Virus record (IMG/VR): IMGVR_UViG_2690316227_000016 | Direction: 5' to 3' (one strand) | Length of the DNA: 8,280 bases | Origin: a virus | Lineage: Duplodnaviria > Heunggongvirae > Uroviricota > Caudoviricetes | Part shown: one piece after another, positions 1 to 8,280 of the stretch | Position numbering within the stretch: position 1 is the stretch's first letter | How the letters are laid out: every line of letters starts with the position of its first letter | Notes under the pieces: model-generated | What the model saw: only the letters and a program-made list of their open reading frames with translations | Database searches by the model: none | Told to the model about the DNA's origin: nothing | Program-made: the position numbers and the translations under genes

Positions 1-1242
1 ATGGCGAGAAAAACACACCCATTAACCACAGTGCAGATCAAAGCAGCCAGACCAGCGCAAAAGGAGTACACCCTGCAGGACGGCGGAGGGCTTTTTCTCC
101 TGGTCAAACCGTCTGGATCAAAACTCTGGAGATTTTCCTACTACCGACCATCGGACAAAAAAAGAATATTGCTGAGTTTTGGATCGCTTGAAGATGTTTC
201 CCTGGCTGATGCCAGAAAACGCCGTAGCGAGTACAGGACGTTAATCAGTGCCGGAACTGACCCGCAGGACCACGAGAGGCAAAAAAGAGAGACAGAGGCC
301 CGAAGACAAGGGAACACGTTCGAAAATGTGGCGGCGGCATGGTACCAGGTGAAAATCAGCCAGAATCTGGCCCCCAACACGATTAAAGACATCTGGCGTT
401 CGCTGGATAAATATGTATTCCCGTTCATCGGCAACACGCCAATAGATACCCTCACCGCCCGAAGGTTCGTTGAAGTGCTTACCCCCATCAAGGAGCGCGG
501 CAACCTGGAAACACTCAAGCGGGTTTTACAGCGCGTTAATGAGGTAATGGATTACGCCGCCAACAGTGGGCTGATTGATGCCAATCCGGCTATGAATGTG
601 CGTAAGGCGTTTCCCTCACCTGTAAAAAAACATATGCCAACAATCCGCCCCGAACAGCTGCCGGAGCTTATGCAGGCTTTATCAGTATCGGCAACAGAAC
701 GGCAGACCAGATTACTGATTGAATGGCAGTTACTGACCGTAACCCGTCCCGCCGAAGCGTCATCAACGCGGTGGGATGAAATCAACCTGGACGCGAAGCA
801 ATGGACGATACCTGCCGGACGCATGAAGATGCGCAGGGATCACGTTATCCCGCTTTCCGGTCAGGCTATGGCGGTGCTGGAGGCCATGAAACCAATCAGC
901 CACCACCGCAATTACGTTTTCCCAAGTCTGAAAGACCCACAGCAGCCGATGAACAGCCAGACAGCTAACGCAGCATTGCGGCGTATGGGATTCGCTGGCG
1001 TGCTGGTGTCTCATGGATTACGCGCCATATTCAGCACAGCAGCGAACGAGGAAGGATTCGAGCCGGACGTAATAGAGGCGGCACTTGCCCACGTCGACAC
1101 CAACGAAGTTAGACGGGCATACAACCGGAGCAACTACATAGAAAAACGCATCGTGCTGATGCGCTGGTGGGGCGAATTTGTCGAGGCTGCGGCGACGGGC
1201 GTAACCCTCGCCAGTGGTAAAAGGGGTATCCGAGCCGTGTAG
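1..1242 (+). CDS. int: Tyrosine recombinase / integrase, P4-family (prophage CP4-57-like)
   Basis: 413-aa ORF filling the frame. C-terminal catalytic-type motifs are visible: TRPAEA (Arg), HGLRAIF (His-x-x-Arg), LAHV (second His), RRAYNRSNY (Tyr region). The N-terminal part resembles the arm-binding domain of P4-like integrases. Family assignment is from motif recollection, not a search. Confidence 0.9.
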   Translation: MARKTHPLTTVQIKAARPAQKEYTLQDGGGLFLLVKPSGSKLWRFSYYRPSDKKRILLSFGSLEDVSLADARKRRSEYRTLISAGTDPQDHERQKRETEARRQGNTFENVAAAWYQVKISQNLAPNTIKDIWRSLDKYVFPFIGNTPIDTLTARRFVEVLTPIKERGNLETLKRVLQRVNEVMDYAANSGLIDANPAMNVRKAFPSPVKKHMPTIRPEQLPELMQALSVSATERQTRLLIEWQLLTVTRPAEASSTRWDEINLDAKQWTIPAGRMKMRRDHVIPLSGQAMAVLEAMKPISHHRNYVFPSLKDPQQPMNSQTANAALRRMGFAGVLVSHGLRAIFSTAANEEGFEPDVIEAALAHVDTNEVRRAYNRSNYIEKRIVLMRWWGEFVEAAATGVTLASGKRGIRAV

Positions 1243-1250
1243 CTGTACAG

Positions 1251-1295
1251 AAAACCAGTAAAAACTACGAAAACCATGTAAAACCGTCGTATAAT
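1251..1295 (+). promoter_or_regulatory. Phased A-tracts (AAAAC[C/T] at 1251, 1261, 1270, 1280) followed by a consensus -10 hexamer TATAAT (1290-1295)
   Basis: Four A-tracts at 9-10 bp spacing, read directly, which is typical of bent DNA or an UP-element-like region. A perfect TATAAT follows immediately. No convincing -35 was found. Confidence 0.3.
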
Positions 1296-1319
1296 TGCAT
1301 CAAATTTAACGACAAGGCC

Positions 1320-1571
1320 GTGAAACATGAAACCGTTAAGATGCAAAAAAATATCAGATGCAATTGCGACGGGCTGCAACTGGCCCTGATGGTTCAGCAT
1401 GAATTTTGGTCAACCTACGATCCGGAGGACAGGACGACGGCCCCATCAAAAAAACAGGTAGTAGATTTTCTGGTATCCCGTGGCGCTTCCAGAAATCTGG
1501 CGGTAAGTATTGATAAGGTCGTACGTCCGGCATCTATGAAGATCGGAGGCAGGCCCAAAAAATGGCGGTAA
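1320..1571 (+). CDS. Hypothetical small protein (83 codons from GTG 1320; first in-frame ATG at 1341)
   Basis: ORF bracketed by the TATAAT at 1290-1295 and a strong intrinsic terminator at 1583-1605. Basic C-terminus (GGRPKKWR). No family recognised and the Shine-Dalgarno is weak, so it could instead be a non-coding transcript. Confidence 0.3.
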   Translation: MKHETVKMQKNIRCNCDGLQLALMVQHEFWSTYDPEDRTTAPSKKQVVDFLVSRGASRNLAVSIDKVVRPASMKIGGRPKKWR

Positions 1572-1582
1572 CAATCCTGGAA

Positions 1583-1605
1583 GCGGCAGAAATGCCGCTT
1601 TTTTT
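1583..1605 (+). terminator. Rho-independent terminator
   Basis: GCGGC-agaaat-GCCGC hairpin (1583-1598) followed by T7 (1599-1605). Confidence 0.65.
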
Positions 1606-1632
1606 ATAATTCCATTTCAAATCATCAATATA

Positions 1633-1722
1633 AAAAACGGTGTATACCGTTTAAAAACGGTGGGAACTGTTTTTACCCATATCCGATGATTTACCGTATT
1701 TGTCACCGGAATACACCGGATT
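1633..1722 (+). promoter_or_regulatory. Operator-like repeat cluster upstream of alpA
   Basis: Direct repeat AAAAACGGTG at 1633-1642 and 1653-1662 (20-bp phasing). Perfect inverted repeat ACGGT-gtat-ACCGT at 1637-1650. Direct repeat CACCGGA at 1704-1710 and 1714-1720 (10-bp phasing). Confidence 0.35.
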
Positions 1723-1738
1723 CACAAGGTAAATCACG

Positions 1739-1945
1739 ATGGAAGCAATCAGAAAAATTATCTTTCGCCAGGAAGTAAAAAAAATTATCCACATCAAGGC
1801 AGACAGCACGCTGCAAAGCATGATCAACGCCGGAGAATTTCCGCAGGGTTTTCGCGTTGGTTTACGCCGTCGCGGATGGTATGAGGATGATGTGTTGGCC
1901 TGGCAGAAAGAACGCGAACAGGAAGCACGCGGAACGGCTGCTTAA
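1739..1945 (+). CDS. alpA: AlpA-family phage transcriptional regulator (small HTH/MerR-like)
   Basis: 68-aa protein with the characteristic AlpA-family C-terminal region (EFPQGFRVGLRRRGWYEDDVLAWQKERE). Position immediately after int is typical for P4-like elements and PICIs. Confidence 0.8.
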   Translation: MEAIRKIIFRQEVKKIIHIKADSTLQSMINAGEFPQGFRVGLRRRGWYEDDVLAWQKEREQEARGTAA

Positions 1946-1971
1946 CGGGTATCACAGATATGACAAACACG

Positions 1972-2004
1972 AAAAAAGCGGCCCCGATATGGAGCCGCCT
2001 TTCT
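1972..2004 (-). terminator. Hairpin flanked by an A-run on plus and T-run on minus; probable terminator for the minus-strand operon
   Basis: GCGGC...GCCGC stem (1978-1998) with A6 at 1972-1977, which is T6 on the minus strand downstream of the stem. The plus-strand side has only CTTTCT, so termination of alpA is weaker. Lies about 90 bp past the minus-strand gene that ends at 2094. Confidence 0.3.
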
Positions 2005-2093
2005 GAACAATTAACCCGCTGCGCCTTATGTGTATGTGATCCCAAACATAAGCACGGGGATGATAGCCGCTATCAGGCTGGTGGGCAATGCAA

Positions 2094-2282
2094 TCAGTCT
2101 GGTTCAGTTCGTTGCCATACCTGCAATGAGCGCTTTTCCCTATACTCTTTAAGGAATTGCTCAAGGGCAAAAGCACATGGCGCGAATCTTTCTGATTCAT
2201 GCTCTATCTTTCTGCGCCGTCTTTTCCGTGCCGGTGATAATGTTTTGGTCAATTCTTTATCAGTCATTGTGTTGTCCTGCAT
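2094..2282 (-). CDS. Hypothetical small basic protein (62 aa; alternative start at 2267 gives 57 aa with a better SD)
   Basis: Co-directional with, and 42 bp downstream of, the Arc-like gene. Contains an Arg/Lys-rich stretch RKRRRRK. An AGGA lies 9 nt upstream of the internal ATG at 2267. No family recognised, and ORFs in other frames overlap it. Confidence 0.3.
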   Translation of the reverse strand: MQDNTMTDKELTKTLSPARKRRRRKIEHESERFAPCAFALEQFLKEYREKRSLQVWQRTEPD

Positions 2283-2324
2283 AGCAATGCGCCGTAATAC
2301 CTCACACCACGGCGCTGATAGTTT

Positions 2325-2516
2325 TTATCCTTTGGGTTCTATGCCGCGCCGCTTTAGTTCAGTGCGCCCCAACTCTTTAAGCCAGTTGGCTAGGCTTATG
2401 CCGTCGCTCTGTGCTTCTTTGTCGAATTGCTCTTTTAGCTCTGGAGAAATTCGCATTCTGAATTGTGGGGATTGCCCGTCCCCTTTAGGGCTTTTATCGC
2501 GTTTGATTGTTGACAA
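2325..2516 (-). CDS. Arc-like ribbon-helix-helix DNA-binding protein (putative repressor)
   Basis: The segment SPQFRMRISPELKEQFDKEAQSDGISLANWLKELGR follows the phage P22 Arc pattern (PQF-x-LR...G-x-S-x-N). Only the TTG start at 2516, with AGGTGA 4 nt upstream on the minus strand, keeps the predicted beta-strand; the first ATG (M21) would remove it. Confidence 0.5.
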   Translation of the reverse strand: MSTIKRDKSPKGDGQSPQFRMRISPELKEQFDKEAQSDGISLANWLKELGRTELKRRGIEPKG

Positions 2517-2561
2517 GTGGTCACCTATTGAATTAGCCTTTCCATTGTTAGGTGGTCACCT
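2517..2561. promoter_or_regulatory. Divergent control region with two GTGGTCACCT direct repeats (2517-2526, 2552-2561) and a TTGACA hexamer (2510-2515)
   Basis: Exact 10-mer repeated 35 bp apart. Each contains the odd-centred palindrome GGTCACC. The repeats lie between the divergently oriented Arc-like gene and the Icd-like genes. A matching -10 was not found. Confidence 0.4.
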
Positions 2562-2588
2562 TAACACAAGAGCACTTAAAAAAGCAAA

Positions 2589-2619
2589 GCCCCGCAAGTG
2601 TCATTACCACTCGCAGGGC
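2589..2619 (+). promoter_or_regulatory. Leader stem-loop upstream of the first Icd-like gene
   Basis: GCCCCGCAAGTG (2589-2600) and CACTCGCAGGGC (2608-2619) pair at 10 of 12 positions around a 7-nt loop. No T-run follows, so it is not a terminator. Confidence 0.3.
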
Positions 2620-2650
2620 TTCTAACCAACAACGTAAACTAGGAGCCGTT

Positions 2651-2848
2651 ATGGTTGCCGTAAATCATATACCACACCTTGTACACACACAAACGGCCTT
2701 TGTGTGGCGTTTTCTGGCCCTGAGTGCCGGAGAATCTCAAATCATCCACGTAACCGCCTGGACGGAACGCGAAGCGCGTAGCCGTTGCCCGTCCGGTTGT
2801 GTTGCTGTATTCGCCGCCCGTATTCGTCAGGGGTCACATCATGCGTAA
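2651..2848 (+). CDS. Icd-like small protein, copy 1 (host cell division inhibitor Icd-like family, tentative)
   Basis: 65 aa with an AGGAG 6 nt upstream of ATG 2651. Shares the motifs FVWRF...T...TEREAR...FxARIRQG with the ORF at 3135. The family name is from recollection of P4-like prophage annotations, not a search. Confidence 0.5.
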   Translation: MVAVNHIPHLVHTQTAFVWRFLALSAGESQIIHVTAWTEREARSRCPSGCVAVFAARIRQGSHHA

Positions 2849-2868
2849 AAACCGCTTGCAAAAAATTA

Positions 2869-3105
2869 TAACGGGGCTGTATGCTTCCCCCGTCGCCCAC
2901 ATGGCGACCGGGTTTAGCAGCCTGAATACTGTAGCGGACAGCCGCTTATATTCCGATATGCGGTTTTTTTGTGTCCGTAAGCCTACCCATACCCGCATTA
3001 TGGCGGGGCGTAACGGGGGAGCCTTTGCGCTCGCTGGTTCCTACAGTGCCAGTCTGCTAACCCTGTTACGTCTCGCCACCCCGTTTAGCAGCGTAGTAGC
3101 GAGAC
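2869..3105 (+). repeat. Duplicated non-coding module between the Icd-like genes
   Basis: TAACGGGG at 2869-2876 and 3011-3018. GTTTAGCAGC at 2912-2921 and 3083-3092, followed by GTAGCGGACAG and GTAGCGAGAC respectively. A near-complementary CTGCTAA-CCC element sits at 3054-3063. Small hairpins at 2871-2893, 2892-2908 and 2992-3007. Confidence 0.4.
2934..2970 (+). terminator. Intrinsic terminator-like hairpin plus T7
   Basis: GCGG-aca-GCCGC (2934-2945) and a CCGC...GCGG stem (2942-2963) followed by T7 (2964-2970). It lies inside the apparent N-terminal extension of ORF 2799..3299, which argues that the extension is non-coding. Confidence 0.5.
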
Positions 3106-3134
3106 TCCTTAAAATTACTGTAGGAGCCTTTCAC

Positions 3135-3299
3135 ATGGCTGTATCCGCACGCCCTTACTTTGTCTGGCGCTTTATGCAGTGCCACCACAGCTGCATTGAT
3201 GTATTCACCGTTACCGCTGCCACTGAGCGCGAAGCACGCGCCCAGCTGCCGCACGCACATCTGATTTTTGTCGCCCGTATTCGTCAGGGGGTTTTGTGA
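3135..3299 (+). CDS. Icd-like small protein, copy 2 (paralog of 2651..2848)
   Basis: 54 aa. The TAGGAGCC ribosome-binding context 8 nt upstream of ATG 3135 mirrors that of copy 1. Conserved motifs YFVWRF, TEREARAQLP, FVARIRQG. Its TGA stop overlaps the next start (TGATG at 3297-3301). Confidence 0.5.
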   Translation: MAVSARPYFVWRFMQCHHSCIDVFTVTAATEREARAQLPHAHLIFVARIRQGVL

Positions 3300-3526
3300 T
3301 GAATAAAGTCCCTTTTGAAGTATTAAGCCACTCTGAAAACGCATTAACTAAAGCGCGCGAAATGAATGCGCTGTTAATTAAGTTAATAGACGTGCCGGAA
3401 GATGGTGGAGAACCTGCATCATTAATATTTGCCGCCGTTCAGACATTACTATCGCCTGTAATTGATGAACTGGATAAGGCGATGGCAATTCACGAAAATA
3501 ATAAAGCGCCCCACACCGGAGAATAA
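3299..3526 (+). CDS. Hypothetical small acidic protein (75 aa)
   Basis: ATG 3299 overlaps the stop of the preceding gene, suggesting translational coupling. No family recognised. Confidence 0.45.
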   Translation: MNKVPFEVLSHSENALTKAREMNALLIKLIDVPEDGGEPASLIFAAVQTLLSPVIDELDKAMAIHENNKAPHTGE

Positions 3527-3531
3527 AAATA

Positions 3532-3831
3532 ATGAAACTTAAATATCCTGGCTTAACTGCCAGCGGCAAAACTCGCACTAAATTCATGTGCGGGGATATT
3601 TACCGCGATAAGTACGGCGGAACGGTAATGATTAAGGGCGTGGAGGAACGGCGCGTAACTTACCGCCGTGAAGGCTACGAATATGATTGCGTTATGCCTG
3701 TTTATCAGTTCGACCGTGATTTTTATCTGGTACAGGCAGCGCCCCGCAGTAAGCCAACCAGCAGGGAGAAAGCACGCGCCAATATTCAGGAAATAAGAAA
3801 GATGTTGAACGTATTCAGGGGTAAAAAATGA
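3532..3831 (+). CDS. Hypothetical protein (99 aa)
   Basis: Begins MKLKYPG. Its stop overlaps the start of the replication ATPase (ATGA at 3828-3831). Protein-like composition; possibly a prophage DUF family, unverified. Confidence 0.5.
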   Translation: MKLKYPGLTASGKTRTKFMCGDIYRDKYGGTVMIKGVEERRVTYRREGYEYDCVMPVYQFDRDFYLVQAAPRSKPTSREKARANIQEIRKMLNVFRGKK

Positions 3832-5237
3832 AACTTGCACCGAACGTAAAACAATTACCGAAAGACAAATACACCGAAGCAATTATTTTCGCGGGGAATG
3901 ATGCGCACTCATTTGCAGAGCACTACATCATTGCACAGGCCAAAAAAGCAGGCGATCCAGTCCCCCCCGTTTATCTGGGGTGTTATCAGTTAAGCGAACT
4001 GGATAACCTCCAGATTGTTGATGATGGGCGATACAGGGCGACGGTGATACGCGCCGGAAATATTGAAGAGCCGCAGCTGTTAACCATCGCCACGAAACTG
4101 GCGATCGCCGGAGTCCAGGAGGCGCGGCTAATTTCTGAAAATTTCGAATTGCTGGAGGAATGGAACGACCAGCTTCCACGGCTTAGGGAGGCATGGGAAC
4201 GCGGGGAAAGCCTGGTCATGAAAAAAATCCCCCAGCGAAAAACCACGCTACCGATGAGCGTTGGATCTACCGGATACGACACGCAGCTTGATTACGTGGT
4301 AAAGGGGATTATTCCGGCATCGTCGCTTTGCAGCATATACGGGGCGAGCGGTTCCTATAAATCATTCCTTGCCGGATCGTGGGCGTGTCACGTTTCCACG
4401 GGCCGCCAGTGGGGAGGCCGCAGGGTGGCGCATGGCGCTGTTCTCTATGTGGTTGGTGAAGGCGGTATTGGCGTTCCGCGTCGTGTAAAAGCCTGGGAGG
4501 TTGTGCACGGGGAGCAGGTGAAAAATCTTTACCTTGTAAACCGTCCCATCTTTCCGGCTGTCCCGCTTGATGTTGATGAACTGGTTATTGCTGCCAGCCA
4601 GGTTGAGCGGGAAACGGGTAAACCGGTTCTAATGATTATTCTGGACACGCTGGCGCGTTGCTTTGGCGGCAATGACGAAAATGACTCCCGTGACATGGGG
4701 GCGTTTATCCGTGGATGTGACGAACTGAAACGACGCACAGGGGCCACGGTGCTGGTGGTTCACCATTCCGGCAAGGATGAAACAAAGGGCGCGCGTGGTT
4801 CCAGTGCATTCCGTGCATCGCTGGACGCTGAATACAGGATACGCAGAGAGGACGCAGGAAGCGAAGCGCTGGTCATCTCATGCACCAAAATGAAGGACGC
4901 GGAGGAACTCAAAGAGGCTGCCTATGATTTGCGGGTTGTGGAGCTTTTTACCGACGCTGACGGCGAATTAATTACGTCGCTGGTGGTGGTGGATGAGCCG
5001 CGCCCACCCGTTGAACTGGAGCGCATCGAGGAGGCAGGCAACAAGACGGAAAACCATACCGCGCTATGGGGGTGCATCCGTTCACGCACACAGAACGGCG
5101 ACAAGTGCACGATCCCGCTGTTGCGTGATGACATGAAGAAGATGGGATACGAAATGAAGCACTTCCGGCGCTGGCTGGGCAAGCTGGAAAAAGACGGCGT
5201 TATCTATGTTGACGGCGATGATGTAGGGCCACTGTAA
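3828..5237 (+). CDS. Replication ATPase/helicase, RecA-like (AAA_25/RepA-type); probable satellite replication initiator
   Basis: 469 aa with a P-loop-like GASGSYKS, a Walker B-like PVLMIILD, and the VLVVHHSGKDETKGARGSSAFRASLD block typical of RepA-like NTPases. The C-terminal roughly 100 aa could be a DNA-binding domain. An iteron array follows directly. Confidence 0.85.
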   Translation: MKLAPNVKQLPKDKYTEAIIFAGNDAHSFAEHYIIAQAKKAGDPVPPVYLGCYQLSELDNLQIVDDGRYRATVIRAGNIEEPQLLTIATKLAIAGVQEARLISENFELLEEWNDQLPRLREAWERGESLVMKKIPQRKTTLPMSVGSTGYDTQLDYVVKGIIPASSLCSIYGASGSYKSFLAGSWACHVSTGRQWGGRRVAHGAVLYVVGEGGIGVPRRVKAWEVVHGEQVKNLYLVNRPIFPAVPLDVDELVIAASQVERETGKPVLMIILDTLARCFGGNDENDSRDMGAFIRGCDELKRRTGATVLVVHHSGKDETKGARGSSAFRASLDAEYRIRREDAGSEALVISCTKMKDAEELKEAAYDLRVVELFTDADGELITSLVVVDEPRPPVELERIEEAGNKTENHTALWGCIRSRTQNGDKCTIPLLRDDMKKMGYEMKHFRRWLGKLEKDGVIYVDGDDVGPL

Positions 5238-5440
5238 AAAGTGGGAAGTAAAAGTGGGGAGCATGGGGAATTTAACAAAATTTAAACACGCTTCCCCACT
5301 TTTCGACCTGTATACACCCCAAAAAGTGGGGAGCAAAAAAATCCTTATGAAACAGCATGATAAAAATTACAAATCCCACGCCTTTAACGAGGTGGGGAAT
5401 TGTGAAAAGTGGGTAGTAAAAGTGGGTATAGGTGGGGAAA
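5237..5440. repeat. Iteron array, putative replication origin
   Basis: Six full copies of AAAAGTGGG(G/T)A at 5237-5246 (ending in A rather than G/T), 5250-5260, 5293-5303 (inverted), 5322-5332, 5405-5415 and 5418-5428, plus half-sites GTGGGGA at 5392-5398 and 5432-5438. AT-rich stretches are interspersed, and the array starts at the stop codon of the replication gene. Confidence 0.6.
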
Positions 5441-5448
5441 TAACCAAA

Positions 5449-5691
5449 ATGCGCAGAGACAGAACACAGCAAAAATATAAAGCGTTAGACATGACAGAGC
5501 ACGCTTTAAAGGTGGCAATCAAAGTTATAGACCGCCACACGCGGGAAGGATACGCGAATGAACATCCCGAACTGATAAGCGCATTCATGACCACAGCGGC
5601 GGCAAACTTTGCCACGCTGACAGAACGGGAGATTGCCGAAGCGGAACAGGTAACAACCATCAACGTTAAAACCGGAGAGGTGGAATCATGA
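5449..5691 (+). CDS. Hypothetical small protein (80 aa from ATG 5449; track ORF extends to 5254 across the iterons)
   Basis: The stop overlaps the ssb start (ATGA at 5688-5691). The upstream extension is encoded by the iteron repeats and is probably not translated. No family recognised. Confidence 0.4.
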   Translation: MRRDRTQQKYKALDMTEHALKVAIKVIDRHTREGYANEHPELISAFMTTAAANFATLTEREIAEAEQVTTINVKTGEVES

Positions 5692-6098
5692 CAGCACAGA
5701 TAGCAGCTTACGGGCGGCTGGTGGACGACCCGCAGGTAAAACAGACCAGCAAGGGCACACCGATGACGCTGGCGCGTATGGCGGTATCACTGCCATGCAG
5801 TCAGGCACAGGACGGACAGGCGACGTTATGGTTATCGGTCATCGCATTTGGCAAACAGGCCGACCAACTGGCAGGACATGAGAAAGGCAACGTAATCAGC
5901 TTATCCGGCGTGATGCAGGTCAGTCAGTGGACCGGACAGAACGGGGAGACGCGTCAGGGTTATCAGGTCATTGCCGACAGCGTAATCAGTGCGAAAACGG
6001 TGCGACCAGGCGGGAACAGACGCAAGACCACAGGCACACAGGGTAATCAGCCACCAGCGGGAGGCGATGATCCTTACGGTGATGATATTCCGTTCTGA
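5688..6098 (+). CDS. ssb: Single-stranded DNA-binding protein (SSB family)
   Basis: 136 aa with an OB-fold-like N-terminal region (GRL..DP, W at about position 48, FGK, KG), a Gly/Pro/Gln-rich linker and the characteristic acidic C-terminal tail DDIPF. Confidence 0.8.
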   Translation: MTAQIAAYGRLVDDPQVKQTSKGTPMTLARMAVSLPCSQAQDGQATLWLSVIAFGKQADQLAGHEKGNVISLSGVMQVSQWTGQNGETRQGYQVIADSVISAKTVRPGGNRRKTTGTQGNQPPAGGDDPYGDDIPF

Positions 6099-6107
6099 AC
6101 GCACAGG

Positions 6108-6130
6108 CCGGAGCAATCCGGCTTTTTTTC
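6108..6130 (+). terminator. Rho-independent terminator after ssb
   Basis: GCCGGA-gcaa-TCCGGC hairpin (6108-6123) followed by T7 (6124-6130). Confidence 0.7.
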
Positions 6131-6217
6131 AAACTCTCATATCTTCAAAAATGGTTAATTAATGATAATCTATCGAAAATACTGATTATGCGATGATAAG
6201 TATCAGGAGGAAACAAA

Positions 6218-6412
6218 GTGGAAGAGATAAAGCAAAGCGCTACCGTGATGATTGATCATGAAATCCTTAACGAGCTTAAAAAGTTGCAGTTCGATATTGT
6301 TCGCCGGATGAATGAATCGGGCATCTACGGCAGAGCCGCCACGCCAACAATAGGTCATCTTGCACGTGTGCTGTTACGCGAAAGACTGGGCATTGCAACA
6401 GGTGAGGCATAA
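6218..6412 (+). CDS. Hypothetical small protein (64 aa, GTG start)
   Basis: Strong AGGAGG at 6205-6210, 7 nt before GTG 6218. Could be a small DNA-binding protein, but this is unverified. Confidence 0.45.
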   Translation: MEEIKQSATVMIDHEILNELKKLQFDIVRRMNESGIYGRAATPTIGHLARVLLRERLGIATGEA

Positions 6413-6415
6413 CAA

Positions 6416-6577
6416 ATGGCTATCACAGAACGCGAGGCAAGCATCATTAAGGCCATTGGCGAGGAAACAAGAGACACAATAGCGCCATTGATGGAAAAGA
6501 TCGCAGAGCTTGAGACACGAATAAACAAGCTGAGTAATGAAGTTGAAGGCCTGATCTCGTTACTCGGTGAGCAATGA
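6416..6577 (+). CDS. Hypothetical small helical protein (53 aa; not in the ORF track)
   Basis: Translated by hand from ATG 6416 to TGA 6575-6577 as MAITEREASIIKAIGEETRDTIAPLMEKIAELETRINKLSNEVEGLISLLGEQ. It starts 4 nt after the previous stop and has coiled-coil-like composition. Confidence 0.3.
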   Translation: MAITEREASIIKAIGEETRDTIAPLMEKIAELETRINKLSNEVEGLISLLGEQ

Positions 6578-6580
6578 CAT

Positions 6581-6630
6581 GGGGGGGTATCATCCGGCGA
6601 AAAAAACGATCGCCACGGACACCGCCCCCC
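6581..6630. repeat. Imperfect inverted repeat capped by G7 and C6 runs
   Basis: GGGGGGG (6581-6587) and CCCCCC (6625-6630) with partly complementary arms (CCGGCG and CGCC) around an A7 centre. No T-run follows. Confidence 0.25.
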
Positions 6631-6660
6631 GTCTCATTCGTAGAAAATTTTGCTTTTCAA

Positions 6661-6684
6661 AAAAGTTACACGAAAAGTTACACC
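6661..6684 (+). repeat. Tandem 12-bp repeats AAAAGTTACACG / AAAAGTTACACC in the terS leader
   Basis: Two adjacent 12-mers read directly. The exact 12-mer AAAAGTTACACC recurs at 6927-6938 inside terS. Confidence 0.55.
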
Positions 6685-6705
6685 CCCTCAAAACGAGGTT
6701 TTTGC

Positions 6706-7194
6706 ATGGCATTAACGACCAAAAAAAAGCGGTTTGCTGATGCGTTATCAAGGGGCGCAAATCCCACGGAAGCCGCTATACATGCGGGATACAGCGAAAA
6801 GACCGCAAGGGTTAAAGGCTGGCAGCTATCCAACGATCCTGAGGTGAAAAAGTATCTTAAGGCTGTAACTTCTGATGTAACTTTTCAGGTTACAAAACCG
6901 AAAAAAGTTACAAAGAAAGTTACCGAAAAAGTTACACCGGAACGGGCATCAATTAACACCATTGAGATGATGGATAACGGCCTACCCGACCCCATCAAAG
7001 CAATGGGCAGGATACTGATTGACAACATGGACACAGATCCAAAACTGGCTTTAGATGCCGCGTTTAAGCTGGCCCAGTTCACCCACCGCAAGATCGGCAG
7101 CATTGGGAAAAAAGAGGTTAAAAAACTCAATGCCGCTAGTGTCTACTCAAATCGGTTCCCCATCCCTAAGCTACCAACAGACTTAAAACACTGA
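6706..7194 (+). CDS. terS: Terminase small subunit (Terminase_2 / SaPI-TerS-like family)
   Basis: The N-terminus KKKRFADALSRGANPTEAAIHAGYSEKTA matches the conserved HTH of Terminase_2 small terminases (KRFA...AAI.AGYS.KTA). GAGG lies 8 nt upstream of ATG 6706. The track ORF from 6574 is an untranslated in-frame extension. Confidence 0.7.
   Translation: MALTTKKKRFADALSRGANPTEAAIHAGYSEKTARVKGWQLSNDPEVKKYLKAVTSDVTFQVTKPKKVTKKVTEKVTPERASINTIEMMDNGLPDPIKAMGRILIDNMDTDPKLALDAAFKLAQFTHRKIGSIGKKEVKKLNAASVYSNRFPIPKLPTDLKH
6864..6938. repeat. Phased GT(A/T)AC array inside terS (12-bp period, both orientations)
   Basis: GTAAC at 6865 and 6877, GTTAC at 6889, 6907, 6919 and 6931, with spacings of 12, 12, 18, 12 and 12 bp. 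Encodes the VT-x-x repeat in KPKKVTKKVTEKVTPE. Confidence 0.5.
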
Positions 7195-7205
7195 GGTAGC
7201 GAACT

Positions 7206-7367
7206 ATGAGCGAATACATCACAGACCCTATTGATGTACTCACGGAAATCATGAACGACAAGCAGCAGTCGACCGAAATACGGTTACAGGCCGCCGCTGT
7301 TCTGATGCCATATTTTCACGAAACACTAAACCCGTGCTTCCAGGAGGAGGAAGAAGATGATTTCTAA
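7206..7367 (+). CDS. Hypothetical small protein with acidic tail (53 aa; not in the ORF track)
   Basis: Translated by hand as MSEYITDPIDVLTEIMNDKQQSTEIRLQAAAVLMPYFHETLNPCFQEEEEDDF. GAGG lies 9 nt upstream, and the ORF overlaps the next gene's start by 11 nt. Confidence 0.3.
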   Translation: MSEYITDPIDVLTEIMNDKQQSTEIRLQAAAVLMPYFHETLNPCFQEEEEDDF

Positions 7368-8280
7368 AAACATGAAAGGCGTGTCGGCAGTTCGCGCCGC
7401 CAGCGTGCTTACATCGTGTAAATTCAGCCATGCAGACGCTATAGAGATGACGAAAAGAAATGATCCGGCAGTATCGAAATTTCTTGAAAAATCCATTGTT
7501 GCCGGAATGACTACGGATAATATGCCGTCGCTGGTGGCAGAGCCGATAGTAAGAGAGCTTGGTGAGTATATTTTTTCGCAGTCTGTACCAGGCAAGCTAA
7601 TCAGCAGCGGGCTGAATCTTCCGTTTGGCGCAAAATTGCAGTCAATATCAGGCAAGGGTAGTAAATGGCTTAAAGAAGCCGAAGAAATCCCTGTCAAAGA
7701 GGGAGAAGTAAACGAAAGCGCGCTAAAACTGTGCAAACTTGGCGCTATTGTGATGCTGAATAACGAGCTAATCAAATTTAGCACCCCTGGCACCAATTCA
7801 GCGATCAGAGACTTGATCACATCGGAATCGGTGAAAGAAATAGATAAAAAATTTCTTTCCAGTGACAAGGAGGTGGCTGGCGTATCCCCTGAGGGCGTGC
7901 TTAATGGTGCTGATGAGGCCGAAAACTTCATAGAGCTTTTCAAAAAGCACATAGCGAACGGTAACACGCTTTCCACGTCGTCGCTAATCTTGCCCGTAGA
8001 AAACGCCTTACAGCTTACTGATGCTGAGTTCTGGCAGATAGAGCTTTTGAGAATACCGGTAATTGTGAGCGAACAGGCGGATCGCATGATGCTGATAGAC
8101 GCTCAAAAGCTGATTATTAACGTTGAAGCCACGGTTATAACCCCAACTGATGAGGCGGTAATAAAAACCGAATCAGGGGCGGTTAGCCTTTTCCAGAATG
8201 ACGCTACAGCGTTCAGGGCAATCACCTATTGCGGATGGCAAAAACTCGATAAGGCCGTCACCGTTCTGGCGAAAAGCTGA
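7357..8280 (+). CDS. Probable HK97-fold major capsid protein
   Basis: 307 aa with GGAGGAGG 6 nt upstream of ATG 7357. The C-terminal region LLRIPVIVSEQ...LIDAQ...FQNDATAFRAITYCGWQKLDKAVTVL follows the usual HK97-type capsid C-terminal pattern. The stop falls at the window end. Confidence 0.55.
   Translation: MISKNMKGVSAVRAASVLTSCKFSHADAIEMTKRNDPAVSKFLEKSIVAGMTTDNMPSLVAEPIVRELGEYIFSQSVPGKLISSGLNLPFGAKLQSISGKGSKWLKEAEEIPVKEGEVNESALKLCKLGAIVMLNNELIKFSTPGTNSAIRDLITSESVKEIDKKFLSSDKEVAGVSPEGVLNGADEAENFIELFKKHIANGNTLSTSSLILPVENALQLTDAEFWQIELLRIPVIVSEQADRMMLIDAQKLIINVEATVITPTDEAVIKTESGAVSLFQNDATAFRAITYCGWQKLDKAVTVLAKS

Follow-up and report, generated by a model that had tools for sequence, protein, structure and literature searches.

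The locus analysed here, a window of 8,280 nucleotides from the virus record IMGVR_UViG_2690316227_000016, encodes a single HK97-fold capsid protein homologue next to a small terminase subunit (TerS), and the question that it raises is whether such a phage satellite builds its own heads or hijacks those of a helper phage. The original prediction had seen in it the architecture of a capsid-forming PICI (cf-PICI) that continues past the right edge of the window. These islands of about 15 kb are defined by a full head and packaging set, i.e., capsid, protease, portal, head-tail adaptor, connector, HNH, TerS, and TerL (10.1101/2022.09.08.507074; PMC10085698). We find that the window instead probably holds all genes of a classical PICI that does not form capsids and would exploit a lambdoid helper of the HNH/cos type, and by its sequence the satellite is placed in the EcCI family of E. 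coli PICIs.

We read the island as not capsid-forming because it ends directly after the capsid-like gene. The window itself runs exactly from the ATG of int to the stop codon of this gene, matching the gene-boundary trimming of IMG/VR provirus records, and the end of the island was read from relatives that are 93-99% identical over the packaging genes. In every relative readable beyond the capsid-like gene, this gene is the last one before attR or attP, contrary to the predicted continuation; these relatives comprise islands at two insertion sites in E. coli, one from Serratia, contigs from metagenomes, and a contig with an attP-type junction. About 330 bp of non-coding sequence with arm-type repeats and the att core separate the gene from host genes, namely yejO, clpS, or, for the Serratia island, tRNA-Met followed by mug and rpoD. 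The order in E. coli CD45 is tRNA-Pro, island, yejO, with the att core CTCTCGTGC(C)GACCAAA and arm-type repeats at both ends, and E. coli SMN013SH2 has the same arrangement. A different island, at cspD/clpS in O157:H7, likewise ends in the same module, which also closes the Serratia aquatilis island at tRNA-Met, while metagenome contigs and the junction contig (L021) show the order capsid gene, att core, int. Portal, protease, TerL, HNH, and connector genes are absent from all relatives readable past the capsid-like gene, and tail and lysis genes are found neither in the window nor in any relative. Taking its extent from these relatives, the whole island measures ~9.3 kb with the att arms counted. 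Among 5426 complete E. coli genomes, 220 carry its packaging module, which is intact and evolves under purifying selection.

Table 1. Features of the 8,280-nucleotide window and the evidence for them.
Feature	Coordinates	Strand	Evidence
Tyrosine integrase, P4-int type with arm-binding domain	1..1242	+	Pfam PF00589 (Phage_integrase), PF22022 (Phage_int_M), PF13356 (Arm-DNA-bind_3)
Hypothetical ORF, 76 aa	1341..1571	+	CDS in relatives, 100% aa identity
AlpA-like HTH regulator/excisionase	1739..1945	+	Pfam AlpA 17.6 bits, under the cut-off of 21
Immunity region	about 2325-3299		C4 antisense RNA, two Icd-like ORFs, divergent Arc/YlcI-like gene
Arc/ribbon-helix-helix-like (YlcI/YnfO family) small protein	2325..2516	-	PHROG 228 Arc-like repressor, E 5e-7
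First Icd-like (cell-division-inhibitor-like) ORF	2651..2848	+	NCBIfam NF033153 phage_ICD_like, 63.5 bits; reading frame checked
a1/b1 target sites of C4 antisense RNA	2879..2928	+	Rfam RF03163 (c4-a1b1) 45.5 bits, below the gathering score of 46.7; E 3.6e-9
C4-type antisense RNA, phage P1/P7 c4 and P4 CI class	2996..3083	+	Rfam RF01695, 71.5 bits (gathering score 45), E 7.7e-13; full-length match
Second Icd-like ORF	3135..3299	+	NF033153, 51.4 bits
Conserved ORF, 76 aa	3296..3526	+	PHROG 2196; 46% identical to an EcCICFT073 ORF
DUF4222 protein, RgdR family of PICI regulators, 99 aa	3532..3831	+	PF13973, E 1.4e-22
Replication initiator/helicase, AAA_25 RepA-type RecA fold	3828..5237	+	PF13481, E 3.7e-42; PHROG 2850, E 5e-224
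Replication origin, iterons AAGTGGGNA x6	5239..5428	.	Five direct, one inverted, around AT-rich spacer; directly 3' of rep
Conserved ORF, 80 aa	5449..5691	+	PHROG 1231, E 1e-49; overlaps ssb start
SSB	5688..6098	+	PF00436, E 2.6e-15
Two small conserved ORFs opening the packaging module	6218..6577	+	64 aa at 6218-6412; 53 aa, coiled-coil-like, at 6416-6577
Candidate cos core	6581..6647	.	G7 run, ~38 nt, then C6 run; upstream of terS
AAGTTAC repeats x7, both orientations	6663..6935	.	Upstream of and inside terS
TerS, 162 aa	6706..7194 (most likely)	+	PF03592 (Terminase_2) 41.6 bits; PHROG 641, E 2.5e-42
53-aa "mini-TerS", acidic tail	7206..7367	+	Resembles TerS residues 88-137; PHROG 641 positions 89-125, E 3.5e-7
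HK97-fold major-capsid-protein homologue, 307 aa	7357..8280	+	PF05065 29.7 bits, TIGR01554 28 bits

The gene calls made earlier all hold, i.e., int, the AlpA-like gene, the immunity region, the RepA-type helicase with its iterons, SSB, TerS, and the HK97-fold homologue, with the TerS and capsid calls surviving profile searches (Table 1). The element is indeed a phage satellite and neither P4 nor a helper prophage; it combines int and AlpA with a replicon and origin of its own, TerS, and a single capsid homologue. The reported absence of P4 alpha primase, sid, and psu is likewise borne out, as Pfam, PHROG, and NCBIfam profile searches matched no window ORF to a primase domain, Sid, Psu, or Delta. 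It is the capsid-forming part of the proposed architecture that does not stand, since of the head and packaging set the island has only TerS and a capsid homologue that lacks a scaffold.

At the left end, the integrase matches NCBIfam PRK09692 (NF007246; 552 bits), and its target in relatives is the 3' end of tRNA-Pro (proL) between yejM and yejO; two of them (L001 and L004) carry the same integrase (100% aa) 218 bp from tRNA-Pro. The 76-aa ORF behind it has no family match in Pfam and NCBIfam profile searches and is followed by a terminator-like hairpin at 1579-1602. Matches to PHROG 66 and 2790 ("excisionase and transcriptional regulator"; E 5.5e-7), a position just after int as for AlpA of EcCICFT073, and 43% identity to that protein over only 30 aa are weakly suggestive of AlpA, and the product is presumably a helper-responsive activator.

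Upstream of the replication genes lies an immunity cassette of the C4-type antisense-RNA/Icd-like kind. The Arc-like gene, named YlcI/YnfO in RefSeq entries of relatives, is divergent from the immunity and replication operon and sits beside operator-like direct repeats (TTGACAAGTGGTCACCT / TTGTTAGGTGGTCACCT) at 2510-2561. An isrK-like hairpin and T-run extend from the a1/b1 sites to 2970 (RF01394 isrK, 35.7 bits, under its gathering score), and a second target-like copy, GCCACCCCGTTTAGCAGC, is found at 3075-3092. The second Icd-like ORF heads a tightly packed string of genes with start/stop overlaps at 3296/3299 and 3828/3831 that reaches up to the rep gene. Within it, the RgdR-family protein has CGD, not RGD, at residues 20-22 and is 82% identical to CFT073 C1493, which was named an RgdR variant (PMC3378721). 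The helicase itself has no primase domain, and over its first 126 aa it shares 48% identity with the N-terminus of the EcCICFT073 primase. Behind it, AAGTGGGNA occurs six times versus 0.29 matches expected (none of 200 shuffles attained six), followed by the 80-aa ORF with a 77% identical counterpart in EcCICFT073 and an SSB that is 92% identical to the one of EcCICFT073 and missing from some sibling islands.

The two small ORFs opening the packaging module have no family match in Pfam and PHROG searches and are kept with it in all relatives (46-51% identity in the distant contig L006). The block behind them is likely a cos site. No other stretch of the window matches lambdoid Stx/PPompW phages better at the nucleotide level, and in these phages it lies in the spacer between the HNH ORF and terS. 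It is identical at 55/57 nt (96%) to Stx1a_PV728 and 85-91% identical to 94 phage records, all of them Stx-converting or lambdoid; sibling satellites have a different left half that matches no phage in the collection. Between 4 and 9 copies were found in each of 11/11 sampled satellite-bearing genomes, though STEC lineage is a confounder of this association with helper-type prophages. AAGTTAC has eight matches in the window versus 0.76 expected, and the cluster of seven is a candidate for cosB-like binding sites of the satellite TerS. A PPompW/Stx phage has five repeats at the equivalent place, but of the different motif (A)TGTTAAC. TerS is 47% identical to its counterparts in HNH-type lambdoid Stx/PPompW prophages, with regional values of 62% for the DNA-binding part, 30% for the linker, and 71% for residues 88-125. 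The mini-TerS has no BLASTP matches, while its Smith-Waterman score to TerS is 41 compared to 22.8 +/- 3.7 for shuffled sequences (0/500 attained 41). It always lies between terS and the capsid-like gene and is conserved in three relatives (L005, L006, and L012).

The AlphaFold2 model of the capsid homologue (pLDDT 86.6) matches HK97-fold capsid proteins with a Foldseek probability of 1.0. The protein lacks a protease or scaffold domain, no separate scaffold gene is present, and its sequence corresponds to positions 291-633 of a 645-aa PPompW phage protein that fuses protease, scaffold, and capsid (24% identity, E 7e-21). This is the same phage set that yielded the TerS match. Its family is distinct, with only 8 clusters at E < 1e-30, and dN/dS of its gene is 0.08-0.18. 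We presume that it acts as a capsid-morphogenesis (Ccm-like) factor. Capsid homologues are also carried by EcCICFT073 and PmCI172; the deletion of the one in EcCICFT073 gave no relief of lambda interference, and this island uses full-size capsids, so that a capsid homologue in a Gram-negative PICI need not resize capsids.

We infer that packaging combines the satellite's own TerS and a borrowed cos site with capsid resizing of the SaPIbov5 Ccm type. The helper would be a lambdoid prophage of the HNH/cos type from the Stx1a/Stx2/PPompW group, whose signal, relayed via AlpA, may cause the island to excise and replicate from its own origin. The satellite TerS, with its helper-like C-terminal core and diverged DNA-binding part, could then bind the AAGTTAC repeats and bring in helper TerL and HNH, which would cleave the shared cos core. 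Matching only the mature shell domain of the putative helper's fusion protein, the capsid homologue might co-assemble with helper capsid protein into small, satellite-sized heads, and the mini-TerS may hinder the TerS of the helper.

An island that makes its own heads and steals only tails, with the other head and packaging genes past the right edge, is hardly probable at all: it encodes TerS and an HK97-fold capsid protein, and its int/alpA/rep-type backbone is common to the PICI family including cf-PICIs, but every relative has the att core where further genes would be expected, no adaptor is present either, the capsid protein has no scaffold or protease partner, and the island measures ~9.3 kb against 15.4 kb. 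Furthermore, its terS precedes the capsid gene, whereas Proteobacterial cf-PICIs have their morphogenetic genes before hnh-terS-terL. Decay into an immobile deletion derivative of a cf-PICI or prophage, with TerS and the capsid gene kept by accident, would suit the small size, the single capsid gene without its usual partners, and the usual annotation of such islands as defective prophages. This is quite unlikely given that all ORFs are intact, that the capsid gene is under the selection described above, that the helper-like cos block was kept, and that an attP-type or tandem junction contig exists. The trio of TerS, 53-aa ORF, and capsid gene also closes islands that differ in integrase, replicase, and att site, and does so even in another genus (45% identity).

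The 307-aa protein might alternatively be the main or only shell protein, assembled on the helper portal with helper protease and scaffold, which would make the satellite an intermediate between classical PICIs and cf-PICIs; this reading appears unlikely. The model of the protein shows a complete HK97 fold equivalent to the mature domain of the helper capsid protein, and the family is distinct, conserved, and under strong purifying selection, but HK97-type shells normally need the delta/scaffold domain or scaffold gene that is missing here, Ccm as the only solved precedent is confined to pentamers, and use of the helper scaffold is uncertain at such low identity to the helper capsid protein. 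We consider it very unlikely that TerS, mini-TerS, and capsid homologue serve mainly as an anti-phage module that poisons helper assembly and packaging and protects the host population, with transfer in ordinary full-size helper capsids like that of EcCICFT073. Helper blocking is common among PICIs, the mini-TerS looks like a decoy, and EcCICFT073 does travel in full-size heads despite its capsid homologue. Interference is, however, compatible with the main explanation, the cos-like block and TerS-site repeats of the island favour directed self-packaging, and an island about a fifth as long as a helper genome of 44-57 kb would suit small heads.

SaPIbov5 Ccm provides the small-head precedent for a satellite capsid homologue. 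The backbone of the island shares synteny and identity with the prototype EcCICFT073 (RgdR 82%, SSB 92%), and it has the five core parts of classical "Type A" PICIs, which are reported in E. coli: int, AlpA, pri-rep, a "capsid morphogenesis" gene, and TerS (PMC10085698).

The gene content of the window is that of a phage satellite and not of P4 or a helper prophage, as the original prediction had proposed. In searches of the whole window with Pfam, PHROG, and NCBIfam profiles, no ORF matched a primase domain, Sid, Psu, or Delta, in agreement with the claim that P4 alpha primase, sid, and psu are missing, and tail, lysis, and full head modules are found neither in the window nor in the islands of its relatives. 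The window runs from the ATG of the integrase at base 1 to the stop codon of the capsid-like gene at base 8280, and all major genes lie on the plus strand with one small divergent gene as the sole exception (see table). The integrase, helicase, SSB, TerS, and capsid calls were all upheld by profile searches, which the TerS and capsid calls also survived as a refutation check. The AlpA-like gene lies just downstream of int, the position expected for an AlpA-type regulator.

Features of the window, with the matching segments of two candidate helper phages in the last row
Feature	Coordinates	Strand	Basis
Tyrosine integrase with arm-binding domain	1-1242	+	Profile searches
AlpA-like small HTH protein	1739-1945	+	Pfam AlpA 17.6 bits vs cut-off 21; PHROG "excisionase and transcriptional regulator" E 5.5e-7
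Arc/YlcI-like gene	2325-2516	- (divergent)	PHROG; operator-like repeats alongside
Icd-like ORFs, flanking C4 RNA and targets	2651-2848 and 3135-3299	+	NCBIfam
a1/b1 target element	2879-2928	+	Rfam, slightly under gathering score
C4 antisense RNA, full-length	2996-3083	+	Rfam 71.5 bits vs gathering score 45
AAA_25 RepA-type helicase	3828-5237	+	Pfam, E 3.7e-42
SSB	5688-6098	+	Pfam profile
Small terminase TerS, Terminase_2	start most likely 6706	+	Pfam and PHROG profiles
HK97-type capsid homologue, 307 aa	7357-8280	+	Passes PF05065 (Pfam) and TIGRFAM HK97-capsid models
Helper segments matching the ORF at window 6416-6577	L002 7735-7803; L003 8776-8844		Inside portal gene region

The deciding point between a classical PICI and a capsid-forming PICI (cf-PICI) is where the island ends. 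The closest complete genome, E. coli CD45 (97% identity over 94% of the window), has the order yejM, tRNA-Pro, int, island genes, capsid-like gene, about 330 bp, and yejO, and the terminal 17-18 nt of its tRNA-Pro are repeated 327 bp past the capsid stop codon. The att core CTCTCGTGC(C)GACCAAA is found at both ends of this island, with a 26-nt arm-type repeat inside each end and about 9.3 kb from core to core, and a second E. coli strain shows the same layout. These att sites were taken from relatives because they lie outside the window; the expected int-side tRNA with a direct repeat is present in the relatives (tRNA-Pro core and arm repeats), whereas a tRNA scan of the window itself found none. 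In an O157:H7 strain, the terminal trio of TerS, a 53-aa TerS-like ORF, and capsid homologue (97-99% amino acid identity) closes a different island between cspD/yljB and clpS that carries another integrase and a P4-family primase.

A word-indexed protein search gave 6 matches and was widened by a full HMMER scan and a profile search. The only genome locus found with a 6-sequence alignment is in Serratia aquatilis, where a 45%-identical trio comes last in an island with int and a D5-type primase that adjoins tRNA-Met, mug, and rpoD. Metagenome contigs with a 50%-identical homologue show the capsid gene, about 450 bp, and int. On the IMG/VR record L021, an 8 kb draft-genome contig, the capsid-side arm is joined to the int-side arm via the exact tRNA-Pro core (3599-4305: capsid gene, palindrome, arm repeats, tRNA-Pro core, arm repeats, int). 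This junction is either the attP of an excised circle or that of a tandem pair of islands, though the contig may be a scaffolding artefact because it holds an N and duplicated gene ends.

Past the capsid gene, where portal, protease, and large terminase had been expected, the islands of all relatives examined lack portal, protease, TerL, HNH, adaptor, and connector genes, and several IMG/VR provirus records of the element (L014-L022) are cut at the capsid stop codon just like the window. Its right edge is therefore a record boundary and not a broken island, and both edges (start codon at 1, stop codon at 8280) are gene-boundary annotation cuts rather than island ends. The suggestion that the island continues past the right edge was wrong, since in the relatives the capsid-like gene is terminal and is followed by att and int or by host genes. 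Between the capsid stop codon and attR, just past the window edge, the relatives carry a 33-nt unit with the perfect palindrome CCCGATATGGGGATCCCCATATCGGG, in two copies in the CD45 island (L001 20774-20806 and 20892-20924) and in one copy at the attP-type junction of L021.

In the defining papers, cf-PICIs carry the complete set of head and packaging genes within about 15 kb, and adaptor, connector, and TerL are the markers that divide them from PICIs (PMC10085698). The window does contain a major capsid protein gene, but this gene has no scaffold or protease partner. A head maturation protease and a portal are found neither in the window nor downstream (two E. coli sites, Serratia, and junction contigs), large terminase and HNH have no match in the window or the relatives' islands and were seen only in the candidate helper phages, head-tail adaptor and connector are absent, and the island measures ~9.3 kb instead of about 15 kb. 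The cf-PICI architecture that had been proposed can consequently not be maintained. Classical PICIs have five core parts (integrase, AlpA-type regulator, primase or replicase, capsid-morphogenesis gene, and TerS) and no other structural genes; the capsid-morphogenesis gene is common in Proteobacteria, and "Type A" PICIs with all five parts have been reported in E. coli (PMC10085698). This matches a left-end integrase with a specific att site (the latter seen in relatives), a TerS, a putative capsid-morphogenesis gene, and no other structural or lysis genes in islands that are bounded by host genes in the relatives. Of the P4 hallmarks, an antisense RNA of the CI/C4 class is present and alpha primase-helicase, sid, psu, and delta are not, while a complete prophage would have the tail, lysis, and full head modules that are lacking. 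Judged by its sequence, the window is a mosaic member of the known EcCICFT073-type PICI family, because it is syntenic with EcCICFT073 from int to SSB and differs in the last module alone.

Like classical PICIs, the island combines its own replicase with an adjoining 3' origin: six copies of the iteron AAGTGGGNA lie at 5239-5428 directly 3' of the helicase gene (0.29 expected), so the iterons noted in the original prediction are real. A primase domain is absent from this replicase by Pfam. Its first 126 residues are 48% identical to those of the EcCICFT073 replicase, of which the remainder is a primase there and a helicase here, and this N-terminal domain common to the replicases seems to have been swapped between replicase types. 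Across residues 1 to ~126 (window 3828-4205), the helicase is 42-49% identical to the N-terminal parts of two primase-type replicases, that of EcCICFT073 and that of the O157:H7 island.

The immunity-like region at 2651-3299 is a P1/P4-type C4 antisense RNA cassette. It opens and closes with an Icd-like ORF, and between the two lie the a1/b1 targets, a hairpin resembling a terminator, the C4 RNA itself, and another target-like copy. Because the closing Icd-like ORF is the first in a run of overlapping genes whose last member is the helicase gene, the C4 RNA is positioned to control the replication genes and would presumably do so as in P1 and P4. Rfam gave no C4 match for EcCICFT073 at gathering score and none for the Serratia island, so C4 immunity is not family-wide; with a single Icd-like gene in the prototype EcCICFT073 against two in the window, the cassette is a variable accessory of the family. 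A promoter scan of window 1200-3400 performed no better than chance. Upstream of the AlpA-like gene, tandem 20-nt repeats (AAAAACGGTGTATACCGTTT / AAAAACGGTGGGAACTGTTT; window 1633-1718, with an inverted partner at 1699-1718) are possible regulator-binding sites. The DUF4222 protein (99 aa, window 3532-3831) is an RgdR-family regulator with 82% identity to CFT073 C1493. RgdR is an activator of LEE type III secretion in O157 (PMC3378721). At residues 20-22, the copy in the window reads CGD rather than RGD, and its residue 10 is A; the same changes were reported in the commensal ED1a variant, which did not activate secretion (PMC3378721).

Among 50,697 phage records searched for helpers, the best E. 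coli matches of TerS (46-47% identity) and of the capsid homologue (24%) fall into one common group, comprising Stx1a-, Stx2a-, and Stx2c-converting phages and PPompW-type lambdoid prophages. Their head module has the order HNH, TerS, TerL, a 645-aa protease-scaffold-capsid fusion, and portal, and the satellite capsid homologue aligns solely to residues 291-633 of this fusion, i.e., the shell domain without protease and scaffold. The strongest nucleotide match to these phages is non-genic: window 6581-6637, upstream of terS, is identical at 55/57 positions to the HNH-terS spacer of Stx1a_PV728, and 94 phage records match this block at 85-91% identity. This spacer is what we take to be the usual place of cos in HNH-dependent cos phages (HK97-like phages). 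After this block come five (A)TGTTAAC repeats in the phage and seven AAGTTAC repeats in the satellite (0.76 expected for the whole window), and satellite and helper TerS share 62% identity in the N-terminal DNA-binding part, 30% in the linker, and 71% at residues 88-125. Each of the 11 sampled satellite-bearing genomes contains 4-9 copies of the cos-like block, so the candidate helpers are co-resident, with STEC lineage as a confounder of this association. Just left of the block, a 53-aa coiled-coil-like ORF (window 6416-6577) matches a segment inside the portal gene region of the candidate helpers over 23 residues, at 57% identity (pairwise E 6e-5).

The left half of the cos-like block (window 6588-6615) is quite different in the sibling satellites L001 (19062-19098), L004, and L008 (GAGTGTTCCGGCCGGAAAGTCGATC), while the right half is kept (GGACACCGCCCCCCGTCTCAT) and the packaging module is otherwise 96-98% identical. 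No phage matches the sibling variant above 78%, and of the two versions only that of the window closely matches known phages; a blastn-short comparison of L001 with the helpers missed the block because of this divergence. Such variation suggests either a switch of specificity or that sequence was recently exchanged with a helper. In the Serratia island (L012 9343-9400), the stretch just upstream of terS has an inverted pair of G10 and C7 runs separated by about 35 nt, which echoes the G7...C6 arrangement of the window's block with no other sequence similarity.

An AlphaFold2 model of the capsid homologue (built from 22 homologues; mean pLDDT 86.6, pTM 0.84) gave a Foldseek probability of 1.0 to HK97-fold capsids including those of Bxb1, the 80alpha/SaPI1 capsid, the P4 procapsid, and the Ccm-containing SaPIbov5 procapsid (7rwz). 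Of 5426 complete E. coli genomes, 220 (about 4%, mostly STEC) carry an intact trio at 95-99% identity, and the capsid gene has a dN/dS of 0.08-0.18. Together with the co-resident candidate helpers, these observations are evidence that the terminal module is probably functional. The 53-aa ORF between terS and the capsid-like gene is kept even in the Serratia and metagenome relatives. It has an EEEEDDF tail, overlaps the capsid-gene start (window 7206-7367), and resembles TerS residues 88-137. This likeness is weak (PHROG 641 E 3.5e-7; Smith-Waterman score reached by 0 of 500 shuffles): BLASTP against satellite and helper TerS gave nothing, and the Smith-Waterman alignment to helper TerS is not significant, with 63 of 500 shuffles reaching the score. 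The ORF could be a decoy for helper TerS.

How these parts might work together can be proposed from sequence and from analogy to SaPIbov5. Helper-driven mobilisation has indirect hints in the helper-like cos block, the attP or tandem junction of L021, and the co-resident candidate helpers. The satellite would retain the cut site of the helper and, on TerS, the surface for engaging the helper motor, and its own TerS-binding repeats, for which the AAGTTAC sites are candidates, would turn packaging toward itself. The most plausible course for the scaffold-less capsid homologue, after the model of SaPIbov5 Ccm, is that it would co-assemble with the helper capsid protein to give small heads; for EcCICFT073, the capsid homologue is not responsible for interference and full-size heads are used. 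A bolder version seems rather unlikely to us: a third hijack strategy between classical PICIs and cf-PICIs, with the satellite's own TerS and private repeats beside a cos core copied from the helper, a mature-form shell protein of its own building small heads (in full or as defined capsomers) on the helper portal with the fused helper protease-scaffold, and the 53-aa TerS fragment disabling helper TerS.

The chief value of this analysis is corrective, as a lone capsid gene with terS at a trimmed provirus edge mimics a cf-PICI and is not one. The original prediction was largely right as an observation, and a testable packaging hypothesis results, in which Stx-converting and related lambdoid prophages are the helpers indicated by the packaging signals. 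If this is true, the islands could influence both the yield of Stx phages and gene transfer in STEC. They also carry a regulator of the RgdR family, whose action on LEE type III secretion is known. Experimental work on this PICI subtype did not turn up in our literature search, and its own TerS, apparently copied cos, and capsid homologue should make it a clear and small system for experiments in Gram-negative PICIs.

Among known systems, EcCICFT073 and other classical Gram-negative PICIs (Fillol-Salom 2018, 2019; Type A of de Sousa 2023) are closest, with a common order of int, AlpA-like gene, divergent YlcI-like gene, Icd-like gene, small ORFs, RgdR/DUF4222, replicase, origin, small ORF, SSB, and a hijack module with a capsid homologue. 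RgdR is 82%, SSB 92%, and the PHROG-1231 ORF before ssb 77% identical to EcCICFT073, and both elements share rightward transcription, iterons 3' of rep, the lack of tail and lysis genes, and a size of 9-11 kb. Capsid homologues of EcCICFT073 and PmCI172 were already noted in 2018. However, the hijack modules are unrelated: that of EcCICFT073 combines a lambda-type capsid homologue with a decoration protein and Rpp and has no TerS, whereas the window has TerS, the 53-aa TerS-like ORF, and a capsid homologue of the HK97/protease-fusion type. They further differ in replicase (AAA_25 helicase versus primase), immunity (C4 RNA with duplicated Icd-like genes versus no C4 at gathering score), and att site (tRNA-Pro for the window's closest relatives versus roxA/phoQ).

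The cf-PICI EcCIEDL933 likewise has PICI backbone genes, TerS, and an HK97-fold capsid protein in Enterobacteria with lambdoid phages, but islands of this type add protease, portal, head-tail adaptor and connector, HNH, and TerL in about 15 kb and leave the helper unharmed. Satellite P4 shares a P4-family integrase with arm-binding domain, C4/CI-class antisense RNA immunity, satellite life in Enterobacteria, and, by analogy, probably the redirection of capsid size. Unlike P4, the window has no alpha primase-helicase, sid, psu, delta, or epsilon, and P4 uses the external scaffold Sid on the P2 capsid protein with neither capsid homologue nor TerS. The cos-type island SaPIbov5 resembles the window in carrying a helper cos site (here a cos-like block) together with a protein distantly homologous to the HK97-fold capsid protein of the helper, and in its HNH-dependent cos phages as helpers, predicted from sequence for the window. 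Its Ccm sits at the pentamers, by which it imposes small T=4 heads. No sequence relationship is detectable. SaPIbov5 has a Gram-positive host and lacks TerS, and Ccm retains a shortened delta domain, whereas the window's capsid homologue begins approximately where the mature form of the helper capsid domain has its N-terminus. With pac-type SaPIs (SaPI1, SaPIbov1), the window shares a satellite TerS homologue predicted to steer helper TerL to satellite DNA and a small protein that may block helper TerS, i.e., Ppi there and the 53-aa TerS-like peptide here. Those islands use headful packaging and CpmA/CpmB scaffolds, whereas the window appears to pair its own TerS with a helper-type cos core.

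Follow-up and report, generated by a model that had tools for sequence, protein, structure and literature searches.

We have identified a short protein-coding gene, here called X, between the integrase gene (int) and alpA in a PICI / P4-like phage satellite of E. coli. The left part of this satellite makes up the window, by which we mean the whole stretch of 8,280 nucleotides of viral DNA that was analysed. X is the short form of an uncharacterised and widespread protein family in the integration module of satellites. It keeps the same place in the gene order, is strictly linked to one alpA allele, and stands between a conserved LexA-like palindrome with a conserved -10 hexamer on the one side and a conserved terminator on the other. 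Considering these features, our preferred reading is that X is an SOS-controlled small regulatory gene placed before the alpA switch of E. coli PICIs. We hold this reading tentatively, at a probability of roughly 45%.

The genomic context places the island at the tRNA-Pro gene proL, downstream of yejM. In the window, int is followed by the X unit, alpA and a C4-type antisense RNA with its a1b1 target (2879-3083), and then by a RepA-like AAA_25 helicase gene (3828-5237), ssb, a small-terminase-like gene and a capsid gene. The prototype EcCICFT073 shows the same architecture (int, alpA, C4-type immunity RNA/Icd-like region, primase/helicase, ssb, capsid); however, both EcCICFT073 and EcCIMP1 have no X homologue and carry another alpA allele. 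Likewise, the element type and the gene order agree with the published integration zone of Gram-negative PICIs, but these descriptions give int and AlpA alone, and X is absent from them (PMC10111431, PMC6092414). The features of the region around X are collected in Table 1.

Further downstream, the C4 antisense RNA itself (RF01695, 71.5 bits) lies at 2996-3083. Its a1b1 target element occupies 2879-2928 and scores 45.5 bits, slightly below the gathering score; an isrK-like match covers 2892-2970. C4 and a1b1 represent the P1/P7-type RNA immunity and are located beside Icd-like ORFs in the 'Bro zone' of the satellite.

Table 1. Features between the start of int and the end of alpA, in positions of the window (a point in the strand column: no strand assigned)
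Feature	Position	Strand	Evidence or description
P4-type tyrosine integrase gene int	1-1242	+	Pfam Arm-DNA-bind_3, Phage_int_M, Phage_integrase; NCBIfam PRK09692; genomic context
LexA (SOS) box-like palindrome AGCTGTACAGAAAACCAGTA (CTG-N10-CAG), overlapping the int stop codon	1241-1260	.	Weight-matrix score and conservation
'Phased A-tracts', two copies of GAAAACCAkkTAAAAC (1250-1265, 1269-1284)	1250-1284	+	
Putative sigma-70 promoter	1267-1295	+	-35 ACGAAA (3/6), 17-nt spacer, -10 TATAAT (6/6); predicted start near 1302
Gene X, 76-aa basic protein, WP_001171357.1 (hypothetical)	1341-1571	+	Purifying selection, homologues, RefSeq CDS, AF2 model
Intrinsic terminator between X and alpA	1579-1605	+	10-bp stem 1579-1602, then U run (U7)
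Operator-like half-sites AAAACGGT / ACCGTTT / ACTGTTT in alternating orientation, upstream of alpA	1633-1698	.	
Two CACCGGAWW direct repeats adjoining the alpA ribosome-binding site	1704-1722	+	
alpA (AlpA/HTH_17-like regulator)	1739-1945	+	Domain matches and genomic context; constant companion of the X cassette

Gene X and its protein family

A preliminary description of this DNA had left a choice between a small basic protein and a non-coding RNA as the product of the unit behind int. We find that 1341-1571 is a real protein-coding gene and not an ncRNA. We aligned the interval from the int stop codon to the alpA start codon in nine islands that are 68-95% identical (alignments A1 and A6). 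In these alignments, the last two-thirds of the ORF are conserved and the changes concentrate in third codon positions. Differences within X number 16, 9 and 34-37 at the first, second and third codon positions, and the two other frames are full of stop codons. By the Nei-Gojobori method, the ratio of synonymous to non-synonymous differences in close pairs is 6:1 (window against L002) and 6:0 (L005 against L006); between the island clades, pS is 0.76-0.83, which is saturated, and pN is 0.17-0.19. The ncRNA reading is rejected because of this excess of third-position substitutions and because Rfam gave no match in 1251-1605; at an E value of 1 or less, the window has Rfam matches only within 2578-3083. 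The same description had held that missing conservation of the ORF in related islands would speak against the unit, and the comparison showed the ORF to be conserved there.

As regards the length of the gene, 83 codons had been proposed. An ORF of 83 aa beginning with GTG (1320-1571) does exist, but the start that the islands share is the ATG at 1341, which gives 76 aa. The GTG at 1320 is not kept in the other aligned islands and was rejected as the start. The ATG is the common start in most aligned islands, which retain a variable N-terminus of 8-9 residues, and the RefSeq CDS begins at the same codon. Also, residues 10-17 of X show synonymous variation, and therefore translation starts upstream of these residues. 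The start signals had been called weak, and this is correct, because the ATG lacks a good Shine-Dalgarno sequence.

Two further observations concern the coding region. An out-of-frame upstream ORF of 20 codons (1327-1389, MKPLRCKKISDAIATGCNWP) has a Shine-Dalgarno sequence (AAGG, 9 nt upstream) better than that of X, and its end, TGATG, shares bases with the Met17 codon of X; six of the nine islands, but not all, have a similar upstream ORF. Additionally, variants among E. coli proteins in public data (P0049 and P0030) are of two kinds. One, of 90 aa, is an in-frame fusion of the N-terminal half of X with the C-terminal half of AlpA, and the other is a frameshifted X of 63 aa. Both are probably products of deletion or decay.

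The product is indeed small and basic, as the preliminary description had suggested (8.7 kDa, pI 10.0, net charge about +6.6). In the AlphaFold2 model (12-sequence alignment, pLDDT 78), X has three helices (residues 11-23, 37-46 and 51-61), and its basic tail, GGRPKKWR, is disordered. Searches against Pfam, NCBIfam, PHROGs and PADLOC gave no profile match for X above threshold, and a profile search of 1.84 billion representative proteins returned 452 relatives at E<1e-3. Spurious ankyrin-repeat matches aside, the X domain forms the extreme C-terminus of proteins of 190-280 aa. By sequence comparison, X is the stand-alone form of the C-terminal domain of 'hypothetical' proteins of ~200-250 aa. 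The ankyrin matches, which came from the PDB and the representative search, were rejected as artefacts of short repeat motifs. The motif of the domain is (W)PWGxHxTxLL...FWSTYDPxDxxTAPxxxxVxxWLxxxGxSxxxAxxIxxILRPxxLxxG(R/P)R(P)K.

The long-form relatives, all named 'hypothetical protein' and with no Pfam domain found, consist of a variable N-domain, a linker and a conserved C-domain. For an enterobacterial long form of 231 aa, AF2 predicts an alpha/beta domain at the N-terminus with confidence; a disordered linker (130-157) leads from it to the X domain at the C-terminus. Accessions of the family proteins were not found in the literature searched.

Basic arms beside a helical module are known from AT-hook and HTH-plus-basic-arm DNA binders, for example the GRPR arm of Hin. 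X resembles these binders in having a GRP core flanked by K/R beside its three-helix module. In contrast to them, its tail is C-terminal, and many relatives have GPRK or lack GRP; KGRPRK or RGRP is present in several relatives, and GPRK or GLKQ/AHLRN in others. On the basis of the model, we consider that X may bind DNA by its three helices and its basic, partly AT-hook-like tail. The most conserved residues of X form a helix-loop surface, which would also suit protein-protein contact.

The slot between int and alpA

In every readable context, the X family has a P4-type integrase gene (Arm-DNA-bind_3) on one side and an AlpA/HTH_17 gene on the other, the latter followed by Bro/Rha/Ash and primase genes. 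The slot is conserved in satellites and islands across Proteobacteria. The E. coli short form occupies three sites, namely proL after yejM and two others, whose flanking genes (eptB-like; wecG-permease) suggest proK and proM. Long forms are located in the same slot in E. coli (P0228) and Salmonella (P0207). The slot also occurs in a Gammaproteobacteria MAG, in Sedimenticola, in a Burkholderiaceae genome and in two metagenome contigs; a scan of genome contigs for the family found only two loci. Between the short-form and the long-form E. coli islands, X, AlpA and Int are each about 34-36% identical. In the islands L019 and L020 (4232-4908), which carry protein P0006 and whose sites are taken as proM and proK, the distance from X to alpA is about 680 nt, compared with about 170 nt elsewhere.

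The short-form cassette is present in 374 of 5426 complete E. coli genomes. When X and the alpA operators plus alpA were used as separate queries, each was found in exactly 374 of the complete genomes, at 387 places, and X co-occurs with its alpA allele in all of the 374. ATCC 25922 carries the cassette with 99.6% DNA identity. In Nissle 1917, X and alpA are both identical and form a single block with a truncated int on an otherwise EcCICFT073-like island, and therefore the left-end module has been exchanged as a block. This hybrid (L027 2922-3833) is located at the roxA/pepT site and joins a 3' fragment of a proL-type int to X and alpA.

These distributions bear on the possibility that X is a 'moron', an accessory gene that has a promoter and a terminator of its own and whose product would benefit the host or interfere with phages and take no part in the regulation of the island. 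The layout of promoter, gene and terminator agrees with such a role, no known function or family was found for X, and the related PICIs EcCICFT073 and EcCIMP1 do without the gene. However, a moron would hardly be expected to hold the same slot, from P4-type int to alpA, from E. coli to Burkholderiaceae, or to be co-inherited with one alpA allele in 374 of 374 genomes, and X has no PADLOC match. Accordingly, we regard this explanation as decidedly unlikely.

Two published genes were considered as counterparts of X. EcCIMP1_002, described as an ORF between int and alpA (PMC11773190), was rejected, since that gap contains no X-like ORF. InrR of ICEclc, which was compared by location alone, was dropped on gene position; inrR belongs to a four-gene operon elsewhere on ICEclc and does not adjoin int (PMC3395598).

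LexA-like box and promoter region

The palindrome at the end of int was scored with a LexA weight matrix built from 20 E. coli SOS boxes of the literature, which themselves score 13.0-26.8. With this matrix, AGCTGTACAGAAAACCAGTA scores 16.5 and is the sole site in the window at 8 or above, and the best score in shuffled windows has a 95th percentile of 15.0. The SOS box consensus is TACTG(TA)5CAGTA (PMC9578287). A LexA-like box is present at the int junction in every enterobacterial island examined, with scores of 15.8-24.2. These are 15.8-20.4 at the int-X junctions, and 18.3 (E. coli) and 24.2 (Salmonella) in the long-form islands, whose integrases are about 36% identical to the window integrase. 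The conserved non-coding elements in the nine islands are the -10 hexamer, the palindrome CTGTAC-N7-CAGTA (CTGTAC and CAG without any variation) and, next to the palindrome, TAAAAAC. In 358 kb of fetched DNA, three matches of at least 15.5 fall away from the junction, and all of them are in PICI regulatory gaps, one in the int-alpA gap of EcCICFT073 and two before PICI capsid clusters. Non-enterobacterial members of the family have no LexA-like box at the junction. From the matrix score and the conservation, we infer that LexA would bind at 1241-1260.

Second strong LexA-like boxes, GACTGGATGAACATCCAGTT (19.0, L001 15525-15544) and AACTGGATGAACATCCAGTT (21.1, L008 5410-5429), are located directly upstream of the capsid cluster in the island of strain 135 and in EcCICFT073, and are absent from the window. 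Further CTGK-N8-MCAG matches at 3548-3563 and 6386-6401 bring the total in the window to 3, compared with 0.32 expected; these two have G+C-rich interiors and LexA-matrix scores below 8. In EcCICFT073, six GAACAAC repeats, phased at 10 bp, stand right behind the int stop codon. GAACAAC is the reverse complement of the TTGTTCC/TTGTTTC repeats upstream of the int gene of EcCICFT073, and in the Salmonella long-form island the same GGAACAAC/TTGTTCC sets stand on both sides of the LexA-like box. The GAACAAC / GGAACAAC repeat sets have the coordinates L009 3690-3745 and 2340-2365, and L031 4690-4820.

Behind the box, the four phased A-tracts of the preliminary description are present, with A4-5 starts at 1251, 1260, 1270 and 1280 (spacing 9, 10 and 10). 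The window has one such run of four phased tracts, and of 1000 dinucleotide shuffles only one contained such a run. Their proposed role as bent DNA did not hold as a conserved function and was rejected, since the island types do not share tracts 2 to 4; one proL clade has lost tract 2, and the proK/proM-type islands lack tracts 3 and 4. As to the two GAAAACCAkkTAAAAC repeats, islands outside the proL clade conserve only copy 1, the one overlapping the LexA-like box and TAAAAAC. It is possible that the repeats form an UP-like or activator-site region over the -35 position.

The repeats at 1250-1284 were also considered as integrase arm sites and rejected, because they are absent from attL/attR, where (A/G)GTTATACG repeats are found instead. 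The latter are present upstream of int as two direct and two inverted copies and in the attR arm as two copies (L001 7718-7768; L025 2056-2078; L026 about 11980-12005). Judged by their occurrence in both attL and attR, they are probably the arm-type sites of the integrase. The 11-mer AAACTACGAAA (window 1262-1272), which is found in the X promoter region of this clade only, is a half-site of the perfect palindrome AAACTACGAAATTTTCGTAGTTT, a conserved block at the right end of the island in the attR arm (L025 1977-1999; L026 about 12478-12500). A link between the two was rejected, as the palindrome is unchanged in an island with a different X promoter. Considering that the palindrome and the X promoter do not covary, the match is probably a coincidence.

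The perfect TATAAT at 1290-1295 was confirmed, and its sole other copy on the + strand begins at 1605. The -10 hexamer is unchanged in eight of the nine aligned islands and reads TATAGT in L004. In contrast, the -35 element is a poor match to TTGACA, and for this reason the promoter is absent from the list of the consensus scan. The X promoter may require help from an activator or from the A-rich element upstream of it. The hexamer sequences predict, with this reservation, that TATAAT is used and that transcription would start near 1302. A hairpin in the leader (1296-1345) is not significant (z = -1.6). The second perfect TATAAT (1605-1610) directly follows the U run of the terminator and is not conserved in the divergent clade.

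The LexA-like box lies clear of the core hexamers, with 6 nt between its end and the -35 and 29 nt between its end and the -10, and this spacing is strictly conserved. Three islands share the 29 nt from the box to the -10 although the sequence of these 29 nt differs among them. In the Salmonella island the distance is 28 nt, and a good promoter (TAGACA/17/GATAAT) follows the box.

Coliphage 186 Tum, N15 AntC and Gifsy GfoA/GfhA are LexA-controlled small antirepressors or inducers of temperate elements. X is similar to them as a small mobile-element gene behind a box of the SOS type, and in the same manner it would couple the switch of its element to DNA damage without self-cleavage of a repressor. 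However, no sequence relationship was detected for X (no Pfam match), its host element is a satellite switched by the activator AlpA and not by a CI-type repressor, and its box abuts the -35 without overlap of the core promoter. X could itself be a LexA-controlled antirepressor or SOS modulator like 186 Tum, N15 AntC and the Gifsy antirepressors, acting by protein contact on a helper-prophage repressor, on RecA/LexA or on Int/AlpA. We consider this alternative unlikely.

Terminator, alpA control region and the proposed switch

The strong terminator placed at 1583-1605 by the preliminary description was borne out, with its full extent at 1579-1605. Its fold has an energy of -15 kcal/mol (z = -4.4), none of 200 shuffles is as stable, and it is the sole terminator-like site on the + strand in 1000-2100. 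In the divergent clade, a different hairpin with U7 is located at the same position, so that the structure is kept and the sequence is replaced. There is no terminator-like site on the + strand between int and X, and therefore the hairpin probably ends both the int and the X transcripts before alpA. The idea of a self-contained unit stands in part. On the one hand, the unit has a discrete -10, a small ORF and a terminator. On the other hand, there is no terminator on its int side, and its linkage to alpA and the alpA operators is strict. We conclude that the X unit is probably not fully self-contained.

The position of the terminator raises the alternative that the unit is mainly a cis-acting leader. 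In this case, int/X transcription would stop at 1579-1605, AlpA (or X) would allow read-through into alpA as a positive autoregulation, and the peptide would be secondary. Several points favour this reading. P. aeruginosa AlpA acts as a processive antiterminator. The terminator is kept at its position in two sequence forms and has no counterpart between int and X. AlpA also activates its own expression in PICIs (PMC6092414). However, the strong purifying selection on the X protein across clades and phyla argues against a mere leader, and the X domain is found inside larger proteins as well. Moreover, a leader function is compatible with a protein function and is not a substitute for one. We judge this explanation to be very unlikely.

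Between the terminator and alpA, the half-sites form the series AAAACGGT, ACCGTTT, AAAACGGT and ACTGTTT (1633-1673), plus ACCGTAT, and are nearly invariant in nine islands. They are laid out as a 20-nt repeat (1633-1652 and 1653-1672) plus 1692-1698. A GGTGGG/CCCACC core is enriched in the X-to-alpA gaps of seven independent lineages, with 15 occurrences observed compared with 3.1 expected and no shuffle out of 2000 reaching this number. GGTGGGTACT is present in most short-form islands and in the long-form E. coli island, and the window reads GGTGGGAACT. The CACCGGAWW repeat has 8 matches in L001 compared with 1.38 expected (0 of 200 shuffles), and three copies at 10-bp spacing stand beside the tRNA-Pro core in attL (L001 7591-7618 and 7685). 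These positions suggest that CACCGGAWW repeats are likely to be sites of AlpA as RDF/autoregulator. In the L003 island, three CACCGGAWW copies precede alpA.

Considering these operator-like sites, X might be a maintenance repressor, the Gram-negative counterpart of SaPI Stl. Such a protein would be produced while the island is quiescent and, bound to the palindromic half-sites, would hold alpA off until a helper-phage protein removes it. X is located in the regulatory gap before alpA together with the nearly invariant alternating half-sites at 1633-1673, and unrelated lineages have repeats at about 20-23 bp spacing in the same gap. In likeness to SaPI Stl and PICI Rpr, the regulator would be encoded between int and the lytic genes, and the long forms, with a variable N-domain and a conserved C-domain joined by a linker, are two-domain proteins. 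The global repressor of Gram-negative PICIs has been called unclear (PMC6092414). However, the conserved LexA-like box predicts low expression in the uninduced state, which is the opposite of what a maintenance repressor needs; X would apparently be repressed by the SOS system and not constitutive. Also, X is co-directional with alpA and not divergent from it as in the Stl/Rpr type, it is far smaller than these proteins and has no sequence similarity to them, and EcCICFT073 and EcCIMP1 are quiescent without X. We therefore consider a maintenance repressor improbable.

In our preferred reading of X as an SOS-controlled regulatory gene, LexA beside the -35/UP region would hold X low in the undamaged cell. 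Upon DNA damage, LexA would be removed and X would be made. X would then act on the repeat-rich region before alpA, or on AlpA or Int, and would help to start AlpA-driven excision/replication, and the terminator would keep int and X transcription from entering alpA uncontrolled. Among these possible targets, we infer the alpA control region to be that of X. Three main objections apply to the SOS reading. The box abuts the core promoter without overlapping it, the conserved helix-loop surface of X fits protein-protein contact too, and PICIs without X are induced by helper phage, not by SOS alone.

A 2007 paper cited in PMC6092414 reportedly described LexA control of SaPI operon I, which the LexA-like boxes before the capsid clusters recall. 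The likeness is that LexA operators are found inside phage-inducible chromosomal islands and that related E. coli PICIs have a strong LexA-like box before the capsid cluster. However, LexA acts there on a packaging operon, whereas the box here precedes a small gene of the integration zone, upstream of the master activator.

In a wider interpretation, X and the long forms would be an unrecognised third component of the integration/induction module in satellites with P4-type integrases, namely a LexA-controlled trigger. A large class of Gram-negative PICIs would then respond to DNA damage directly, turning on alpA (or excision), and would not rely on a helper-phage signal alone. We regard this generalisation as doubtful. 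Later surveys give the integration zone as int and AlpA only (PMC10111431), and the X family, conserved and unnamed, sits exactly between the two. The candidate is open to test in the widely used strain Nissle 1917, whose X protein is identical, and in ATCC 25922. If X should prove irrelevant to induction, a new domain family has been defined and a start codon corrected all the same. For the induction of Gram-negative PICIs, X is a concrete candidate for a link from DNA damage to the alpA switch.

Follow-up and report, generated by a model that had tools for sequence, protein, structure and literature searches.

The window, by which we mean the whole 8,280-bp stretch of DNA that was analysed, is a PICI/P4-type satellite island of E. 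coli located at tRNA-Pro. It starts with a P4-like integrase gene, followed by orfX, a terminator, a 136-bp control region, a Vis/AlpA-like gene and a P4-like CI/C4 RNA. Downstream of this RNA lie replication and packaging genes. The main features are:

1..1242, plus strand: int, P4-type tyrosine integrase with an N-terminal arm-DNA-binding domain (Pfam Phage_integrase, Phage_int_M, Arm-DNA-bind_3)
1341..1571, plus strand: orfX, small conserved gene between int and alpA, annotated as a CDS in all E. coli loci fetched
1579..1602, plus strand: intrinsic terminator, hairpin and T-run (terminator scan: 10-pair stem with 5 G-C pairs, T-run)
1739..1945, plus strand: alpA-like gene for a 68-aa HTH protein of the Vis/AlpA family (PHROG 'excisionase and transcriptional regulator', E 5.5e-7)
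2996..3083, plus strand: P4 CI/C4-type immunity RNA (Rfam RF01695, 71.5 bits against a gathering score of 45, E 7.7e-13)

The integrase is 34% identical to P4 Int (E 7e-81) and its att site precedes position 1, just beyond the window. In L001, a locus of 32.7 kb, tRNA-Pro is found 219 bp upstream of the integrase gene and the island takes up roughly 11 kb between tRNA-Pro and yejO, in agreement with the about 10-15 kb at a specific att site that characterize Gram-negative PICIs of the EcCICFT073 type. The layout is also that of a Gram-negative PICI, with int and alpA co-oriented at the left end and followed by a replication module and phage-derived packaging/capsid genes. Strains such as Nissle 1917 and ATCC 25922 also carry the island, at 99.7%. 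A protein-based locus search for AlpA relatives in species-representative genomes returned none.

The terminator closes the int-orfX transcript, so that alpA, the first gene past it, requires a promoter of its own downstream of the terminator. Diverged islands carry a different hairpin and T-run at the same location. Given the CI/C4 RNA further downstream, the alpA promoter corresponds in place to PLL, the late-left promoter of P4. A scan of the plus strand from the terminator to the ATG gave no convincing sigma-70 promoter; the lone match in the region lies on the minus strand and is not conserved.

The orfX gene was present in every locus checked and is inherited together with int, the repeats and alpA. 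Its conservation pattern is protein-like, its C-terminal end reads GGRPKKWR, and a homologue search found relatives in E. coli only. The three-helix model of the protein (pLDDT 80) gave no significant fold match in the PDB. A single match of orfX to the 'AlpA family', P0036, proved to be a deletion chimera of orfX and alpA.

Repeats between the terminator and alpA

The comparison of related islands supports the reading of the 136-bp region (1603-1738) as a conserved, composite cis-regulatory control region of alpA. It contains the following elements:

1633-1674, no strand assigned: Module A, two tandem 20-bp units with four alternating AAACrGT half-sites; the arms are conserved, the centres vary
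1633..1652, no strand assigned: Module A unit 1 (O1), palindrome AAAAACGGT-gtat-ACCGTTT, arms 1635-1641 and 1646-1652
1653..1674, no strand assigned: Module A unit 2 (O2), imperfect palindrome AAAAACGGT-ggga-ACTGTTTTT, the most conserved part of Module A
1690-1722: Module B, TACCGTA and then two CACCGGA sites one helical turn apart
1690..1701, plus strand: Module B site 1, TTTACCGTATTT with core TACCG, which precedes the first CACCGGA by 12 bp
1704..1713, plus strand: Module B site 2, CACCGGAATA, invariant at 9/10 positions
1714..1722, plus strand: Module B site 3, CACCGGATT (CGCCGGATT in diverged islands), 6/9 positions invariant, CCGGA always retained
1687..1695, plus strand: 5' arm of an inverted repeat, TGATTTACC, candidate arm of an mRNA leader stem (repeat finder, RNA folding)
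1728..1736, plus strand: 3' arm of the same repeat, GGTAAATCA, overlapping the Shine-Dalgarno sequence AAGG/GAGG at 1726-1729, three bases before the ATG

A preliminary description of this DNA had reported three repeats here, and all of them were found again in the sequence and with a repeat finder: AAAAACGGTG at 1633-1642 and 1653-1662, 20 bp from start to start, the inverted repeat ACGGT-gtat-ACCGT at 1637-1650 and CACCGGA at 1704-1710 and 1714-1720, 10 bp apart. The inverted repeat extends to perfect 7-nt arms, AAACGGT at 1635-1641 and ACCGTTT at 1646-1652. What that description had overlooked is that the second 20-bp unit is itself an imperfect palindrome (AAAAACGGT at 1653-1661, ACTGTTTTT at 1666-1674), which makes four alternating half-sites with centre-to-centre distances of 11, 9 and 11 bp, that a third phased site, TACCGTATTT, starts at 1692, and that a 9-nt perfect inverted repeat (1687-1695 and 1728-1736) encloses both CACCGGA sites and takes in the Shine-Dalgarno sequence.

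Simple word counts within the window are ordinary to modestly raised, whereas the arrangements are far from chance. AAACGGT occurs 4 times against 1.45 expected (at least 4 in 12 of 200 shuffles) and CACCGGA 4 times against 0.91 expected (at least 4 in 1 of 200). The pattern AAACRGT-N4-ACYGTTT has two matches in the 32.7 kb of L001, where 0.01 are expected, and CCGGA-N5-CCGGA has three against 0.08; the Module A pattern was seen nowhere else in L001. Its strict form gave only two matches in species-representative genomes, both in Planctomycetes MAGs, which we took as chance, and Module A appears to be confined to E. coli islands. That the repeats are chance low-complexity sequence or a recent duplication devoid of function can hardly be right. 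The unremarkable word counts and the frequency of A-tracts in intergenic DNA would agree with it, but the arrangement statistics and a matching array at the att site (see below) speak against it, and the comparative data refute it: conservation differs sharply between arms and centres across islands that are only about 78% identical.

Two sets were compared, 8 E. coli islands ascertained by BLAST (78-100% identity) and a total of 31 distinct sequences; the way in which the larger one was retrieved accounts for some of its invariance. The repeats are conserved across the 31 distinct sequences, as the preliminary description had required of a functional site. Both sets show little or no change in the half-site arms, at positions 1687-1701 and in the two CACCGGA units, and free variation in the palindrome centres (1643-1645, 1663-1665), in the spacer 1675-1686 and at position 1702. 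The right arm of O1 is near-invariant, while its left arm tolerates changes at 1639/1640. For O2, among the 31 sequences, the half-site H3 (1654-1661) is invariant at 7/8 positions and H4 (1666-1674) at 9/9, and the centre 1662-1665 varies. H4 and R2 were outside all search patterns and are conserved nevertheless. Site 1 of Module B is identical in 8/8 of the BLAST-ascertained islands; in the larger set its motif was the extraction anchor, which in part imposes the invariance. Insertions and deletions involve whole units: the 20-bp O1 unit is exactly absent from two IMG/VR contigs, and the CACCGGAATA unit is present in three copies, a 10-bp gain, in strain 2018-166 and contig L057.

The repeats had been proposed to form one cooperative site on a single face of the DNA. 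The helical (10-bp) phasing of CACCGGA stands, but there are two modules with a variable spacer between them, which differ in motif (CACCG-T versus CACCG-G) and in geometry (inverted pairs versus direct repeats). Since the palindrome arms carry the CACCG core of Module B, modules A and B may not be independent.

Some of the conservation may concern RNA. In 18 sequences, 99.4% of the cells in the stem 1687-1695/1728-1736 are paired, and the pair 1689/1734 is U-A in 9/18 and A-U in 8/18; this double change separates two clades and is probably a single event. The CCGG of site 3 also pairs with that of site 2 as an inner 4-bp stem in the RNA folds; CCGG being self-complementary, the CACCGGA direct repeat doubles as an RNA stem. 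The conserved predicted stem may hide the alpA ribosome-binding site, and its sequestration in the leader would damp translation. A broader claim is that the repeats are mainly RNA structure in the alpA leader and bind no protein sequence-specifically as DNA, the palindromes forming hairpins or an attenuator (the O2 hairpin followed by U5) and the CCGG/CCGG pairing together with the outer stem a fold that sequesters the Shine-Dalgarno sequence. It would explain the predicted folding of 1628-1745 (-38.7 kcal/mol, z = -3.81) and 1680-1745 (-20.1 kcal/mol, z = -2.94), the one compensatory pair in the outer stem and the T-run after O2. However, the O1 hairpin is not kept: the pair 1639/1648 is unpaired in 11/18 distinct sequences, with no compensation. 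In the diverged group O1 can be held by wobble pairs on the minus strand only and O2 on the plus strand only, so no single transcript keeps both hairpins; the pairing of O2 is uninformative on compensation because O2 never varies. CACCGGA moreover has copies at attL, a place where a leader RNA is not expected, and we consider the claim improbable.

The AlpA-like protein and Module B

By pairwise BLASTP, the 68-aa protein is 31% identical to P4 Vis (E 3e-8) and 28% to the AlpA of EcCICFT073 (E 2e-7); its Pfam Phage_AlpA score, 17.6 bits, is under the 21-bit cut-off. The nearest structure to its model (pLDDT 66) was the GIsul2 excisionase 8c3t, with TM-scores of 0.63/0.73, a probability of 0.93 and a non-significant E-value of 0.2; the next fold matches were Pukovnik Xis and BldC. 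We regard it as a putative recombination directionality factor (RDF) and regulator. AlpA works as an excisionase in PICMI (PMC10803314). A kinship with the Pseudomonas aeruginosa AlpA antiterminator and its ABE was dropped, the P. aeruginosa protein being larger and Q-like, with eight helices and residues past position 140 (PMC9371919); it loads on RNA polymerase at an element located between -35 and -10. The island protein has 68 aa and an excisionase-like fold, so the common name 'AlpA' is no evidence of kinship between the two.

In L001, CCGGA-N5-CCGGA is limited to two places, upstream of alpA and at attL. The attL array (14548-14574), 8-34 bp past the end of tRNA-Pro, has three CACCGGA units with 10-bp phasing, with the att core on one side of it and the Int arm-type sites on the other; more sites of the CACCGAA, CACCGGA and AGCCGGA types are found at 14632-14668. 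A different sequence, AGTTATACG, is present on both island arms (14675-14724 and 25682-25703) and in diverged islands changes in concert to AGCTATACG on both. This behaviour marks it as the Int arm-type site, which leaves the position of an RDF to CACCGGA.

It is very improbable that the CACCGGA arrays are themselves arm-type sites of Int, by which a copy upstream of alpA would let Int regulate that gene. Int does have an Arm-DNA-bind_3 domain, tandem direct repeats with a spacing of about 10 bp are possible for arm-type sites, and the attL arm contains the CACCGGA arrays. But it is AGTTATACG that bears the arm-type signature, on both arms, at distances like those of the annotated P4 arm repeats and with concerted change between clades, whereas the right arm has no CACCGGA arrays; in P4, too, phased TCCG sites are separate from the annotated arm repeats.

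The direct repeats that RDFs bind are one turn apart and are alike in sequence and arrangement at att sites and promoters (PMC7498355). The island has tandem direct repeats one helical turn apart upstream of alpA (CACCGGA at 1704 and 1714, TACCG at 1692), similar sites at att between core and arm-type sites, although the att copies of diverged islands are degenerate, and a putative cognate small HTH/winged-helix RDF encoded beside the promoter array. In diverged islands the repeats upstream of alpA remain CACCGGA/CGCCGGA, and those at att, within the same family, read ATCGGA/ATCGGT, so the match is degenerate (YCGGW) and there is no clean covariation of site and protein. The motif differs with the RDF allele between families (EcCICFT073 has ACAAC arrays), with no informative covariation within the family of the island.

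On this evidence Module B is a putative AlpA array, an assignment that we hold to be rather probable. AlpA is a well-founded candidate binder of the CACCGGA repeats because the array recurs at the att site of the island; to this we add that an RDF has its site of action there and that P4 Vis, 186 Apl and P2 Cox each have matching arrays, one at att and one at the promoter of their own gene. The preliminary description had named AlpA among possible binders of the whole repeat region. In the mechanism that we propose, the AlpA-like protein would bind head-to-tail to three sites one helical turn apart, each with a YACCG core and then A/T. At the attL array it would act as an excision directionality factor and on Module B it would regulate its own gene, so that alpA expression would be coupled to excision. 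The results favour PICI AlpA as a Vis-like dual excisionase and regulator, beyond transcription activation alone.

Another possibility, on balance a doubtful one, is that one protein and one motif account for everything, all seven sites upstream of alpA being bound by the AlpA-like winged-helix protein. The core would be YACYG followed by an A/T tract, the palindrome arms reading CACCGTTTTT, TACCGTTTAA, CACCGTTTTT and AACTGTTTTT beside the three direct sites. Positive autoregulation would have its high-affinity, activating part in Module A, and the helper signal would enter elsewhere or indirectly. The attL sites, H5, R1, R2 and the palindrome arms do have a CACCG/TACCG core in common. Recognition by Xis-type proteins involves a core and an adjoining T-tract, with lambda X1 and X2 ending in TGTTTT. 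AlpA reportedly activates its own promoter in EcCICFT073 and EcCIMP1 (PMC6092414, PMC11773190), so sites upstream of the promoter are needed, and in EcCICFT073 an inverted pair, GTGTTTG-N8-CAAACAC, lies beside direct GACACAA repeats with an ACAA core in common. However, the base after CACCG divides the sites of window-type islands into two classes, T in the palindrome arms and H5 and G in R1, R2 and the CACCGG-type attL sites. Neither att arm has a palindrome-type site, RDFs normally bind head-to-tail on direct repeats and not on inverted pairs (PMC7498355), and O157 members of the EcCICFT073 family do not conserve its inverted pair. That Module A in particular consists of extra AlpA sites is likewise doubtful.

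Module A and the proposed helper input

How a helper switches on alpA is a stated open question for Gram-negative PICIs and PICMIs (PMC6092414; PMC10803314), and our search of the searchable literature found no paper that maps cis-elements in the alpA promoter of a PICI. AlpA activates, and the helper induces, the alpA promoter of related islands (PMC6092414, PMC11773190), and helper induction is still seen in a delta-alpA mutant (PMC11773190). We infer by analogy that the alpA control region may be the induction control point. Our most likely reading of Module A, tentative and short of an even chance, is that of an input operator for the helper signal. It was reached by elimination: the alpA promoter of related islands responds to the helper without AlpA, and Module A is, apart from Module B, the one conserved element in the 136 bp. 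Module A would then be a separate operator with four AAACrGT half-sites in 20-bp-spaced imperfect palindromes, at which the helper turns alpA on. The likely binder would be a helper-encoded DNA-binding protein, possibly a Cox/Apl/Xis-type factor of the helper, comparable to P2 Cox at the P4 PLL. For the whole explanation, a composite alpA control region with AlpA on Module B, helper input at Module A and a leader stem, we see the chances of its being right and wrong as about equal.

We also considered the more specific and rather unlikely idea that Module A is a docking array for an excision/directionality factor of the helper (Cox/Apl/Xis class) that was copied from a helper att arm or came to resemble one by convergence. 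Module A and the int-proximal att arm of Fels-2 are identical at 27/32 positions, although with E = 3 this is not significant. It is this 32-nt likeness that points towards a docking array; a weaker hint is that a conserved EcCICFT073 block, GTACTGTTTTTTTATAC, resembles the lambda Xis X2 site. The matching arm sequence is present in about 20 Fels-2-like contigs, the pR-pL regions of such phages contain AAAAC(A/G)-type phased repeats, and Fels-2-like int was found in 208/5426 E. coli genomes. If the idea were true, the commitment of the helper to excision would also switch on alpA of the satellite, the P2 Cox-P4 PLL circuit would extend to PICI-type islands, and the 'unknown inducer' of Gram-negative PICIs would have its class named.

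Several other candidates were set aside. The Arc-like protein, which the preliminary description had suggested assaying as a binder, is an unlikely one because it is missing from most islands with the repeats; the motif is also not at the promoter of this Arc/HicB-like gene (2325-2516, minus strand). For orfX as palindrome binder the AT-hook-like tail was the sole support, and the fold search gave nothing. By eye, the likeness to the lambda CI/Cro operator (TATCACCG) has the wrong half-site orientation, and the consensus sequences of Ogr/Delta (TGT-N12-ACA), LexA, CRP, FNR and IHF do not fit. Replication-origin iterons were rejected since the repeats lie in the wrong place and have no copies of their motif close to the replication genes. 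A direct repeat in L081, AAAAACGGTGTAT, is an unrelated AT-rich element that we took as chance.

The 136-bp region thus reduces to two short conserved modules, of which Module B can be assigned by comparison to an AlpA/Vis-type factor because att carries the same array; the remaining 42-bp palindrome pair would be a specific bait for the helper-dependent input. The one-unit deletion, the 10-bp unit gain and the compensatory stem variant are available as natural test alleles, and the att-like repeats in the alpA control region offer a testable handle on how helpers activate islands.

Comparison with known systems

The island resembles P4 in several respects. The gene families are shared (AlpA 31% identical to Vis, Int 34% to P4 Int), and vis has the same genome place as alpA, opening the leftward operon, with a CI/C4-type RNA after it. 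In P4, the stretch from the att core to the Int arm repeats contains three TCCG sites with 10-bp phasing, comparable to the (T/C)CCG-type sites of the island; CACCGGATAA (reverse strand) is found in the vis leader, and a second, different array, of three 10-bp-phased TTAAAG-type repeats, further upstream of vis. It is established, also from paper titles listed in PMC7498355 and PMC2603039, that Vis binds PLL and attP of P4 and that P2 Cox activates PLL. Unlike P4, the island has a palindrome pair as its upstream module instead of three direct cox boxes, it has PICI-type packaging genes (TerS, HK97-type capsid) and not sid/psu/delta, and no Ogr/Delta-type TGT-N12-ACA site was seen by eye in the region.

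Apl of coliphage 186 and Cox of P2 are dual-purpose directionality factors for which, as in the island, direct repeats one turn apart are arrayed in a like manner at att and at a promoter. They belong to a different HTH family with no sequence similarity to the island protein and have 5-7 sites where the island has 3; Apl is a repressor, while PICI AlpA has been reported to activate.

EcCICFT073 and EcCIMP1 have the architecture of the island in common (int, alpA, convergent small genes, icd-like, DUF4222, replication gene, SSB, PerC and capsid) but have other int/alpA alleles and the motif ACAAC instead of CACCGGA. In EcCICFT073, ACAA-N6-ACAA-N6-ACAA occurs 7 times in 28.5 kb (0 in 200 shuffles); these arrays are found only in both att arms and the int-alpA intergenic region and are conserved across the EcCICFT073 family. 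EcCICFT073 differs from the island in having neither orfX nor the AAACGGT palindrome pair.

A more distant parallel is ICEMlSym R7A, an unrelated element of an unrelated host, where the rdfS promoter has an inverted repeat for a separate activator, FseA, and the RDF binds the promoter and attP (PMC11963761). The likeness consists in an RDF-gene promoter with a separate inverted repeat; FseA is encoded by the element itself, whereas for the island we propose an activator encoded by the helper.

The island and the genes around alpA

Window position 1 is the ATG of a P4-type integrase, and in E. coli genomes the island lies at tRNA-Pro, either between yejM/yejO or adjoining eptB. Downstream of int we found:

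1341-1571, + strand: orfX, a small conserved gene (76 aa) between int and alpA
1579-1602, after orfX: strong terminator (terminator scan)
136 bp between this terminator and the alpA-like gene: non-coding control region
1739-1945: Vis/AlpA-family gene (68 aa)
Downstream of the alpA-like gene: probable bidirectional terminator, then (in the window's version) two convergent small genes
2996-3083, + strand: P4 CI/C4-type RNA (Rfam C4 antisense RNA, P4 CI / P1 C4 family; Rfam 71.5 bits)
After the C4-type RNA, in this order: icd-like gene, DUF4222, RepA-type helicase, SSB, TerS and capsid gene

At 1972-2004, in the gap separating alpA from the convergent minus-strand genes, a strong hairpin with an A-run on one side and a T-run on the other is probably the bidirectional terminator, so alpA transcripts may end there unless read through. 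The listed long ORFs at 2552-3299 probably do not code for protein, and RNA immunity of the P4 kind seems to operate in the island. Its overall layout is like that of EcCICFT073 (in CFT073), although the int and alpA alleles differ; we therefore class the island as an EcCICFT073-type PICI whose immunity and integration parts are P4-like. The AlpA-like protein shares 31% identity with P4 Vis and 28% with EcCICFT073 AlpA. It matched the PHROG excisionase/regulator family, fell slightly under the Pfam AlpA threshold and, in a model of modest confidence, was nearest to the AlpA-family excisionase 8c3t, Pukovnik Xis and BldC.

In the loci compared, the left module int-orfX-repeats-alpA was always co-inherited, and all downstream parts were mosaic. 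Recombinant left modules were seen in L013, L014, L035 and L050: the integrase was 96-99% identical to the window's, orfX (73%) and AlpA (75%) were of the diverged type, and the replication and packaging modules further downstream came in free combinations (a helicase or a primase; TerS and capsid present or absent).

Repeat architecture and conservation

Sequence reading and a repeat finder confirmed the repeats of the preliminary description: AAAAACGGTG occurs twice at 20-bp phasing, starting at 1633 and 1653, and CACCGGA occurs at 1704 and 1714. The inverted repeat proved longer than noted, with arms of 7 + 7 nt (AAACGGT, 1635-1641; ACCGTTT, 1646-1652). It had been missed that the second unit (1653-1674) is an imperfect palindrome too (AAAAACGGT / ACTGTTTTT), which gives four alternating half-sites, that an additional phased site, TACCGTATTT from 1692, is the third in its series, and that a perfect 9-nt inverted repeat (1687-1695 / 1728-1736) encloses both CACCGGA copies and extends into the Shine-Dalgarno sequence. 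We refer to the palindromes O1 and O2 (half-sites H1-H4) as Module A and to the sites at 1690-1722 as Module B. Plain word counts for these motifs were unimpressive, whereas their arrangements were impressive: in L001, a 32.7-kb E. coli locus carrying the island, AAACRGT-N4-ACYGTTT had 2 matches (0.01 expected) and CCGGA-N5-CCGGA had 3 (0.08 expected).

Among 5,426 complete E. coli genomes, 374 carried the segment, with identity classes ranging between 100% and ~78%, and IMG/VR pattern scans added ~53 copies. Conservation across islands, proposed earlier as a check, appeared as a sharp footprint in the alignments, both in 8 BLAST-ascertained islands and in 31 distinct sequences overall. H2 (1646-1652), H3 (1654-1661) and H4 (1666-1674) were invariant or almost so in both sets, H1 was partly conserved with changes tolerated at 1639/1640, and the palindrome centres accepted nearly any base. 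The 12-15 bp past H4 were variable and 1702 was free; 1687-1701 and both CCGGA units were invariant. In the IMG/VR set, the search patterns, together with the extraction anchor, impose the invariance at 1690-1711 and in parts of 1635-1661; no pattern included H4 or the second CACCGGA, and the BLAST-ascertained set gives the same footprint. Indels respected the repeat units: exactly one 20-bp palindrome unit was missing in two IMG/VR contigs (L055 and one other), and a third 10-bp CACCGGAATA unit was gained in strain 2018-166 (L003) and contig L057, making three. We take the control region to be a genuine conserved composite operator.

In the predicted leader fold, 1687-1695 pairs with 1728-1736 as an outer stem, with CCGG pairing with CCGG inside it. 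The 66-nt fold had an energy of -20.1 kcal/mol (z = -2.94), and the outer stem was paired in 99.4% of cells. At pair 1689/1734, nine sequences had U-A and eight had A-U; the swap separates the island clades and is a real compensatory change, though probably a single event. With transcripts starting upstream of 1687, the ribosome-binding site would be hidden in the stem, a possible translational control element. A + strand promoter scan found no good sigma-70 match between the terminator and the alpA ATG, which would fit an activator-dependent promoter. A maintained RNA hairpin in Module A was rejected: O1 pair 1639/1648 was broken, uncompensated, in 11 of 18 distinct sequences, and O1 and O2 would tolerate wobble only on opposite strands, so that one transcript could not preserve the two hairpins together.

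Att-site arrays and Module B

In L001 (coordinate = window position + 14758), the att arm on the int side, attL, carries the CACCGGA-type motif as three 10-bp-phased direct repeats (CACCGGATAT, CACCGGAAAG, CACCGGATAA) 8-34 bp beyond the tRNA-Pro end, with three further sites (CACCGAA, CACCGGA, AGCCGGA) ~100 bp in. Four copies of a second repeat, AGTTATACG, two direct and two inverted, immediately precede int (14675-14724), and two more, both direct, are found at the island's right end ~90 bp from a core-like remnant (25682-25703). In diverged islands (L005-L008) every copy switches in concert to AGCTATACG. Because they occur on both arms and change together, the AGTTATACG repeats are probably integrase arm-type sites, overlapping the int promoter region; the annotated arm repeats of P4 are laid out alike. 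With AGTTATACG as arm sites, the CACCGGA arrays would hold the place of a recombination directionality factor (RDF), in the core-to-arm-site interval, one turn apart and on one arm. Such factors bind one-turn direct repeats head-to-tail (PMC7498355).

Beside the arm repeats of P4 there are likewise three phased TCCG sites, and its vis leader carries CACCGGATAA on the reverse strand. In EcCICFT073 a different motif is arranged in the same way: 28.5 kb contain 7 matches to ACAA-N6-ACAA-N6-ACAA (200 shuffles gave none), all confined to the two att arms and the int-alpA interval, and this array is conserved throughout the EcCICFT073 family. From the matching att arrays and these parallels, we assigned Module B, with some reserve, to the AlpA-like protein as its putative binder. 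The weak point is that diverged islands have ATCGGA/ATCGGT at att yet CACCGGA/CGCCGGA upstream of alpA, so the common att/promoter requirement is only ~YCGGW.

Also in the EcCICFT073 locus (L065), six 10-bp-phased ACAAC repeats directly follow int (17186-17245), and the phased motif recurs on both att arms (15842-15872, 27061-27090), where two copies of GGTGTAGTTAAT per arm look like Int arm sites.

Module A and a possible helper input

The conserved arms and free centres of Module A fit a protein operator. A search of the island and its flanks, with three mismatches allowed, found no second copy of the palindrome pair, and att also lacked it. The preliminary description had taken all the repeats as one cooperative site for AlpA, an island repressor or a helper-encoded inducer, and as the probable induction control point; this interpretation is only partly supported. 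Its Arc-like protein is excluded as a necessary partner, being absent from most islands. AlpA is a possible binder of Module A, since the palindrome arms and Module B have a CACCG core in common, but the following base is always T, not G as in CACCGGA, and direct repeats are the norm in RDF arrays.

Another candidate is orfX, found only in E. coli islands and always linked to the repeats, whose protein was modelled as three helices with a GGRPKKWR AT-hook-like tail; however, the structure model and fold search gave no recognisable DNA-binding fold. Perhaps orfX corresponds to the Vibrio PICMI gene that overlaps int or is contiguous with it and is essential for excision (PMC10803314). P0036, a 90-aa protein labelled as from a nematode assembly, is a chimera of the orfX N-terminus and the AlpA C-terminus, in which a natural deletion took out the entire control region.

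In related islands the helper induces the alpA promoter even without AlpA (PMC11773190), and the inducer has been reported as unknown (PMC6092414). Module A is the only remaining conserved part of the 136-bp control region and so, by elimination, the best candidate for the helper input, and we tentatively suggest that a helper-encoded factor, whichever it is, binds there. That this factor is the helper's directionality factor is an attractive but rather unlikely reading. Module A matches the sequence AAAAACAGTGTATTGCGTTTAAAAACAGCGGG from the int-proximal att arm of Fels-2, a P2-like phage, at 27 of 32 bases, a weak BLAST match (E = 3); the arm has the same 20-bp repeat structure and lies between core and arm-type sites. 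The arm is common to about 20 Fels-2-like contigs, and 208 E. coli genomes contain phages of this type. The pR-pL regions of these contigs have phased AAAAC(A/G)-type repeats. In Fels-2 (L071 42-110, L073 1176-1291) and an E. coli relative (L106), repeats of this type are present both in the att arm on the int side and in the cI-apl interval; they are probably the Apl operators of Fels-2-like phages, and are unlike the annotated TTGSCA-type sites of phage 186.

The EcCICFT073 family has a conserved block, GTACTGTTTTTTTATACAC (L065 17286-17306), with a weak resemblance to H4 (ACTGTTTTT) and also to site X2 of lambda Xis (GTCTGTTTTTTATGC, L107 97-111). For EcCICFT073 itself, lambda is a known helper.

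The second, palindromic module, as a putative input site, opens PICI induction to direct testing. In P4 the late-left promoter PLL lies ahead of vis, the position matching our control region, and three 10-bp-phased TTAAAG-type repeats lie upstream of vis, which are reportedly the boxes for P2 Cox activation of PLL (Saha et al. 1989). The control region is best filed with the Vis/Apl/Cox-type 'att plus own-promoter' architecture.

Follow-up and report, generated by a model that had tools for sequence, protein, structure and literature searches.

A probable Arc-like RHH switch upstream of the Icd-like/replication operon in a capsid-forming PICI of E. coli

Introduction

The immI region of phage P22 encodes two small RHH repressors, Arc and Mnt, and contains the overlapping promoters Pant and Pmnt. 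A single 21-bp operator is bound by a tetramer, and the controlled operon begins with ant. A different kind of immunity is RNA-based. The C4 antisense RNA of P1 immI and P4 (C4/CI), located upstream of icd, provides immunity by acting on an Icd-containing operon, after transcription start. In Gram-positive PICIs (SaPIs) the genes of the master repressors Stl and Rpr point away from the operon for excision and replication, the control region separates the two, and Stl is inactivated by binding helper-phage proteins (PMC6092414).

For Gram-negative PICIs the founding paper reported transcription in one direction; whether a global repressor exists was considered unclear (PMC6092414). Unlike in the Stl systems, induction requires the activator AlpA. 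According to published induction data overexpression of AlpA is enough to induce EcCICFT073. Hence, any repressor must be overcome by AlpA, directly or indirectly. The gene after alpA was described in a 2025 preprint as 'of unknown function' and variable between islands. A 2026 survey filed HicB and YlcI/YnfO genes of PICIs as accessory or toxin-antitoxin, listing HicB among the toxin-antitoxin modules. Arc/Mnt-like systems as a kind are already known, yet their role in Gram-negative PICIs appears to be undescribed in the searchable literature. Here we present a region of an E. coli satellite which is likely to be a genetic switch, i.e., an autoregulated RHH repressor would shut the Icd/replication operon.

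The satellite and the comparison sets

The window, i.e., the whole stretch of 8,280 nucleotides which was analysed, is a capsid-forming PICI (cf-PICI) satellite of E. coli. It is 99.8% identical to the tRNA-Pro island of E. coli MS 21-1; the EDL933 island is 98% identical to the window. The gene order is int, alpA, Icd-like, DUF4222, RepA helicase, SSB, PerC and the capsid genes. Matches were found in 1,429–1,737 database records. Repression is presumed to act on the gene at 2651..2848 (plus strand), with which the rightward operon begins. Its product is Icd-like according to NCBIfam phage_ICD_like (1.4e-17), PHROGs 1743 and 29966, and the RefSeq annotation of the 99.8% identical island. Downstream, 330–570 nt to the right, the element carries a complete C4 antisense RNA with its target module. 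This C4-type module could be the main immunity function of the element.

Related loci were compiled in sets of 77–80 from many Enterobacterales genera; operator counts are based on 80 loci, promoter counts on 77 distinct ones. When the Int, AlpA, Icd, DUF4222 and RepA proteins of the window were used as tblastn queries against the loci from other genera few matches were obtained. These elements are too diverged for a shared gene order to be recognized by tblastn, and the first divergent ORFs were therefore read directly.

The RHH protein and its small basic partner

The minus strand at 2325..2516 encodes an Arc-like RHH protein of 63 aa with a TTG start. Homologues of 63–64 aa with a conserved N-terminus are present across Enterobacterales. 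The first-pass annotation, made from the letters alone, had considered the TTG start probable. This is borne out by the conservation of the N-terminal 20 residues and by the start codon itself, which at the same position is ATG in 58 and TTG in 17 of 77 loci. The designation as Arc-like was equally well chosen. The protein matches PHROG 228, 'Arc-like repressor', at 5e-7, and when a profile of 24 homologues was run against the PDB the best solved relative was P22 Arc (1b28; E 0.0025, residues 11–57). The β-strand PQFRMRIS (residues 17–24) aligns with PQFNLRWP of Arc. The AF2 monomer (pLDDT 80) has helices at residues 25–37 and 42–56; residues 18–24 are extended without being assigned as a strand, which is what one expects of a monomer modelled alone. 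In a fold search with this model Arc was matched with a target-normalised TM of 0.86 and an rmsd of 1.2 Å. The best PDB folds all belonged to Arc or other RHH proteins (NikA, CopG, AmrZ and RHH antitoxins), with target-normalised TM values up to 0.88 and E-values which are weak because the RHH domain is tiny.

All curated Pfam and NCBIfam RHH models scored under their cutoffs. The Pfam HicB model reached 20.4 bits (cutoff 21), covering residues 17–47 only, the Pfam Arc model 12.4 bits (cutoff 20.4; E 0.14) and the YlcI/YnfO model NF041551 12 bits (cutoff 30; E 0.17); a weak RelB match was also found. Considering the Pfam Arc score the protein is best placed with the Arc-like RHH proteins at the superfamily level, not in the curated Pfam Arc family. 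Sequence comparison shows that the RHH gene is real and Arc-like.

The RHH gene is followed on the same strand by a small basic partner gene at 2094..2267, which encodes 57 aa; an alternative ATG at 2282 would yield 62 aa. The ORF 2094–2282, noted previously as a protein of 57–62 aa, is confirmed, and the shorter form is likely: Met6 is invariant, most database entries have 57 aa, and an AGGA is positioned 7 nt ahead of the ATG at 2267. The alignment with PHROG 21027, a family of unknown function, also starts from Met6 (1.6e-15). Homologues are almost all from E. coli and share the conserved core ERFAPCAFALEQFLKE. In the AF2 model the N-terminus, rich in Arg and Lys, is disordered, and residues 29–59 form a single long helix. 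Searches of Pfam, NCBIfam and PADLOC returned neither a toxin family nor any other match, in agreement with the earlier remark that the partner resembles no recognised toxin.

Two operators

The sequence GTGGTCACCT occurs exactly twice on the plus strand, at 2517–2526 and 2552–2561, 35 bp apart, as the first-pass annotation had stated. With up to one mismatch these remain the only two sites in the 8,280 bases, and further operator copies above chance were not found elsewhere in the window. At least two matches of the GTGGTCACCT type were present in 10 of 200 shuffles of the window, so the significance from the window by itself is modest.

The sites are better viewed as 12-bp pseudo-palindromes, operator O1, AAGTGGTCACCT, at 2515..2526, and operator O2, AGGTGGTCACCT, at 2550..2561, an exact match of the 12-mer 35 bp from O1. 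The palindrome GGTCACC, noted earlier in each repeat, is not supported as the recognition unit; the conserved symmetry is AGGT-NNNN-ACCT. O1 adjoins the start codon of the RHH gene, includes its Shine-Dalgarno sequence (AGGT, minus strand) and is situated in the spacer of the rightward promoter. O2 lies over the -10 and the start site of the leftward promoter; in the rightward transcript it corresponds to positions +5 to +16 or thereabouts.

What decides the matter is the comparison of loci. In 62 of 80 related loci a second copy of the 8-nt start-adjacent core exists (up to one mismatch), mostly 41–45 nt upstream of the start codon; when the core of another class was taken as a control, the figure was 8%. 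The motif recurs 33–35 bp upstream in direct or inverted orientation, as one would expect for a symmetric site. Further, across the 77–80 loci the bases directly 5' of the RHH start codon covary with the DNA-reading residues of the β-strand. The operator core, i.e., the central 4–6 bp of both sites, covaries with RHH residues 18 and 20 in about 10 specificity classes. The residue pair TQ goes with the 6-nt core TACGTA, QK with TGGCC, QR with TGACCA or TGGTCA, HK with GGGCCC, PH with TGTACA or TGTGCA, AQ with TACACA and MN with TCTATA. Because the loci share ancestry these classes are not fully independent, and about 10 is the honest count. Taken together, covariation and the recurring second copy argue that both sites are operators, and by sequence comparison O1 and O2 are identified as the cognate operators of the RHH protein. 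At this comparative level the protein appears to bind symmetric sites via side chains of the β-strand. Changing Q18/R20 to T/Q should move the predicted binding to AGGTACGTACCT.

Seven genomes carry two such loci, with different operator classes in three and the same class in four; consequently, heteroimmunity is not strict.

Promoters, terminators and leader

A consensus promoter scan of the window called neither of the two promoters described below; both emerged only from the alignment of 77 loci, in which they are conserved. The rightward promoter of the Icd-like/replication operon, P_R, is located at 2510..2539 on the plus strand and consists of TTGACA (2510–2515), an 18-nt spacer and TAGCCT (2534–2539). 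Its -35 coincides with RHH codons 1–3 on the opposite strand. Of the 77 distinct loci, 74 have TTGACA and 74 use TCA as the Ser2 codon of the RHH gene; the first base of codon 3 is always A though the residue varies (T, I, R, M). A -10 of the form TAnnnT follows at a 17- or 18-nt spacer in 59 of 77 loci against a background of 2.5% per position; the -10 of the window, TAGCCT, is weak. In the related loci the start of the first rightward gene is always situated some 100 nt further downstream, past a conserved leader.

The leftward promoter of the RHH-partner operon, P_L, is at 2558..2587 on the minus strand. Its -10, TGTTAAGGT (2566 to 2558), is of the extended type; TTGCTT (2587 to 2582) is a weak -35-like element. 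In 65 of 77 loci TGnTAnnnT occurs beside O2, its position being fixed (background 0.8% per position).

The leftward operon ends at an intrinsic terminator at 1972..2004 (minus strand; terminator scan and RNA fold). The hairpin of -21.7 kcal/mol (z -4.6) is followed by UUUUUU. It is oriented convergently to the end of alpA, and CFT073 retains it despite sequence changes. Another hairpin, a strong one, at 2586..2622 was detected on the minus strand by the terminator scan (RNA fold -27.6 kcal/mol, z -6.0). In the minus-strand reading it represents an intrinsic terminator immediately ahead of P_L, and in the plus-strand reading a stem-loop in the 5'-leader of the Icd mRNA. The A-run and hairpin are retained in diverse loci, those with a YlcI-type switch included. 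RNAalifold applied to the rightward leader returned only a small Shine-Dalgarno hairpin; the large hairpin is length-variable and misaligned.

Between the operators a 6-codon mini-ORF had been noted on the minus strand (2528..2545, read from 2545 to 2528). The position is correct, but as a feature it does not stand: in close relatives the stretch contains no ATG (L003) or only ATG-CAA-TAG (L004). It would start, with no Shine-Dalgarno sequence, some 6 nt away from where the P_L transcript is predicted to begin. A leader peptide is rejected for lack of conservation, and most likely this is a chance ORF.

The proposed switch

The leftward operon would be transcribed from P_L (2566–2558) to the terminator at 2004–1972 and would supply the 63-aa RHH protein and the 57-aa accessory protein. 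RHH dimers are predicted to bind the two AGGT-NNNN-ACCT pseudo-palindromes O1 and O2, 35 bp apart. Since O1 fills the spacer of the strong P_R, its occupation should exclude RNA polymerase from the Icd-like/replication operon. Occupation of O2, which covers the -10 and start of P_L and the first bases transcribed from P_R, would result in negative autoregulation and a second block of P_R. P_R and P_L are opposed, and no more than a few bases separate their predicted start sites. Polymerase should therefore occupy one promoter at a time, and repression of P_R should also free P_L. The combined outcome would be a bistable switch of the P22 immI kind.

The anatomy suits this proposal. The RHH gene is divergent from the early/replication operon and O1 lies in the TTGACA-N18-TAnnnT spacer, the layout of a master repressor. 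At the sequence level the layout of autoregulation is likewise present, as O2 overlaps the conserved extended -10 of P_L, TGnTAAGGT. Exchange of modules is evident from about 10 RHH/operator classes and from replacement by YlcI/YnfO regulators with their own repeats at the same locus. The suggestions of the first-pass annotation, that the two genes run divergently to the Icd operon, that the repeats are operators of the RHH protein and that this may be a master repressor switch, agree well with the covariation, the position of O1 in the conserved P_R spacer and that of O2 on the P_L -10. RHH binding, the direction of regulation and the status of master repressor of the element are what we infer from sequence.

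How a helper phage derepresses the switch is a matter of speculation. A candidate is AlpA-driven transcription of the plus strand, antisense to the repressor operon; such read-through would pass the weak plus-strand side of the 1972–2004 hairpin. From here a broader, rather doubtful reading can be formulated. Gram-negative PICIs and cf-PICIs, EcCICFT073 and EcCIEDL933 included, would be neither unidirectional nor repressor-less. A short immunity operon, transcribed leftward and concealed by a shadow ORF, would encode an Arc-like or YlcI/YnfO-type RHH protein as global repressor, and AlpA would induce by convergent read-through from alpA, silencing the repressor and opening P_R, and not by direct activation of an early promoter. 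If so, the approximately 10 natural classes would amount to a readable recognition code of the RHH β-strand.

Alternative readings

The region could be read from the opposite strand. A 221-aa ORF at 1960..2625 (plus strand), a RefSeq hypothetical protein, might be the true gene; the island would then be rightward-only and the minus-strand ORFs and repeats incidental. RefSeq does annotate this ORF in MS 21-1 (WP_001329530) and a 247-aa version in EDL933; CFT073 has an open plus-strand frame of 428 aa over the same region, with a weak match to a Bro-N remnant at its start (E 0.069), and published maps draw these islands as unidirectional. 'ORF3' is located downstream of alpA, and its transcriptional fusion is activated by AlpA; if ORF3 is the plus-strand frame, as its position suggests, plus-strand transcription crosses the region. 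Against this, the ORF has no family match in Pfam, PHROGs, NCBIfam or PADLOC, its length and end are inconsistent among islands (221 and 247 aa, or 428 aa as a fusion with Icd), and current RefSeq annotates the minus-strand pair in CFT073. As a coding sequence it would run across the terminator hairpin, which lies inside its 5' end, both promoters and both operators. Codon-position and dN/dS-style strand tests were dropped; both frames display the same third-position excess (14059, 12774 and 33524 differences at positions 1, 2 and 3) because the third positions of this antisense frame coincide with those of both minus-strand genes. The strands were instead told apart by survival of stop-free frames, synonymous resampling and conservativeness of substitutions. 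In RHH genes from other genera the sense frame is open in 43 of 43 and the antisense frame in 32 (stops in 11/43). Given the composition of the two minus-strand proteins an open antisense frame is expected by chance: synonymous resampling leaves it open in 47–75% of trials for the RHH gene and in 59–90% for the partner. Only the minus-strand frame shows conservative substitutions, with a mean BLOSUM62 of -0.06 compared to -0.69 in the antisense frame. Frame survival, resampling and substitution pattern make a plus-strand product, which had been named as the case that would overturn the minus-strand assignment, exceedingly unlikely; the 221-aa frame is a shadow ORF, not a gene.

One may then ask what the minus-strand genes do. 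A type II toxin-antitoxin module, in which a HicB-like or RelB-like RHH antitoxin autoregulates via the repeats and the partner is the toxin, had been offered earlier as an option. Many RHH homologues are named 'toxin-antitoxin system HicB family antitoxin' in public databases, the Pfam HicB score is close to its cutoff and accompanied by the weak RelB match, the survey mentioned above points in the same direction, and a two-gene operon with the DNA-binding protein first is the appropriate layout. Occurrence and sequence of the partner do not support this option, however. A relative was found in 0 of 80 loci from other genera, where unrelated cargo or nothing occupies the position. Among 80 IMG/VR loci from E. 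coli the identical partner follows a YlcI-type regulator in 63 and the window-type RHH gene in 17. It matches no toxin family, HicA included, and no PADLOC model; the prediction for it is a single helix with a basic, disordered tail. The RHH protein has no HicB N-terminal domain. The gap of 57 nt between the RHH stop and the partner ATG (2267) speaks against coupling, and a toxin-antitoxin module has no need for operators in a second, outward-facing promoter. We therefore regard this option as highly improbable. Most likely the partner is an E. coli-specific accessory protein, co-expressed with the repressor in the quiescent state, not a toxin and dispensable for the switch. Another possibility is more modest: the RHH protein would be a local autoregulator of its own cargo cassette, the rightward operon would be governed by AlpA and C4 RNA, and the overlap with P_R would be inconsequential. 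Induction of EcCICFT073 by AlpA overexpression alone, the complete C4 RNA and target module in the element and the weak P_R -10 of the window fit this, as does the slot after the RHH gene, which in other genera holds variable cargo as in moron cassettes. Yet in 74 of 77 loci the choice of codons preserves TTGACA within the RHH gene, the -10 is at the right distance in 59 of 77 with O1 exactly in the spacer, the first rightward gene keeps its distance past the conserved leader, and the unrelated regulator of CFT073 has the same two-operator layout around a near-consensus promoter. A purely local role thus appears unlikely.

Comparison with known regulatory systems

The proposed RHH switch and P22 immI have in common the use of small RHH repressors, an operator within or beside the core promoter of the lytic-side operon and a second, opposed and overlapping promoter, such that repressing one favours the other. 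Arc is also the closest solved relative of the RHH protein in sequence and fold, the PQF-x-hydrophobic-R β-strand included. There are differences as well. The window has one repressor instead of two. In its divergent placement relative to the controlled operon the gene corresponds to mnt, yet the sequence is Arc-like. Two separate 12-bp sites 35 bp apart take the place of the 21-bp operator, the first codons of the repressor contain the -35 of the promoter under control, and the controlled operon starts with an Icd-like gene and not with ant. The RHH protein has conserved extensions which are missing from Arc, a 17-residue N-terminal arm and a C-terminal GIEPKG tail.

With Stl/Rpr of the SaPIs the window shares the divergent arrangement around a control region and the presumed role of the regulator in keeping the satellite quiescent (PMC6092414). 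The folds are unrelated, Stl being a much larger helix-turn-helix protein (PMC6092414).

A further comparison is with the YlcI/YnfO regulators (NF041551) of EcCICFT073 and many E. coli PICIs. They occupy the same slot between partner and Icd operon, have the same downstream partner (in EcCICFT073 the identical protein), two direct repeats around the rightward promoter and the same leader hairpin. The protein family and the repeats differ; at the YlcI-type loci a distinct pair of repeats surrounds TTGACG...TATAGT, and the gene starts about 70–90 nt from the promoter, whereas the window RHH gene abuts it. Regulator and repeats swapped together at one locus are in line with the module swapping which is typical of immunity regions.

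C4 immunity is directed at the Icd-containing operon within the same element, and the RHH switch would be an additional, protein-based layer upstream. The resemblance to HicB antitoxins (PF05534) is due to their C-terminal RHH motif, which gives the near-threshold match; the window protein has only 63 aa, neither a HicA partner nor the N-terminal HicB domain, and a different genomic role.

Implications

Even if the switch reading were wrong, the region would still be a clear autoregulated RHH cassette. Under the proposal of an RHH switch the 'gene' after alpA is a shadow ORF over a leftward repressor operon, and the variability reported at this position is swapping of repressor/operator specificity. 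If true, the annotation would be corrected in more than a thousand E. coli genomes, and compact orthogonal repressor/operator pairs would become available to engineers of PICI-based delivery vehicles. The arrangement of promoters and operators suggests that the RHH switch is probably the on/off switch which Gram-negative satellites were thought to lack. It would constitute the missing half of the induction circuit, i.e., that which AlpA or the helper phage must overcome.

Genomic setting

The window is an E. coli phage satellite. An island of strain MS 21-1, located at tRNA-Pro and adjoining yejM, is 99.8% identical to it, and the island of EDL933 is 98% identical; EcCIEDL933, from EDL933, is the prototype capsid-forming PICI (10.1101/2022.09.08.507074). 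After the integrase come, in this order, a small hypothetical gene, an AlpA-like regulator, the RHH/partner region, Icd-like genes, DUF4222, a RepA-type helicase, SSB, PerC and capsid genes. Between both Icd-like genes (2879-3083, plus strand) there is a full RNA immunity module; P1 immI and P4 likewise possess such a module. It comprises a C4 antisense RNA (2996-3083 (+), 71.5 bits, E 8e-13) together with its a1/b1 target sites (2879-2928 (+)), which at 45.5 bits fall slightly short of the gathering score (46.7), and also an isrK-like stretch with a terminator at its end (2892-2970 (+)). The presence of the C4 module indicates that the element has RNA-based and protein-based control layers in series.

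The RHH protein

The ribbon-helix-helix (RHH) gene is a minus-strand ORF of 63 aa with a TTG start (2325-2516), as the first-pass annotation had described. The gene product is a genuine, Arc-like protein: PHROG 228 ('Arc-like repressor') is matched at 5e-7, and Pfam HicB at 20.4 bits, slightly below the cutoff of 21 and covering the RHH part only; for Pfam Arc E is 0.14. When a profile of 24 homologues is used, P22 Arc is the best solved structure (E 0.0025, residues 11-57), PQFRMRIS being aligned with PQFNLRWP of Arc. The AF2 structure model has a pLDDT of 80 and both helices; its top PDB fold matches are Arc variants (target-normalised TM 0.86, rmsd 1.2 Å, 28% identity), followed by other RHH proteins.

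Homologues of 63-64 aa exist in Providencia, Erwinia, Xenorhabdus, Morganella, Proteus, Dickeya, Pantoea, Yersinia, Pectobacterium and others. Their N-terminal segment MSTIKRDKSPKG is conserved, and at the position of the window's TTG the start codons of 77 distinct loci are ATG (58), TTG (17), CTG (1) and GTG (1). This agrees with the TTG start previously considered probable, and indicates that the long form is correct and that 43-aa database entries are truncations. The N-terminal arm (MSTIKRDKSPKGDGQSP, residues 1-17, 2466-2516 (-)) and the C-terminal tail (RRGIEPKG, residues 56-63, 2328-2351 (-)), which Arc lacks, are conserved across classes differing in DNA specificity. They may contact a common partner, e.g., the DNA backbone, another dimer, a protease or an inducer.

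The overlapping plus-strand frame

The case against the minus-strand genes would be that a 221-aa plus-strand ORF (1960-2625) is the expressed product. This ORF is present as placed, as is a six-codon ORF between the repeats (2545-2528 (-)), which found no support as a feature. RefSeq lists the 221-aa ORF in MS 21-1, and a 247-aa version in EDL933, as hypothetical proteins and leaves the minus-strand pair unannotated in both. It has no match in Pfam, PHROGs, NCBIfam or PADLOC. It is an antisense frame whose third codon positions coincide with those of the RHH and partner genes, which share one frame. With synonymous codons resampled, the antisense frame remained without stops in 47-75% (RHH gene) and 59-90% (partner) of trials, i.e., its openness is expected. 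In a set of 43 distinct relatives with 63 codons, none has a stop in the RHH frame, and 32 have an open antisense frame; amino-acid exchanges are conservative for the RHH frame (mean BLOSUM62 of mismatches -0.06), but for the antisense frame (-0.69) they are not. Finally, the ORF spans a terminator hairpin and the predicted two promoters and two operators. By these measures the plus-strand ORF is most probably a shadow ORF and an annotation artefact.

Operators

The two exact repeats reported earlier, GTGGTCACCT, are located at 2517-2526 and 2552-2561. Allowing one mismatch, the window has these two hits, and at least two hits occurred in 10 of 200 shuffles; within the window alone the repeat is only modestly unusual, and the case depends on other genomes. 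We compared 80 RHH loci from other genera, one genome per species. The bases directly 5' of the RHH start codon vary by group and track residues 18 and 20 of the β-strand. These align with Gln9 and Asn11 of the Arc β-strand, which contact DNA bases. T and Q at these positions go with the operator core TACGTA, Q and K with TGGCC, Q and R with TGACCA or TGGTCA, H and K with GGGCCC, P and H with TGTACA or TGTGCA, A and Q with TACACA, and M and N with TCTATA. The consensus site has the form of a 12-bp palindrome, AGGT-NNNN-ACCT.

A second copy of the core with at most one mismatch is found in 62 of the 80 loci, which are related by ancestry and thus not independent, the unit of evidence being about ten classes and the repetition within each locus. 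Mostly it lies 41-45 nt upstream of the start codon, in direct or inverted orientation, as expected of a symmetric site. As a control, a core of another class was present in the same interval in 8% of trials. In the window the candidate operators are O1 (AAGTGGTCACCT, 2515-2526) and O2 (AGGTGGTCACCT, 2550-2561), and no further copies occur above chance. The comparison argues that both repeats are the cognate RHH operators.

Seven genomes carry two RHH loci each (L016/L037, L020/L038, L025/L046 and four Pectobacterium/Brenneria genomes). The copies belong to different operator classes in three of the seven; the four Pectobacterium and Brenneria genomes have the TQ/TACGTA class in both, so co-resident elements are not always heteroimmune.

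Promoters, terminator and leader

On the plus strand RHH codons 1-3 read TTGACA, a hexamer kept in 74 of 77 distinct loci. Out of six serine codons, that of Ser2 is TCA in 74 of the 77, and codon 3 begins with A in every locus while specifying T, I, R or M, which indicates constraint at the DNA level. TAnnnT follows 17 or 18 bases past TTGACA in 59/77 loci (background 2.5% per position); in the window this putative -10 of the rightward promoter P_R is TAGCCT (2534-2539 (+)), and O1 occupies the spacer. Directly right of O2, at a fixed position on the minus strand, 65/77 loci have TGnTAnnnT (background 0.8% per position), a predicted extended -10 element with its 3' half within O2 (TGTTAAGGT, 2566 to 2558 (-), for the leftward promoter P_L). 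Around the operators two opposed predicted promoters are conserved. The predicted starts, ~2546 rightward and ~2551 leftward, are face to face with few bases between them, so only one polymerase could be bound at once.

The leftward unit ends in a strong intrinsic terminator at 2004-1972 (-), a hairpin of -21.7 kcal/mol (z -4.6) with a U-run behind it. A weak terminator-like hairpin within the partner gene (2107-2131 (+)) and a promoter-like match just after it (TTGCCC-17-TATCAT, 2060-2088 (-)) are at chance level in the scan. The leader of the first rightward gene (2575-2660 (+)) is conserved across the 80 loci and CFT073 (L166) even where the gene differs; it consists, in order, of an A-run, a strong hairpin (2586-2622), CUAACCA, a small hairpin with GGAG in the loop, and ATGGCT. 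The small hairpin displays compensatory changes (CGTTA/TAACG versus CGATA/TATCG); the large one, read on the minus strand, has the canonical form of a terminator (z -6.0) and lies just upstream of P_L.

A different regulator in the same slot

EcCICFT073 and its relatives have a YlcI/YnfO-type gene in place of the RHH gene. The CFT073 rightward promoter is TTGACG-N17-TATAGT, and a 13-bp repeat, GTGGGCCACACCT, has one copy in the spacer and one just past the -10. Repeat sequences differ among other islands of this type; the leader hairpin after the rightward promoter is common to CFT073-type islands and the window. A different regulator with its own sites at the same place indicates that regulator and sites are swapped together, as they are in temperate-phage immunity regions. 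E. coli SF26 102-1 (L084, 2608-3852 (-)) carries both types in one island: a YlcI/YnfO-type gene of 101 aa at the switch and, further left, a second RHH of the window's family (57 aa, C-terminal RGIEPKG), then a diverged partner homologue (67 aa).

In CFT073 a plus-strand frame of 428 aa is open and runs into the Icd-like gene, ending at its stop (NC_004431.1, 9767-11053 (+) in L166). Its first 90 residues resemble a Bro-N remnant (E 0.069), and it crosses the terminator hairpin, the partner and YlcI/YnfO genes (in antisense) and the operators. Judging by its location, the frame is probably the 'ORF3' of published reporter fusions (PMC6092414). It would explain RefSeq plus-strand fragments labelled as partial 'Icd-like' pseudogenes; current RefSeq for CFT073 annotates the minus-strand pair.

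The partner gene

After the RHH gene the expected Arg/Lys-rich ORF is present (2094-2282 (-)); it codes for 62 aa, or for 57 aa if the ATG at 2267 is used. The predicted structure is a basic, disordered tail and then a single long helix, and no family matches beyond PHROG 21027 (unknown function). The first-pass annotation had left a repressor switch and a toxin-antitoxin-like pair side by side, and a 2026 survey treats HicB and YlcI/YnfO genes as accessory or toxin-antitoxin genes. The partner as the toxin of such a pair is not supported: it gave no toxin-family match and no relative was found in the 80 loci from other genera, and of 80 IMG/VR loci which contain it, 63 have it after the YlcI/YnfO type and 17 after the window-type RHH. 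In EcCICFT073 an identical 57-aa partner follows the YlcI/YnfO-family regulator. In other genera the 250 nt after the RHH stop are empty or hold unrelated cargo: an Hcp-like protein (PF05638, 3e-19), DUF6998, a weak DUF4231/SLATT-like two-transmembrane protein, a MazE-type antitoxin, or, in Pectobacterium and Brenneria, a 128-aa membrane protein. This variable slot looks like the accessory or defence genes in repressor operons. Because of its distribution and the second regulator type, we regard the partner as accessory to the repressor operon of E. coli islands and as expressed while the island is quiescent; that it binds nucleic acids or has a modulatory function is a guess.

Discussion

The comparative sequence evidence gives good support to a repressor switch controlled through operators. 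RHH dimers would bind O1 and O2, block P_R within the spacer and shortly beyond its start, and limit P_L via O2, i.e., by autoregulation. As the promoters would compete, repression of P_R would also favour P_L. The P22 Arc/Mnt control region resembles such dual-promoter control. As for induction, helper phages turn on alpA; AlpA is an activator of its own promoter and of a downstream 'ORF3' fusion, and its overexpression induces EcCICFT073 (PMC6092414). Since the hairpin at 1972-2004 has a proper U-run on the minus strand only, AlpA-driven transcription may read through. It is conceivable, if rather unlikely, that such read-through, antisense to the repressor operon, silences the operon and lifts repression.

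The cf-PICI papers are silent on a repressor, and a survey of PICIs embedded in helpers reports Bro-zone proteins as well as C4/isrK RNAs, but no RHH. Among the searchable papers, a partial coverage, none combines 'ribbon-helix-helix' with PICI; a description elsewhere is possible. The kind of system is well known. The interest of the predicted RHH switch lies in a stated gap of satellite biology, which it would fill, and in the clean natural series of repressor/operator specificities.

Follow-up and report, generated by a model that had tools for sequence, protein, structure and literature searches.

A C4/CI-type antisense RNA module as the probable immunity switch of a PICI-type phage satellite of Escherichia coli

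The region from 2517 to 3299 of the window (the whole 8,280-nucleotide stretch of DNA that was analysed) most probably represents the immunity switch of a PICI-type E. coli phage-satellite island, in which a C4/CI RNA silences the replication operon. We put the probability of this reading at roughly 85%. The RNA gene lies at 2996–3083 in the spacer between two genes, icd1 and icd2, and by its sequence belongs to the C4/CI family of antisense RNAs known from P1 and P4. The features on which the argument draws are as follows.

2517–2577, no strand assigned: divergent control region between a leftward ribbon-helix-helix-like gene (2516 to 2325) and icd1 (read from the sequence).
2586–2622, no strand assigned: conserved 15-bp hairpin in the icd1 leader (terminator scan, stem variants).
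2651–2848, plus strand: icd1, Icd-like protein of 65 aa (NCBIfam NF033153, 64.7 bits).
2841–3299, plus strand: long frame of 152 codons with the same end as icd2, analogue of P4 eta (stop counts, conservation, PGAP).
2856–2885, plus strand: candidate internal promoter, TTGCAA, 18 nt, TATGCT, analogue of P1 P51b and P4 PLE (8/12 consensus match, alignment).
2892–2970, plus strand: leader RNA of IsrK, P4 seqA or P1 a1b1 type (Rfam, approximately 80% DNA identity to P7 and P1, pair counts).
2996–3083, plus strand: C4/CI-family antisense RNA gene (Rfam RF01695, P7 c4 annotation, fold covariation).
3083–3126, plus strand: downstream targets, GTTTAGCAGC at 3083–3092 and TACTGTAGGAG at 3116–3126 (duplex energies, pair counts).
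3135–3299, plus strand: icd2, Icd-like protein of 54 aa, analogue of P1 icd and P4 kil (NCBIfam NF033153, 55.5 bits).
3299–5237, plus strand: operon that the switch would gate (Pfam, gene order).
GTG 3296 or ATG 3299 to 3526, plus strand: ORF of 75–76 aa (sequence).
3532–3831, plus strand: DUF4222 protein (Pfam DUF4222, 79.5 bits).
3828–5237, plus strand: AAA_25 replication-type NTPase (Pfam AAA_25, 144.6 bits).

The antisense RNA and its paired targets

The Rfam model for C4 antisense RNA (RF01695) matches 2996–3083 on the plus strand over its full length (model positions 1–87) with 71.5 bits and E = 7.7e-13, against a curated gathering score of 45 bits, and the same model matches P4 CI (74.9 bits) and P7 c4 (69.6 bits). 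The DNA from 2904 to 3093, which takes in the upstream target, c4 and the downstream target, is approximately 80% identical to P1/P7 immI, and the P7 record annotates c4 as a misc_RNA at the position aligned with the C4 gene here. C4-type RNAs are stable, approximately 77 nt long and cut from a longer precursor, with RNase P making the 5′ end. Alignment with the annotated P7 c4 predicts a mature RNA at about 3002–3080 (approximately 79 nt), the acceptor-like stem and 3′ GCCACC of which align with the P7 ends. The fold, a long closing stem around two hairpins, has 97.1% of cells paired across 19 distinct sequences, and 13 of its 27 pairs change on both sides compared with 1–5 in slid controls, as counted on an alignment that was itself fitted to the covariance model. 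The spacer as a whole (292 nt) folds better than 200 of 200 shuffles (z = −3.76).

Both flanking genes belong to the NCBIfam family of 'host cell division inhibitor Icd-like' proteins (NF033153, cut-off 25 bits), which also takes in P4 Kil (76.1 bits) and P7 Icd (52.7 bits). Their proteins are 44–52% identical and their start sites have TAGGAGCC in common. The initial annotation of this DNA, which had described two paralogous Icd-like ORFs with similar ribosome-binding contexts in a layout of the P4 (seqA/CI/seqC) or P1 (c4–icd) kind, is borne out by these matches, as is its expectation of a structured spacer; its reading of the whole as a possible RNA switch for the replication operon is likewise supported. 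P1 Icd targets FtsZ (PMC11897509). The stop codon of icd2 overlaps the next start (TGATG, 3297–3301), and icd2 would be the first gene translated from the internal promoter.

Two recognition elements are present in the C4 RNA, and each has two partners in fixed places, one upstream and one downstream (four duplexes, 18 modules). The hairpin loop UUCCUACAGUG (3038–3048) pairs with TACTGTAG (2927–2934) upstream and TACTGTAGGAG downstream, and the 3′ single strand CUGCUAACCC (3054–3063) pairs with GGGTTTAGCAG (2910–2920) upstream and GTTTAGCAGC downstream. The downstream loop target covers the icd2 Shine-Dalgarno AGGAG (3122–3126), 8 nt before the ATG at 3135, while the downstream single-strand target is presented in the loop of a hairpin, 3070–3076/3099–3105; the two duplexes have energies of −14.9 kcal/mol (loop) and −8.4 kcal/mol (single strand). 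One of the two elements had already been seen in the initial annotation, which missed the loop, the TACTGTAG repeat and the long frame. The duplicated 10-mer it reported is exact at 2912–2921 and 3083–3092. Its complementary element is indeed CTGCTAACCC at 3054–3063, which forms a 10-bp duplex with the upstream copy, containing one bulged U (−13.5 kcal/mol); beyond this the raw complementarity continues for a few more bases, one of them mismatched, much as had been claimed. At up to one mismatch GTTTAGCAGC has three matches compared with a mean of 0.58 in shuffles, three being reached in 2 of 200 shuffles. The second repeat, TACTGTAG at 2927–2934 and 3116–3123, is complementary to the C4 loop and has a chance expectation of 0.10. 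A chance origin of the repeats was considered and is ruled out by the shuffles and by homology.

The pairing covaries in homologous islands, where the initial annotation had proposed to test its complementary elements. Among 18 related modules the cognate target forms the best duplex in 13 of 13 loop types, upstream and downstream alike, with mean cognate versus non-cognate energies of −13.6 versus −5.5 kcal/mol downstream and −10.6 versus −6.1 kcal/mol upstream. On a MAFFT alignment fitted to no structure, 6 of the 11 pairs between the loop and its downstream target change on both sides (98.3% paired), as do 6 of the 8 pairs with the upstream target (96.9% paired). The single-strand helices are 100% paired, the downstream one comprising 7 pairs, and the 3070/3105 hairpin has 7 pairs of which 2 change on both sides. 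The loop thus covaries three ways, with both of its targets. In the island of JNEC-KY203, which is 97% identical, the loop allele is CCCAAAGU, 2 nt different, with matching changes at both targets; P1 and P7 differ exactly in the loop element and in its two targets. At least 13 loop alleles and at least 7 single-strand alleles occur and assort independently. The element that is most variable among relatives, and that also lies over the ribosome-binding site, is the loop at 3038–3048, rather than the GTTTAGCAGC/CTGCTAACCC pair that had been taken as the key element. We propose that the loop sequence, of which many alleles exist, sets immunity specificity.

The same alleles bear on whether the module has any present function. 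A relic left by recombination with a P1-like phage, and no longer active, would suit a mosaic island; a 264-bp module identical to this one, as in E. coli EH41, is found in a different island at another chromosomal site, and many related islands are without it. Loop alleles nevertheless differ between near-identical islands, the changes being matched at both targets, and the fold, targets and open frame are all intact, which requires continuing selection and leaves such a relic barely credible.

Leader, terminator and the long reading frame

The C4 gene is preceded by a leader with two hairpins, 2892–2908 and 2909–2924, the second of which holds the target GGGTTTAGCAG in its loop, followed by the loop target and by a terminator-like element at 2940–2970. 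This element, an analogue of P4 t1, consists of an interrupted hairpin (2940–2965) with its 3′ arm running into a T7 run (2964–2970). It is present in the minimum-energy fold, aligns to the terminator of the isrK model and is conserved in P7, P1 and P4, so that the terminator of the initial annotation is real but better placed at 2940–2970 than at 2934–2970. A terminator consensus scan did not list it because the stem is interrupted. The Rfam model c4-a1b1 (RF03163) scores 45.5 bits on the leader, 1.2 below its gathering score of 46.7, with the P4 seqA region also below at 44.1 bits; despite this the DNA alignment makes homology of the leader to P7 and P1 clear. The candidate internal promoter at 2856–2885 matches at 8 of 12 positions, below the threshold of a sigma-70 scan that found no site at 9/12 or better. 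Its −10 hexamer TATGCT aligns with TATAGT of P7 and P1, and TATAGT in P4 and TATGAT in L043 and P4-type modules stand just upstream of the first leader hairpin. Assignment of the promoter and of the terminator rests on alignment and folding, since the consensus scans listed neither.

The leader itself might be the effector. In Salmonella Gifsy-1 the short IsrK is reported to activate orf45–anrP, and a processed RNA of approximately 80 nt lies downstream (PMC4825925); by analogy the short terminated leader at 2892–2970 would work in trans, opening a structure in transcripts that read through and turning on translation of the small ORF downstream, and C4 would be a mere by-product of processing. 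The isrK model (RF01394) does align to 2892–2970 including the terminator, with a score of 35.7 bits that is below the gathering score of 50, compared with 60.8 for P4 seqA. The best-conserved and best-scoring element is, however, C4. Covariation is strongest where the C4 loop meets its target over the ribosome-binding site, a pattern in keeping with occlusion, and the genetics of P1, P7 and P4, described in part in PMC10111431, show repression by the processed RNA. We regard a mainly IsrK-like mode of action as improbable. The leader could also titrate C4, and the repression and IsrK-type models are not exclusive.

The spacer had been described as non-coding, but it is not simply that: a conserved open frame, 2841–3299, reads through it into icd2. 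The ATG of this frame overlaps the icd1 stop (ATGCGTAA) and lies upstream of the candidate promoter, and the frame spans leader, terminator, C4 gene and downstream targets with no stops, compared with 5 and 7 in the other two frames. Of 29 satellite copies 28 keep it open, a 1-nt deletion having disrupted it in the exception, L011; in P7, L043 and L047 it is closed. Across 17 unique modules there is no stop position in frame 0 compared with 14 and 10 in the other frames, and copies of the L006 type read a 34-codon stretch in another frame and are still open. The satellite copies are closely related (mean ungapped identity 84%), so conservation of the frame could partly be inheritance.

PGAP/RefSeq reports the long frame as an extended Icd-like CDS in nearly all of approximately 140 complete E. 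coli genomes. Simple over-extension of this CDS was considered and dropped, given the conservation of the frame and the precedent of P4 eta. The open frame, its ATG overlapping the icd1 stop, its conservation and the PGAP calls could all be accommodated if the spacer were ordinary coding sequence, with a second gene for an Icd-like protein of 152–155 aa (RefSeq) and incidental repeats and hairpins. Its N-terminal 98 residues, though, match no Pfam or NCBIfam family, the amino-acid sequence is not conserved even to the point that L006-type copies use another frame, and the P7, L043 and L047 homologues are closed. The same DNA also scores 71.5 bits as C4 and shows RNA-type covariation in the fold and with two targets. 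A purely coding spacer is very improbable. The RNA gene and the translated long frame are probably both real, and the frame is likely translated as regulatory read-through rather than for a functional domain; openness conserved without a conserved amino-acid sequence suggests that this translation would prevent immunity-dependent termination. Because RefSeq subsumes the RNA gene under an 'Icd-like protein', users of standard annotation will not see the RNA.

These features suggest a model for the switch. In the silent state the weak internal promoter near 2856–2885 would produce a leader RNA, and most transcripts are expected to end at the 2940–2970 terminator as a short IsrK/seqA-like RNA. 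Transcripts that read through would be processed into the stable C4 RNA, approximately 79 nt with a tRNA-like acceptor stem and 3′ GCCACC, which may then pair with the same transcript family through its loop and single strand. Pairing at the downstream targets (3083–3092 and 3116–3126) would bury the icd2 ribosome-binding site; without translation of icd2, termination of transcription is expected, and the replication genes, being translationally coupled, should remain off. Pairing at the upstream targets (2910–2920 and 2927–2934, beside the terminator) probably tunes termination, and so the level of C4, as in P4. On induction, transcripts would start upstream of icd1, and ribosomes finishing icd1 could restart at the overlapping ATG 2841 and translate through leader, terminator, C4 and targets into icd2. 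Passage of ribosomes through the module would make upstream-started transcripts insensitive to C4, as with P4 eta translation.

icd1, the gated operon and the host island

An upstream regulated promoter, the analogue of P4 PLL, may lie within 2517–2577. This stretch contains two direct copies of GTGGTCACCT (2517–2526 and 2552–2561), which are candidate operators, and adjoins an ORF on the minus strand (2325–2516) with a Pfam HicB/RHH match of 20.4 bits, just below the cut-off of 21. Other islands have unrelated inverted repeats in place of this stretch but retain the leader to the right of it. The hairpin in that leader reads on the minus strand as an intrinsic terminator (2622 to 2586) with a T-rich tail to about 2578, and at least five stem variants keep both the pairing and the minus-strand T-rich tail.

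The two icd genes had been treated as one unit. Matches to the studied region occur in 945 of 5426 E. coli genomes and for the most part cover only icd1, most icd1 loci are without C4 within 3 kb, and in the O157-type island the replication genes directly follow icd1. The gene icd1 with its own leader is a separate, widespread module, usually without C4, and the two icd genes do not form one symmetrical unit. A profile search of genome contigs with the icd1 + icd2 alignment (one scan) returned one locus only. A degenerate C4 upstream of icd1 was also considered, where a hairpin followed by UCUAACC resembles hairpin 2 and the single-strand element. With a custom C4 model the window yielded no further match at E <= 0.1, and an Rfam scan at E <= 10 found no second C4 upstream of icd1, returning only a meaningless rnk-leader match (26 bits, E = 0.43).

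On the minus strand, the hairpin and its T-rich tail (2622 to 2578) immediately precede the icd1 ribosome-binding site. TATGAT, invariant on the same strand (2669 to 2664), could be the promoter of an antisense RNA of approximately 80 nt over the icd1 start. The sar RNA of phage P22 offers a likeness for such a cis-antisense RNA. If it acted against icd1, the replication operon would stand behind two RNA gates in series. Some relatives carry P4-type and P1-type modules in tandem. The combined idea of a cis-antisense RNA against icd1 and of stackable two-element immunity cassettes that define satellite immunity groups is speculative and, on balance, doubtful.

The operon downstream of the switch and its surroundings are those of a satellite. 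Related islands keep the gene order of the operon, with a primase or a DUF927 protein replacing the AAA_25 protein. The window contains int, an alpA-like gene, replication genes, a small terminase subunit and a capsid gene, in the zone order of Gram-negative and capsid-encoding PICIs, namely int/alpA, regulatory zone, replication and captured late genes. The ORF at 1–1242 is integrase-type, its counterpart in a related island being annotated as integrase, and domain matches in the window are to AlpA (weak, 17.6 bits against a cut-off of 21), AAA_25, SSB, Terminase_2 and Phage_capsid. Related islands adjoin tRNA-Pro and carry capsid, decoration or portal genes.

Comparison with known systems

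Gram-negative PICIs were first described without an obvious master repressor (PMC6092414). A C4/CI-type RNA between the alpA-like gene and the replication genes would provide at least some of them with a function like that of a repressor, as a 2023 survey already points out (PMC10111431). As C4/CI and seqA homologues in Gram-negative PICIs are reported there, the module is of an already known kind. In that survey, which deals with immunity RNAs of Gram-negative and helper-embedded PICIs, the Rfam C4 and isrK profiles match CI/seqA relatives in several E. coli PICIs, in a 'Bro zone', between the integration and replication zones and with the same content as here. The sections consulted contain no allele-level analysis or two-element specificity code, nor tandem stacking of P4-type and P1-type modules or an Icd gene ahead of the module. 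In the open-access literature no paper was found that joins 'C4 antisense' with PICI or satellites, the terms used in PMC10111431 being 'CI' and 'seqA'.

Gifsy-1 IsrK/orf45/STnc1160 shares with the present module a two-hairpin leader, a terminator and then a processed RNA of approximately 80 nt with a small ORF, and IsrK is regarded by its authors as structurally homologous to P4 seqA RNA (PMC4825925). The likeness is limited by the isrK score here and by function, since Gifsy-1 is read as antirepressor activation rather than replication-operon immunity; experiments at this homologous locus pointed to the short leader RNA activating, not to the processed RNA repressing (PMC4825925).

The closest relative in sequence is immI of P1/P7. 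The fold and the single-strand element CUGCUAACCC are the same, as is the order of leader hairpins, terminator, c4, targets and icd. There too a loop target overlaps the ribosome-binding site of icd, and translation of icd is coupled to that of the following gene. The loop allele differs, being CCUACAGU here, CGUAAGU in P1-like phage and CACAAUC in P7, and replication genes are gated here whereas immI gates the antirepressor ant. An Icd-like gene precedes the module here and the long frame spans it, whereas the frame is closed in P7; there is no C1 operator here, and the upstream control region is unrelated.

The closest relative in logic is P4, also a satellite element in which the gated operon is replication. 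P4 CI matches RF01695, seqA matches isrK and c4-a1b1, Kil is Icd-like, and a long frame runs across seqA, CI and seqC and on into kil, as 2841–3299 does here with its own elements. According to PMC10111431, a constitutive internal promoter of P4 is under immunity and translation (eta/kil) makes upstream transcripts insensitive, which is the logic proposed here. The module sequence is much closer to P1/P7 than to P4, in which seqA and CI lie approximately 77 nt further apart. In P4 the gene to which eta is coupled is vis, an alpA homologue, and the N-terminal part of eta matches Pfam Phage_ASH, whereas the long frame here lacks this match and is coupled to a separate icd1. Our results leave the accepted C4/CI mechanism unchanged. 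They add a base-level map of one module, strong natural covariation that marks the hairpin loop as a fast-evolving immunity determinant, and, by analogy with P4, evidence that a translational bypass of the eta type has probably been kept in P1-type satellite modules.

An antisense RNA module between two Icd-like genes

Both small ORFs flanking the spacer are Icd-like, as first annotated: NCBIfam NF033153 matches 2651-2848 (icd1) with 64.7 bits and 3135-3299 (icd2) with 55.5 bits against a cut-off of 25, and P4 Kil, whose small gene follows seqC, is Icd-like as well (76.1 bits). The search for a P4 CI or P1 c4-type RNA proposed in the initial annotation places an Rfam C4 antisense RNA at 2996-3083 (71.5 bits, cut-off 45, E = 7.7e-13). 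The module belongs to this family, whose model also matches the annotated P7 c4 and P4 CI RNA. The leader carries a c4-a1b1 target motif at 2879-2928 (45.5 bits, 1.2 bits below the cut-off) and an isrK-like match at 2892-2970 (35.7 bits, below the cut-off); the P4 seqA region matches both models, and 2904-3093 shares about 80% DNA identity with immI of P1, P7 and their relatives. The terminator previously placed at 2934-2970 stands as an element, with its position revised: the hairpin is interrupted and spans 2940-2965, and its 3' arm enters a T7 run (2964-2970). A simple consensus scan did not list this terminator-like element (2940-2970). The hairpin is present in the minimum-energy fold, aligned to the isrK-model terminator and conserved in P7, P1 and P4, and the spacer fold beats 200 of 200 shuffles (z = -3.76).

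These homology matches, together with the order leader with targets, terminator, RNA gene, targets and icd/kil, therefore identify a P1/P4 immunity module, in agreement with the layout originally described; that observation is confirmed, and its interpretation as a P1/P4-type RNA immunity module is supported. The homologous Gifsy-1 IsrK locus has been read differently, as one where a short leader RNA activates, and on that published interpretation the module in the window might act by a similar activation (PMC4825925); we regard this as a minor alternative to RNA immunity of the P1/P4 type. At Gifsy-1, a processed RNA of about 80 nt ('orf45'/STnc1160) downstream of IsrK occupies the position expected for a C4 homologue (PMC4825925).

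The C4 fold is conserved: in a model-fitted alignment 97.1% of cells pair, and 13 of its 27 pairs show changes on both sides. The 3' strand of its closing stem (3070-3076) can alternatively pair with 3099-3105, forming a hairpin whose loop presents the downstream target GTTTAGCAGC. This helix (7 pairs, 2 changed on both sides, 99% of cells paired in 16 sequences including P7) may represent a precursor fold in competition with the mature C4 structure.

Two recognition elements and their targets

The repeat GTTTAGCAGC at 2912-2921 and 3083-3092 and the complementary element CTGCTAACCC at 3054-3063 are as originally reported. The single-strand element of C4 at the latter site, CUGCUAACCC, pairs with 2910-2920 (10 bp, one bulged U) and also with 3085-3091. 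The other element is the loop of the second C4 hairpin.

Loop element and its targets in the window
3038-3048, plus strand: loop
2927-2934, plus strand: upstream target
3116-3126, plus strand: downstream target, containing the Shine-Dalgarno AGGAG (3122-3126), 8 nt ahead of the icd2 ATG

When the window, JNEC-KY203 (an island 97% identical to it), P7 and P4 are aligned, the loop, the site past the first target and the site over the icd2 ribosome-binding site change together. The mutual differences between a P1-like phage and P7 fall exactly in the loop element and its two targets.

Loop and target sequences
Window: C4 loop CCUACAGU; upstream site ACTGTAG; downstream site ACTGTAGG
JNEC-KY203: C4 loop CCCAAAGU; upstream site ACTTTGG; downstream site ACTTTGGG
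P7: C4 loop UCACAAUC; upstream site GATTGTG; downstream site GATTGTGA
P4: C4 loop CCUGUGAA; upstream site TTCACAGG; downstream site TTCACAGG

Related loci (124) were taken from IMG/VR and C4 genes found with a covariance model. Among 18 modules, 13 types of loop and 7 of single strand occur and assort independently, the window and locus L021 having a common loop core and unlike single strands. For each loop its own target gives the best duplex (13/13 upstream, 13/13 downstream), with mean energies for own versus other targets of -13.6 versus -5.5 kcal/mol downstream and -10.6 versus -6.1 kcal/mol upstream. The elements covary in homologous islands, the point on which the initial annotation had staked its reading: target helices are paired in 96.9-100% of cells, compared with 25-47% for slid controls.

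Target helices, counted from a MAFFT alignment fitted to no structure
Loop to downstream target: 11 pairs, 6 changed on both sides, 98.3% of cells paired
Loop to upstream target: 8 pairs, 6 changed on both sides, 96.9% of cells paired
Single strand to downstream target: 7 pairs, 2 changed on both sides, 100% of cells paired
Single strand to upstream target: 10 pairs, 2 changed on both sides, 100% of cells paired

A long open frame across the module

The spacer had been described as non-coding, a view that probably does not hold in full. A frame in the phase of icd2 (2841-3299) is open across the whole module from an ATG at 2841 that overlaps the icd1 stop (ATGCGTAA), with 0 stops versus 5 and 7 in the remaining two frames. 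Of 29 satellite copies, 28 keep it open, and in P7 and two phage-like single-icd loci it is closed. Across 17 unique modules there is no stop position in this frame, with 14 and 10 in the others, and in L006-type copies paired 1-nt indels shift 34 codons to another frame that is still open. The conserved feature is translatability, not protein sequence, and the spacer is probably also translated.

P4 has the same long frame. In the account of Forti et al. (1999) given in PMC10111431, the P4 frame corresponds to eta, with kil as its 3' part; transcription from an internal constitutive promoter undergoes CI-dependent termination, and on transcripts from an upstream late promoter eta is translated, which prevents termination. 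The window fits this scheme. A putative promoter, weak at 8/12, lies at 2856-2885 (TTGCAA, 18 nt, TATGCT) just 3' of the ATG at 2841. A consensus promoter scan did not list this site; its -10 hexamer is aligned with TATAGT of P7 and P1, and TATAGT or TATGAT stands just 5' of the first leader hairpin in P4, L043 and P4-type modules.

The translated seqA-CI-seqC stretch of P4 eta (8171-8812 of the P4 locus L003, minus strand) matches Pfam Phage_ASH (PF10554, 82.2 bits), thus a protein family built largely over an RNA gene. PGAP also calls a partial 'ash family protein' in an E. coli island (L129), with an Icd-like call on either side; it may have arisen in the same way.

Island context, cassettes and known systems

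The window is a phage-satellite island. Beyond the module the gene order is a DUF4222 gene, an AAA_25 NTPase, SSB, small terminase subunit and a capsid gene. Close relatives on E. coli chromosomes, which are PICI or capsid-encoding PICI elements, adjoin tRNA-Pro or other sites and contain genes for capsid, decoration, protease or portal proteins.

Genes around the module
1-1242: integrase-type ORF; counterpart in a related island annotated as integrase
1739-1945: AlpA-like gene
2516->2325, minus strand: ribbon-helix-helix (RHH)-like gene (Pfam HicB, 20.4 bits, cut-off 21)
3828-5237, plus strand: AAA_25 replication-type NTPase

Within 1952-2625, a plus-strand ORF of 221 aa (1960-2625; 'hypothetical protein' in relatives) is rich in Cys, Ser and Arg and looks spurious. 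The RHH-like gene opposite it is plausible; a 62-aa minus-strand ORF (2282->2094) also lies opposite, and some related islands have a YlcI/YnfO family gene annotated on the minus strand here. Between the RHH-like gene and icd1, GTGGTCACCT occurs as two direct copies (2517-2526 and 2552-2561) that share the core GGTCACC and are likely operators. Inverted repeats of quite different sequence occupy this position in other islands, which suggests interchangeable repressor/operator sets.

Together with its leader, icd1 is a separate, widespread module. Among 5426 complete E. coli genomes, 945 match the studied region, most of them through the icd1 part alone; about 60 of 79 icd1 loci lack any C4 within 3 kb, and in an O157-type island replication genes directly follow icd1. 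A 15-bp hairpin lies directly 5' of the icd1 ribosome-binding site and, taken on the minus strand, resembles an intrinsic terminator (2622->2586) with a T-rich tail reaching about 2578. Related islands show at least five stem variants, with pairing and T-rich tail kept, and are mosaic beyond the hairpin. A minus-strand TATGAT (2669->2664), preceded by TTGTGT at a distance of 17 nt, does not vary across 29 unique sequences, a conservation that is ambiguous because the site lies within icd1 codons. Taken together, these elements (2578-2692) could encode a cis-antisense RNA, about 80 nt long, that covers the start of icd1.

Of the 5426 genomes, 140 contain the P1-type module, always chromosomally and almost always annotated inside an 'Icd-like protein' CDS. 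An Icd-like gene of some kind directly precedes every satellite copy with available upstream sequence, and in 9 loci a second, P4-type C4 module precedes that gene. Such tandems on one operon, P4-CI-type C4 then P1-type C4, were seen at about 2384-2471 in L008, L010, L015, L018, L020, L021, L031 and L032 and at 2850-2937 in L127; in tandem satellites each module is complete, with its own cognate targets and icd. In several, icd1 contributes its first 24 codons, which are joined in frame to the P4-type module and start its long frame; the icd at the end of this module has the same C-terminal half as icd1. Hence the modules behave as cassettes, gained or lost via recombination between similar 5' parts of icd genes. 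In E. coli EH41 (L130, 12001-12264) a 264-bp module is 100% identical to window 2871-3134. The island that holds it is a different one, located between cspD and clpS, and has another integrase and three Icd-like annotations, which indicates that the cassette was recently exchanged between islands.

C4 and isrK matches in Gram-negative PICIs, and a proposed immunity role for this zone, were published in 2023 (PMC10111431); the window adds one more C4-family module, with a new loop allele in a PICI setting. Its family membership, fold, pairing and covariation are demonstrated by the present analysis. We infer that the module works like P1 c4 and P4 CI, its promoters, processing, repression, termination and translational bypass being those expected from homology. 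In sequence it is closest to P1/P7, whereas in logic it is closest to P4, as a satellite with a replication operon and nested eta/kil-type genes.

Follow-up and report, generated by a model that had tools for sequence, protein, structure and literature searches.

Organisation of the locus

The window, i.e. the whole stretch of 8,280 nucleotides that was analysed, is an E. coli phage satellite of the PICI type. The genes are arranged in the order int, AlpA-like gene, Arc/YlcI-like gene, immunity region with a C4 RNA and icd, replication module, terS and a capsid-family gene. The island has an integrase, an AlpA-like regulator, a rep gene followed by an origin-like region, unidirectional genes, a size in the range of about 8–15 kb and no lysis or tail genes, by which PICIs are recognised. 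Its nearest relative has a length of about 8.8 kb, and its integration site adjoins a tRNA gene. For island H1, which is 95% identical, RefSeq lists Icd-like genes, a DUF4222 gene and a 'helicase RepA family protein' in this order. The Gram-negative PICIs EcCICFT073 and EcCIEDL933 show a four-zone layout (Integration, Bro/immunity, Replication, Late). They share with the window int, the AlpA-like gene, the unidirectional genes, the succession of pri/rep, ori and ssb and, in the late zone, terS and a capsid-family gene. The location of ori downstream of pri/rep is also part of the published PICI layout (PMC10111431). In contrast to these islands, the one studied here is small, and an Arc/YlcI-like gene in divergent orientation fills the second zone together with a C4 RNA immunity unit. 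PADLOC yielded no defence-system match. The features from the early region to the end of the replication module are as follows:

2510–2561, plus strand: candidate early rightward promoter (TTGACA at 2510–2515, 18-nt spacer, TAGCCT), read from the sequence and repeats D4/I20
2651–2848, plus strand: icd-like gene 1, 65 aa (NCBIfam phage_ICD_like, E 1.4e-17), Shine-Dalgarno sequence TAGGAG at 2640–2645
2879–2928, plus strand: C4 a1/b1-type target sequences (Rfam RF03163, 45.5 bits, E 3.6e-9)
2996–3083, plus strand: C4 antisense (immunity) RNA of the P1/P7 c4 and P4 CI family (Rfam RF01695, E 7.7e-13)
3085–3128, plus strand: a2/b2-like C4 target sites on the mRNA, from a complementarity scan
3135–3299, plus strand: icd-like gene 2 (icd2), probable extent, 54 aa, Shine-Dalgarno sequence and ATG read from the sequence; its stop codon overlaps the ORF1 start (TGATG)
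3299–3526, plus strand: ORF1, 75 aa (phrog_2196, E 7e-11), the usual upstream neighbour of rgdR
3532–3831, plus strand: ORF2, rgdR orthologue, 99 aa, basic DUF4222 protein, CGD (C20) variant
3828–5237, plus strand: replication protein (Rep), 469 aa, a RepA-type AAA_25 helicase (Pfam AAA_25, E 3.7e-42) after an N-terminal domain
5238–5448, no strand: origin-like region with about eight AAAAGTGGG(G/A/T)A iterons in both orientations (repeat families D1–D3 and I1–I8)
5449–5691, plus strand: small gene, about 80 aa (phrog_1231, E 1.1e-49); its stop codon overlaps the ssb start
5688–6098, plus strand: ssb, gene for the single-stranded DNA-binding protein (Pfam SSB, TIGR00621), the last cistron
6105–6131, plus strand: intrinsic-terminator-like hairpin (8 pairs, 5 of them G-C) and T run, TTTTTTTCAAAC

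ORF2 encodes an RgdR protein

Residues 18–68 of ORF2 match the Pfam family DUF4222 (PF13973) at E 1.4e-22, with a score of 79.5 bits where the gathering score is 27; NCBIfam gave no model for this protein. In a gapless alignment over 99 aa, ORF2 and ECs1581 agree at 93% of the positions; the nearest E. coli island carries a copy that is 98% identical. Flockhart et al. regarded as orthologues those proteins of 99 aa that show more than 77% full-length identity, and ORF2 is one of them. By these comparisons ORF2 is identified as rgdR, a member of the DUF4222 family. The original prediction had assigned neither of the two small genes to a family, which no longer applies to ORF2 and holds for ORF1, an uncharacterised protein. 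The closest known relatives of ORF2 are RgdR (ECs1581; OI-51/CP-933C/Sp7), ECED1_1787 of strain ED1a and C1493 of strain CFT073.

RgdR of E. coli O157:H7 (ECs1581, encoded by OI-51) activates type III secretion and represses motility; the LEE1 promoter is activated independently of Ler, GrlA and QseC, and Congo red binding is raised (PMC3378721). Supplied in trans, the protein confers phenotypes that are altered by point mutations (PMC3378721). Its DNA binding is non-specific, the phenotypes are pleiotropic and no specific target has been reported (PMC3378721). The published phenotypes for which RgdR was tested are transcriptional only, i.e. LEE1, motility and Congo red (PMC3378721). According to recent reviews, motility is affected 'via an unknown mechanism' (PMC10877973). 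All E. coli PICIs analysed in an earlier study encode RgdR (PMC6092414). The paper describing EcCIMP1 deals with another island regulator and has no content on RgdR (PMC11773190).

The ORF2 product is strongly basic (pI about 10, net charge +11.5). The structural model predicts a disordered basic tail (residues 1–14), a five-stranded SH3/Tudor-like barrel (23–68) and a C-terminal helix (77–95). The protein lacks the RGD tripeptide, and residues 20–22 read C20-G21-D22. G21 and D22 never change among 33 aligned homologues, while residue 20 varies: of 84 rgdR copies, 67 have R, 8 have N, 7 have C and 2 have P at this position. The RGD motif is not a defining feature of Pfam DUF4222. ORF2 carries five of the six substitutions that are present in the ED1a protein (A10, C20, K27, R45 and D61). 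It differs from that protein in having kept K35 and in two changes of its own, S65Y and K89R. The naturally occurring CGD variant ECED1_1787 neither activates type III secretion nor binds DNA, and R20C alone did not eliminate the activity of ECs1581, although the ED1a protein is inactive (PMC3378721). According to the literature, proteins with CGD are not all equally active. By the Nei-Gojobori method, dN/dS is 0.27 for ORF2 and 0.17 for the rgdR core.

In a contig scan with one genome per species, the 99-aa RgdR type was detected only in Shigella flexneri and E. albertii and is thus confined to Escherichia/Shigella at the sensitivity of the scan. The predicted barrel was also compared with RNA-polymerase-binding Tudor domains (the C-terminal domain of UvrD/PcrA, CarD and the RID of Mfd) and with DUF1653. 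The identities of 10–18% reveal no relationship at the sequence level, and many unrelated SH3-like domains score almost equally. Profiles of ORF1 and ORF2 gave only chance-level matches to PDB sequences.

ORF1 is the acidic neighbour of RgdR

The product of ORF1 is acidic (pI 4.9, net charge -6). It is predicted to be a two-helix hairpin, with helices at residues 6–30 and 40–69 in the AF2 model (pLDDT 82). The start codon is the ATG at 3299–3301, with a GTG at 3296 as the alternative, and the stop codon is the TAA at 3524–3526. ORF1 has no match in Pfam or NCBIfam. In total, 166 homologues were collected and all those with a named source derive from Escherichia or Shigella. The family is small, with 13 representatives in a set of 1.84 billion proteins. 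It comprises at least three divergent subtypes, occurs only in Escherichia/Shigella satellites and is absent from the phage genomes searched. The Nei-Gojobori dN/dS values of the ORF1 types range from 0.21 to 0.31; the central loop evolves fastest (0.72) and no part exceeds 1. Co-evolution of ORF1 with RgdR was considered as well. It is unsupported, as the subtypes of ORF1 are combined freely with the tails of RgdR and the classes of Rep.

rgdR overlaps the replication gene

The original prediction rested on three overlapping stop and start codons, all of which are found in the sequence, as are the reading frames of 75 and 99 aa. In the TGATG at 3297–3301, the TGA of the Icd-like gene (3297–3299) shares a base with the ATG of ORF1 (3299–3301). 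The ATGA at 3828–3831 joins the TGA of ORF2 (3829–3831) to the ATG (3828–3830) of the gene for the 469-aa ATPase, and the ATGA at 5688–5691 links ssb to the gene upstream of it. ORF2 starts at an ATG at 3532 after a 5-nt gap from the ORF1 stop codon, and a GGAG motif lies at 3518–3521. In both ORFs, the codons of the C-terminal residues contain the Shine-Dalgarno sequence of the next gene: GGAG lies within the codons of ...TGE* in ORF1 and AGGGG within those of ...FRGKK* in ORF2.

The junctions were surveyed in 85 loci anchored on rgdR, i.e. the window and 84 related loci. The ATG of rep overlaps the rgdR stop codon by 4 nt (ATGA) in 82 of them. Some ORF ends exactly 5 nt upstream of the rgdR ATG in 77 loci, with the conserved junction CGGAGAATAAAAATAATG, and this ORF belongs to the ORF1 family in about 73. 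Moreover, the ATG of the ORF1-family member overlaps or abuts the stop codon of the preceding ORF in 70 of 76 cases. This conservation is far above the chance expectation. The slot between icd and rgdR is variable and holds 0–3 extra small ORFs. Both ORFs are thus kept across related islands, a point that the original prediction had left for checking, and dN/dS values of about 0.2–0.3 indicate that they are genuine coding genes.

The gene that follows rgdR is not always the same. Among the rgdR-anchored loci, the Rep proteins belong to the classes AAA_25 (26), D5_N/DUF5906 (51) and DUF927 (5), which have only about 125 N-terminal residues in common. This N-terminal domain, referred to as RepN, has no family match. 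RepN of the window is 44–50% identical to the N-termini of the otherwise unrelated D5_N/DUF5906 and DUF927 classes. The commonest class in the sister islands, D5_N/DUF5906, shows 39% identity to the helicase half of P4 alpha. ECs1581 has the same position and the same ATGA overlap onto the replication gene of its island; the downstream protein is a RepA/AAA_25 helicase in the window and, in contrast, a DUF927 protein in Sp7. The gene order is kept even in a circular element of 10.8 kb, in which the DUF4222 protein is only 31% identical. It is a new observation that rgdR and the replication gene share an ATGA in 82 of the 85 loci, whichever of the three unrelated helicase classes follows. In a sample anchored on RepN, unrelated ORFs precede rep in 26 of 77 loci; the link is thus not obligatory in the direction from rep to rgdR. 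A family of about 110 aa that replaces rgdR in front of some RepN genes was considered to be DUF5375 (P4 ORF106) and was rejected for want of a Pfam match.

The gap after the ATPase gene (5238–5448) is an iteron-rich, origin-like region. The iterons flank an AT-rich stretch at about 5335–5390, and the GC content of the region dips to 0.42. The gene in front of ssb adjoins ssb in nearly all related loci. Its match to phrog_1231 is limited to residues 64–145 of the long ORF, and it most likely starts at the ATG at 5449 and not at the GTG at 5254. No convincing plus-strand terminator was found between about 2550 and 6100, where just three weak consensus matches lie inside coding sequence. The strong terminator-like hairpin that follows ssb at 6105–6131 is the probable end of the operon. 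The polycistron that had been proposed to run rightwards through ssb is therefore borne out as a chain of overlapping or abutting stop and start codons with no convincing terminator before this hairpin.

DUF4222 genes in lambdoid phages

Neither the whole window (megablast) nor ORF1 and ORF2 (tblastn) had a match among 50,697 phage genomes at default stringency. Phage relatives surfaced only with the DUF4222 core as the query at a relaxed E-value; the domain is conserved down to about 30% identity. The ORFs of lambdoid phages are 59–70 aa long (Pfam E 8e-19) and lie between the cro/cII-like and the replication genes. A finding not made before is that, of the 12 lambdoid loci examined, 8 have one of these distant DUF4222 genes running into the start of an O-like initiator gene, with an overlap of 4, 11 or 17 nt. 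In the other 4, an ORF annotated as Rha/Ant and a small ORF separate DUF4222 from O. About 111 of the 50,697 phage records contain DUF4222, and most O-type replicons thus do without it. The domain occurs in phages and satellites of hosts that have no LEE. In several phage records the small DUF4222 ORF has been missed or replaced by ORFs in the wrong frame. A fusion of DUF4222 to the Ant/Rha proteins of Stx phages and SfV was also considered. There is no fusion, since the annotated gene and the DUF4222 ORF are read in different frames.

The chain lies behind a C4 RNA-icd unit

Upstream of ORF1, the Rfam search uncovered a full-length C4 RNA (RF01695, 71.5 bits against a gathering score of 45), which is also found in related islands and in P4; the Sakai island gave no C4 match in this search. 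The upstream a1b1 sequences (RF03163) fall 1.2 bits short of the gathering score of 46.7. Downstream, positions 3085–3091 are complementary to C4 3054–3060, and positions 3116–3128, which span the icd2 Shine-Dalgarno sequence TAGGAG (3121–3126), are complementary to the C4 loop (3036–3048). The latter pairing consists of 9 Watson-Crick pairs, or 13 pairs including G-U, and a run of 9 was reached by 5 of 1000 shuffled sequences. Both the C4 RNA gene and the a1b1 targets lie inside the 166-aa ORF (2799–3299) that had been taken for the second Icd-like copy, and the NCBIfam Icd-like match is confined to residues 121–163 of this ORF. The real icd2 is probably the 54-aa ORF at 3135–3299. For annotation it is of note that long 'Icd-like' ORFs can hide a C4 RNA gene. 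The length of icd-like gene 1 equals that of the RefSeq CDS in island H1. A candidate early rightward promoter is inferred between the divergent Arc/YlcI-like gene and icd1. It contains two near-palindromic operator-like sites, A(A/G)GTGGTCACCT, at 2515–2526 and 2550–2561; a stricter consensus scan did not call a promoter at 2510–2561.

The arrangement resembles the immI operon of P1/P7, which has a C4 RNA with a1b1 sites upstream and complementary sites over the icd ribosome-binding site downstream. In P1, the C4 RNA controls ant; icd is translationally linked to the following gene and is 'apparently required for ant expression' (PMC8201110). The window differs from immI in having two icd-like genes and in that ORF1, rgdR and the replication module follow icd in place of ant. 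Ant, AntA and KilA-N domains are absent from ORF1 and ORF2 in Pfam, NCBIfam and PHROG searches.

In P4, the CI RNA system does not cause termination when the upstream ORF is translated (PMC10111431). The left operon of P4 comprises CI RNA, an Icd-like ORF, epsilon, ORF151, ORF106 and alpha and shows the same functional order as the window, i.e. a C4-family immunity RNA, an Icd-like ORF, small overlapping cistrons and a replication protein. ORF1 is the first cistron after the C4 RNA (2996–3083) and icd2 (3135–3299) and overlaps the end of the latter. In P4, the CI RNA lies at 8420–8507, the Icd-like ORF ends at 8168 and epsilon starts at 8175. The analogy to the epsilon slot that had been drawn earlier is hence positionally exact for ORF1, as both genes overlap the end of an Icd-like ORF after the C4/CI RNA. 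It does not extend to the proteins. Neither ORF matches the epsilon family (Pfam Derepression, PF25738) at E values up to 1, although P4 epsilon itself scores 167.9 bits, and BLASTP and profile searches against the P4 proteins gave E values above 0.2 throughout. Both ORFs lack detectable similarity to epsilon, ORF151 and ORF106 (DUF5375). ORF151 was considered as a remote DUF4222 relative for its GEIYR motif and was rejected (no Pfam match, BLASTP E 0.62). Further differences are that RepN replaces the primase domain of P4 alpha in Rep, and that P4 has sid, psu and delta where the window has terS and a capsid-family gene. It is new that the rgdR-rep chain is placed behind a P1/P4-type switch of C4 antisense RNA and icd, which puts ORF1 in the position of P4 epsilon without homology to it.

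Possible roles of RgdR and ORF1

Judging from the sequence and the precedents of P1 and P4 for expression, and from synteny and fold for function, we consider it quite possible, at somewhat less than an even chance, that icd2, ORF1, rgdR and rep form a gated chain in which RgdR is an accessory of replication initiation, ORF1 is its partner and the virulence effects are by-products. The C4 antisense RNA would pair with the icd2 ribosome-binding site, and the four cistrons are joined by overlapping or 5-nt-spaced stop and start codons, so that translation from ORF1 and rgdR through rep and ori to ssb, and probably transcript read-through too, would depend on icd2 translation. The replication module would be kept low while immunity holds, and its products would be made together once immunity is lifted. 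Some expression must escape any gate because the EHEC rgdR deletion shows a phenotype without induction (PMC3378721). RgdR would then be an accessory of the initiation module that is made together with an initiator of any catalytic type. It would most likely help to make the origin competent for initiation via DNA or via a host factor associated with DNA or RNA polymerase. On this view, a resident island that expresses rgdR at a low level would activate LEE1 and type III secretion and repress motility only as a side effect. ORF1, acidic and coupled to the basic RgdR, is most likely a partner or modulator of RgdR, as suggested by adjacency and opposite charge alone. The adjacency of rgdR and rep may also merely mark a module boundary where accessory genes accumulate.

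A role of RgdR primarily as a transcription factor or cofactor, i.e. a 'moron' or virulence regulator that binds RNA polymerase or antagonises an H-NS-type silencer, with its place next to rep being incidental and ORF1 an unrelated accessory, appears rather unlikely. Induction of the LEE together with reduced motility and increased curli resembles a loss of H-NS function, which speaks for this role. It also agrees with the sole experiments, i.e. LEE1 activation, motility repression, the rise in Congo red binding and non-specific DNA binding (PMC3378721). However, phages and satellites whose hosts have no LEE have also conserved DUF4222, the inactive CGD variant ECED1_1787 persists (PMC3378721), rgdR is under purifying selection in the sampled loci, which include the 7 CGD copies among 84 (dN/dS 0.27), and the 4-nt overlap with the initiator gene recurs across four unrelated initiator types. 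We regard it as unlikely, slightly more so than a regulatory role, that ORF1, perhaps with ORF2, targets the helper phage, which it would sense or manipulate as an anti-repressor or interference protein like P4 epsilon or P1 Ant. In P1 immI, ant is the cistron that follows the C4 RNA-icd unit, and ORF1 likewise overlaps the icd stop codon as the first gene after C4 RNA and icd, which is the epsilon position. The variable slot between icd and rgdR, with 0–3 extra small ORFs, the three or more divergent and freely assorting ORF1 subtypes with their fast central loop (dN/dS 0.72), and the occurrence of the family in Escherichia/Shigella satellites but not in phage genomes would fit as well. Against this stand the missing similarity to epsilon (Pfam Derepression), Ant, ORF151 and ORF106, dN/dS values that never exceed 1 and the published picture of Gram-negative PICIs, in which AlpA mediates induction, int, alpA and pri are the three genes that induction and transfer cannot do without, and helper derepression has no place (PMC10111431). 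Moreover, DUF4222 is also found in lambdoid phages of the helper type, which argues against ORF2 as an anti-helper weapon. Between helper sensing and replication accessory, the two options of the original prediction, the latter agrees best with the synteny of ORF2, and neither ORF is homologous to epsilon.

That both ORFs are mere leader cistrons, like tap of R1 or repY of IncI plasmids, which deliver ribosomes to rep and encode functionless proteins, is very improbable. The unbroken chain of overlapping or 5-nt-spaced genes from an antisense-RNA-controlled start to rep is what such leaders would require, and both C-termini encode the next Shine-Dalgarno sequence. However, purifying selection acts along the full length of both proteins and beyond the junctions, both are predicted to fold with good confidence, the DUF4222 domain is kept down to about 30% identity, and RgdR has phenotypes in trans that point mutants alter (PMC3378721). 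A bolder version of the replication-accessory reading seems doubtful. It holds that DUF4222/RgdR is a widespread, hitherto unrecognised initiation accessory of lambdoid phages and PICIs, coupled to any initiator, which would act via a global host factor; for instance, its Tudor-like barrel might bind RNA polymerase, or the protein might remove H-NS from the AT-rich DNA of the origin. The effects on the LEE, flagella and curli would be by-products, and the acidic ORF1 would restrain RgdR until induction.

Significance

The satellite module found here is common in E. coli, and the locus represents it in typical form. It is an ordinary module because one of the two genes, rgdR, is already known and the other is its uncharacterised acidic neighbour. 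The link between rgdR and the replication gene is worth testing. Since 2012, RgdR has figured in the EHEC literature as a horizontally acquired virulence regulator without a known mechanism. The linkage to initiator genes in satellites and lambdoid phages, together with the C4 RNA-icd switch, provides the first concrete hypothesis for the native job of RgdR. These features also offer a simple explanation for the presence of a 'regulator' in strains that lack the LEE.

Two small genes in a stop/start chain ahead of the replication gene

The layout is that published for Gram-negative phage-inducible chromosomal islands (PICIs), with Integration, Bro/immunity, Replication and Late zones and an ori downstream of pri (PMC10111431). 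The Arc/YlcI-like gene is followed by two Icd-like genes, ORF1, ORF2, the gene for a RepA-family AAA_25 helicase (rep), a small gene and ssb, and the late genes are terS and an HK97-type capsid-family gene.

1-1242, P4-type integrase
1739-1945, AlpA-like HTH gene
2325-2516, minus strand, Arc/YlcI-like gene
2651-2848, icd1 (Icd-like) behind TAGGAG; likely gene
3135-3299, icd2 (Icd-like) behind TAGGAG; likely gene
3299-3526, ORF1, 75 aa
3532-3831, ORF2, 99 aa
3828-5237, rep, 469 aa

Direct reading of the sequence bore out the coordinates and the overlapping stop and start codons of the original prediction. The last base of the icd2 TGA (3297-3299) is also the A of the ORF1 start codon (ATG, 3299-3301). 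ORF1 ends with TAA (3524-3526), and the ATG of ORF2 lies five bases past this end, at 3532, with GGAG at 3518-3521 ahead. The 469-aa ATPase gene begins with an ATG (3828-3830) that overlaps the ORF2 TGA (3829-3831), and an ATGA at 5688-5691 joins the small gene that follows to ssb. The observation as a whole was confirmed and both ORFs are real genes, with Nei-Gojobori dN/dS values among related loci of 0.21 (ORF1 type A), 0.27-0.31 (ORF1 type B) and 0.27 (ORF2; 0.17 in core residues 20-68). Only a loop of ORF1 (residues 31-43; 0.72) and the N-terminal tail of ORF2 (residues 1-19; 0.64-0.71) are relaxed.

The nearest relative in a complete genome is a 95% identical island of ~8.8 kb adjoining tRNA-Pro, between yejM and yejO of E. 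coli, and 1678 of 5426 complete E. coli genomes match parts of 2500-6200. Between the divergent Arc/YlcI-like gene and icd1, the stretch 2510-2561 holds TTGACA, a perfect -35 hexamer, together with the near-palindrome A(A/G)GTGGTCACCT in two copies, candidate operators of the early promoter. A 15-pair G+C-rich hairpin at 2586-2622, scored as a minus-strand terminator, is placed so that it could end the upstream neighbour of the Arc/YlcI-like gene or form in the plus-strand leader immediately ahead of icd1. The late zone (6574-8280) contains only terS, whose true start is probably near 6706, a 53-aa ORF (7206-7367) similar to an internal segment of terS (positions 89-125 of phrog_641) and, at the island end, a capsid-family protein of HK97 type with 307 aa. 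This lone capsid homologue recalls the capsid-size redirection proteins of other satellites.

ORF2 is rgdR

The original prediction recognised the family of neither ORF. For ORF2 this had to be given up: it matches Pfam DUF4222 (79.5 bits; cut-off 27) and aligns along its full 99 residues, at 93% identity, with ECs1581 from Sp7 (OI-51/CP-933C), a prophage-like element of Sakai, which identifies it as the known gene rgdR. RgdR, a protein of 99 aa and pI 10 named by Flockhart et al., activates type III secretion by way of the LEE1 promoter, represses motility, raises Congo red binding and binds DNA non-specifically (PMC3378721). The ED1a orthologue, with CGD for RGD, neither activates type III secretion nor binds DNA, and C20R restores activity (PMC3378721). 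Of the six substitutions in ED1a, ORF2 shares five (A10, C20, K27, R45 and D61) but keeps K35. Of 84 full-length copies, 67 have R at residue 20, eight N, seven C and two P, but G21 and D22 do not vary among 33 aligned homologues; thus, 'RGD' is not a family feature. All E. coli PICIs analysed by Fillol-Salom et al. encode RgdR (PMC6092414), and reviews up to 2024 give no mechanism for it.

An AlphaFold2 model from the 33-sequence alignment (mean pLDDT 76, core ~90), informative for fold class only, predicts a five-strand SH3/Tudor-like barrel (23-68) between a disordered basic tail (1-14) and a C-terminal helix (77-95). RgdR has a pI of 10 and a net charge of +11.5, and ORF1 a pI of 4.9 and a net charge of -6. 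The truncated DUF4222 copy of 63 aa that Flockhart et al. recorded on OI-43/48 (PMC3378721), at 3016-3207 of an EDL933 record (L099), is an orphan adjoining IS elements without a replication gene nearby and is probably a remnant.

ORF1 is a conserved companion of rgdR

For ORF1 the family indeed remains unrecognised: no model in Pfam or NCBIfam matches, and the matching PHROG 2196 is annotated as of unknown function. Its homologues (92 by single-sequence and 166 by profile search) are all annotated as hypothetical, every source-named one being from Escherichia or Shigella, and an exhaustive profile search found 13 relatives among 1.84 billion representatives. There are at least three divergent subtypes, A (75 aa; window), B (77 aa; commonest) and C (80 aa; ECs1580). 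The model is a two-helix hairpin (6-30 and 40-69; pLDDT 82) with generic structural matches. ORF1 is a conserved, uncharacterised companion of rgdR.

In the 95% identical island (L001), the ORF1-family gene (10120-10353) is of type B with an internal stop (RefSeq pseudogene), and two more small ORFs are inserted between icd2 and this gene; the icd-rgdR slot thus varies even between near-identical islands. The G run acting as Shine-Dalgarno of ORF1 (window 3284-3299) has 5, 7, 8 or 9 G depending on the locus (L019, L049 and others). In L049, with 9 G, icd2 and ORF1 are fused as a single 228-aa ORF, for which sequencing error or slippage are candidate causes.

DUF4222 genes precede unrelated initiator genes

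An rgdR-anchored sample comprised 85 loci, of which 80 came from IMG/VR and the others were the window, two genomes and two reference islands. In 82 of them, the start codon of rep and the stop of rgdR form a 4-nt overlap. Three classes of Rep protein occur downstream.

Replication proteins encoded downstream of rgdR
RepN + AAA_25, ~469 aa, 26 loci
RepN + D5_N/DUF5906, ~595 aa, 51 loci; helicase half of P4 alpha 39% identical
RepN + DUF927 + HTH_56, 710 aa, 5 loci

These classes have in common only ~125 N-terminal residues (44-50% identity), the RepN domain. RepN (3828-4202 in the window, 4016-4393 in L002 and 3826-4203 in L011; consensus MK.APN.K...TE.IIFAG.DA...PPV.L...RAG...LA.AGV) heads otherwise unrelated proteins of the AAA_25, D5_N/DUF5906 and DUF927 classes, has no Pfam match and replaces the primase domain of P4 alpha.

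Both ORFs proved to be conserved across related islands. In 77/85 loci, the spacing between the end of an upstream ORF and rgdR is exactly 5 nt (junction CGGAGAATAAAAATAATG), ~73 of these ORFs being ORF1-family hairpins and four unrelated, and the ATG of the hairpin gene overlaps or abuts the preceding stop in 70 of 76 loci. ORF1 subtypes, RgdR tails and Rep classes occur in free combination. When the sample was anchored on RepN, a DUF4222 ORF ended at the rep start in 51 of 77 loci (50 with the 4-nt overlap); because the other 26 carry unrelated ORFs there, rgdR is common but not obligatory. The order Icd-like, small ORF, DUF4222, ATGA and primase-like gene also occurs in a circular 'plasmid' of 10,790 bp (NZ_CP148328.1), in which the DUF4222 protein is only 31% identical. 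This record has a full PICI order (int, AlpA, YlcI/YnfO, Icd-like, small ORF, DUF4222, primase-like gene, prohead protease/capsid fusion) and could represent a satellite, excised and circular, whose assembly was taken for a plasmid.

The DUF4222 core was also detected in 111 of 50,697 phage records, the named carriers being temperate enterobacterial phages apart from one labelled Elizabethkingia. The phage ORFs are of 59-70 aa (Pfam E 8e-19 and 1.7e-15) and are placed after cI/cro/cII-like genes. In eight of 12 loci examined (Serratia BZS1, Yersinia YeP2, Providencia PSTCR8lys, EKP1, SfII, mEp390, vB_EcoS-733R5 and Klebsiella phi6.3), the stop overlaps the start of an O-like initiator gene by 4, 11 or 17 nt; the remaining loci (Stx1a_499, Stx2a_499, SfV and 118970_sal3) have two ORFs in between, one annotated as Rha/Ant and one small. 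Satellite and phage synteny together therefore place a DUF4222 gene directly 5' of four structurally unrelated initiator types. Several deposited phage genomes lack annotation of the 59-aa ORF (3980-4159 in L086, L087 and L088, 2001-2180 in L094, 2001-2186 in L095 and 2501-2680 in L092) and have instead a wrong-strand ORF, a YmfM-like ORF in another frame or an over-extended 'Ant/regulatory protein' start.

A C4 RNA upstream and a candidate origin within the chain

A full-length C4 antisense RNA lies at 2996-3083 (Rfam RF01695; 71.5 bits, gathering score 45), with an a1b1 target element at 2879-2928 (45.5 bits, below the gathering score of 46.7) and a sub-threshold isrK match. All three fall inside a 166-aa ORF read as 'Icd-like copy 2', of which the Icd-like match covers only the last ~45 residues; this ORF is probably an over-extension of the 54-aa icd gene at 3135-3299. 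RefSeq likewise calls it 'Icd-like protein' in a sister island. Complementarity to the 3036-3048 loop of C4 is found at 3116-3128, which includes the icd2 Shine-Dalgarno, and complementarity to C4 3054-3060 at 3085-3091; the 9-nt Watson-Crick run was reached by only 5 of 1000 shuffles. Three sister islands also have C4 RNA, as does P4, where it is the CI RNA, and none was found at the Rfam gathering threshold in the Sakai island and three others. In P1, C4 RNA controls ant, for whose expression icd is apparently required (PMC8201110), and in P4, CI-dependent termination is prevented by translation of an upstream ORF (PMC10111431). By analogy with these systems, the replication module would depend on icd2 translation through the stop/start chain icd2-ORF1-rgdR-rep.

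One polycistron through ssb, as originally proposed, is plausible because the phrog_1231 gene, with its start most likely at ATG 5449, has an overlap with ssb, ssb is followed by a good terminator (6105-6131) and the plus strand upstream has only three weak terminator consensus matches, all within coding sequence. A candidate origin is embedded in the chain. The stretch 5238-5448, which separates the helicase gene from the one after it, contains iterons of the form AAAAGTGGG(G/A/T)A, about eight in number and in both orientations, that flank an AT-rich core; judged by sequence, it looks like the island replication origin, at the position expected for PICIs. The ORF called from GTG 5254 crosses this region and is probably spurious before ATG 5449.

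What the two genes may do

The earlier interpretation was that two unrecognised proteins, in the slot that in P4 holds epsilon, the helper derepressor, could act in helper sensing or interference or be replication accessory proteins. It is partly supported: ORF1 is indeed uncharacterised, and ORF2 is a known gene. The start of P4 epsilon overlaps the end of an Icd-like ORF, and the positional likeness is exact for ORF1 and loose for ORF2. However, neither is an epsilon homologue by sequence: epsilon scores 167.9 bits against Pfam Derepression, which neither ORF matches, and no match to epsilon, ORF151, ORF106 or alpha had an E value under 0.2, by BLASTP or with profiles. A role aimed at the helper, like that of epsilon and considered mainly for ORF1, is unlikely.

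The best-supported account, which we favour only tentatively, draws on synteny, fold and charge: RgdR would be a replication-initiation accessory, co-translated with the initiator and here gated by C4/icd, ORF1 would be its acidic partner, and the virulence-regulator phenotypes would be a by-product of the role in the replication module. RgdR may instead be a dedicated transcription or silencing-antagonist factor, a reading to which the LEE1 phenotype belongs but which we consider doubtful beside the linkage to initiator genes. That the two genes are bare coupling cistrons is highly improbable, both being under purifying selection at the dN/dS values found. No mention of a DUF4222-initiator linkage was found in the papers on RgdR and PICIs that were consulted; this linkage is of modest interest and directly testable.

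Follow-up and report, generated by a model that had tools for sequence, protein, structure and literature searches.

A probable iteron-type replication origin directly 3′ of a RepA-like rep gene in an Escherichia coli phage-inducible chromosomal island

The stretch of DNA analysed here (8280 bp, referred to as the window) is a phage-inducible chromosomal island (PICI) of E. coli in which all genes lie on the plus strand in the order int, alpA-like, DUF4222, rep, ori, SSB, terS and capsid, and in which integrase domains as well as an excisionase/regulator phrog are present. Its backbone is common to the islands EcCICFT073 and EcCIO42 (Fillol-Salom et al., 2018). A near-identical island in E. 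coli CD45 adjoins tRNA-Pro, has 26-nt flanking repeats and measures ∼9.1 kb between these presumed att repeats; one of the neighbouring genes in CD45 is a pseudogene. TerS and a single capsid-family gene are the only packaging genes of the island.

The rep gene (positions 3828–5237, plus strand) encodes a 469-amino-acid helicase/initiator of the RepA family (AAA_25, RecA fold), as judged from Pfam, phrog and profile matches and an AlphaFold model. Pfam placed AAA_25 at residues 151–318 (E = 3.7e-42), phrog_2850 matched the full length of Rep, and a profile match to the RSF1010 RepA helicase (1g8y) covered residues 153–318 (E = 1.5e-4), while no primase domain was recognisable in Rep by Pfam. 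An N-terminal part with no family assigned (residues 1–125) precedes the ATPase core (∼150–390). The full-length AlphaFold model was mediocre (pLDDT 67.7, pTM 0.51), does not fix the oligomeric state or the domain arrangement, and gave only weak Foldseek matches to RecA-fold proteins (RadA, Rad51 and T7 gp4; best E = 1.8e-3), and the C-terminal 75 residues were therefore modelled alone. A winged helix was confidently predicted at the C-terminus (residues 408–469, encoded by positions 5049–5234, plus strand), with helices at 408–422 and 429–438, a recognition helix at 446–455 and wing strands at 459–462 and 465–468. As modelled, the helicase ends in a winged-helix domain, as expected of Rep in a PICI rep-ori module.

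Directly 3′ of rep lies a cluster of short repeats. A search for AAAAGTGGGKA with up to one mismatch yielded six matches in the 8280 bp window, every one of them inside 5237–5428, starting at 5237, 5250, 5322, 5405 and 5418 on the plus strand and at 5293 on the minus strand; 0.32 matches were expected, none of 200 dinucleotide shuffles reached six, and no second cluster was found in the window by this search. The copy at 5237 carries one mismatch and overlaps the rep stop codon TAA (5235–5237), and the pairs 5237/5250 and 5405/5418 are spaced by 13 bp. Together with four short sites, all copies fall within 5237–5439. The earlier note, which had proposed an iteron-type origin at 5237–5440, was thus borne out as to the six full copies, both orientations, the 13 bp spacing, the start at the stop codon and the interspersed AT-rich DNA, but its two half-sites have to be replaced by the four short sites. 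The iterons are ∼10–11 bp long, with a ∼10 bp unit AAGTGGG(G/T)A.

The left iteron array (5237–5270, plus strand) consists of AAAAGTGGGAA (5237–5247), AAAAGTGGGGA (5250–5260) and the short site CATGGGGAA (5262–5270), and is followed by a first A+T-rich tract, TTTAACAAAATTTAAAC (5271–5287), with low-stability 20-mers of 85–90% A+T starting at 5266–5270. A central dyad (5293–5332) is formed by the reversed iteron (5293–5303), TGTATACA (5309–5316) and a forward iteron (5322–5332). Next come a long A+T-rich spacer (5333–5371; G+C 0.39–0.41, low-stability 20-mers at 5334–5357), a short reversed site AATCCCAC (5372–5379; GTGGGATT on the minus strand) and the right iteron array (5391–5439, plus strand), in which two copies of AAAAGTGGGTA (5405–5415 and 5418–5428) stand between two short sites GGTGGGGAA (5391–5399 and 5431–5439). 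Two sets of short iterons (5237–5270 and 5391–5439) thus flank an A+T-rich region, as in the definition of a PICI ori; both are on the plus strand, and the only reversed sites are those at 5293–5303 and 5372–5379. The dyad is a 40 bp imperfect palindrome whose 20-nt arms are 80% complementary with no gap, and a 55-nt segment of the left array (5226–5280) recurs in the right array (5394–5448) with 73% identity; neither this direct repeat nor the palindrome had been described in the earlier note. G+C drops from 0.52–0.62 in rep to 0.39–0.43 across 5200–5450, and the least stable 20-mers of the ori region (80–90% A+T) start at 5266–5270 and 5354–5357, although these tracts are not the least stable DNA of the window. 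No DnaA box (TTATCCACA, up to two mismatches) and no IHF consensus were found in 5230–5450. Fis-like sites and GATC were likewise missing from the scan of the ori, the absence of GATC being not significant over 220 bp.

A scan of GTDB species genomes returned 80 loci, mostly in Enterobacterales and two in Oceanospirillaceae-related genomes; the repeats start at the rep stop codon in all of them, with iterons unclear in six when typed. About 75 of 84 loci share the layout of left array, inverted pair around TGTATA/ATATAT, spacer and right array, the dyad being composed of a reversed iteron, 6–9 nt, TGTATA/ATATAT, 6–9 nt and a forward iteron. Its arm cores are 30–33 bp apart, and it is present in every iteron class. 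In distant loci the left array likewise comprises two to three direct copies from the rep stop codon. In relatives a spacer of ∼55–60 bp occupies the position of the 5333–5371 tract and three to four direct copies that of the right array, and in the Xenorhabdus loci L008, L081 and L007 a reversed copy is found at the same relative position as 5372–5379.

The gene that follows (5449–5691, plus strand) encodes an 80-amino-acid protein of phrog_1231 (E = 1.2e-49, profile positions 5–83 of 83); it marks the right edge of the rep-ori cassette and is outside the origin, and for many E. coli islands the match to the window starts only at ∼5438. A longer reading frame with a GTG start (5254–5691), which would translate the repeats, was rejected, as the family profile begins at the ATG at 5449. 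In relatives, in-frame stops occur 6–78 nt upstream of their ATG and the gaps between rep and the downstream gene measure 199–211 nt with all three remainders modulo 3; both exclude translation of the repeats as a conserved N-terminus, the outcome that would have spoken against the original proposal.

The position of the repeats between two genes also raises the question of an operator, at which Rep or another island protein would control the downstream SSB and packaging genes and no replication would start. At one end the first site extends into the rep stop codon; at the other, the last short site stops 9 nt short of the downstream ATG, where it could cover part of the ribosome-binding site. 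Moreover, many winged-helix proteins are repressors, Fur and LexA being among the fold matches, and plasmid iteron-binding initiators often autoregulate. Yet neither a sigma-70-like promoter nor a terminator was detected in 5100–5600, the ten sites are spread over 200 bp with A+T-rich tracts and a conserved dyad around TATATA in the layout of an origin and not of an operator, the binder would be fused to a helicase ATPase, and plasmid maintenance requires the corresponding part of EcCICFT073 (PMC6092414). A purely regulatory role is thus very unlikely, and a regulatory side effect of the repeats would be compatible with an origin.

Comparison of the window with the CD45 island (L001) defined an exchangeable patch (5144–5443, plus strand) that covers the Rep tail (residues 439–469) and the whole ori. 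In 50-nt blocks, the identity is 96–100% on both sides and 54–88% inside. Rep of L001 is 98% identical to that of the window (74–98% among E. coli relatives), and its six changes in the C-terminal region all fall at residues 439–467. Among these, His445 is replaced by Asn, and the full-length iterons as well as one short site show G to A at core base 4, with the positions of the iterons unchanged.

Residue 445 (codon CAC, 5160–5162, plus strand) lies just before the recognition helix and is the putative determinant of base 4 of the iteron. Across 66 loci, from Enterobacterales as well as other groups, it predicted this base in every case (Asn with A in 22/22, Lys with G in 22/22, His with G in 14/14, Ser with C in 6/6 and Gly with C in 2/2). 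Of ∼330 columns of the Rep alignment, it alone reaches a mutual information with the iteron class as high as the entropy of the classes themselves (1.374 bits). By iteron string, His was paired with GTGGGG[AT] in 11 loci and with GTGGGGG in 2, Lys with GTGGGGG in 28, Asn with GTGAGG in 28 and Ser with GCGGC in 8, six loci being without clear iterons. Four alleles fetched after the rule had been formed all obeyed it, namely KNM with GTGAG, KHL with GTGGG and RKGF with GTGCGCG (two loci). Other covarying positions of Rep, such as 460 (Tyr in the window, Arg in L001), failed across genera. The iteron classes interleave on a tree built from the ATPase core, with 11 changes of the residue by Fitch parsimony, indicating that C-terminal domain and ori move as one, independently of the core. 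The comparison of iterons with the C-terminal domain across homologous islands, which had been suggested as a check, therefore links the Rep tail to the iterons, a physical contact of residue 445 with base 4 being a further, putative step. Likewise, the proposal that the C-terminal domain is the likely iteron binder agrees with this covariation and with the predicted winged helix. Two other candidates are unlikely as binders: the DUF4222 proteins of the window and L001 are identical at 97 of 99 residues although the iterons differ, and, in the case of the phrog_1231 protein, the downstream neighbours called in L093 and L094 are of another size (163–170 amino acids, no Pfam family on record), yet the Rep/iteron pairs of both loci match.

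Some pac regions typically hold repeated short sites, and a TerS homologue (6574–7194) is encoded ∼1.1 kb downstream of the repeats, as would suit a pac or cos region recognised by the small terminase of the island. However, the repeat sequence tracks the Rep residue and not TerS, the same rep-ori cassette occurs with no terS gene at this place in L003, L005, EcCIO42 and L089, and the cassette boundary directly after the repeats implies that they move with rep, rendering a packaging site extremely unlikely. The alternative that the repeats are an origin by descent which no longer works, persisting by linkage in a small remnant, is very unlikely. The element is indeed short (∼9.1 kb in CD45) with the two packaging genes mentioned above, it has the pseudogene neighbour in CD45, and EcCIO42, with the same Rep family, showed no transfer from the marked strain 042 in the table of PMC6092414. 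On the other hand, rep is intact and the glycine-rich and acidic motifs of the ATPase core are invariant across relatives; the GTGGG/TGGGG cores of all ten sites are kept while the spacers diverge among E. coli copies; the concerted switch from G to A together with H445N implies selection for matched Rep/iteron pairs; and the cassette is present in ∼1650 of 5426 complete E. coli genomes, roughly a third.

An origin served by the upstream Rep is in line with what is known of related islands. In E. coli PICIs, iteron origins lie 3′ of rep, and in Gram-negative PICIs the ori has an A+T-rich region with an iteron set on each side; the rep-ori of EcCICFT073, the only one of the family with a functional test, supports plasmid maintenance (Fillol-Salom et al., 2018, ISME J; PMC6092414). 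The supplements of that study do not spell out iteron sequences, and a full-text literature search for the iteron strings returned unrelated primer sequences only. EcCIO42 has the same Rep family (Asn class, iterons AAAAGTGAGG), encoded at the corresponding place in the backbone with the DUF4222 gene on one side and the phrog_1231/SSB genes on the other, and Rep of its near-identical allele L003 (466 amino acids) is ∼80% identical to that of the window. The ori of EcCIO42 has the length and layout of the window's, aligns with it column by column, the central dyad included, and likewise has a central CGACCTGTATACA. Its iteron core is GTGAGG as against GTGGGG/GTGGGT in the window, residue 445 is Asn instead of His, and the N-terminal 125 residues of Rep also differ. 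With Rep homology over the full length and the same ori layout and backbone position, the window thus belongs to the EcCIO42-type group and is an allele of that replicon type with another specificity.

EcCICFT073 resembles the window in its backbone (Icd-like, DUF4222, rep, gap, small ORF, SSB, PerC/capsid), in an ori that occupies the gap after rep and holds short repeats of either orientation, and in the first 125 residues of Rep (48% identity). The remainder of its Rep is of D5_N/DUF5906/Pox_D5 (SF3) type and unrelated to the AAA_25 core, and its iterons are GGTAGAYA in opposed left and right sets with a gap of 288 bp. In SaPIs, too, a single protein serves as initiator and helicase and ends in a winged helix, no separate loader being known, and 6–12 iterons with an A+T-rich centre lie directly downstream of rep (Ubeda et al.; Qiao et al., 2022, PMC9371898); the winged helix binds the iterons, and self-loading is ascribed to these Reps (Qiao et al., 2022; PMC9371898). 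In contrast to the RecA-fold, RepA/DnaB-like Rep of the window, they are AAA+ SF3 helicases of 3′–5′ polarity, and their iterons are 5–6 nt long, at least two per side with the sides opposed (PMC9371898), whereas those of the window are ∼10 nt long in co-directional arrays with a single central inverted pair in place of opposed sides.

The α protein of P4, an enterobacterial phage satellite, is a multidomain replication protein whose C-terminal winged-helix origin-binding domain reads short repeats; these lie at two separated sites, ori and crr, and one repeat cluster adjoins the α gene. It is a primase with an SF3 helicase, whereas Rep of the window has a single iteron cluster and no homology to it beyond the fold class, and in Rep Pfam finds AAA_25 alone, not the D5_N and SF3 core of α/D5-like proteins. 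The closest solved relative of the ATPase core is RSF1010 (IncQ) RepA, also AAA_25, a 279-residue helicase that has no DNA-binding domain; in IncQ plasmids a separate RepC binds the iterons, while the helicase of the window carries its own winged helix. The ori of the window also differs from the classical iteron origins of F, R6K, RK2 and pPS10. Rep_3/RepA-type plasmids have 17–22 bp iterons, DnaA boxes, IHF sites and an initiator that is not an ATPase, in contrast to the ∼10–11 bp iterons, the lack of a DnaA box or IHF consensus and the AAA_25 ATPase initiator found here. The P4 system is mentioned in PMC6092414.

Taken together, 5237–5440 is very probably the replication origin of a PICI of the EcCICFT073/EcCIO42 type, served by the RepA-like Rep encoded upstream; the rep-ori arrangement of satellite islands recognised in the earlier note is supported by the shared layout, the cassette exchange, the PICI backbone and the Rep family of EcCIO42. 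The ori is unexceptional within a known class and is an allelic variant of a published origin type. In the mechanism we propose, the upstream gene product would be a RepA-like hexameric-helicase ATPase whose C-terminal winged helix reads the ∼10 bp iteron; His445, which stands at the head of the recognition helix, would touch base 4 of the core GTG-N-G. At the dyad (5293–5332), Rep would occupy the reversed and the forward iteron as two assemblies flanking TGTATACA, separated by about three helical turns and facing the same side of the DNA; this paired assembly and first melting would both take place there. Further Rep would be recruited by the direct arrays on either side. The A+T-rich tracts would open, self-loading of the helicase would need neither a separate initiator nor DnaA, and the island SSB, encoded two genes downstream, would coat the opened strands. 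That residue 445 directly reads base 4 and, at the same time, that a RecA-fold (SF4-like) Rep recognises its own origin and self-loads at the dyad is a combination which we consider possible at slightly less than an even chance. To our knowledge, self-recognising and self-loading origin helicases of satellites and viruses are otherwise documented for SF3/AAA+ helicases, and neither a residue-445 code nor a self-loading RecA-fold origin helicase was met in our literature search.

For annotation, these results fix the origin, the initiator and the cassette boundaries, with the specificity part at ∼5144–5443, in a common E. coli PICI type, and leave the general picture of satellite replication unchanged. 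Matched classes of Rep tail and iterons would explain how related islands share a cell with no cross-talk between origins, and the residue-to-base rule offers a handle on replicon specificity, for the design of orthogonal small replicons and the prediction of interfering islands. If residue 445 does read base 4 directly, one amino-acid change and a concerted change of about ten repeats would give rise to a new, mutually compatible replicon specificity.

E. coli genomes with any match to the region carry it in up to seven places each. No rep-ori match was found in the phage collection. The plasmid collection gave five, three of which lie in very long records (171 kb to 1.4 Mb), perhaps chromosomal sequence assigned to plasmids by mistake. 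Another plasmid record, CP018459.1 from Klebsiella (circular, 16 971 bp), is an island with a Ser-class Rep and the matching ori, and fits an episomal replicating form of such an island.

Six matches to the iteron AAAAGTGGGKA (up to one mismatch) are present in the 8280-bp window, and all lie within 5237–5428, five on the plus strand and one reversed at 5293–5303; the expectation from shuffled sequence is 0.32, and in 200 shuffles a count of six was never reached. The six copies of the earlier note were thus confirmed, as were its 13-bp-spaced pairs (5237/5250 and 5405/5418) and its start of the repeats at the stop of the replication gene, since the TAA of rep occupies 5235–5237 and is overlapped by the first copy. 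The A+T-rich setting likewise held, the G+C content falling from 0.52–0.62 within rep to about 0.40 over the iteron region. Half-sites do exist, but four rather than two shorter sites were counted: CATGGGGAA at 5262–5270, GGTGGGGAA at 5391–5399 and 5431–5439, and a reversed AATCCCAC at 5372–5379. The right array contains a block repeat of the left one, and a 40-bp imperfect palindrome absent from the earlier note (5293–5332, hereafter the dyad) is formed by one reversed and one forward iteron about TGTATACA. The last GGTGGGGAA (5431–5439) lies 9 nt 5' of the ATG (5449) that opens the next gene, for which it may also serve as ribosome-binding site; relatives have the annotated start of this gene three codons further 5' (ATGACCAAAATG), at a position occupied by ATA in the window.

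The origin of Gram-negative phage-inducible chromosomal islands (PICIs) has been placed 3' of rep, with two iteron sets around an A+T-rich region, and the EcCICFT073 rep-ori supports plasmid maintenance (PMC6092414, Fillol-Salom et al., 2018). EcCIO42, a reference island of that study and one of its four Pri-Rep alleles, carries a ‘helicase RepA family protein’ whose accession neighbours that of the Rep from the EcCIO42-like locus L003, which is 80% identical to the window Rep. The proposed match to the rep-ori arrangement of satellite islands is therefore well founded: earlier work on this island family already describes this kind of feature in this position, also for an allele whose Rep belongs to the same family. 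The EcCIO42 origin can be aligned with that of the window, yet its iterons are AAAAGTGAGG, and the window represents a different specificity allele, of the His/GTGGG class, for which our literature search found no description. The layout also differs from that of EcCICFT073, whose GGTAGAYA repeats are opposed, and from staphylococcal (SaPI) origins, in which the iteron sets flanking the A+T-rich centre point towards one another.

The 469-aa window Rep (3828–5237) has an AAA_25 ATPase core; of the proteins with a solved structure, the hexameric helicase RepA of RSF1010 is nearest in sequence to this core, whose fold matches RadA/Rad51 and T7 gp4, indicating a RecA rather than an AAA+ fold. Residues 408–469 were modelled confidently as two helices, a recognition helix (446–455) and a two-strand wing. 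Residues 1–125 (3828–4202) matched no Pfam family and share 48% identity with the N-terminus of EcCICFT073 Pri-Rep (L087:2242–2620), whereas the remainder of that protein is a D5-like SF3 helicase unrelated to the window Rep core; one N-terminal module thus serves two different helicase alleles that occupy the same place in their islands. Recombination at about residue 124 is seen in many Escherichia coli copies, in which matches begin at query base 373. No primase domain was detectable in the window Rep; in a 680-aa relative (P0120) a zinc-ribbon and Toprim primase replaces the N-terminal domain, fused to the same helicase, and a 563-aa relative (P0071) has a PF02924 match ahead of AAA_25 that may be a gene-calling artefact.

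In a survey of one genome per GTDB species, yielding 80 loci mostly from Enterobacterales and including two Oceanospirillaceae-related genomes, short repeats began at the rep stop codon in nearly all cases. Their classes track the residue (His445 in the window) that, within the motif K-x-F-x-R-W-L, precedes the recognition helix: His occurs with GTGGGG[AT] (11 loci) or, when preceded by Arg-Lys, with GTGGGGGC (two loci), Lys with GTGGGGGAA (28), Asn with GTGAGG (28) and Ser with GTGCGGC (eight), while six loci with various residues had no clear repeats. When all Rep alignment columns were scored by mutual information against base 4 of the iteron core (66 loci), position 445 was the only one to equal the class entropy (1.374 bits, no exceptions), the runner-up columns reaching at most 1.23 bits with exceptions. 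Four alleles obtained after the rule was set were all consistent (Lys-Asn-Met with GTGAG, Lys-His-Leu with GTGGG and two Arg-Lys-Gly-Phe with GTGCGCG). This fit of all 66 loci, obtained by comparing iterons with the C-terminal domain across homologous islands as the earlier note suggested, supports the earlier view of that domain as the likely iteron binder. The apparent one-residue/one-base correspondence, drawn from sequence comparison and structure prediction, goes beyond the literature found.

About 75 of 84 loci, with every iteron class represented, share a common plan: two to three direct copies beginning at the stop codon, a spacer, a reversed copy, 6–9 nt, TGTATA or ATATAT, again 6–9 nt, a forward copy, a spacer of about 55–60 bp and three to four direct copies. 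In the dyad, the two arm cores are separated by 30–33 bp, about three helical turns. A conserved dyad in a RecA-fold initiator-helicase, as predicted here, likewise exceeds what we found published. The gap (5238–5448) was scanned for promoter-like and terminator-like sites, DnaA boxes, the IHF consensus and GATC, and all were absent. The repeats might act as an operator as a side function, but such a role would explain neither the layout nor why the binder is fused to a helicase, and the gap lacks a promoter. Between the dyad and the right array, many distant loci of differing iteron class (L032, L034–L038, L044, L046, L053, L054, L058, L082, L086, L094 and L095) conserve a non-iteron element, roughly CTGAAACC..C.TCATTACTGG, possibly a site for a host factor or for priming; the window has only TGAAAC (5346–5351), and Xenorhabdus loci conserve ATTGATTTTTAAGGATAAA instead.

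On a tree of the ATPase core only, the iteron classes interleave (11 residue changes by Fitch parsimony), indicating that the C-terminal tail and the origin move together, independently of the remaining protein. The clearest case is the window compared with E. coli CD45 (L001): the two Reps are 98% identical, and the sole divergent stretch, 5144–5443, with flanks 96–100% identical, comprises Rep 439–469 (including H445N) and the origin. In CD45, core base 4 is A instead of G in all full-length iterons and in one short site, whose positions have not shifted. Such concerted switches, the intact rep and the conservation of sites amid diverged spacers make it unlikely that the repeats are a dead relic. 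Aligned with L001–L006, the window origin (5238–5448) is itself a mosaic, its dyad flank (TTTTCGACC) and long spacer resembling Asn-class (EcCIO42-like) origins and its left spacer and every iteron being of the His class, a pattern suggestive of patchy recombination inside this 200-bp region.

SaPI Reps bind iterons via a C-terminal winged helix and have been described as self-loading (PMC9371898). By analogy, we propose a five-step mechanism in which the Rep winged helix would bind the arrays and the dyad, two Rep assemblies would form around the TATA-like centre, both on one face of the DNA, neighbouring A+T-rich DNA would melt, the RepA-like helicase would load itself, and the single strands would be stabilised by the island SSB. 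An episomal replicating form is circumstantially suggested by Klebsiella pneumoniae pKp_Goe_795-4 (L095, CP018459.1), a closed circular 16,971-bp sequence deposited as a plasmid, which carries integrase, capsid and terminase genes of an island, together with a homologous Ser-class Rep and GCGGC iterons arranged in the same way; it is apparently an excised satellite that was assembled as an episome.

All genes of the window are on one strand: tyrosine integrase (1–1242), AlpA-like excisionase/regulator (1739–1945), Icd-like protein (2799–3299), DUF4222 protein (3532–3831), rep, an 80-aa phrog_1231 gene (5449–5691), SSB (5688–6098), TerS (6574–7194) and a capsid-family protein (7357–8280), a backbone shared with EcCICFT073 and EcCIO42. 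The repeats follow Rep and not TerS, and relatives with the same rep-ori cassette lack TerS at that place; a packaging site is thus an unlikely reading. That the repeats form a replication origin is very likely. The CD45 copy, 97% identical to the window, adjoins tRNA-Pro between yejM and yejO, and a 26-nt direct repeat, TTTTAGTTATACGTTT(A/G)GTTATACGG, brackets its 9.1-kb island (L001 7913–7938 and 17002–17027) and is likely the att site. Directly after the capsid gene, beyond the window, CD45 has two copies of a 33-nt repeat with a palindrome (CCCGATATGGGGATCCCCATATCGGG; L001 16774–16806 and 16892–16924, 118 bp apart). A 24-nt direct repeat, TTTGCCGCTCGTATTCGTCAGGGG (92% identical; L001 10850–10873 and 11307–11330, 457 bp apart), sits within two adjacent Icd-like genes (window about 2370–2850) and hints at a tandem duplication of the Icd-like gene.

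Follow-up and report, generated by a model that had tools for sequence, protein, structure and literature searches.

A conserved 80-residue gene located behind the iteron origin of an Escherichia phage-inducible chromosomal island and of elements with unrelated replicases

Results

Organization of the island

The stretch of DNA analyzed here (8,280 bases, hereafter the window) is an Escherichia-type phage-inducible chromosomal island (PICI) in which all genes run rightward. Its integrase and the features around its origin are listed below.

1-1242, + strand: integrase, an island gene
3828-5237, + strand: RepA-family (AAA_25) replicative helicase/initiator (Pfam AAA_25, E 3.7e-42; PHROG 2850 over its full length)
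5238-5438, no strand assigned: replication origin with two iteron sets and an AT-rich spacer (AAAGTGGGGA-like copies)
5238, 5251, 5293 (- strand), 5323, 5389, 5406, 5419 and 5429: positions of the iteron copies
5449-5691, + strand: 80-aa gene of the PHROG 1231 family, between the iteron origin and ssb
5674-5691, + strand: ribosome-binding site of ssb (GGAGAGGTGG, 5674-5683, in the last codons of the 80-aa ORF) and the ATGA overlap
5688-6098, + strand: island ssb (Pfam SSB, E 2.6e-15; TIGR00621 above cut-off)
6105-6131, + strand: terminator-like hairpin AGGCCGGAGCAATCCGGCTT followed by a T-run (consensus scan), 7 nt after the ssb stop

An AlpA-like regulator, an Icd-like/Ash region (named after the annotation of relatives) and a DUF4222 protein lie between integrase and helicase, and ssb is followed by two small ORFs, a small terminase and a capsid-family protein. 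Homologues of the product of 3828-5237 are labeled "helicase RepA family protein" by PGAP. The closest complete E. coli genome was that of strain CD45 (97% identity across 94% of the window), where the island adjoins tRNA-Pro between yejM and yejO. DNA of the rep-origin-ORF-ssb junction was matched in 1,578 of 5,426 complete E. coli genomes, at up to six places per genome.

The origin contains eight AAAGTGGGGA-like iteron copies with 0-2 mismatches, three of them exact, and the two iteron groups are separated by an AT-rich spacer at approximately 5333-5388 (GC 0.35). Only 10 nt separate the end of the last iteron from ATG 5449. In Fillol-Salom et al. 2018 (PMC6092414), the Gram-negative PICI module is described as pri/rep followed by an iteron origin, and the origin as iteron sets around an AT-rich region directly 3' of rep; the layout of the window is the same. 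Shared with the PICI module are int, an alpA-like gene, the RepA helicase, iterons, the ORF, ssb, terS and a capsid gene in a unidirectional order. The 80-aa gene is co-directional with, and lies directly 3' of, rep and the iteron origin, which is the position expected of a gene of the PICI replication module. The literature excerpts consulted put primase, DUF5906 and SSB in this module, and SSB is classed under "Replication" in PMC10111431. The passages of PMC6092414 and PMC10111431 consulted name rep, ori and SSB and leave the small gene unnamed.

Two other features of the island were observed. An Rfam C4 antisense RNA (RF01695) was found at 2996-3083 (+ strand); it scored 71.5 bits (gathering score 45) and aligned to the model over its full length. 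This RNA is of the immunity type, of the P1/P4 kind; it lies inside the Icd-like/Ash region and overlaps a mechanically called 166-aa ORF (2799-3299). C4/isrK matches are known in Gram-negative PICIs (PMC10111431). In addition, the mechanically called 206-aa ORF of the small terminase (6574-7194, + strand) is probably overlong: its PHROG 641 match begins at residue 45, and terS of the closest E. coli island has 162 aa (PGAP), which implies a start at ATG 6706 in the window.

The 80-aa ORF is a gene that starts at ATG 5449

The region 5449-5691 encodes a genuine, widely conserved gene. The ORF extends from ATG 5449 to TGA 5689-5691 and specifies a 9-kDa protein of 80 aa, and its stop codon forms a 4-nt ATGA overlap (5688-5691) with the ssb start codon (5688-5690), exactly as an earlier note on this DNA had described. 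That note had held that a frame not conserved in related islands would speak against the gene; we found the sense frame open in all 83 loci (82 relatives and the window), and this objection falls away. The ATGA junction GTGGAATCATGA was kept in nearly all of the 83 loci, the next gene being either ssb or an inserted 101-aa gene. Variable sites were distributed 11/9/31 over the three codon positions (41 distinct core sequences), with a pN/pS (dN/dS) of about 0.20-0.23, and in E. coli genomes the NCBI pipeline already lists the product as a hypothetical protein.

The alternative that there is no gene here, the ORF being a chance open frame, the 3' flank of the origin or the complement of a true antisense product (98-aa ORF, 5367-5663, - strand), is effectively refuted and receives virtually no weight: the antisense frame is open across all 46 close variants and the first ~60 nt of the sense ORF are AT-richer than the remainder, but the antisense frame has the higher pN/pS (0.34 versus 0.23 for the sense frame) and is kept open at best in 11 of 53 distant family members, the sense protein family is detectable across phyla at 25-40% identity, and the neighboring genes are all on the + strand. 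Sharing its wobble positions with the sense ORF, the antisense ORF was judged to be a shadow frame.

The earlier note had allowed for a form of up to 145 aa, read back through the iterons. Such a frame exists mechanically from GTG 5254, but it lacks conservation: the length of the open upstream frame differs between relatives (92 to 154 codons), as do the upstream start candidates. Amino-acid conservation begins at about residues 10-14 of the 80-aa form. A later start at the internal ATG 5491 is disfavored by the conservation upstream of this position. In many relatives an ATG occurs 9 nt before the start, and since this codon reads ATA in the window, ATG 5449 is the best start here.

Distribution and conservation of the family

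The window protein matched PHROG 1231, annotated as "unknown function", with an E value of 1.2e-49 (residues 2-80 against profile positions 5-83 of 83), and the same PHROG was matched by 29 of 29 diverse homologues tested (alignment A2). The best-matching database proteins share 96% identity with the window protein. Family members named "hypothetical protein" by PGAP include WP_024174166.1 and WP_042101652.1. Members in E. coli islands occupy the same slot between the RepA helicase and ssb, and the window copy shows no substantive difference from these relatives, apart from the ATA at the site of their upstream ATG and its own start at ATG 5449. The ORF is a further member of a catalogued, uncharacterized family that is already annotated as hypothetical in many genomes.

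A word-indexed search yielded 153 close homologues, almost all of them in E. coli, Shigella, E. albertii or Citrobacter. When 1.84 billion cluster representatives were searched exhaustively with a profile, 644 matched at E<=1e-3, and these come from several bacterial phyla. A scan of species-representative genomes with a 16-sequence alignment, a minimum estimate because of the restrictive search pattern, located members in Verrucomicrobiota, Alpha- and Betaproteobacteria (Nitrosomonas, Achromobacter) and a cyanobacterium, as well as in Desulfobulbaceae, Bacteroidales, Xenorhabdus and Raoultella. The window protein had no tblastn match in 50,697 GenBank phage genomes, and a distant member matched one of them; five E. 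coli "plasmid" records carry the gene. The near-absence from isolated phage genomes indicates that the family is found chiefly in satellites, in prophage-like elements and in viral contigs from uncultivated sources.

The conserved core spans approximately residues 14-66. Alignment of diverse members gave the core motif IDxxxGxGYAKxHPEL(I/V)xAFMxTAAxDF, of which GxGYAKxHPEL is the most conserved part and reads REGYANEHPEL in the window protein (residues 32-42). The window core is IDRHTREGYANEHPELISAFMTTAAANF, in which the nearly invariant residues I27, D28, G34, Y35, A36, H39, P40, L42 and M47 are all present.

Other resources returned little for this protein. There was no Pfam match at E<=0.1 and no PADLOC match, NCBIfam gave only a sub-threshold match (12.6 bits; cut-off 187), and searching PDB sequences with a profile found nothing. 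The diverse members tested gave no Pfam, NCBIfam or PADLOC match either, except for a T5orf172/MUG113 domain fused to one of them. The names of 153 and 319 homologues were all "hypothetical", "prophage protein" or "uncharacterized", and the literature consulted gives no function or functional study for this gene. A few distant members are fusions (P0208, 179 aa; P0175, 205 aa; P0158, 187 aa): one has an N-terminal T5orf172/MUG113 (GIY-YIG-like) domain, and the others carry uncharacterized N- or C-terminal extensions.

Predicted fold

AlphaFold2, run with a 108-sequence alignment, predicted a two-helix hairpin with a pLDDT of 84.6, in which two long helices (residues 5-30 and 40-74) are joined by a tight turn that includes a one-turn helix (35-38). 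In this model, conserved residues spaced i, i+1, i+4, i+5 line the helix-helix interface, and the hairpin tip is also built of conserved residues (GxGYAKxHPE). An acidic core (pI 4.8, residues 14-80) follows a short N-terminal tail, which is basic in enterobacterial members. A Foldseek search with two AlphaFold2 models found nothing in PDB with E<=0.001, and in BFVD only uncharacterized phage proteins that are apparently family members. The 80-aa protein does not appear to be an SSB or OB-fold protein itself, as its prediction is all-helical and it has no SSB Pfam match. The homology and structure prediction suggested by the earlier note supplied a family and a fold, but no functional label.

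The gene follows unrelated replicases and different iterons

To describe the genomic context, ORFs were called and neighbors classified in 182 family-bearing loci among L001-L184, with replicase-like ORFs (primase or helicase) defined as matches to nine seed proteins. After dereplication, 57 of the 87 loci had a replicase-like ORF that shares the strand of the family ORF and ends at most 900 nt before it, usually at a distance of 200-350 nt; no replicase was detected in 24 of the 87. The upstream replicases belong to at least six unrelated Pfam architectures:

RepA/AAA_25
D5_N+DUF5906, with or without Pox_D5
Zn-ribbon-Toprim-DUF927
Zn-ribbon-Toprim-D5_N, which we take to resemble phage P4 alpha
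VapE
PrimPol+DUF5906 and PrimPol+DUF3987

Six gaps between replicase and ORF were inspected, and each contained a different iteron:

RepA/AAA_25 (window): AAAGTGGGGA
D5_N type (L160): GGTAGACA
Toprim-DUF927 (L091): TGAGACAACC
VapE, 752 aa (L097): CTACTTAAC
DUF5906, 760 aa (L137): GGTGGCA
VapE, 479 aa (L133): TGTCACAGGT

In replicon types other than that of the window, some 10-80 nt separate the last iteron from the start of the called ORF. The reciprocal analysis, starting from the replicases, found a family ORF downstream in 76 of 78 RepA-seeded and 76 of 78 D5_N-seeded loci, a synteny that amounts to guilt by association among loci many of which are close relatives and not independent samples. 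Identical core alleles, e.g., DMTEHTLKVAIRTIDRHTREGYAKEHPDLISAFM, were found behind RepA, D5_N and Toprim-DUF927 replicases. This observation implies a recombination joint between origin and ORF, and it also means that the protein is not specific to one initiator or iteron; a protein matched to a particular initiator or iteron is thereby ruled out.

More distant members occur in various surroundings. Some distant phage contigs carry the gene amid replication genes, either PolA, endonuclease VII, PD-(D/E)XK, SNF2 helicase and DUF927 or PolA/UDG. One member is located directly before a portal gene, and several have neighbors of unknown function only. A homologue of antiterminator Q comes next in several VapE- and DUF5906-type elements. 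The portion of the literature that was searched does not mention that the same small gene comes straight after origins with unrelated replicases and iterons.

Linkage to ssb and exchange in the origin-ssb slot

Among 77 usable loci found with the island SSB as seed, 75 had the ORF upstream. The two genes met in a 4-nt overlap in 62 loci, and an extra 101-aa gene intervened in 13. The exceptions were a locus with an IS insertion and one in which an unrelated 139-aa gene has taken the place of the ORF but retains its first ~10 codons. Four replicase-seeded loci were also exceptional: three had neither the ORF nor ssb, and one had an unrelated 257-aa gene. These cargo swaps suggest that the small gene is bounded on either side by a recombination joint, and because some islands lack the gene or carry an unrelated one in its slot, it is dispensable for at least some islands. 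The linkage is confined to the enterobacterial clade. An SSB was found anywhere in the locus in only 15 of 68 dereplicated distant-seeded loci, and universal ssb linkage was ruled out.

Individual loci illustrate the contents of the slot. The inserted 101-aa gene (e.g., L002, 3489-3794) has no Pfam match and overlaps the small ORF by a 4-nt ATGA. The 257-aa protein (L341, 4107-4880) keeps the last codons of the family (KTGEQTA) together with the ssb overlap, the 139-aa protein that begins with family codons is encoded at 2585-3004 of L267, and the insertion that truncates the small ORF lies at about 2400-2990 of L207. A basic protein of ~175-180 aa (TKLTINRKPKG...RQRKNRRRVNRL...PKPLKVGIFDDL), which presumably resembles ProQ/FinO-type RNA chaperones, was found after the replication module in some islands (L336, 4380-4922; L341, 5336-5860), and in L336 it stands in place of the ORF and ssb.

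The acidic C-terminal tip of E. coli SSB is a docking site for partner proteins. The island SSB keeps such a tip (...DDIPF; ...GGDDPYGDDIPF) and could thus engage host replisome or repair proteins.

Expression

A consensus scan found no sigma-70-like promoter between 5000 and 6300, and the hairpin at 6105-6131 (called with its T-run at 6105-6124 in the scan) was the one feature that could end transcription, about 1.5 terminator-like sites being expected by chance in the scanned region. Downstream of the hairpin there is a 90-nt, very AT-rich stretch (GC 0.23-0.30), followed by the next ORF at 6218; together they have the look of an operon boundary that separates the replication module from the packaging module. 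The lack of a promoter in this interval and the terminator-like hairpin after ssb suggest that rep, origin, ORF and ssb form one transcription unit, and the ORF is probably expressed by transcriptional read-through of the origin. The Shine-Dalgarno-like site in its last codons and the ATGA overlap form an arrangement typical of translational coupling, so we infer from the layout that the ORF and ssb are co-transcribed and translationally coupled.

If the origin is read through, expression tied to origin occupancy, as the earlier note had proposed, would be possible in the window. The same allele occurs behind three replicase/iteron types, with varying distance to the iterons, and iteron-specific control is therefore not a family-wide property.

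Discussion

Genomic context is the only functional clue for this gene, and from it we infer a role in replication and the identity of possible partners. Our preferred interpretation, which is tentative (probability roughly 0.45), is that the protein is a generic accessory factor of the satellite replication module and acts after origin opening via its conserved hairpin tip. The "replication accessory factor" of the earlier note would fit the conserved slot after replicase and iteron origin as well as the coupling with ssb. In this scheme the 80-aa ORF would be the promoter-distal part of the island replication operon, with transcription probably arriving from upstream through rep and the iteron origin, translation beginning at ATG 5449 and translationally coupled synthesis of SSB following. 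The target would be single-stranded DNA, SSB or a host replisome component, contacted through the invariant motif of the hairpin tip; action with the initiator or on the iterons themselves seems unlikely.

A plasmid carrying rep-ori of EcCICFT073 replicated in E. coli, and the available part of the source (PMC6092414) does not state whether a homologue is present in the clone or the island. Given this replicating clone and the dispensability of the gene in some islands, an essential role is unlikely, and if the clone has no homologue, the gene would be at most an enhancer.

Comparison with small replisome partners of phages and bacteria, such as helicase loaders and SSB-interacting proteins that dock on the C-terminal tip of SSB, gave a mixed picture. 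On the side of similarity, the ORF is probably coupled to a DDIPF-tipped SSB, lies beside helicase-primases and was lost together with ssb in three islands. However, no homology was found, and outside Enterobacteria the family usually has no adjacent ssb.

A different explanation, which is possible and on balance unlikely, is that the gene belongs to the early operon without serving replication, and encodes a host-takeover, anti-defense or helper-interference protein; it could, for example, inhibit a host nuclease or a replication protein of helper or host. Such a role would suit a protein that is small and acidic, shows neither an enzyme nor a DNA-binding fold and occurs only in mobile elements. 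The origin-ssb slot is also a recombination hot spot with other cargo (the 257-aa and 139-aa genes, and the 101-aa gene in 13 loci), and enrichment in satellites, with near-absence from isolated phages, could reflect conflict with helpers. On the other hand, a strong motif and a pN/pS of ~0.2 across phyla are atypical of fast-evolving counter-defense genes, no PADLOC or anti-defense family matched the window protein, and the positional link is tighter to replicase and origin than to any other neighbor.

A more specific form of the replication hypothesis appears improbable at present. Here the protein would be a universal, initiator-independent satellite adaptor, a dimeric hairpin whose invariant GxGYAKxHPE tip docks a replisome component conserved in all bacteria or SSB-coated single-stranded DNA. 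If this is true, it would link at least six unrelated helicase-primase types to the host DNA polymerase machinery or, alternatively, shield satellite replication during takeover by the helper phage.

It is doubtful, and we rate the chance as small, that the protein is a regulator at the origin, either a copy-number or timing controller with Rop/Cop-like logic or a switch from replication to late functions or packaging. Rop/Rom of ColE1 plasmids is a small dimer of two antiparallel helices encoded near the plasmid origin. The outline of the predicted hairpin resembles such small helical-hairpin regulators, and in both cases a small two-helix protein (here predicted) is encoded beside a replication origin. 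The position of the gene at the boundary of the origin and the downstream modules, and the antiterminator Q homologue that follows it in several VapE- and DUF5906-type elements, would also agree with a switch. However, there is no sequence or Foldseek similarity to Rop, which is absent from the PDB matches listed, and Foldseek found no other regulator; neither a helix-turn-helix nor a Pfam regulator domain was detected. Conservation in PHROG 1231 is concentrated at the hairpin tip, and the island uses iteron/helicase initiation, in contrast to the RNA-primed control of ColE1, so that the likeness to Rop/Rom appears to be one of shape only. Finally, the same allele together with three unrelated iteron/replicase systems argues against sequence-specific action at the origin.

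Should the gene prove to have no more than an accessory or conflict function, the origin would still have gained a fixed right-hand boundary and the gene its true start, with the 145-aa and antisense readings removed. Relatives of the gene occur in several phyla, yet it has no name, Pfam family or solved structure. As it stays behind the origin despite swaps of replicase and iterons, it is a candidate for a shared part of the satellite replication machinery that has so far been missing.

Follow-up and report, generated by a model that had tools for sequence, protein, structure and literature searches.

A repeat array beside and inside terS as a probable packaging-recognition element of a cos-type, PICI-like island

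We analysed an 8,280-nt stretch of viral DNA, hereafter called the window, on the whole length of which all coordinates are counted (Table 1). All annotated genes of the window lie on the plus strand, and among them are an integrase, an AAA_25 replicase, an SSB, TerS and a capsid homologue, accompanied by a weak, sub-cut-off AlpA match, which together make up the gene content of a PICI. From this gene content, we read the window as carrying a PICI-like, presumably phage-inducible island. Over the 1 kb of its packaging region, it shares 95-98% identity with a chromosomal island found in 220 of 5426 complete E. coli genomes, and the genomes with an island of the window type include O157:H7, O111 and O26 strains. 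In O157:H7, the island with a 98%-identical packaging region is located between cspD and clpS and terminates after the capsid homologue, without terL, HNH, lysis or tail genes. Likewise, terL is absent within the window, and a 53-aa ORF replaces HNH. The 53-aa ORF downstream of terS matches a terS profile; BLASTP found no similarity between it and the window TerS.

Table 1. Genes, cos core and repeats of the window, in order of position
Feature	Position	Strand	Remarks
Tyrosine integrase	1-1242	+	gene content
AlpA-like regulator, weak match	1739-1945	+	E 0.0035, below Pfam cut-off
DUF4222	3532-3831	+	
AAA_25 replication protein	3828-5237	+	
SSB	5688-6098	+	
Conserved cos core	6581-6660	+	G-run, ~30-bp spacer, GGACACCGCCCCCCGT/CTCATTCGTAGAAAATTTTGC (slash, predicted cut); between small island ORF and terS
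Predicted 10-nt 3' cohesive end, CGCCCCCCGT	6623-6632	+	homology to fLi-Aba02/fEg-Aba01 end CGCCCCCCAT
Proximal repeat 1, AAAAGTTACACG	6661-6672	+	noncoding; +29 to +40 from predicted left end
Proximal repeat 2, AAAAGTTACACC	6673-6684	+	noncoding; identical to 6927-6938
terS (small terminase), 162 aa	6706-7194	+	PF03592 and phrog_641
Distal inverted repeat, minus strand AGAAGTTACAGC	6862-6873	-	encodes Val54-Thr55 as GTA ACT
Distal inverted repeat, minus strand AAAAGTTACATC	6874-6885	-	encodes Val58-Thr59 as GTA ACT
Weaker distal copy, TCAGGTTACAAA	6885-6896	+	encodes Val62-Thr63
Three tandem 12-bp distal repeats, AAAAGTTACAAA, GAAAGTTACCGA, AAAAGTTACACC	6903-6938	+	encode KVT three times
53-aa ORF	7206-7367	+	downstream of terS
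HK97-fold capsid homologue	7357-8280	+	runs to window end

The heptamer AAGTTAC occurs eight times in the window, with seven of the copies falling within 6663-6935. By comparison, 200 dinucleotide-preserving shuffles gave a mean of 0.76 copies and a largest count of four, and none of the 200 reached eight. The 8-mer AAGTTACA is present six times (four on the plus and two on the minus strand), always in the repeat region. Both arrays were recovered by TRF and by a repeat finder, which also placed the leader copies in inverted orientation relative to the first two in-gene copies. Within terS, the cores read GTAAC at 6865 and 6877 (AGTTAC on the minus strand) and GTTAC at 6889, 6907, 6919 and 6931, with successive spacings of 12, 12, 18, 12 and 12 bp. 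The initial annotation had correctly reported the leader 12-mer with its near-copy, the exact repeat inside the gene, and two in-gene cores facing one way and four the other. The 12-bp spacing that it gave for these six cores holds for four steps and fails at the 18-bp step. As a strict rule, 12-bp phasing does not survive the comparison of loci, across which this interval is merely frequent (9-21 bp in genes, 10-13 bp in noncoding DNA), and the distances within arrays vary from 8 to 68 bp. From 42 copies in seven lineages and both orientations, we obtained the asymmetric 12-nt consensus AAAAGTTACACC, which is identical for coding and noncoding copies and for either orientation. The GTTAC core of this consensus is invariant by construction, because copies were gathered by that core, and the informative conservation is that of the flanks, where A is near-invariant at -4, -2, -1 and +5. 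An A4 tract is part of every repeat unit, and successive units follow one another at ~12 bp.

For codon usage in the repeats, we compared eleven genes. They represent seven lineages (the window and L015 types of E. coli, one lineage each of Hafnia and Salmonella, and three of metagenomic origin) with TerS identities of 52-87% at the amino acid level; VT repeats are kept in TerS homologues down to 51% identity. Val-Thr pairs in the linker were encoded by GT[AT]-AC in 45 of 45 cases, as against GTT or GTA at only 22 of 41 other Val codons. The first two aligned pairs are GTA-ACT, the inverted form of the motif, and the later ones GTT-ACA or GTT-ACC, with the fourth pair of the L015 type (GTA-ACA) as the one exception. 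In the tandem direct repeats, the Lys that precedes is always AAA and the Val always GTT, in all lineages. Third positions of fourfold-degenerate codons were identical in 117 of 138 pairs (85%) at motif codons versus 253 of 681 (37%) elsewhere; as the pair counts are non-independent, these values are descriptive and carry no P value. The array varies in its details. At the position of Val54-Thr55, GTA-ACT is kept in five of the seven lineages and is replaced by TTA-ACC (Leu-Thr) in L015 and GTC-AAT (Val-Asn) in L017. The L015 lineage has lost both inverted in-gene copies (now Leu-Thr and Ala-Thr) and carries an inverted copy in its long leader instead. The weaker copy at 6885-6896 is confined to the window-type and L015-type lineages, and the close relatives L023 and L024 have one or two tandem units instead of three, so that the VT count is 6, 5 and 4 in the window, L024 and L023, respectively.

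Where the DNA motif differs, so does the peptide. The linker of locus L039 starts with GCA GTT AAC CCT, giving Val-Asn, and that of the phage fLi-Aba02 contains AAA GTT AAA (Val-Lys), ATG TTA AAG and, in inverted orientation, TCT TTA ACA. Because relatives with GTTAAC or GTTAAA thus encode Val-Asn or Val-Lys at the place of Val-Thr, we conclude that the DNA motif dictates the peptide. Conservation at the level of DNA is seen in the codons, in a fixed offset from the upstream sequence (below) and in a peptide that follows the motif. The proposal of the initial annotation that the repeats are selected as DNA, and are not a by-product of the VT peptide, stands: synonymous positions within the repeats are unusually conserved among homologues, noncoding copies are kept at a fixed place, and none of the eleven genes keeps the VT repeat through other codons.

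The stretch directly upstream of the leader repeats (6581-6660) shows ~89% identity to the sequence that separates the HNH 'DNase' gene from terS in many Stx1, Stx2 and other lambdoid phages. Every TerS relative examined has its blocks in common, namely the G-run, a spacer of ~30 bp, GGACACCGCCCCCC(G/C/A)T, and CTCAC or CTCAT followed by AGAAAAAAT, and the same blocks are found at the joined ends of phage fLi-Aba02. The description of this phage reports HK97-type 10-nt 3' cohesive ends, CGCCCCCCAT, established by PhageTerm and by gel analysis after heating and slow cooling (PMC7354433). Its sequence record ends in GGACACCGCCCCCCAT and begins with CGCACGCACAAAAAAAATTCCC, and its annotation marks the final 10 nt as the 3' cohesive end. 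Window positions 6617-6640 (GGACACCGCCCCCCGT/CTCATTCG) align with GGACACCGCCCCCCAT/CGCACGCA of fLi-Aba02, the slash marking the joined ends of the phage record. Because 6623-6632 is homologous to this experimentally mapped end, the element appears to be cos-type and not pac-type. The packaged left end of the island is predicted to start at 6633, a cut position taken from a phage whose TerS is only 31% identical to that of the window. Among other phage records, that of Lys8385Vzw starts exactly at the anchor CTCAC, that of Bcep176 10 nt before it and that of vB_PR2a elsewhere; the placement of the cut used only fLi-Aba02, the one with published end mapping. The phage relatives share an HNH-cos-terS-terL layout, and L015-type islands also have cos between an HNH gene and terS-terL. 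The spacer on the left side of cos exists in phage-type and island-type versions, and the close island relatives all keep the island-type right side.

We measured the position of the array relative to this core, counting the C of the anchor CTCAC as +1. In 12 of the 13 loci measured, the first motif core lay at +31 to +36, and this held for GTTAC, GTTAAC, GTTAAA and GTTAA alike: +31 to +35 in islands and phages with GTTAC, +34 in the Stx phage (GTTAAC) and in fLi-Aba02 (GTTAAA), and +36 in Bcep176 (GTTAA). The exception was Pseudomonas phage IME307, with GTTAAC sites at +23, +36 and +49. In L039 (GTTAAC), a hand count outside the 13 measured loci placed the first core at about +35. The start codon, by comparison, varies from +37 to +230. 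In the window, the repeats begin ~30 bp to the right of the predicted end, and a second cluster follows ~190 bp further, in the part of terS that encodes a disordered linker. Genomes with a short leader have the ATG at about +67 to +74, followed by the second cluster. The start of this cluster is at +223 to +237 in those seven GTTAC loci of the short-leader kind that have inverted in-gene copies (+250 in L027), and its last copy lies between +257 and +299, inside terS. In loci with a long leader the array is differently placed: L015 and L028 (ATG at +228) have six copies in the noncoding leader, including the palindromic pair AAAAGTTACACGATGTAACTTTT, and the Stx phage (ATG at +230) has five GTTAAC sites of the CAGTTAACAT type in its noncoding leader, where both orientations occur, and its terS contains no such site.

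The window TerS matches PF03592 (Terminase_2) over residues 3-57 and phrog_641 over its full length; by sequence, the closest solved TerS structures are weak matches (E 0.001-0.06). An AlphaFold2 model predicts a four-helix N-terminal domain (helices within residues 5-56, pLDDT 81-89), then residues 57-84 at pLDDT below 50, followed by C-terminal helices at 96-146. The predicted architecture is hence that of an N-terminal HTH domain, a disordered linker with the VT repeats and a C-terminal helical core, and the low-confidence residues 57-84 would be a suitable place for a sequence governed by some other constraint. The C-terminal half is close to Stx-phage TerS, a likeness consistent with docking on a helper TerL. 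The HTH domains of the island and Stx-phage proteins are also very similar, with KTARVKG.QL common to both, and because of this similarity a 1-bp difference between their sites may not give real discrimination. Residue 39, in a predicted helix spanning 31-42, is W, C or Y in six of six GTTAC genes and S or A in five of five GTTAA-type genes, and residue 20 is P or S in the former versus K, Q or N in the latter, a covariation with motif class that is confounded by phylogeny since the GTTAC lineages form one clade.

Of the 5426 E. coli genomes, 1198 contain the cos core, frequently more than once (at four and six places in the island-bearing strains 2009C_3612 and FORC_028, respectively), so that helpers with the shared core and a GTTAAC array are commonly at hand. 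The arrays themselves differ, the island having AAAAGTTACAC and the Stx phages CAGTTAACAT. As the motif of the island differs from that of co-resident phages that share its core, a binder encoded by the island is the simplest reading, and TerS is the sole recognisable DNA-binding packaging protein in the island. We infer from these sequences that TerS binds the repeats and that the difference between GTTAC and GTTAAC would give the island a packaging specificity of its own. At a Hafnia alvei locus, the same TerS type and array occur in a complete lambdoid prophage, with Q, a lysis cassette, HNH, terS, terL, protease-capsid, portal, connectors, tail tube and tape measure genes. Because this prophage has both, the module is phage-derived and the array is not intrinsically satellite-specific. 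The suggestion in the initial annotation of a satellite-specific site is thus to be narrowed: it does not hold for the Hafnia prophage; in E. coli, the motif does differ from the GTTAAC of the likely helpers.

Taken together, these observations lead us to propose, with a probability of roughly 0.7, that the region is a two-part cos site, in which a helper-type cleavage core is combined with a cosB-like TerS-binding array that lies partly inside terS. The first part would be the core at 6581-6660, which would yield the 10-nt 3' end and would presumably be cut by the TerL and HNH of a helper; co-resident HNH-carrying lambdoid and Stx prophages would offer nearly the same core. The second part would be the array, whose repeats would be bound, in the manner of cosB, by the HTH domains of the TerS that the island encodes. 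Two of these sites lie ~30 bp inside the left end (6661-6684); the other six, of which two are inverted and four direct, form a distal cluster at 6862-6938, ~190 bp beyond the first. This second cluster falls inside terS because the leader is only ~70 bp long, and the linker between the HTH and the oligomerisation core would tolerate the peptide that the motif imposes, be it Val-Thr, Val-Asn or Val-Lys. An oligomeric TerS could then engage several phased sites and so mark the island concatemer for the cutting and translocating enzymes of the helper. The variable spacing within the arrays speaks against this picture, as does a review that describes simultaneous binding by several HTHs, or wrapping, as unproven and disputed (PMC9611059).

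A more specific version of this proposal, which we put forward tentatively and rate as rather doubtful, is that the array serves as a ruler for a ring-shaped TerS. Several flexibly tethered HTHs of a single oligomer would recognise AAAAGTTACAC sites spaced at ~12 bp, the two clusters being ~190 bp apart, and would thereby loop or wrap the left end of the genome. The 1-bp change between GTTAC and GTTAAC, matched by residue 39 (Trp/Cys/Tyr versus Ser/Ala), would give satellite specificity without an interference protein. With the distal sites embedded in the linker-coding part of terS, TerS and its sites would under such a scheme be inherited and exchanged as one inseparable cassette.

Several other explanations of the repeats were weighed against the two-part cos site. 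That the array is a packaging element bound by another factor (the helper HNH or TerL, or host IHF or Fis), or one that bends cos through the shape of phased A-tracts, would accord with the A4 tract in each unit and the ~12-bp phasing, with the A-tract of HK97, which acts through DNA shape (PMC11331095), and with the fixed offset from the core, which suits any cos-associated factor. We nonetheless consider this unlikely, since the island lacks an HNH and a TerL of its own and yet has a motif unlike that of its likely helpers, which points to a binder encoded by the island, and since a shape element would call for less than a GTTAC core that covaries with residue 39 of the HTH; no IHF-like consensus was noticed. 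The view of the array as a pac site for headful packaging inside terS, like those of P22 or pac-type SaPIs, was the one taken in the initial annotation, and both the placement of the P22, SPP1 and SaPI pac sites in or beside terS and the membership of the HTH in PF03592, a family that includes the pac phages SPP1 and SF6, speak in its favour. It now seems very improbable, as the array directly adjoins a conserved cos core homologous to mapped 10-nt 3' cohesive ends, which a pac site would lack, and the layout of its phage relatives is that of HK97-type cos phages. A role in packaging recognition is accordingly retained as the best reading, and the pac-type assignment is given up on account of the separate core at 6581-6660.

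Other readings give the array no packaging function. If the in-gene repeats were a slippage trace of the peptide repeat, with the leader copies coincidental or hitch-hiking and no function at the DNA level, one would expect tandem 12-bp direct units that vary in number among near-identical islands, as they do (six, five or four VT). Slippage, however, cannot create inverted copies, nor does it account for a codon choice that stays fixed where other synonymous sites are near saturation, for noncoding copies at a fixed offset in nearly all lineages, for a peptide that shifts to VN or VK where the DNA motif shifts, or for the Stx phages, whose TerS has no VT repeat and whose array is wholly noncoding; we regard this explanation as the most improbable. 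A role in RNA, in which leader and direct copies of the transcript would pair with inverted ones and thereby modulate the translation or stability of the terS mRNA, is suggested by inverted repeats of 21-25 nt with 79-84% complementarity (6661-6685 versus 6861-6885, and within 6864-6942) and by a minimum-free-energy fold that pairs inverted with direct copies. That fold is no more than marginally better than those of shuffled sequences (z = -1.78; 3 of 100 shuffles did equally well), the phage arrays lie in long noncoding leaders in mixed orientation without a constant pairing partner, the offset is tied to the DNA cleavage core and not to the start codon, and no Rfam family matches the site, all of which makes such a role highly unlikely. 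An operator role is unsupported, as a promoter scan found no sigma-70-like site in 6100-7400, and a replication origin was rejected because the same array lies between HNH and terL of the complete Hafnia prophage.

The two-part cos site has counterparts among known systems, and its components are already known in principle: repeated TerS sites beside cosN, and a satellite with a helper-like cosN and its own cosB. Like cosB of lambda, where gpNu1 binds R3, R2 and R1, the island has repeated elements in both orientations on the terS side of the nick. The proteins belong to unrelated families, and a PF03592 TerS, dependence on HNH and 10-nt 3' ends here stand against Nu1 and 12-nt 5' ends in lambda. 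EcCICFT073 retains the cosQ and cosN of its helper and has its own cosB (PMC6739421), and it resembles the island as a satellite with a helper-like cleavage core and a different terS-side array; the island differs in having its own complete TerS in place of the Rpp adaptor. In neither lambda nor EcCICFT073 does the array lie partly inside terS as it does here, and no IHF site was identified in the island. HK97 offers a parallel at the ends, with an HNH-assisted cos, a 10-nt 3' overhang, a TerS site tens of bp inside the left end and an adjoining A-tract. Its TerS binds +15 to +29 from the cos cut and requires the adjacent A-tract; the protein is a nonamer in which a substructure that is not an HTH reads this single 15-bp site, and the DNA is threaded through its channel (PMC11331095), whereas the island has eight short repeats, grouped in two clusters, and a TerS with a classical HTH at its N-terminus. 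With the Acinetobacter phages fLi-Aba02 and fEg-Aba01 the island shares a homologous cos core (GGACACCGCCCCCCAT/CGCACGC...AAAAAATTCCC) and, at the 31% identity given above, the same TerS family. In fLi-Aba02, motif copies stand at +34, +47 and +58, with more in the terS linker, as in the island, although both are complete phages and have GTTAAA instead of GTTAC. We found no mention of these repeats in the passages on genome ends of the fLi-Aba02 paper (PMC7354433).

Resemblance to pac sites lies in a recognition sequence that overlaps or adjoins the small terminase gene (P22 gene 3, SPP1 pacL/pacR, SaPI), and SaPIs use their own TerS to redirect packaging, as we propose for the island. The P22, SPP1 and SaPI pac systems are, however, headful ones without a cos core or HNH, and that of P22 is a single 22-bp site. 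Cos satellites of the SaPIbov5 type (PMC5052747, PMC8569155) likewise exploit HNH-dependent cos phages and carry an HK97-fold capsid homologue (Ccm) beside the packaging signal, to which the island adds its own TerS and a diverged array of sites. A one-genome-per-species scan yielded no TerS relatives, and a profile-seeded scan of viral contigs gave 80 loci, nearly all of which share the HTH only, without the cos core or an enriched motif, L039 being the exception. In the literature that we covered, which is incomplete, we found no description of these repeats, of their offset from an HK97-type cut, of their embedding in the TerS linker or of the GTTAC/GTTAAC/GTTAAA series.

How TerS selects viral DNA is disputed, with wrapping, threading and lateral interdigitation all proposed (PMC9611059), and few systems offer a clear multi-site TerS target. 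The motif of the TerS/cos family described here is short and invariant, can be counted, and keeps a fixed distance to a mapped cos cut. Because of this, and because its natural variants (GTTAC, GTTAAC and GTTAAA) go along with HTH changes, direct tests of site recognition, stoichiometry and specificity switching become feasible. The array is also a clean example of DNA-binding sites that dictate the amino-acid repeat of a protein. Finally, the findings suggest a route by which a widespread class of islands in E. coli, Shigella and Salmonella may be packaged preferentially by common Stx-type prophages, in that they would keep the cutting site of the helper and bring their own TerS and TerS sites.

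We observed that the spacer of the cos core in the window, running from the G-run to GGACACC (6588-6616), is the Stx-phage version, ATCATCCGGCGAAAAAAACGATCGCC, whereas every other close island relative (L002, L003, L010, L012 and L023) has AGTGTTCCGGCCGGAAAGTCGATC in place of this Stx-type spacer. Judged from these sequences, the window spacer looks like a short patch swapped with a helper cos site, with the repeat side still of the island type. The sole AAGTTAC beyond the packaging region, at window positions 3655-3661 on the minus strand, lies within the DUF4222 gene and is probably a chance occurrence.

Features of the window flanking the packaging region and in the early part of the island
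Feature	Window position	Strand	Remarks
Two tandem 20-bp units, each a dyad (AAAAACGGTGGAAACCGTTT)	1633-1672		int-alpA intergenic region
ORF with C-terminal Icd-like cell-division-inhibitor domain	2552-2848		NF033153; stops upstream of the C4 RNA
ORF with C-terminal Icd-like cell-division-inhibitor domain	2799-3299		NF033153; spans the C4 RNA
C4 antisense RNA	2996-3083	+	Rfam RF01695
53-aa ORF	6416-6577	+	Stops just 5' of the cos core
53-aa acidic-tailed ORF	7206-7367	+	Directly 3' of terS
HK97-fold major-capsid homologue	7357-8280	+	PF05065; TIGR01554 just over cut-off

The ORF upstream of the cos core, which has a coiled-coil look by eye, occupies the slot that is the HNH gene position in phages. 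Also by eye, upstream sequences from Salmonella and one metagenomic island (L019, L021) look like resembling ORFs that share with it the ending ...L(I/V)SLLGE. The ORF directly after terS matches positions 89-125 of the terS profile phrog_641 (E = 3.5e-7), and BLASTP found no similarity between this ORF and the window TerS. By size and position, it has equivalents of 49-53 aa in four related islands (L020, L021, L024 and L026); in the phage-like contig L025, an ORF in this size range separates terS from terL. We suggest a possible role for the window ORF as a mimic of the TerS core or as an accessory.

The gene for the HK97-fold capsid homologue is the final island gene in relatives, and the homologue is reminiscent of Ccm, the capsid-size redirector of the cos-type SaPIbov5. 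A sister island type is represented by L015 (3348-3836) and L028, both E. coli islands whose TerS is 60% identical to that of the window. In L015, an HNH gene of the island's own precedes cos, a capsid homologue lies 3' of terS, and a leader of ~230 bp contains six noncoding GTTAC sites and one GTTAAC. This leader and its sites are common to L028, at whose locus we saw no HNH or capsid genes. One copy, L027, adjoins PerC, HigB/HigA and a restriction-modification system of type I.

In the early part of the window, the int-alpA dyad units may constitute an operator. The C4 antisense RNA reached 71.5 bits, the gathering score being 45, and the Icd-like domains of the upstream and spanning ORFs matched their model with E-values of 1e-17 and 8e-14, respectively. 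Together, the RNA and these two ORFs are a P1/P7-style c4-icd module, duplicated, within a PICI-like island.
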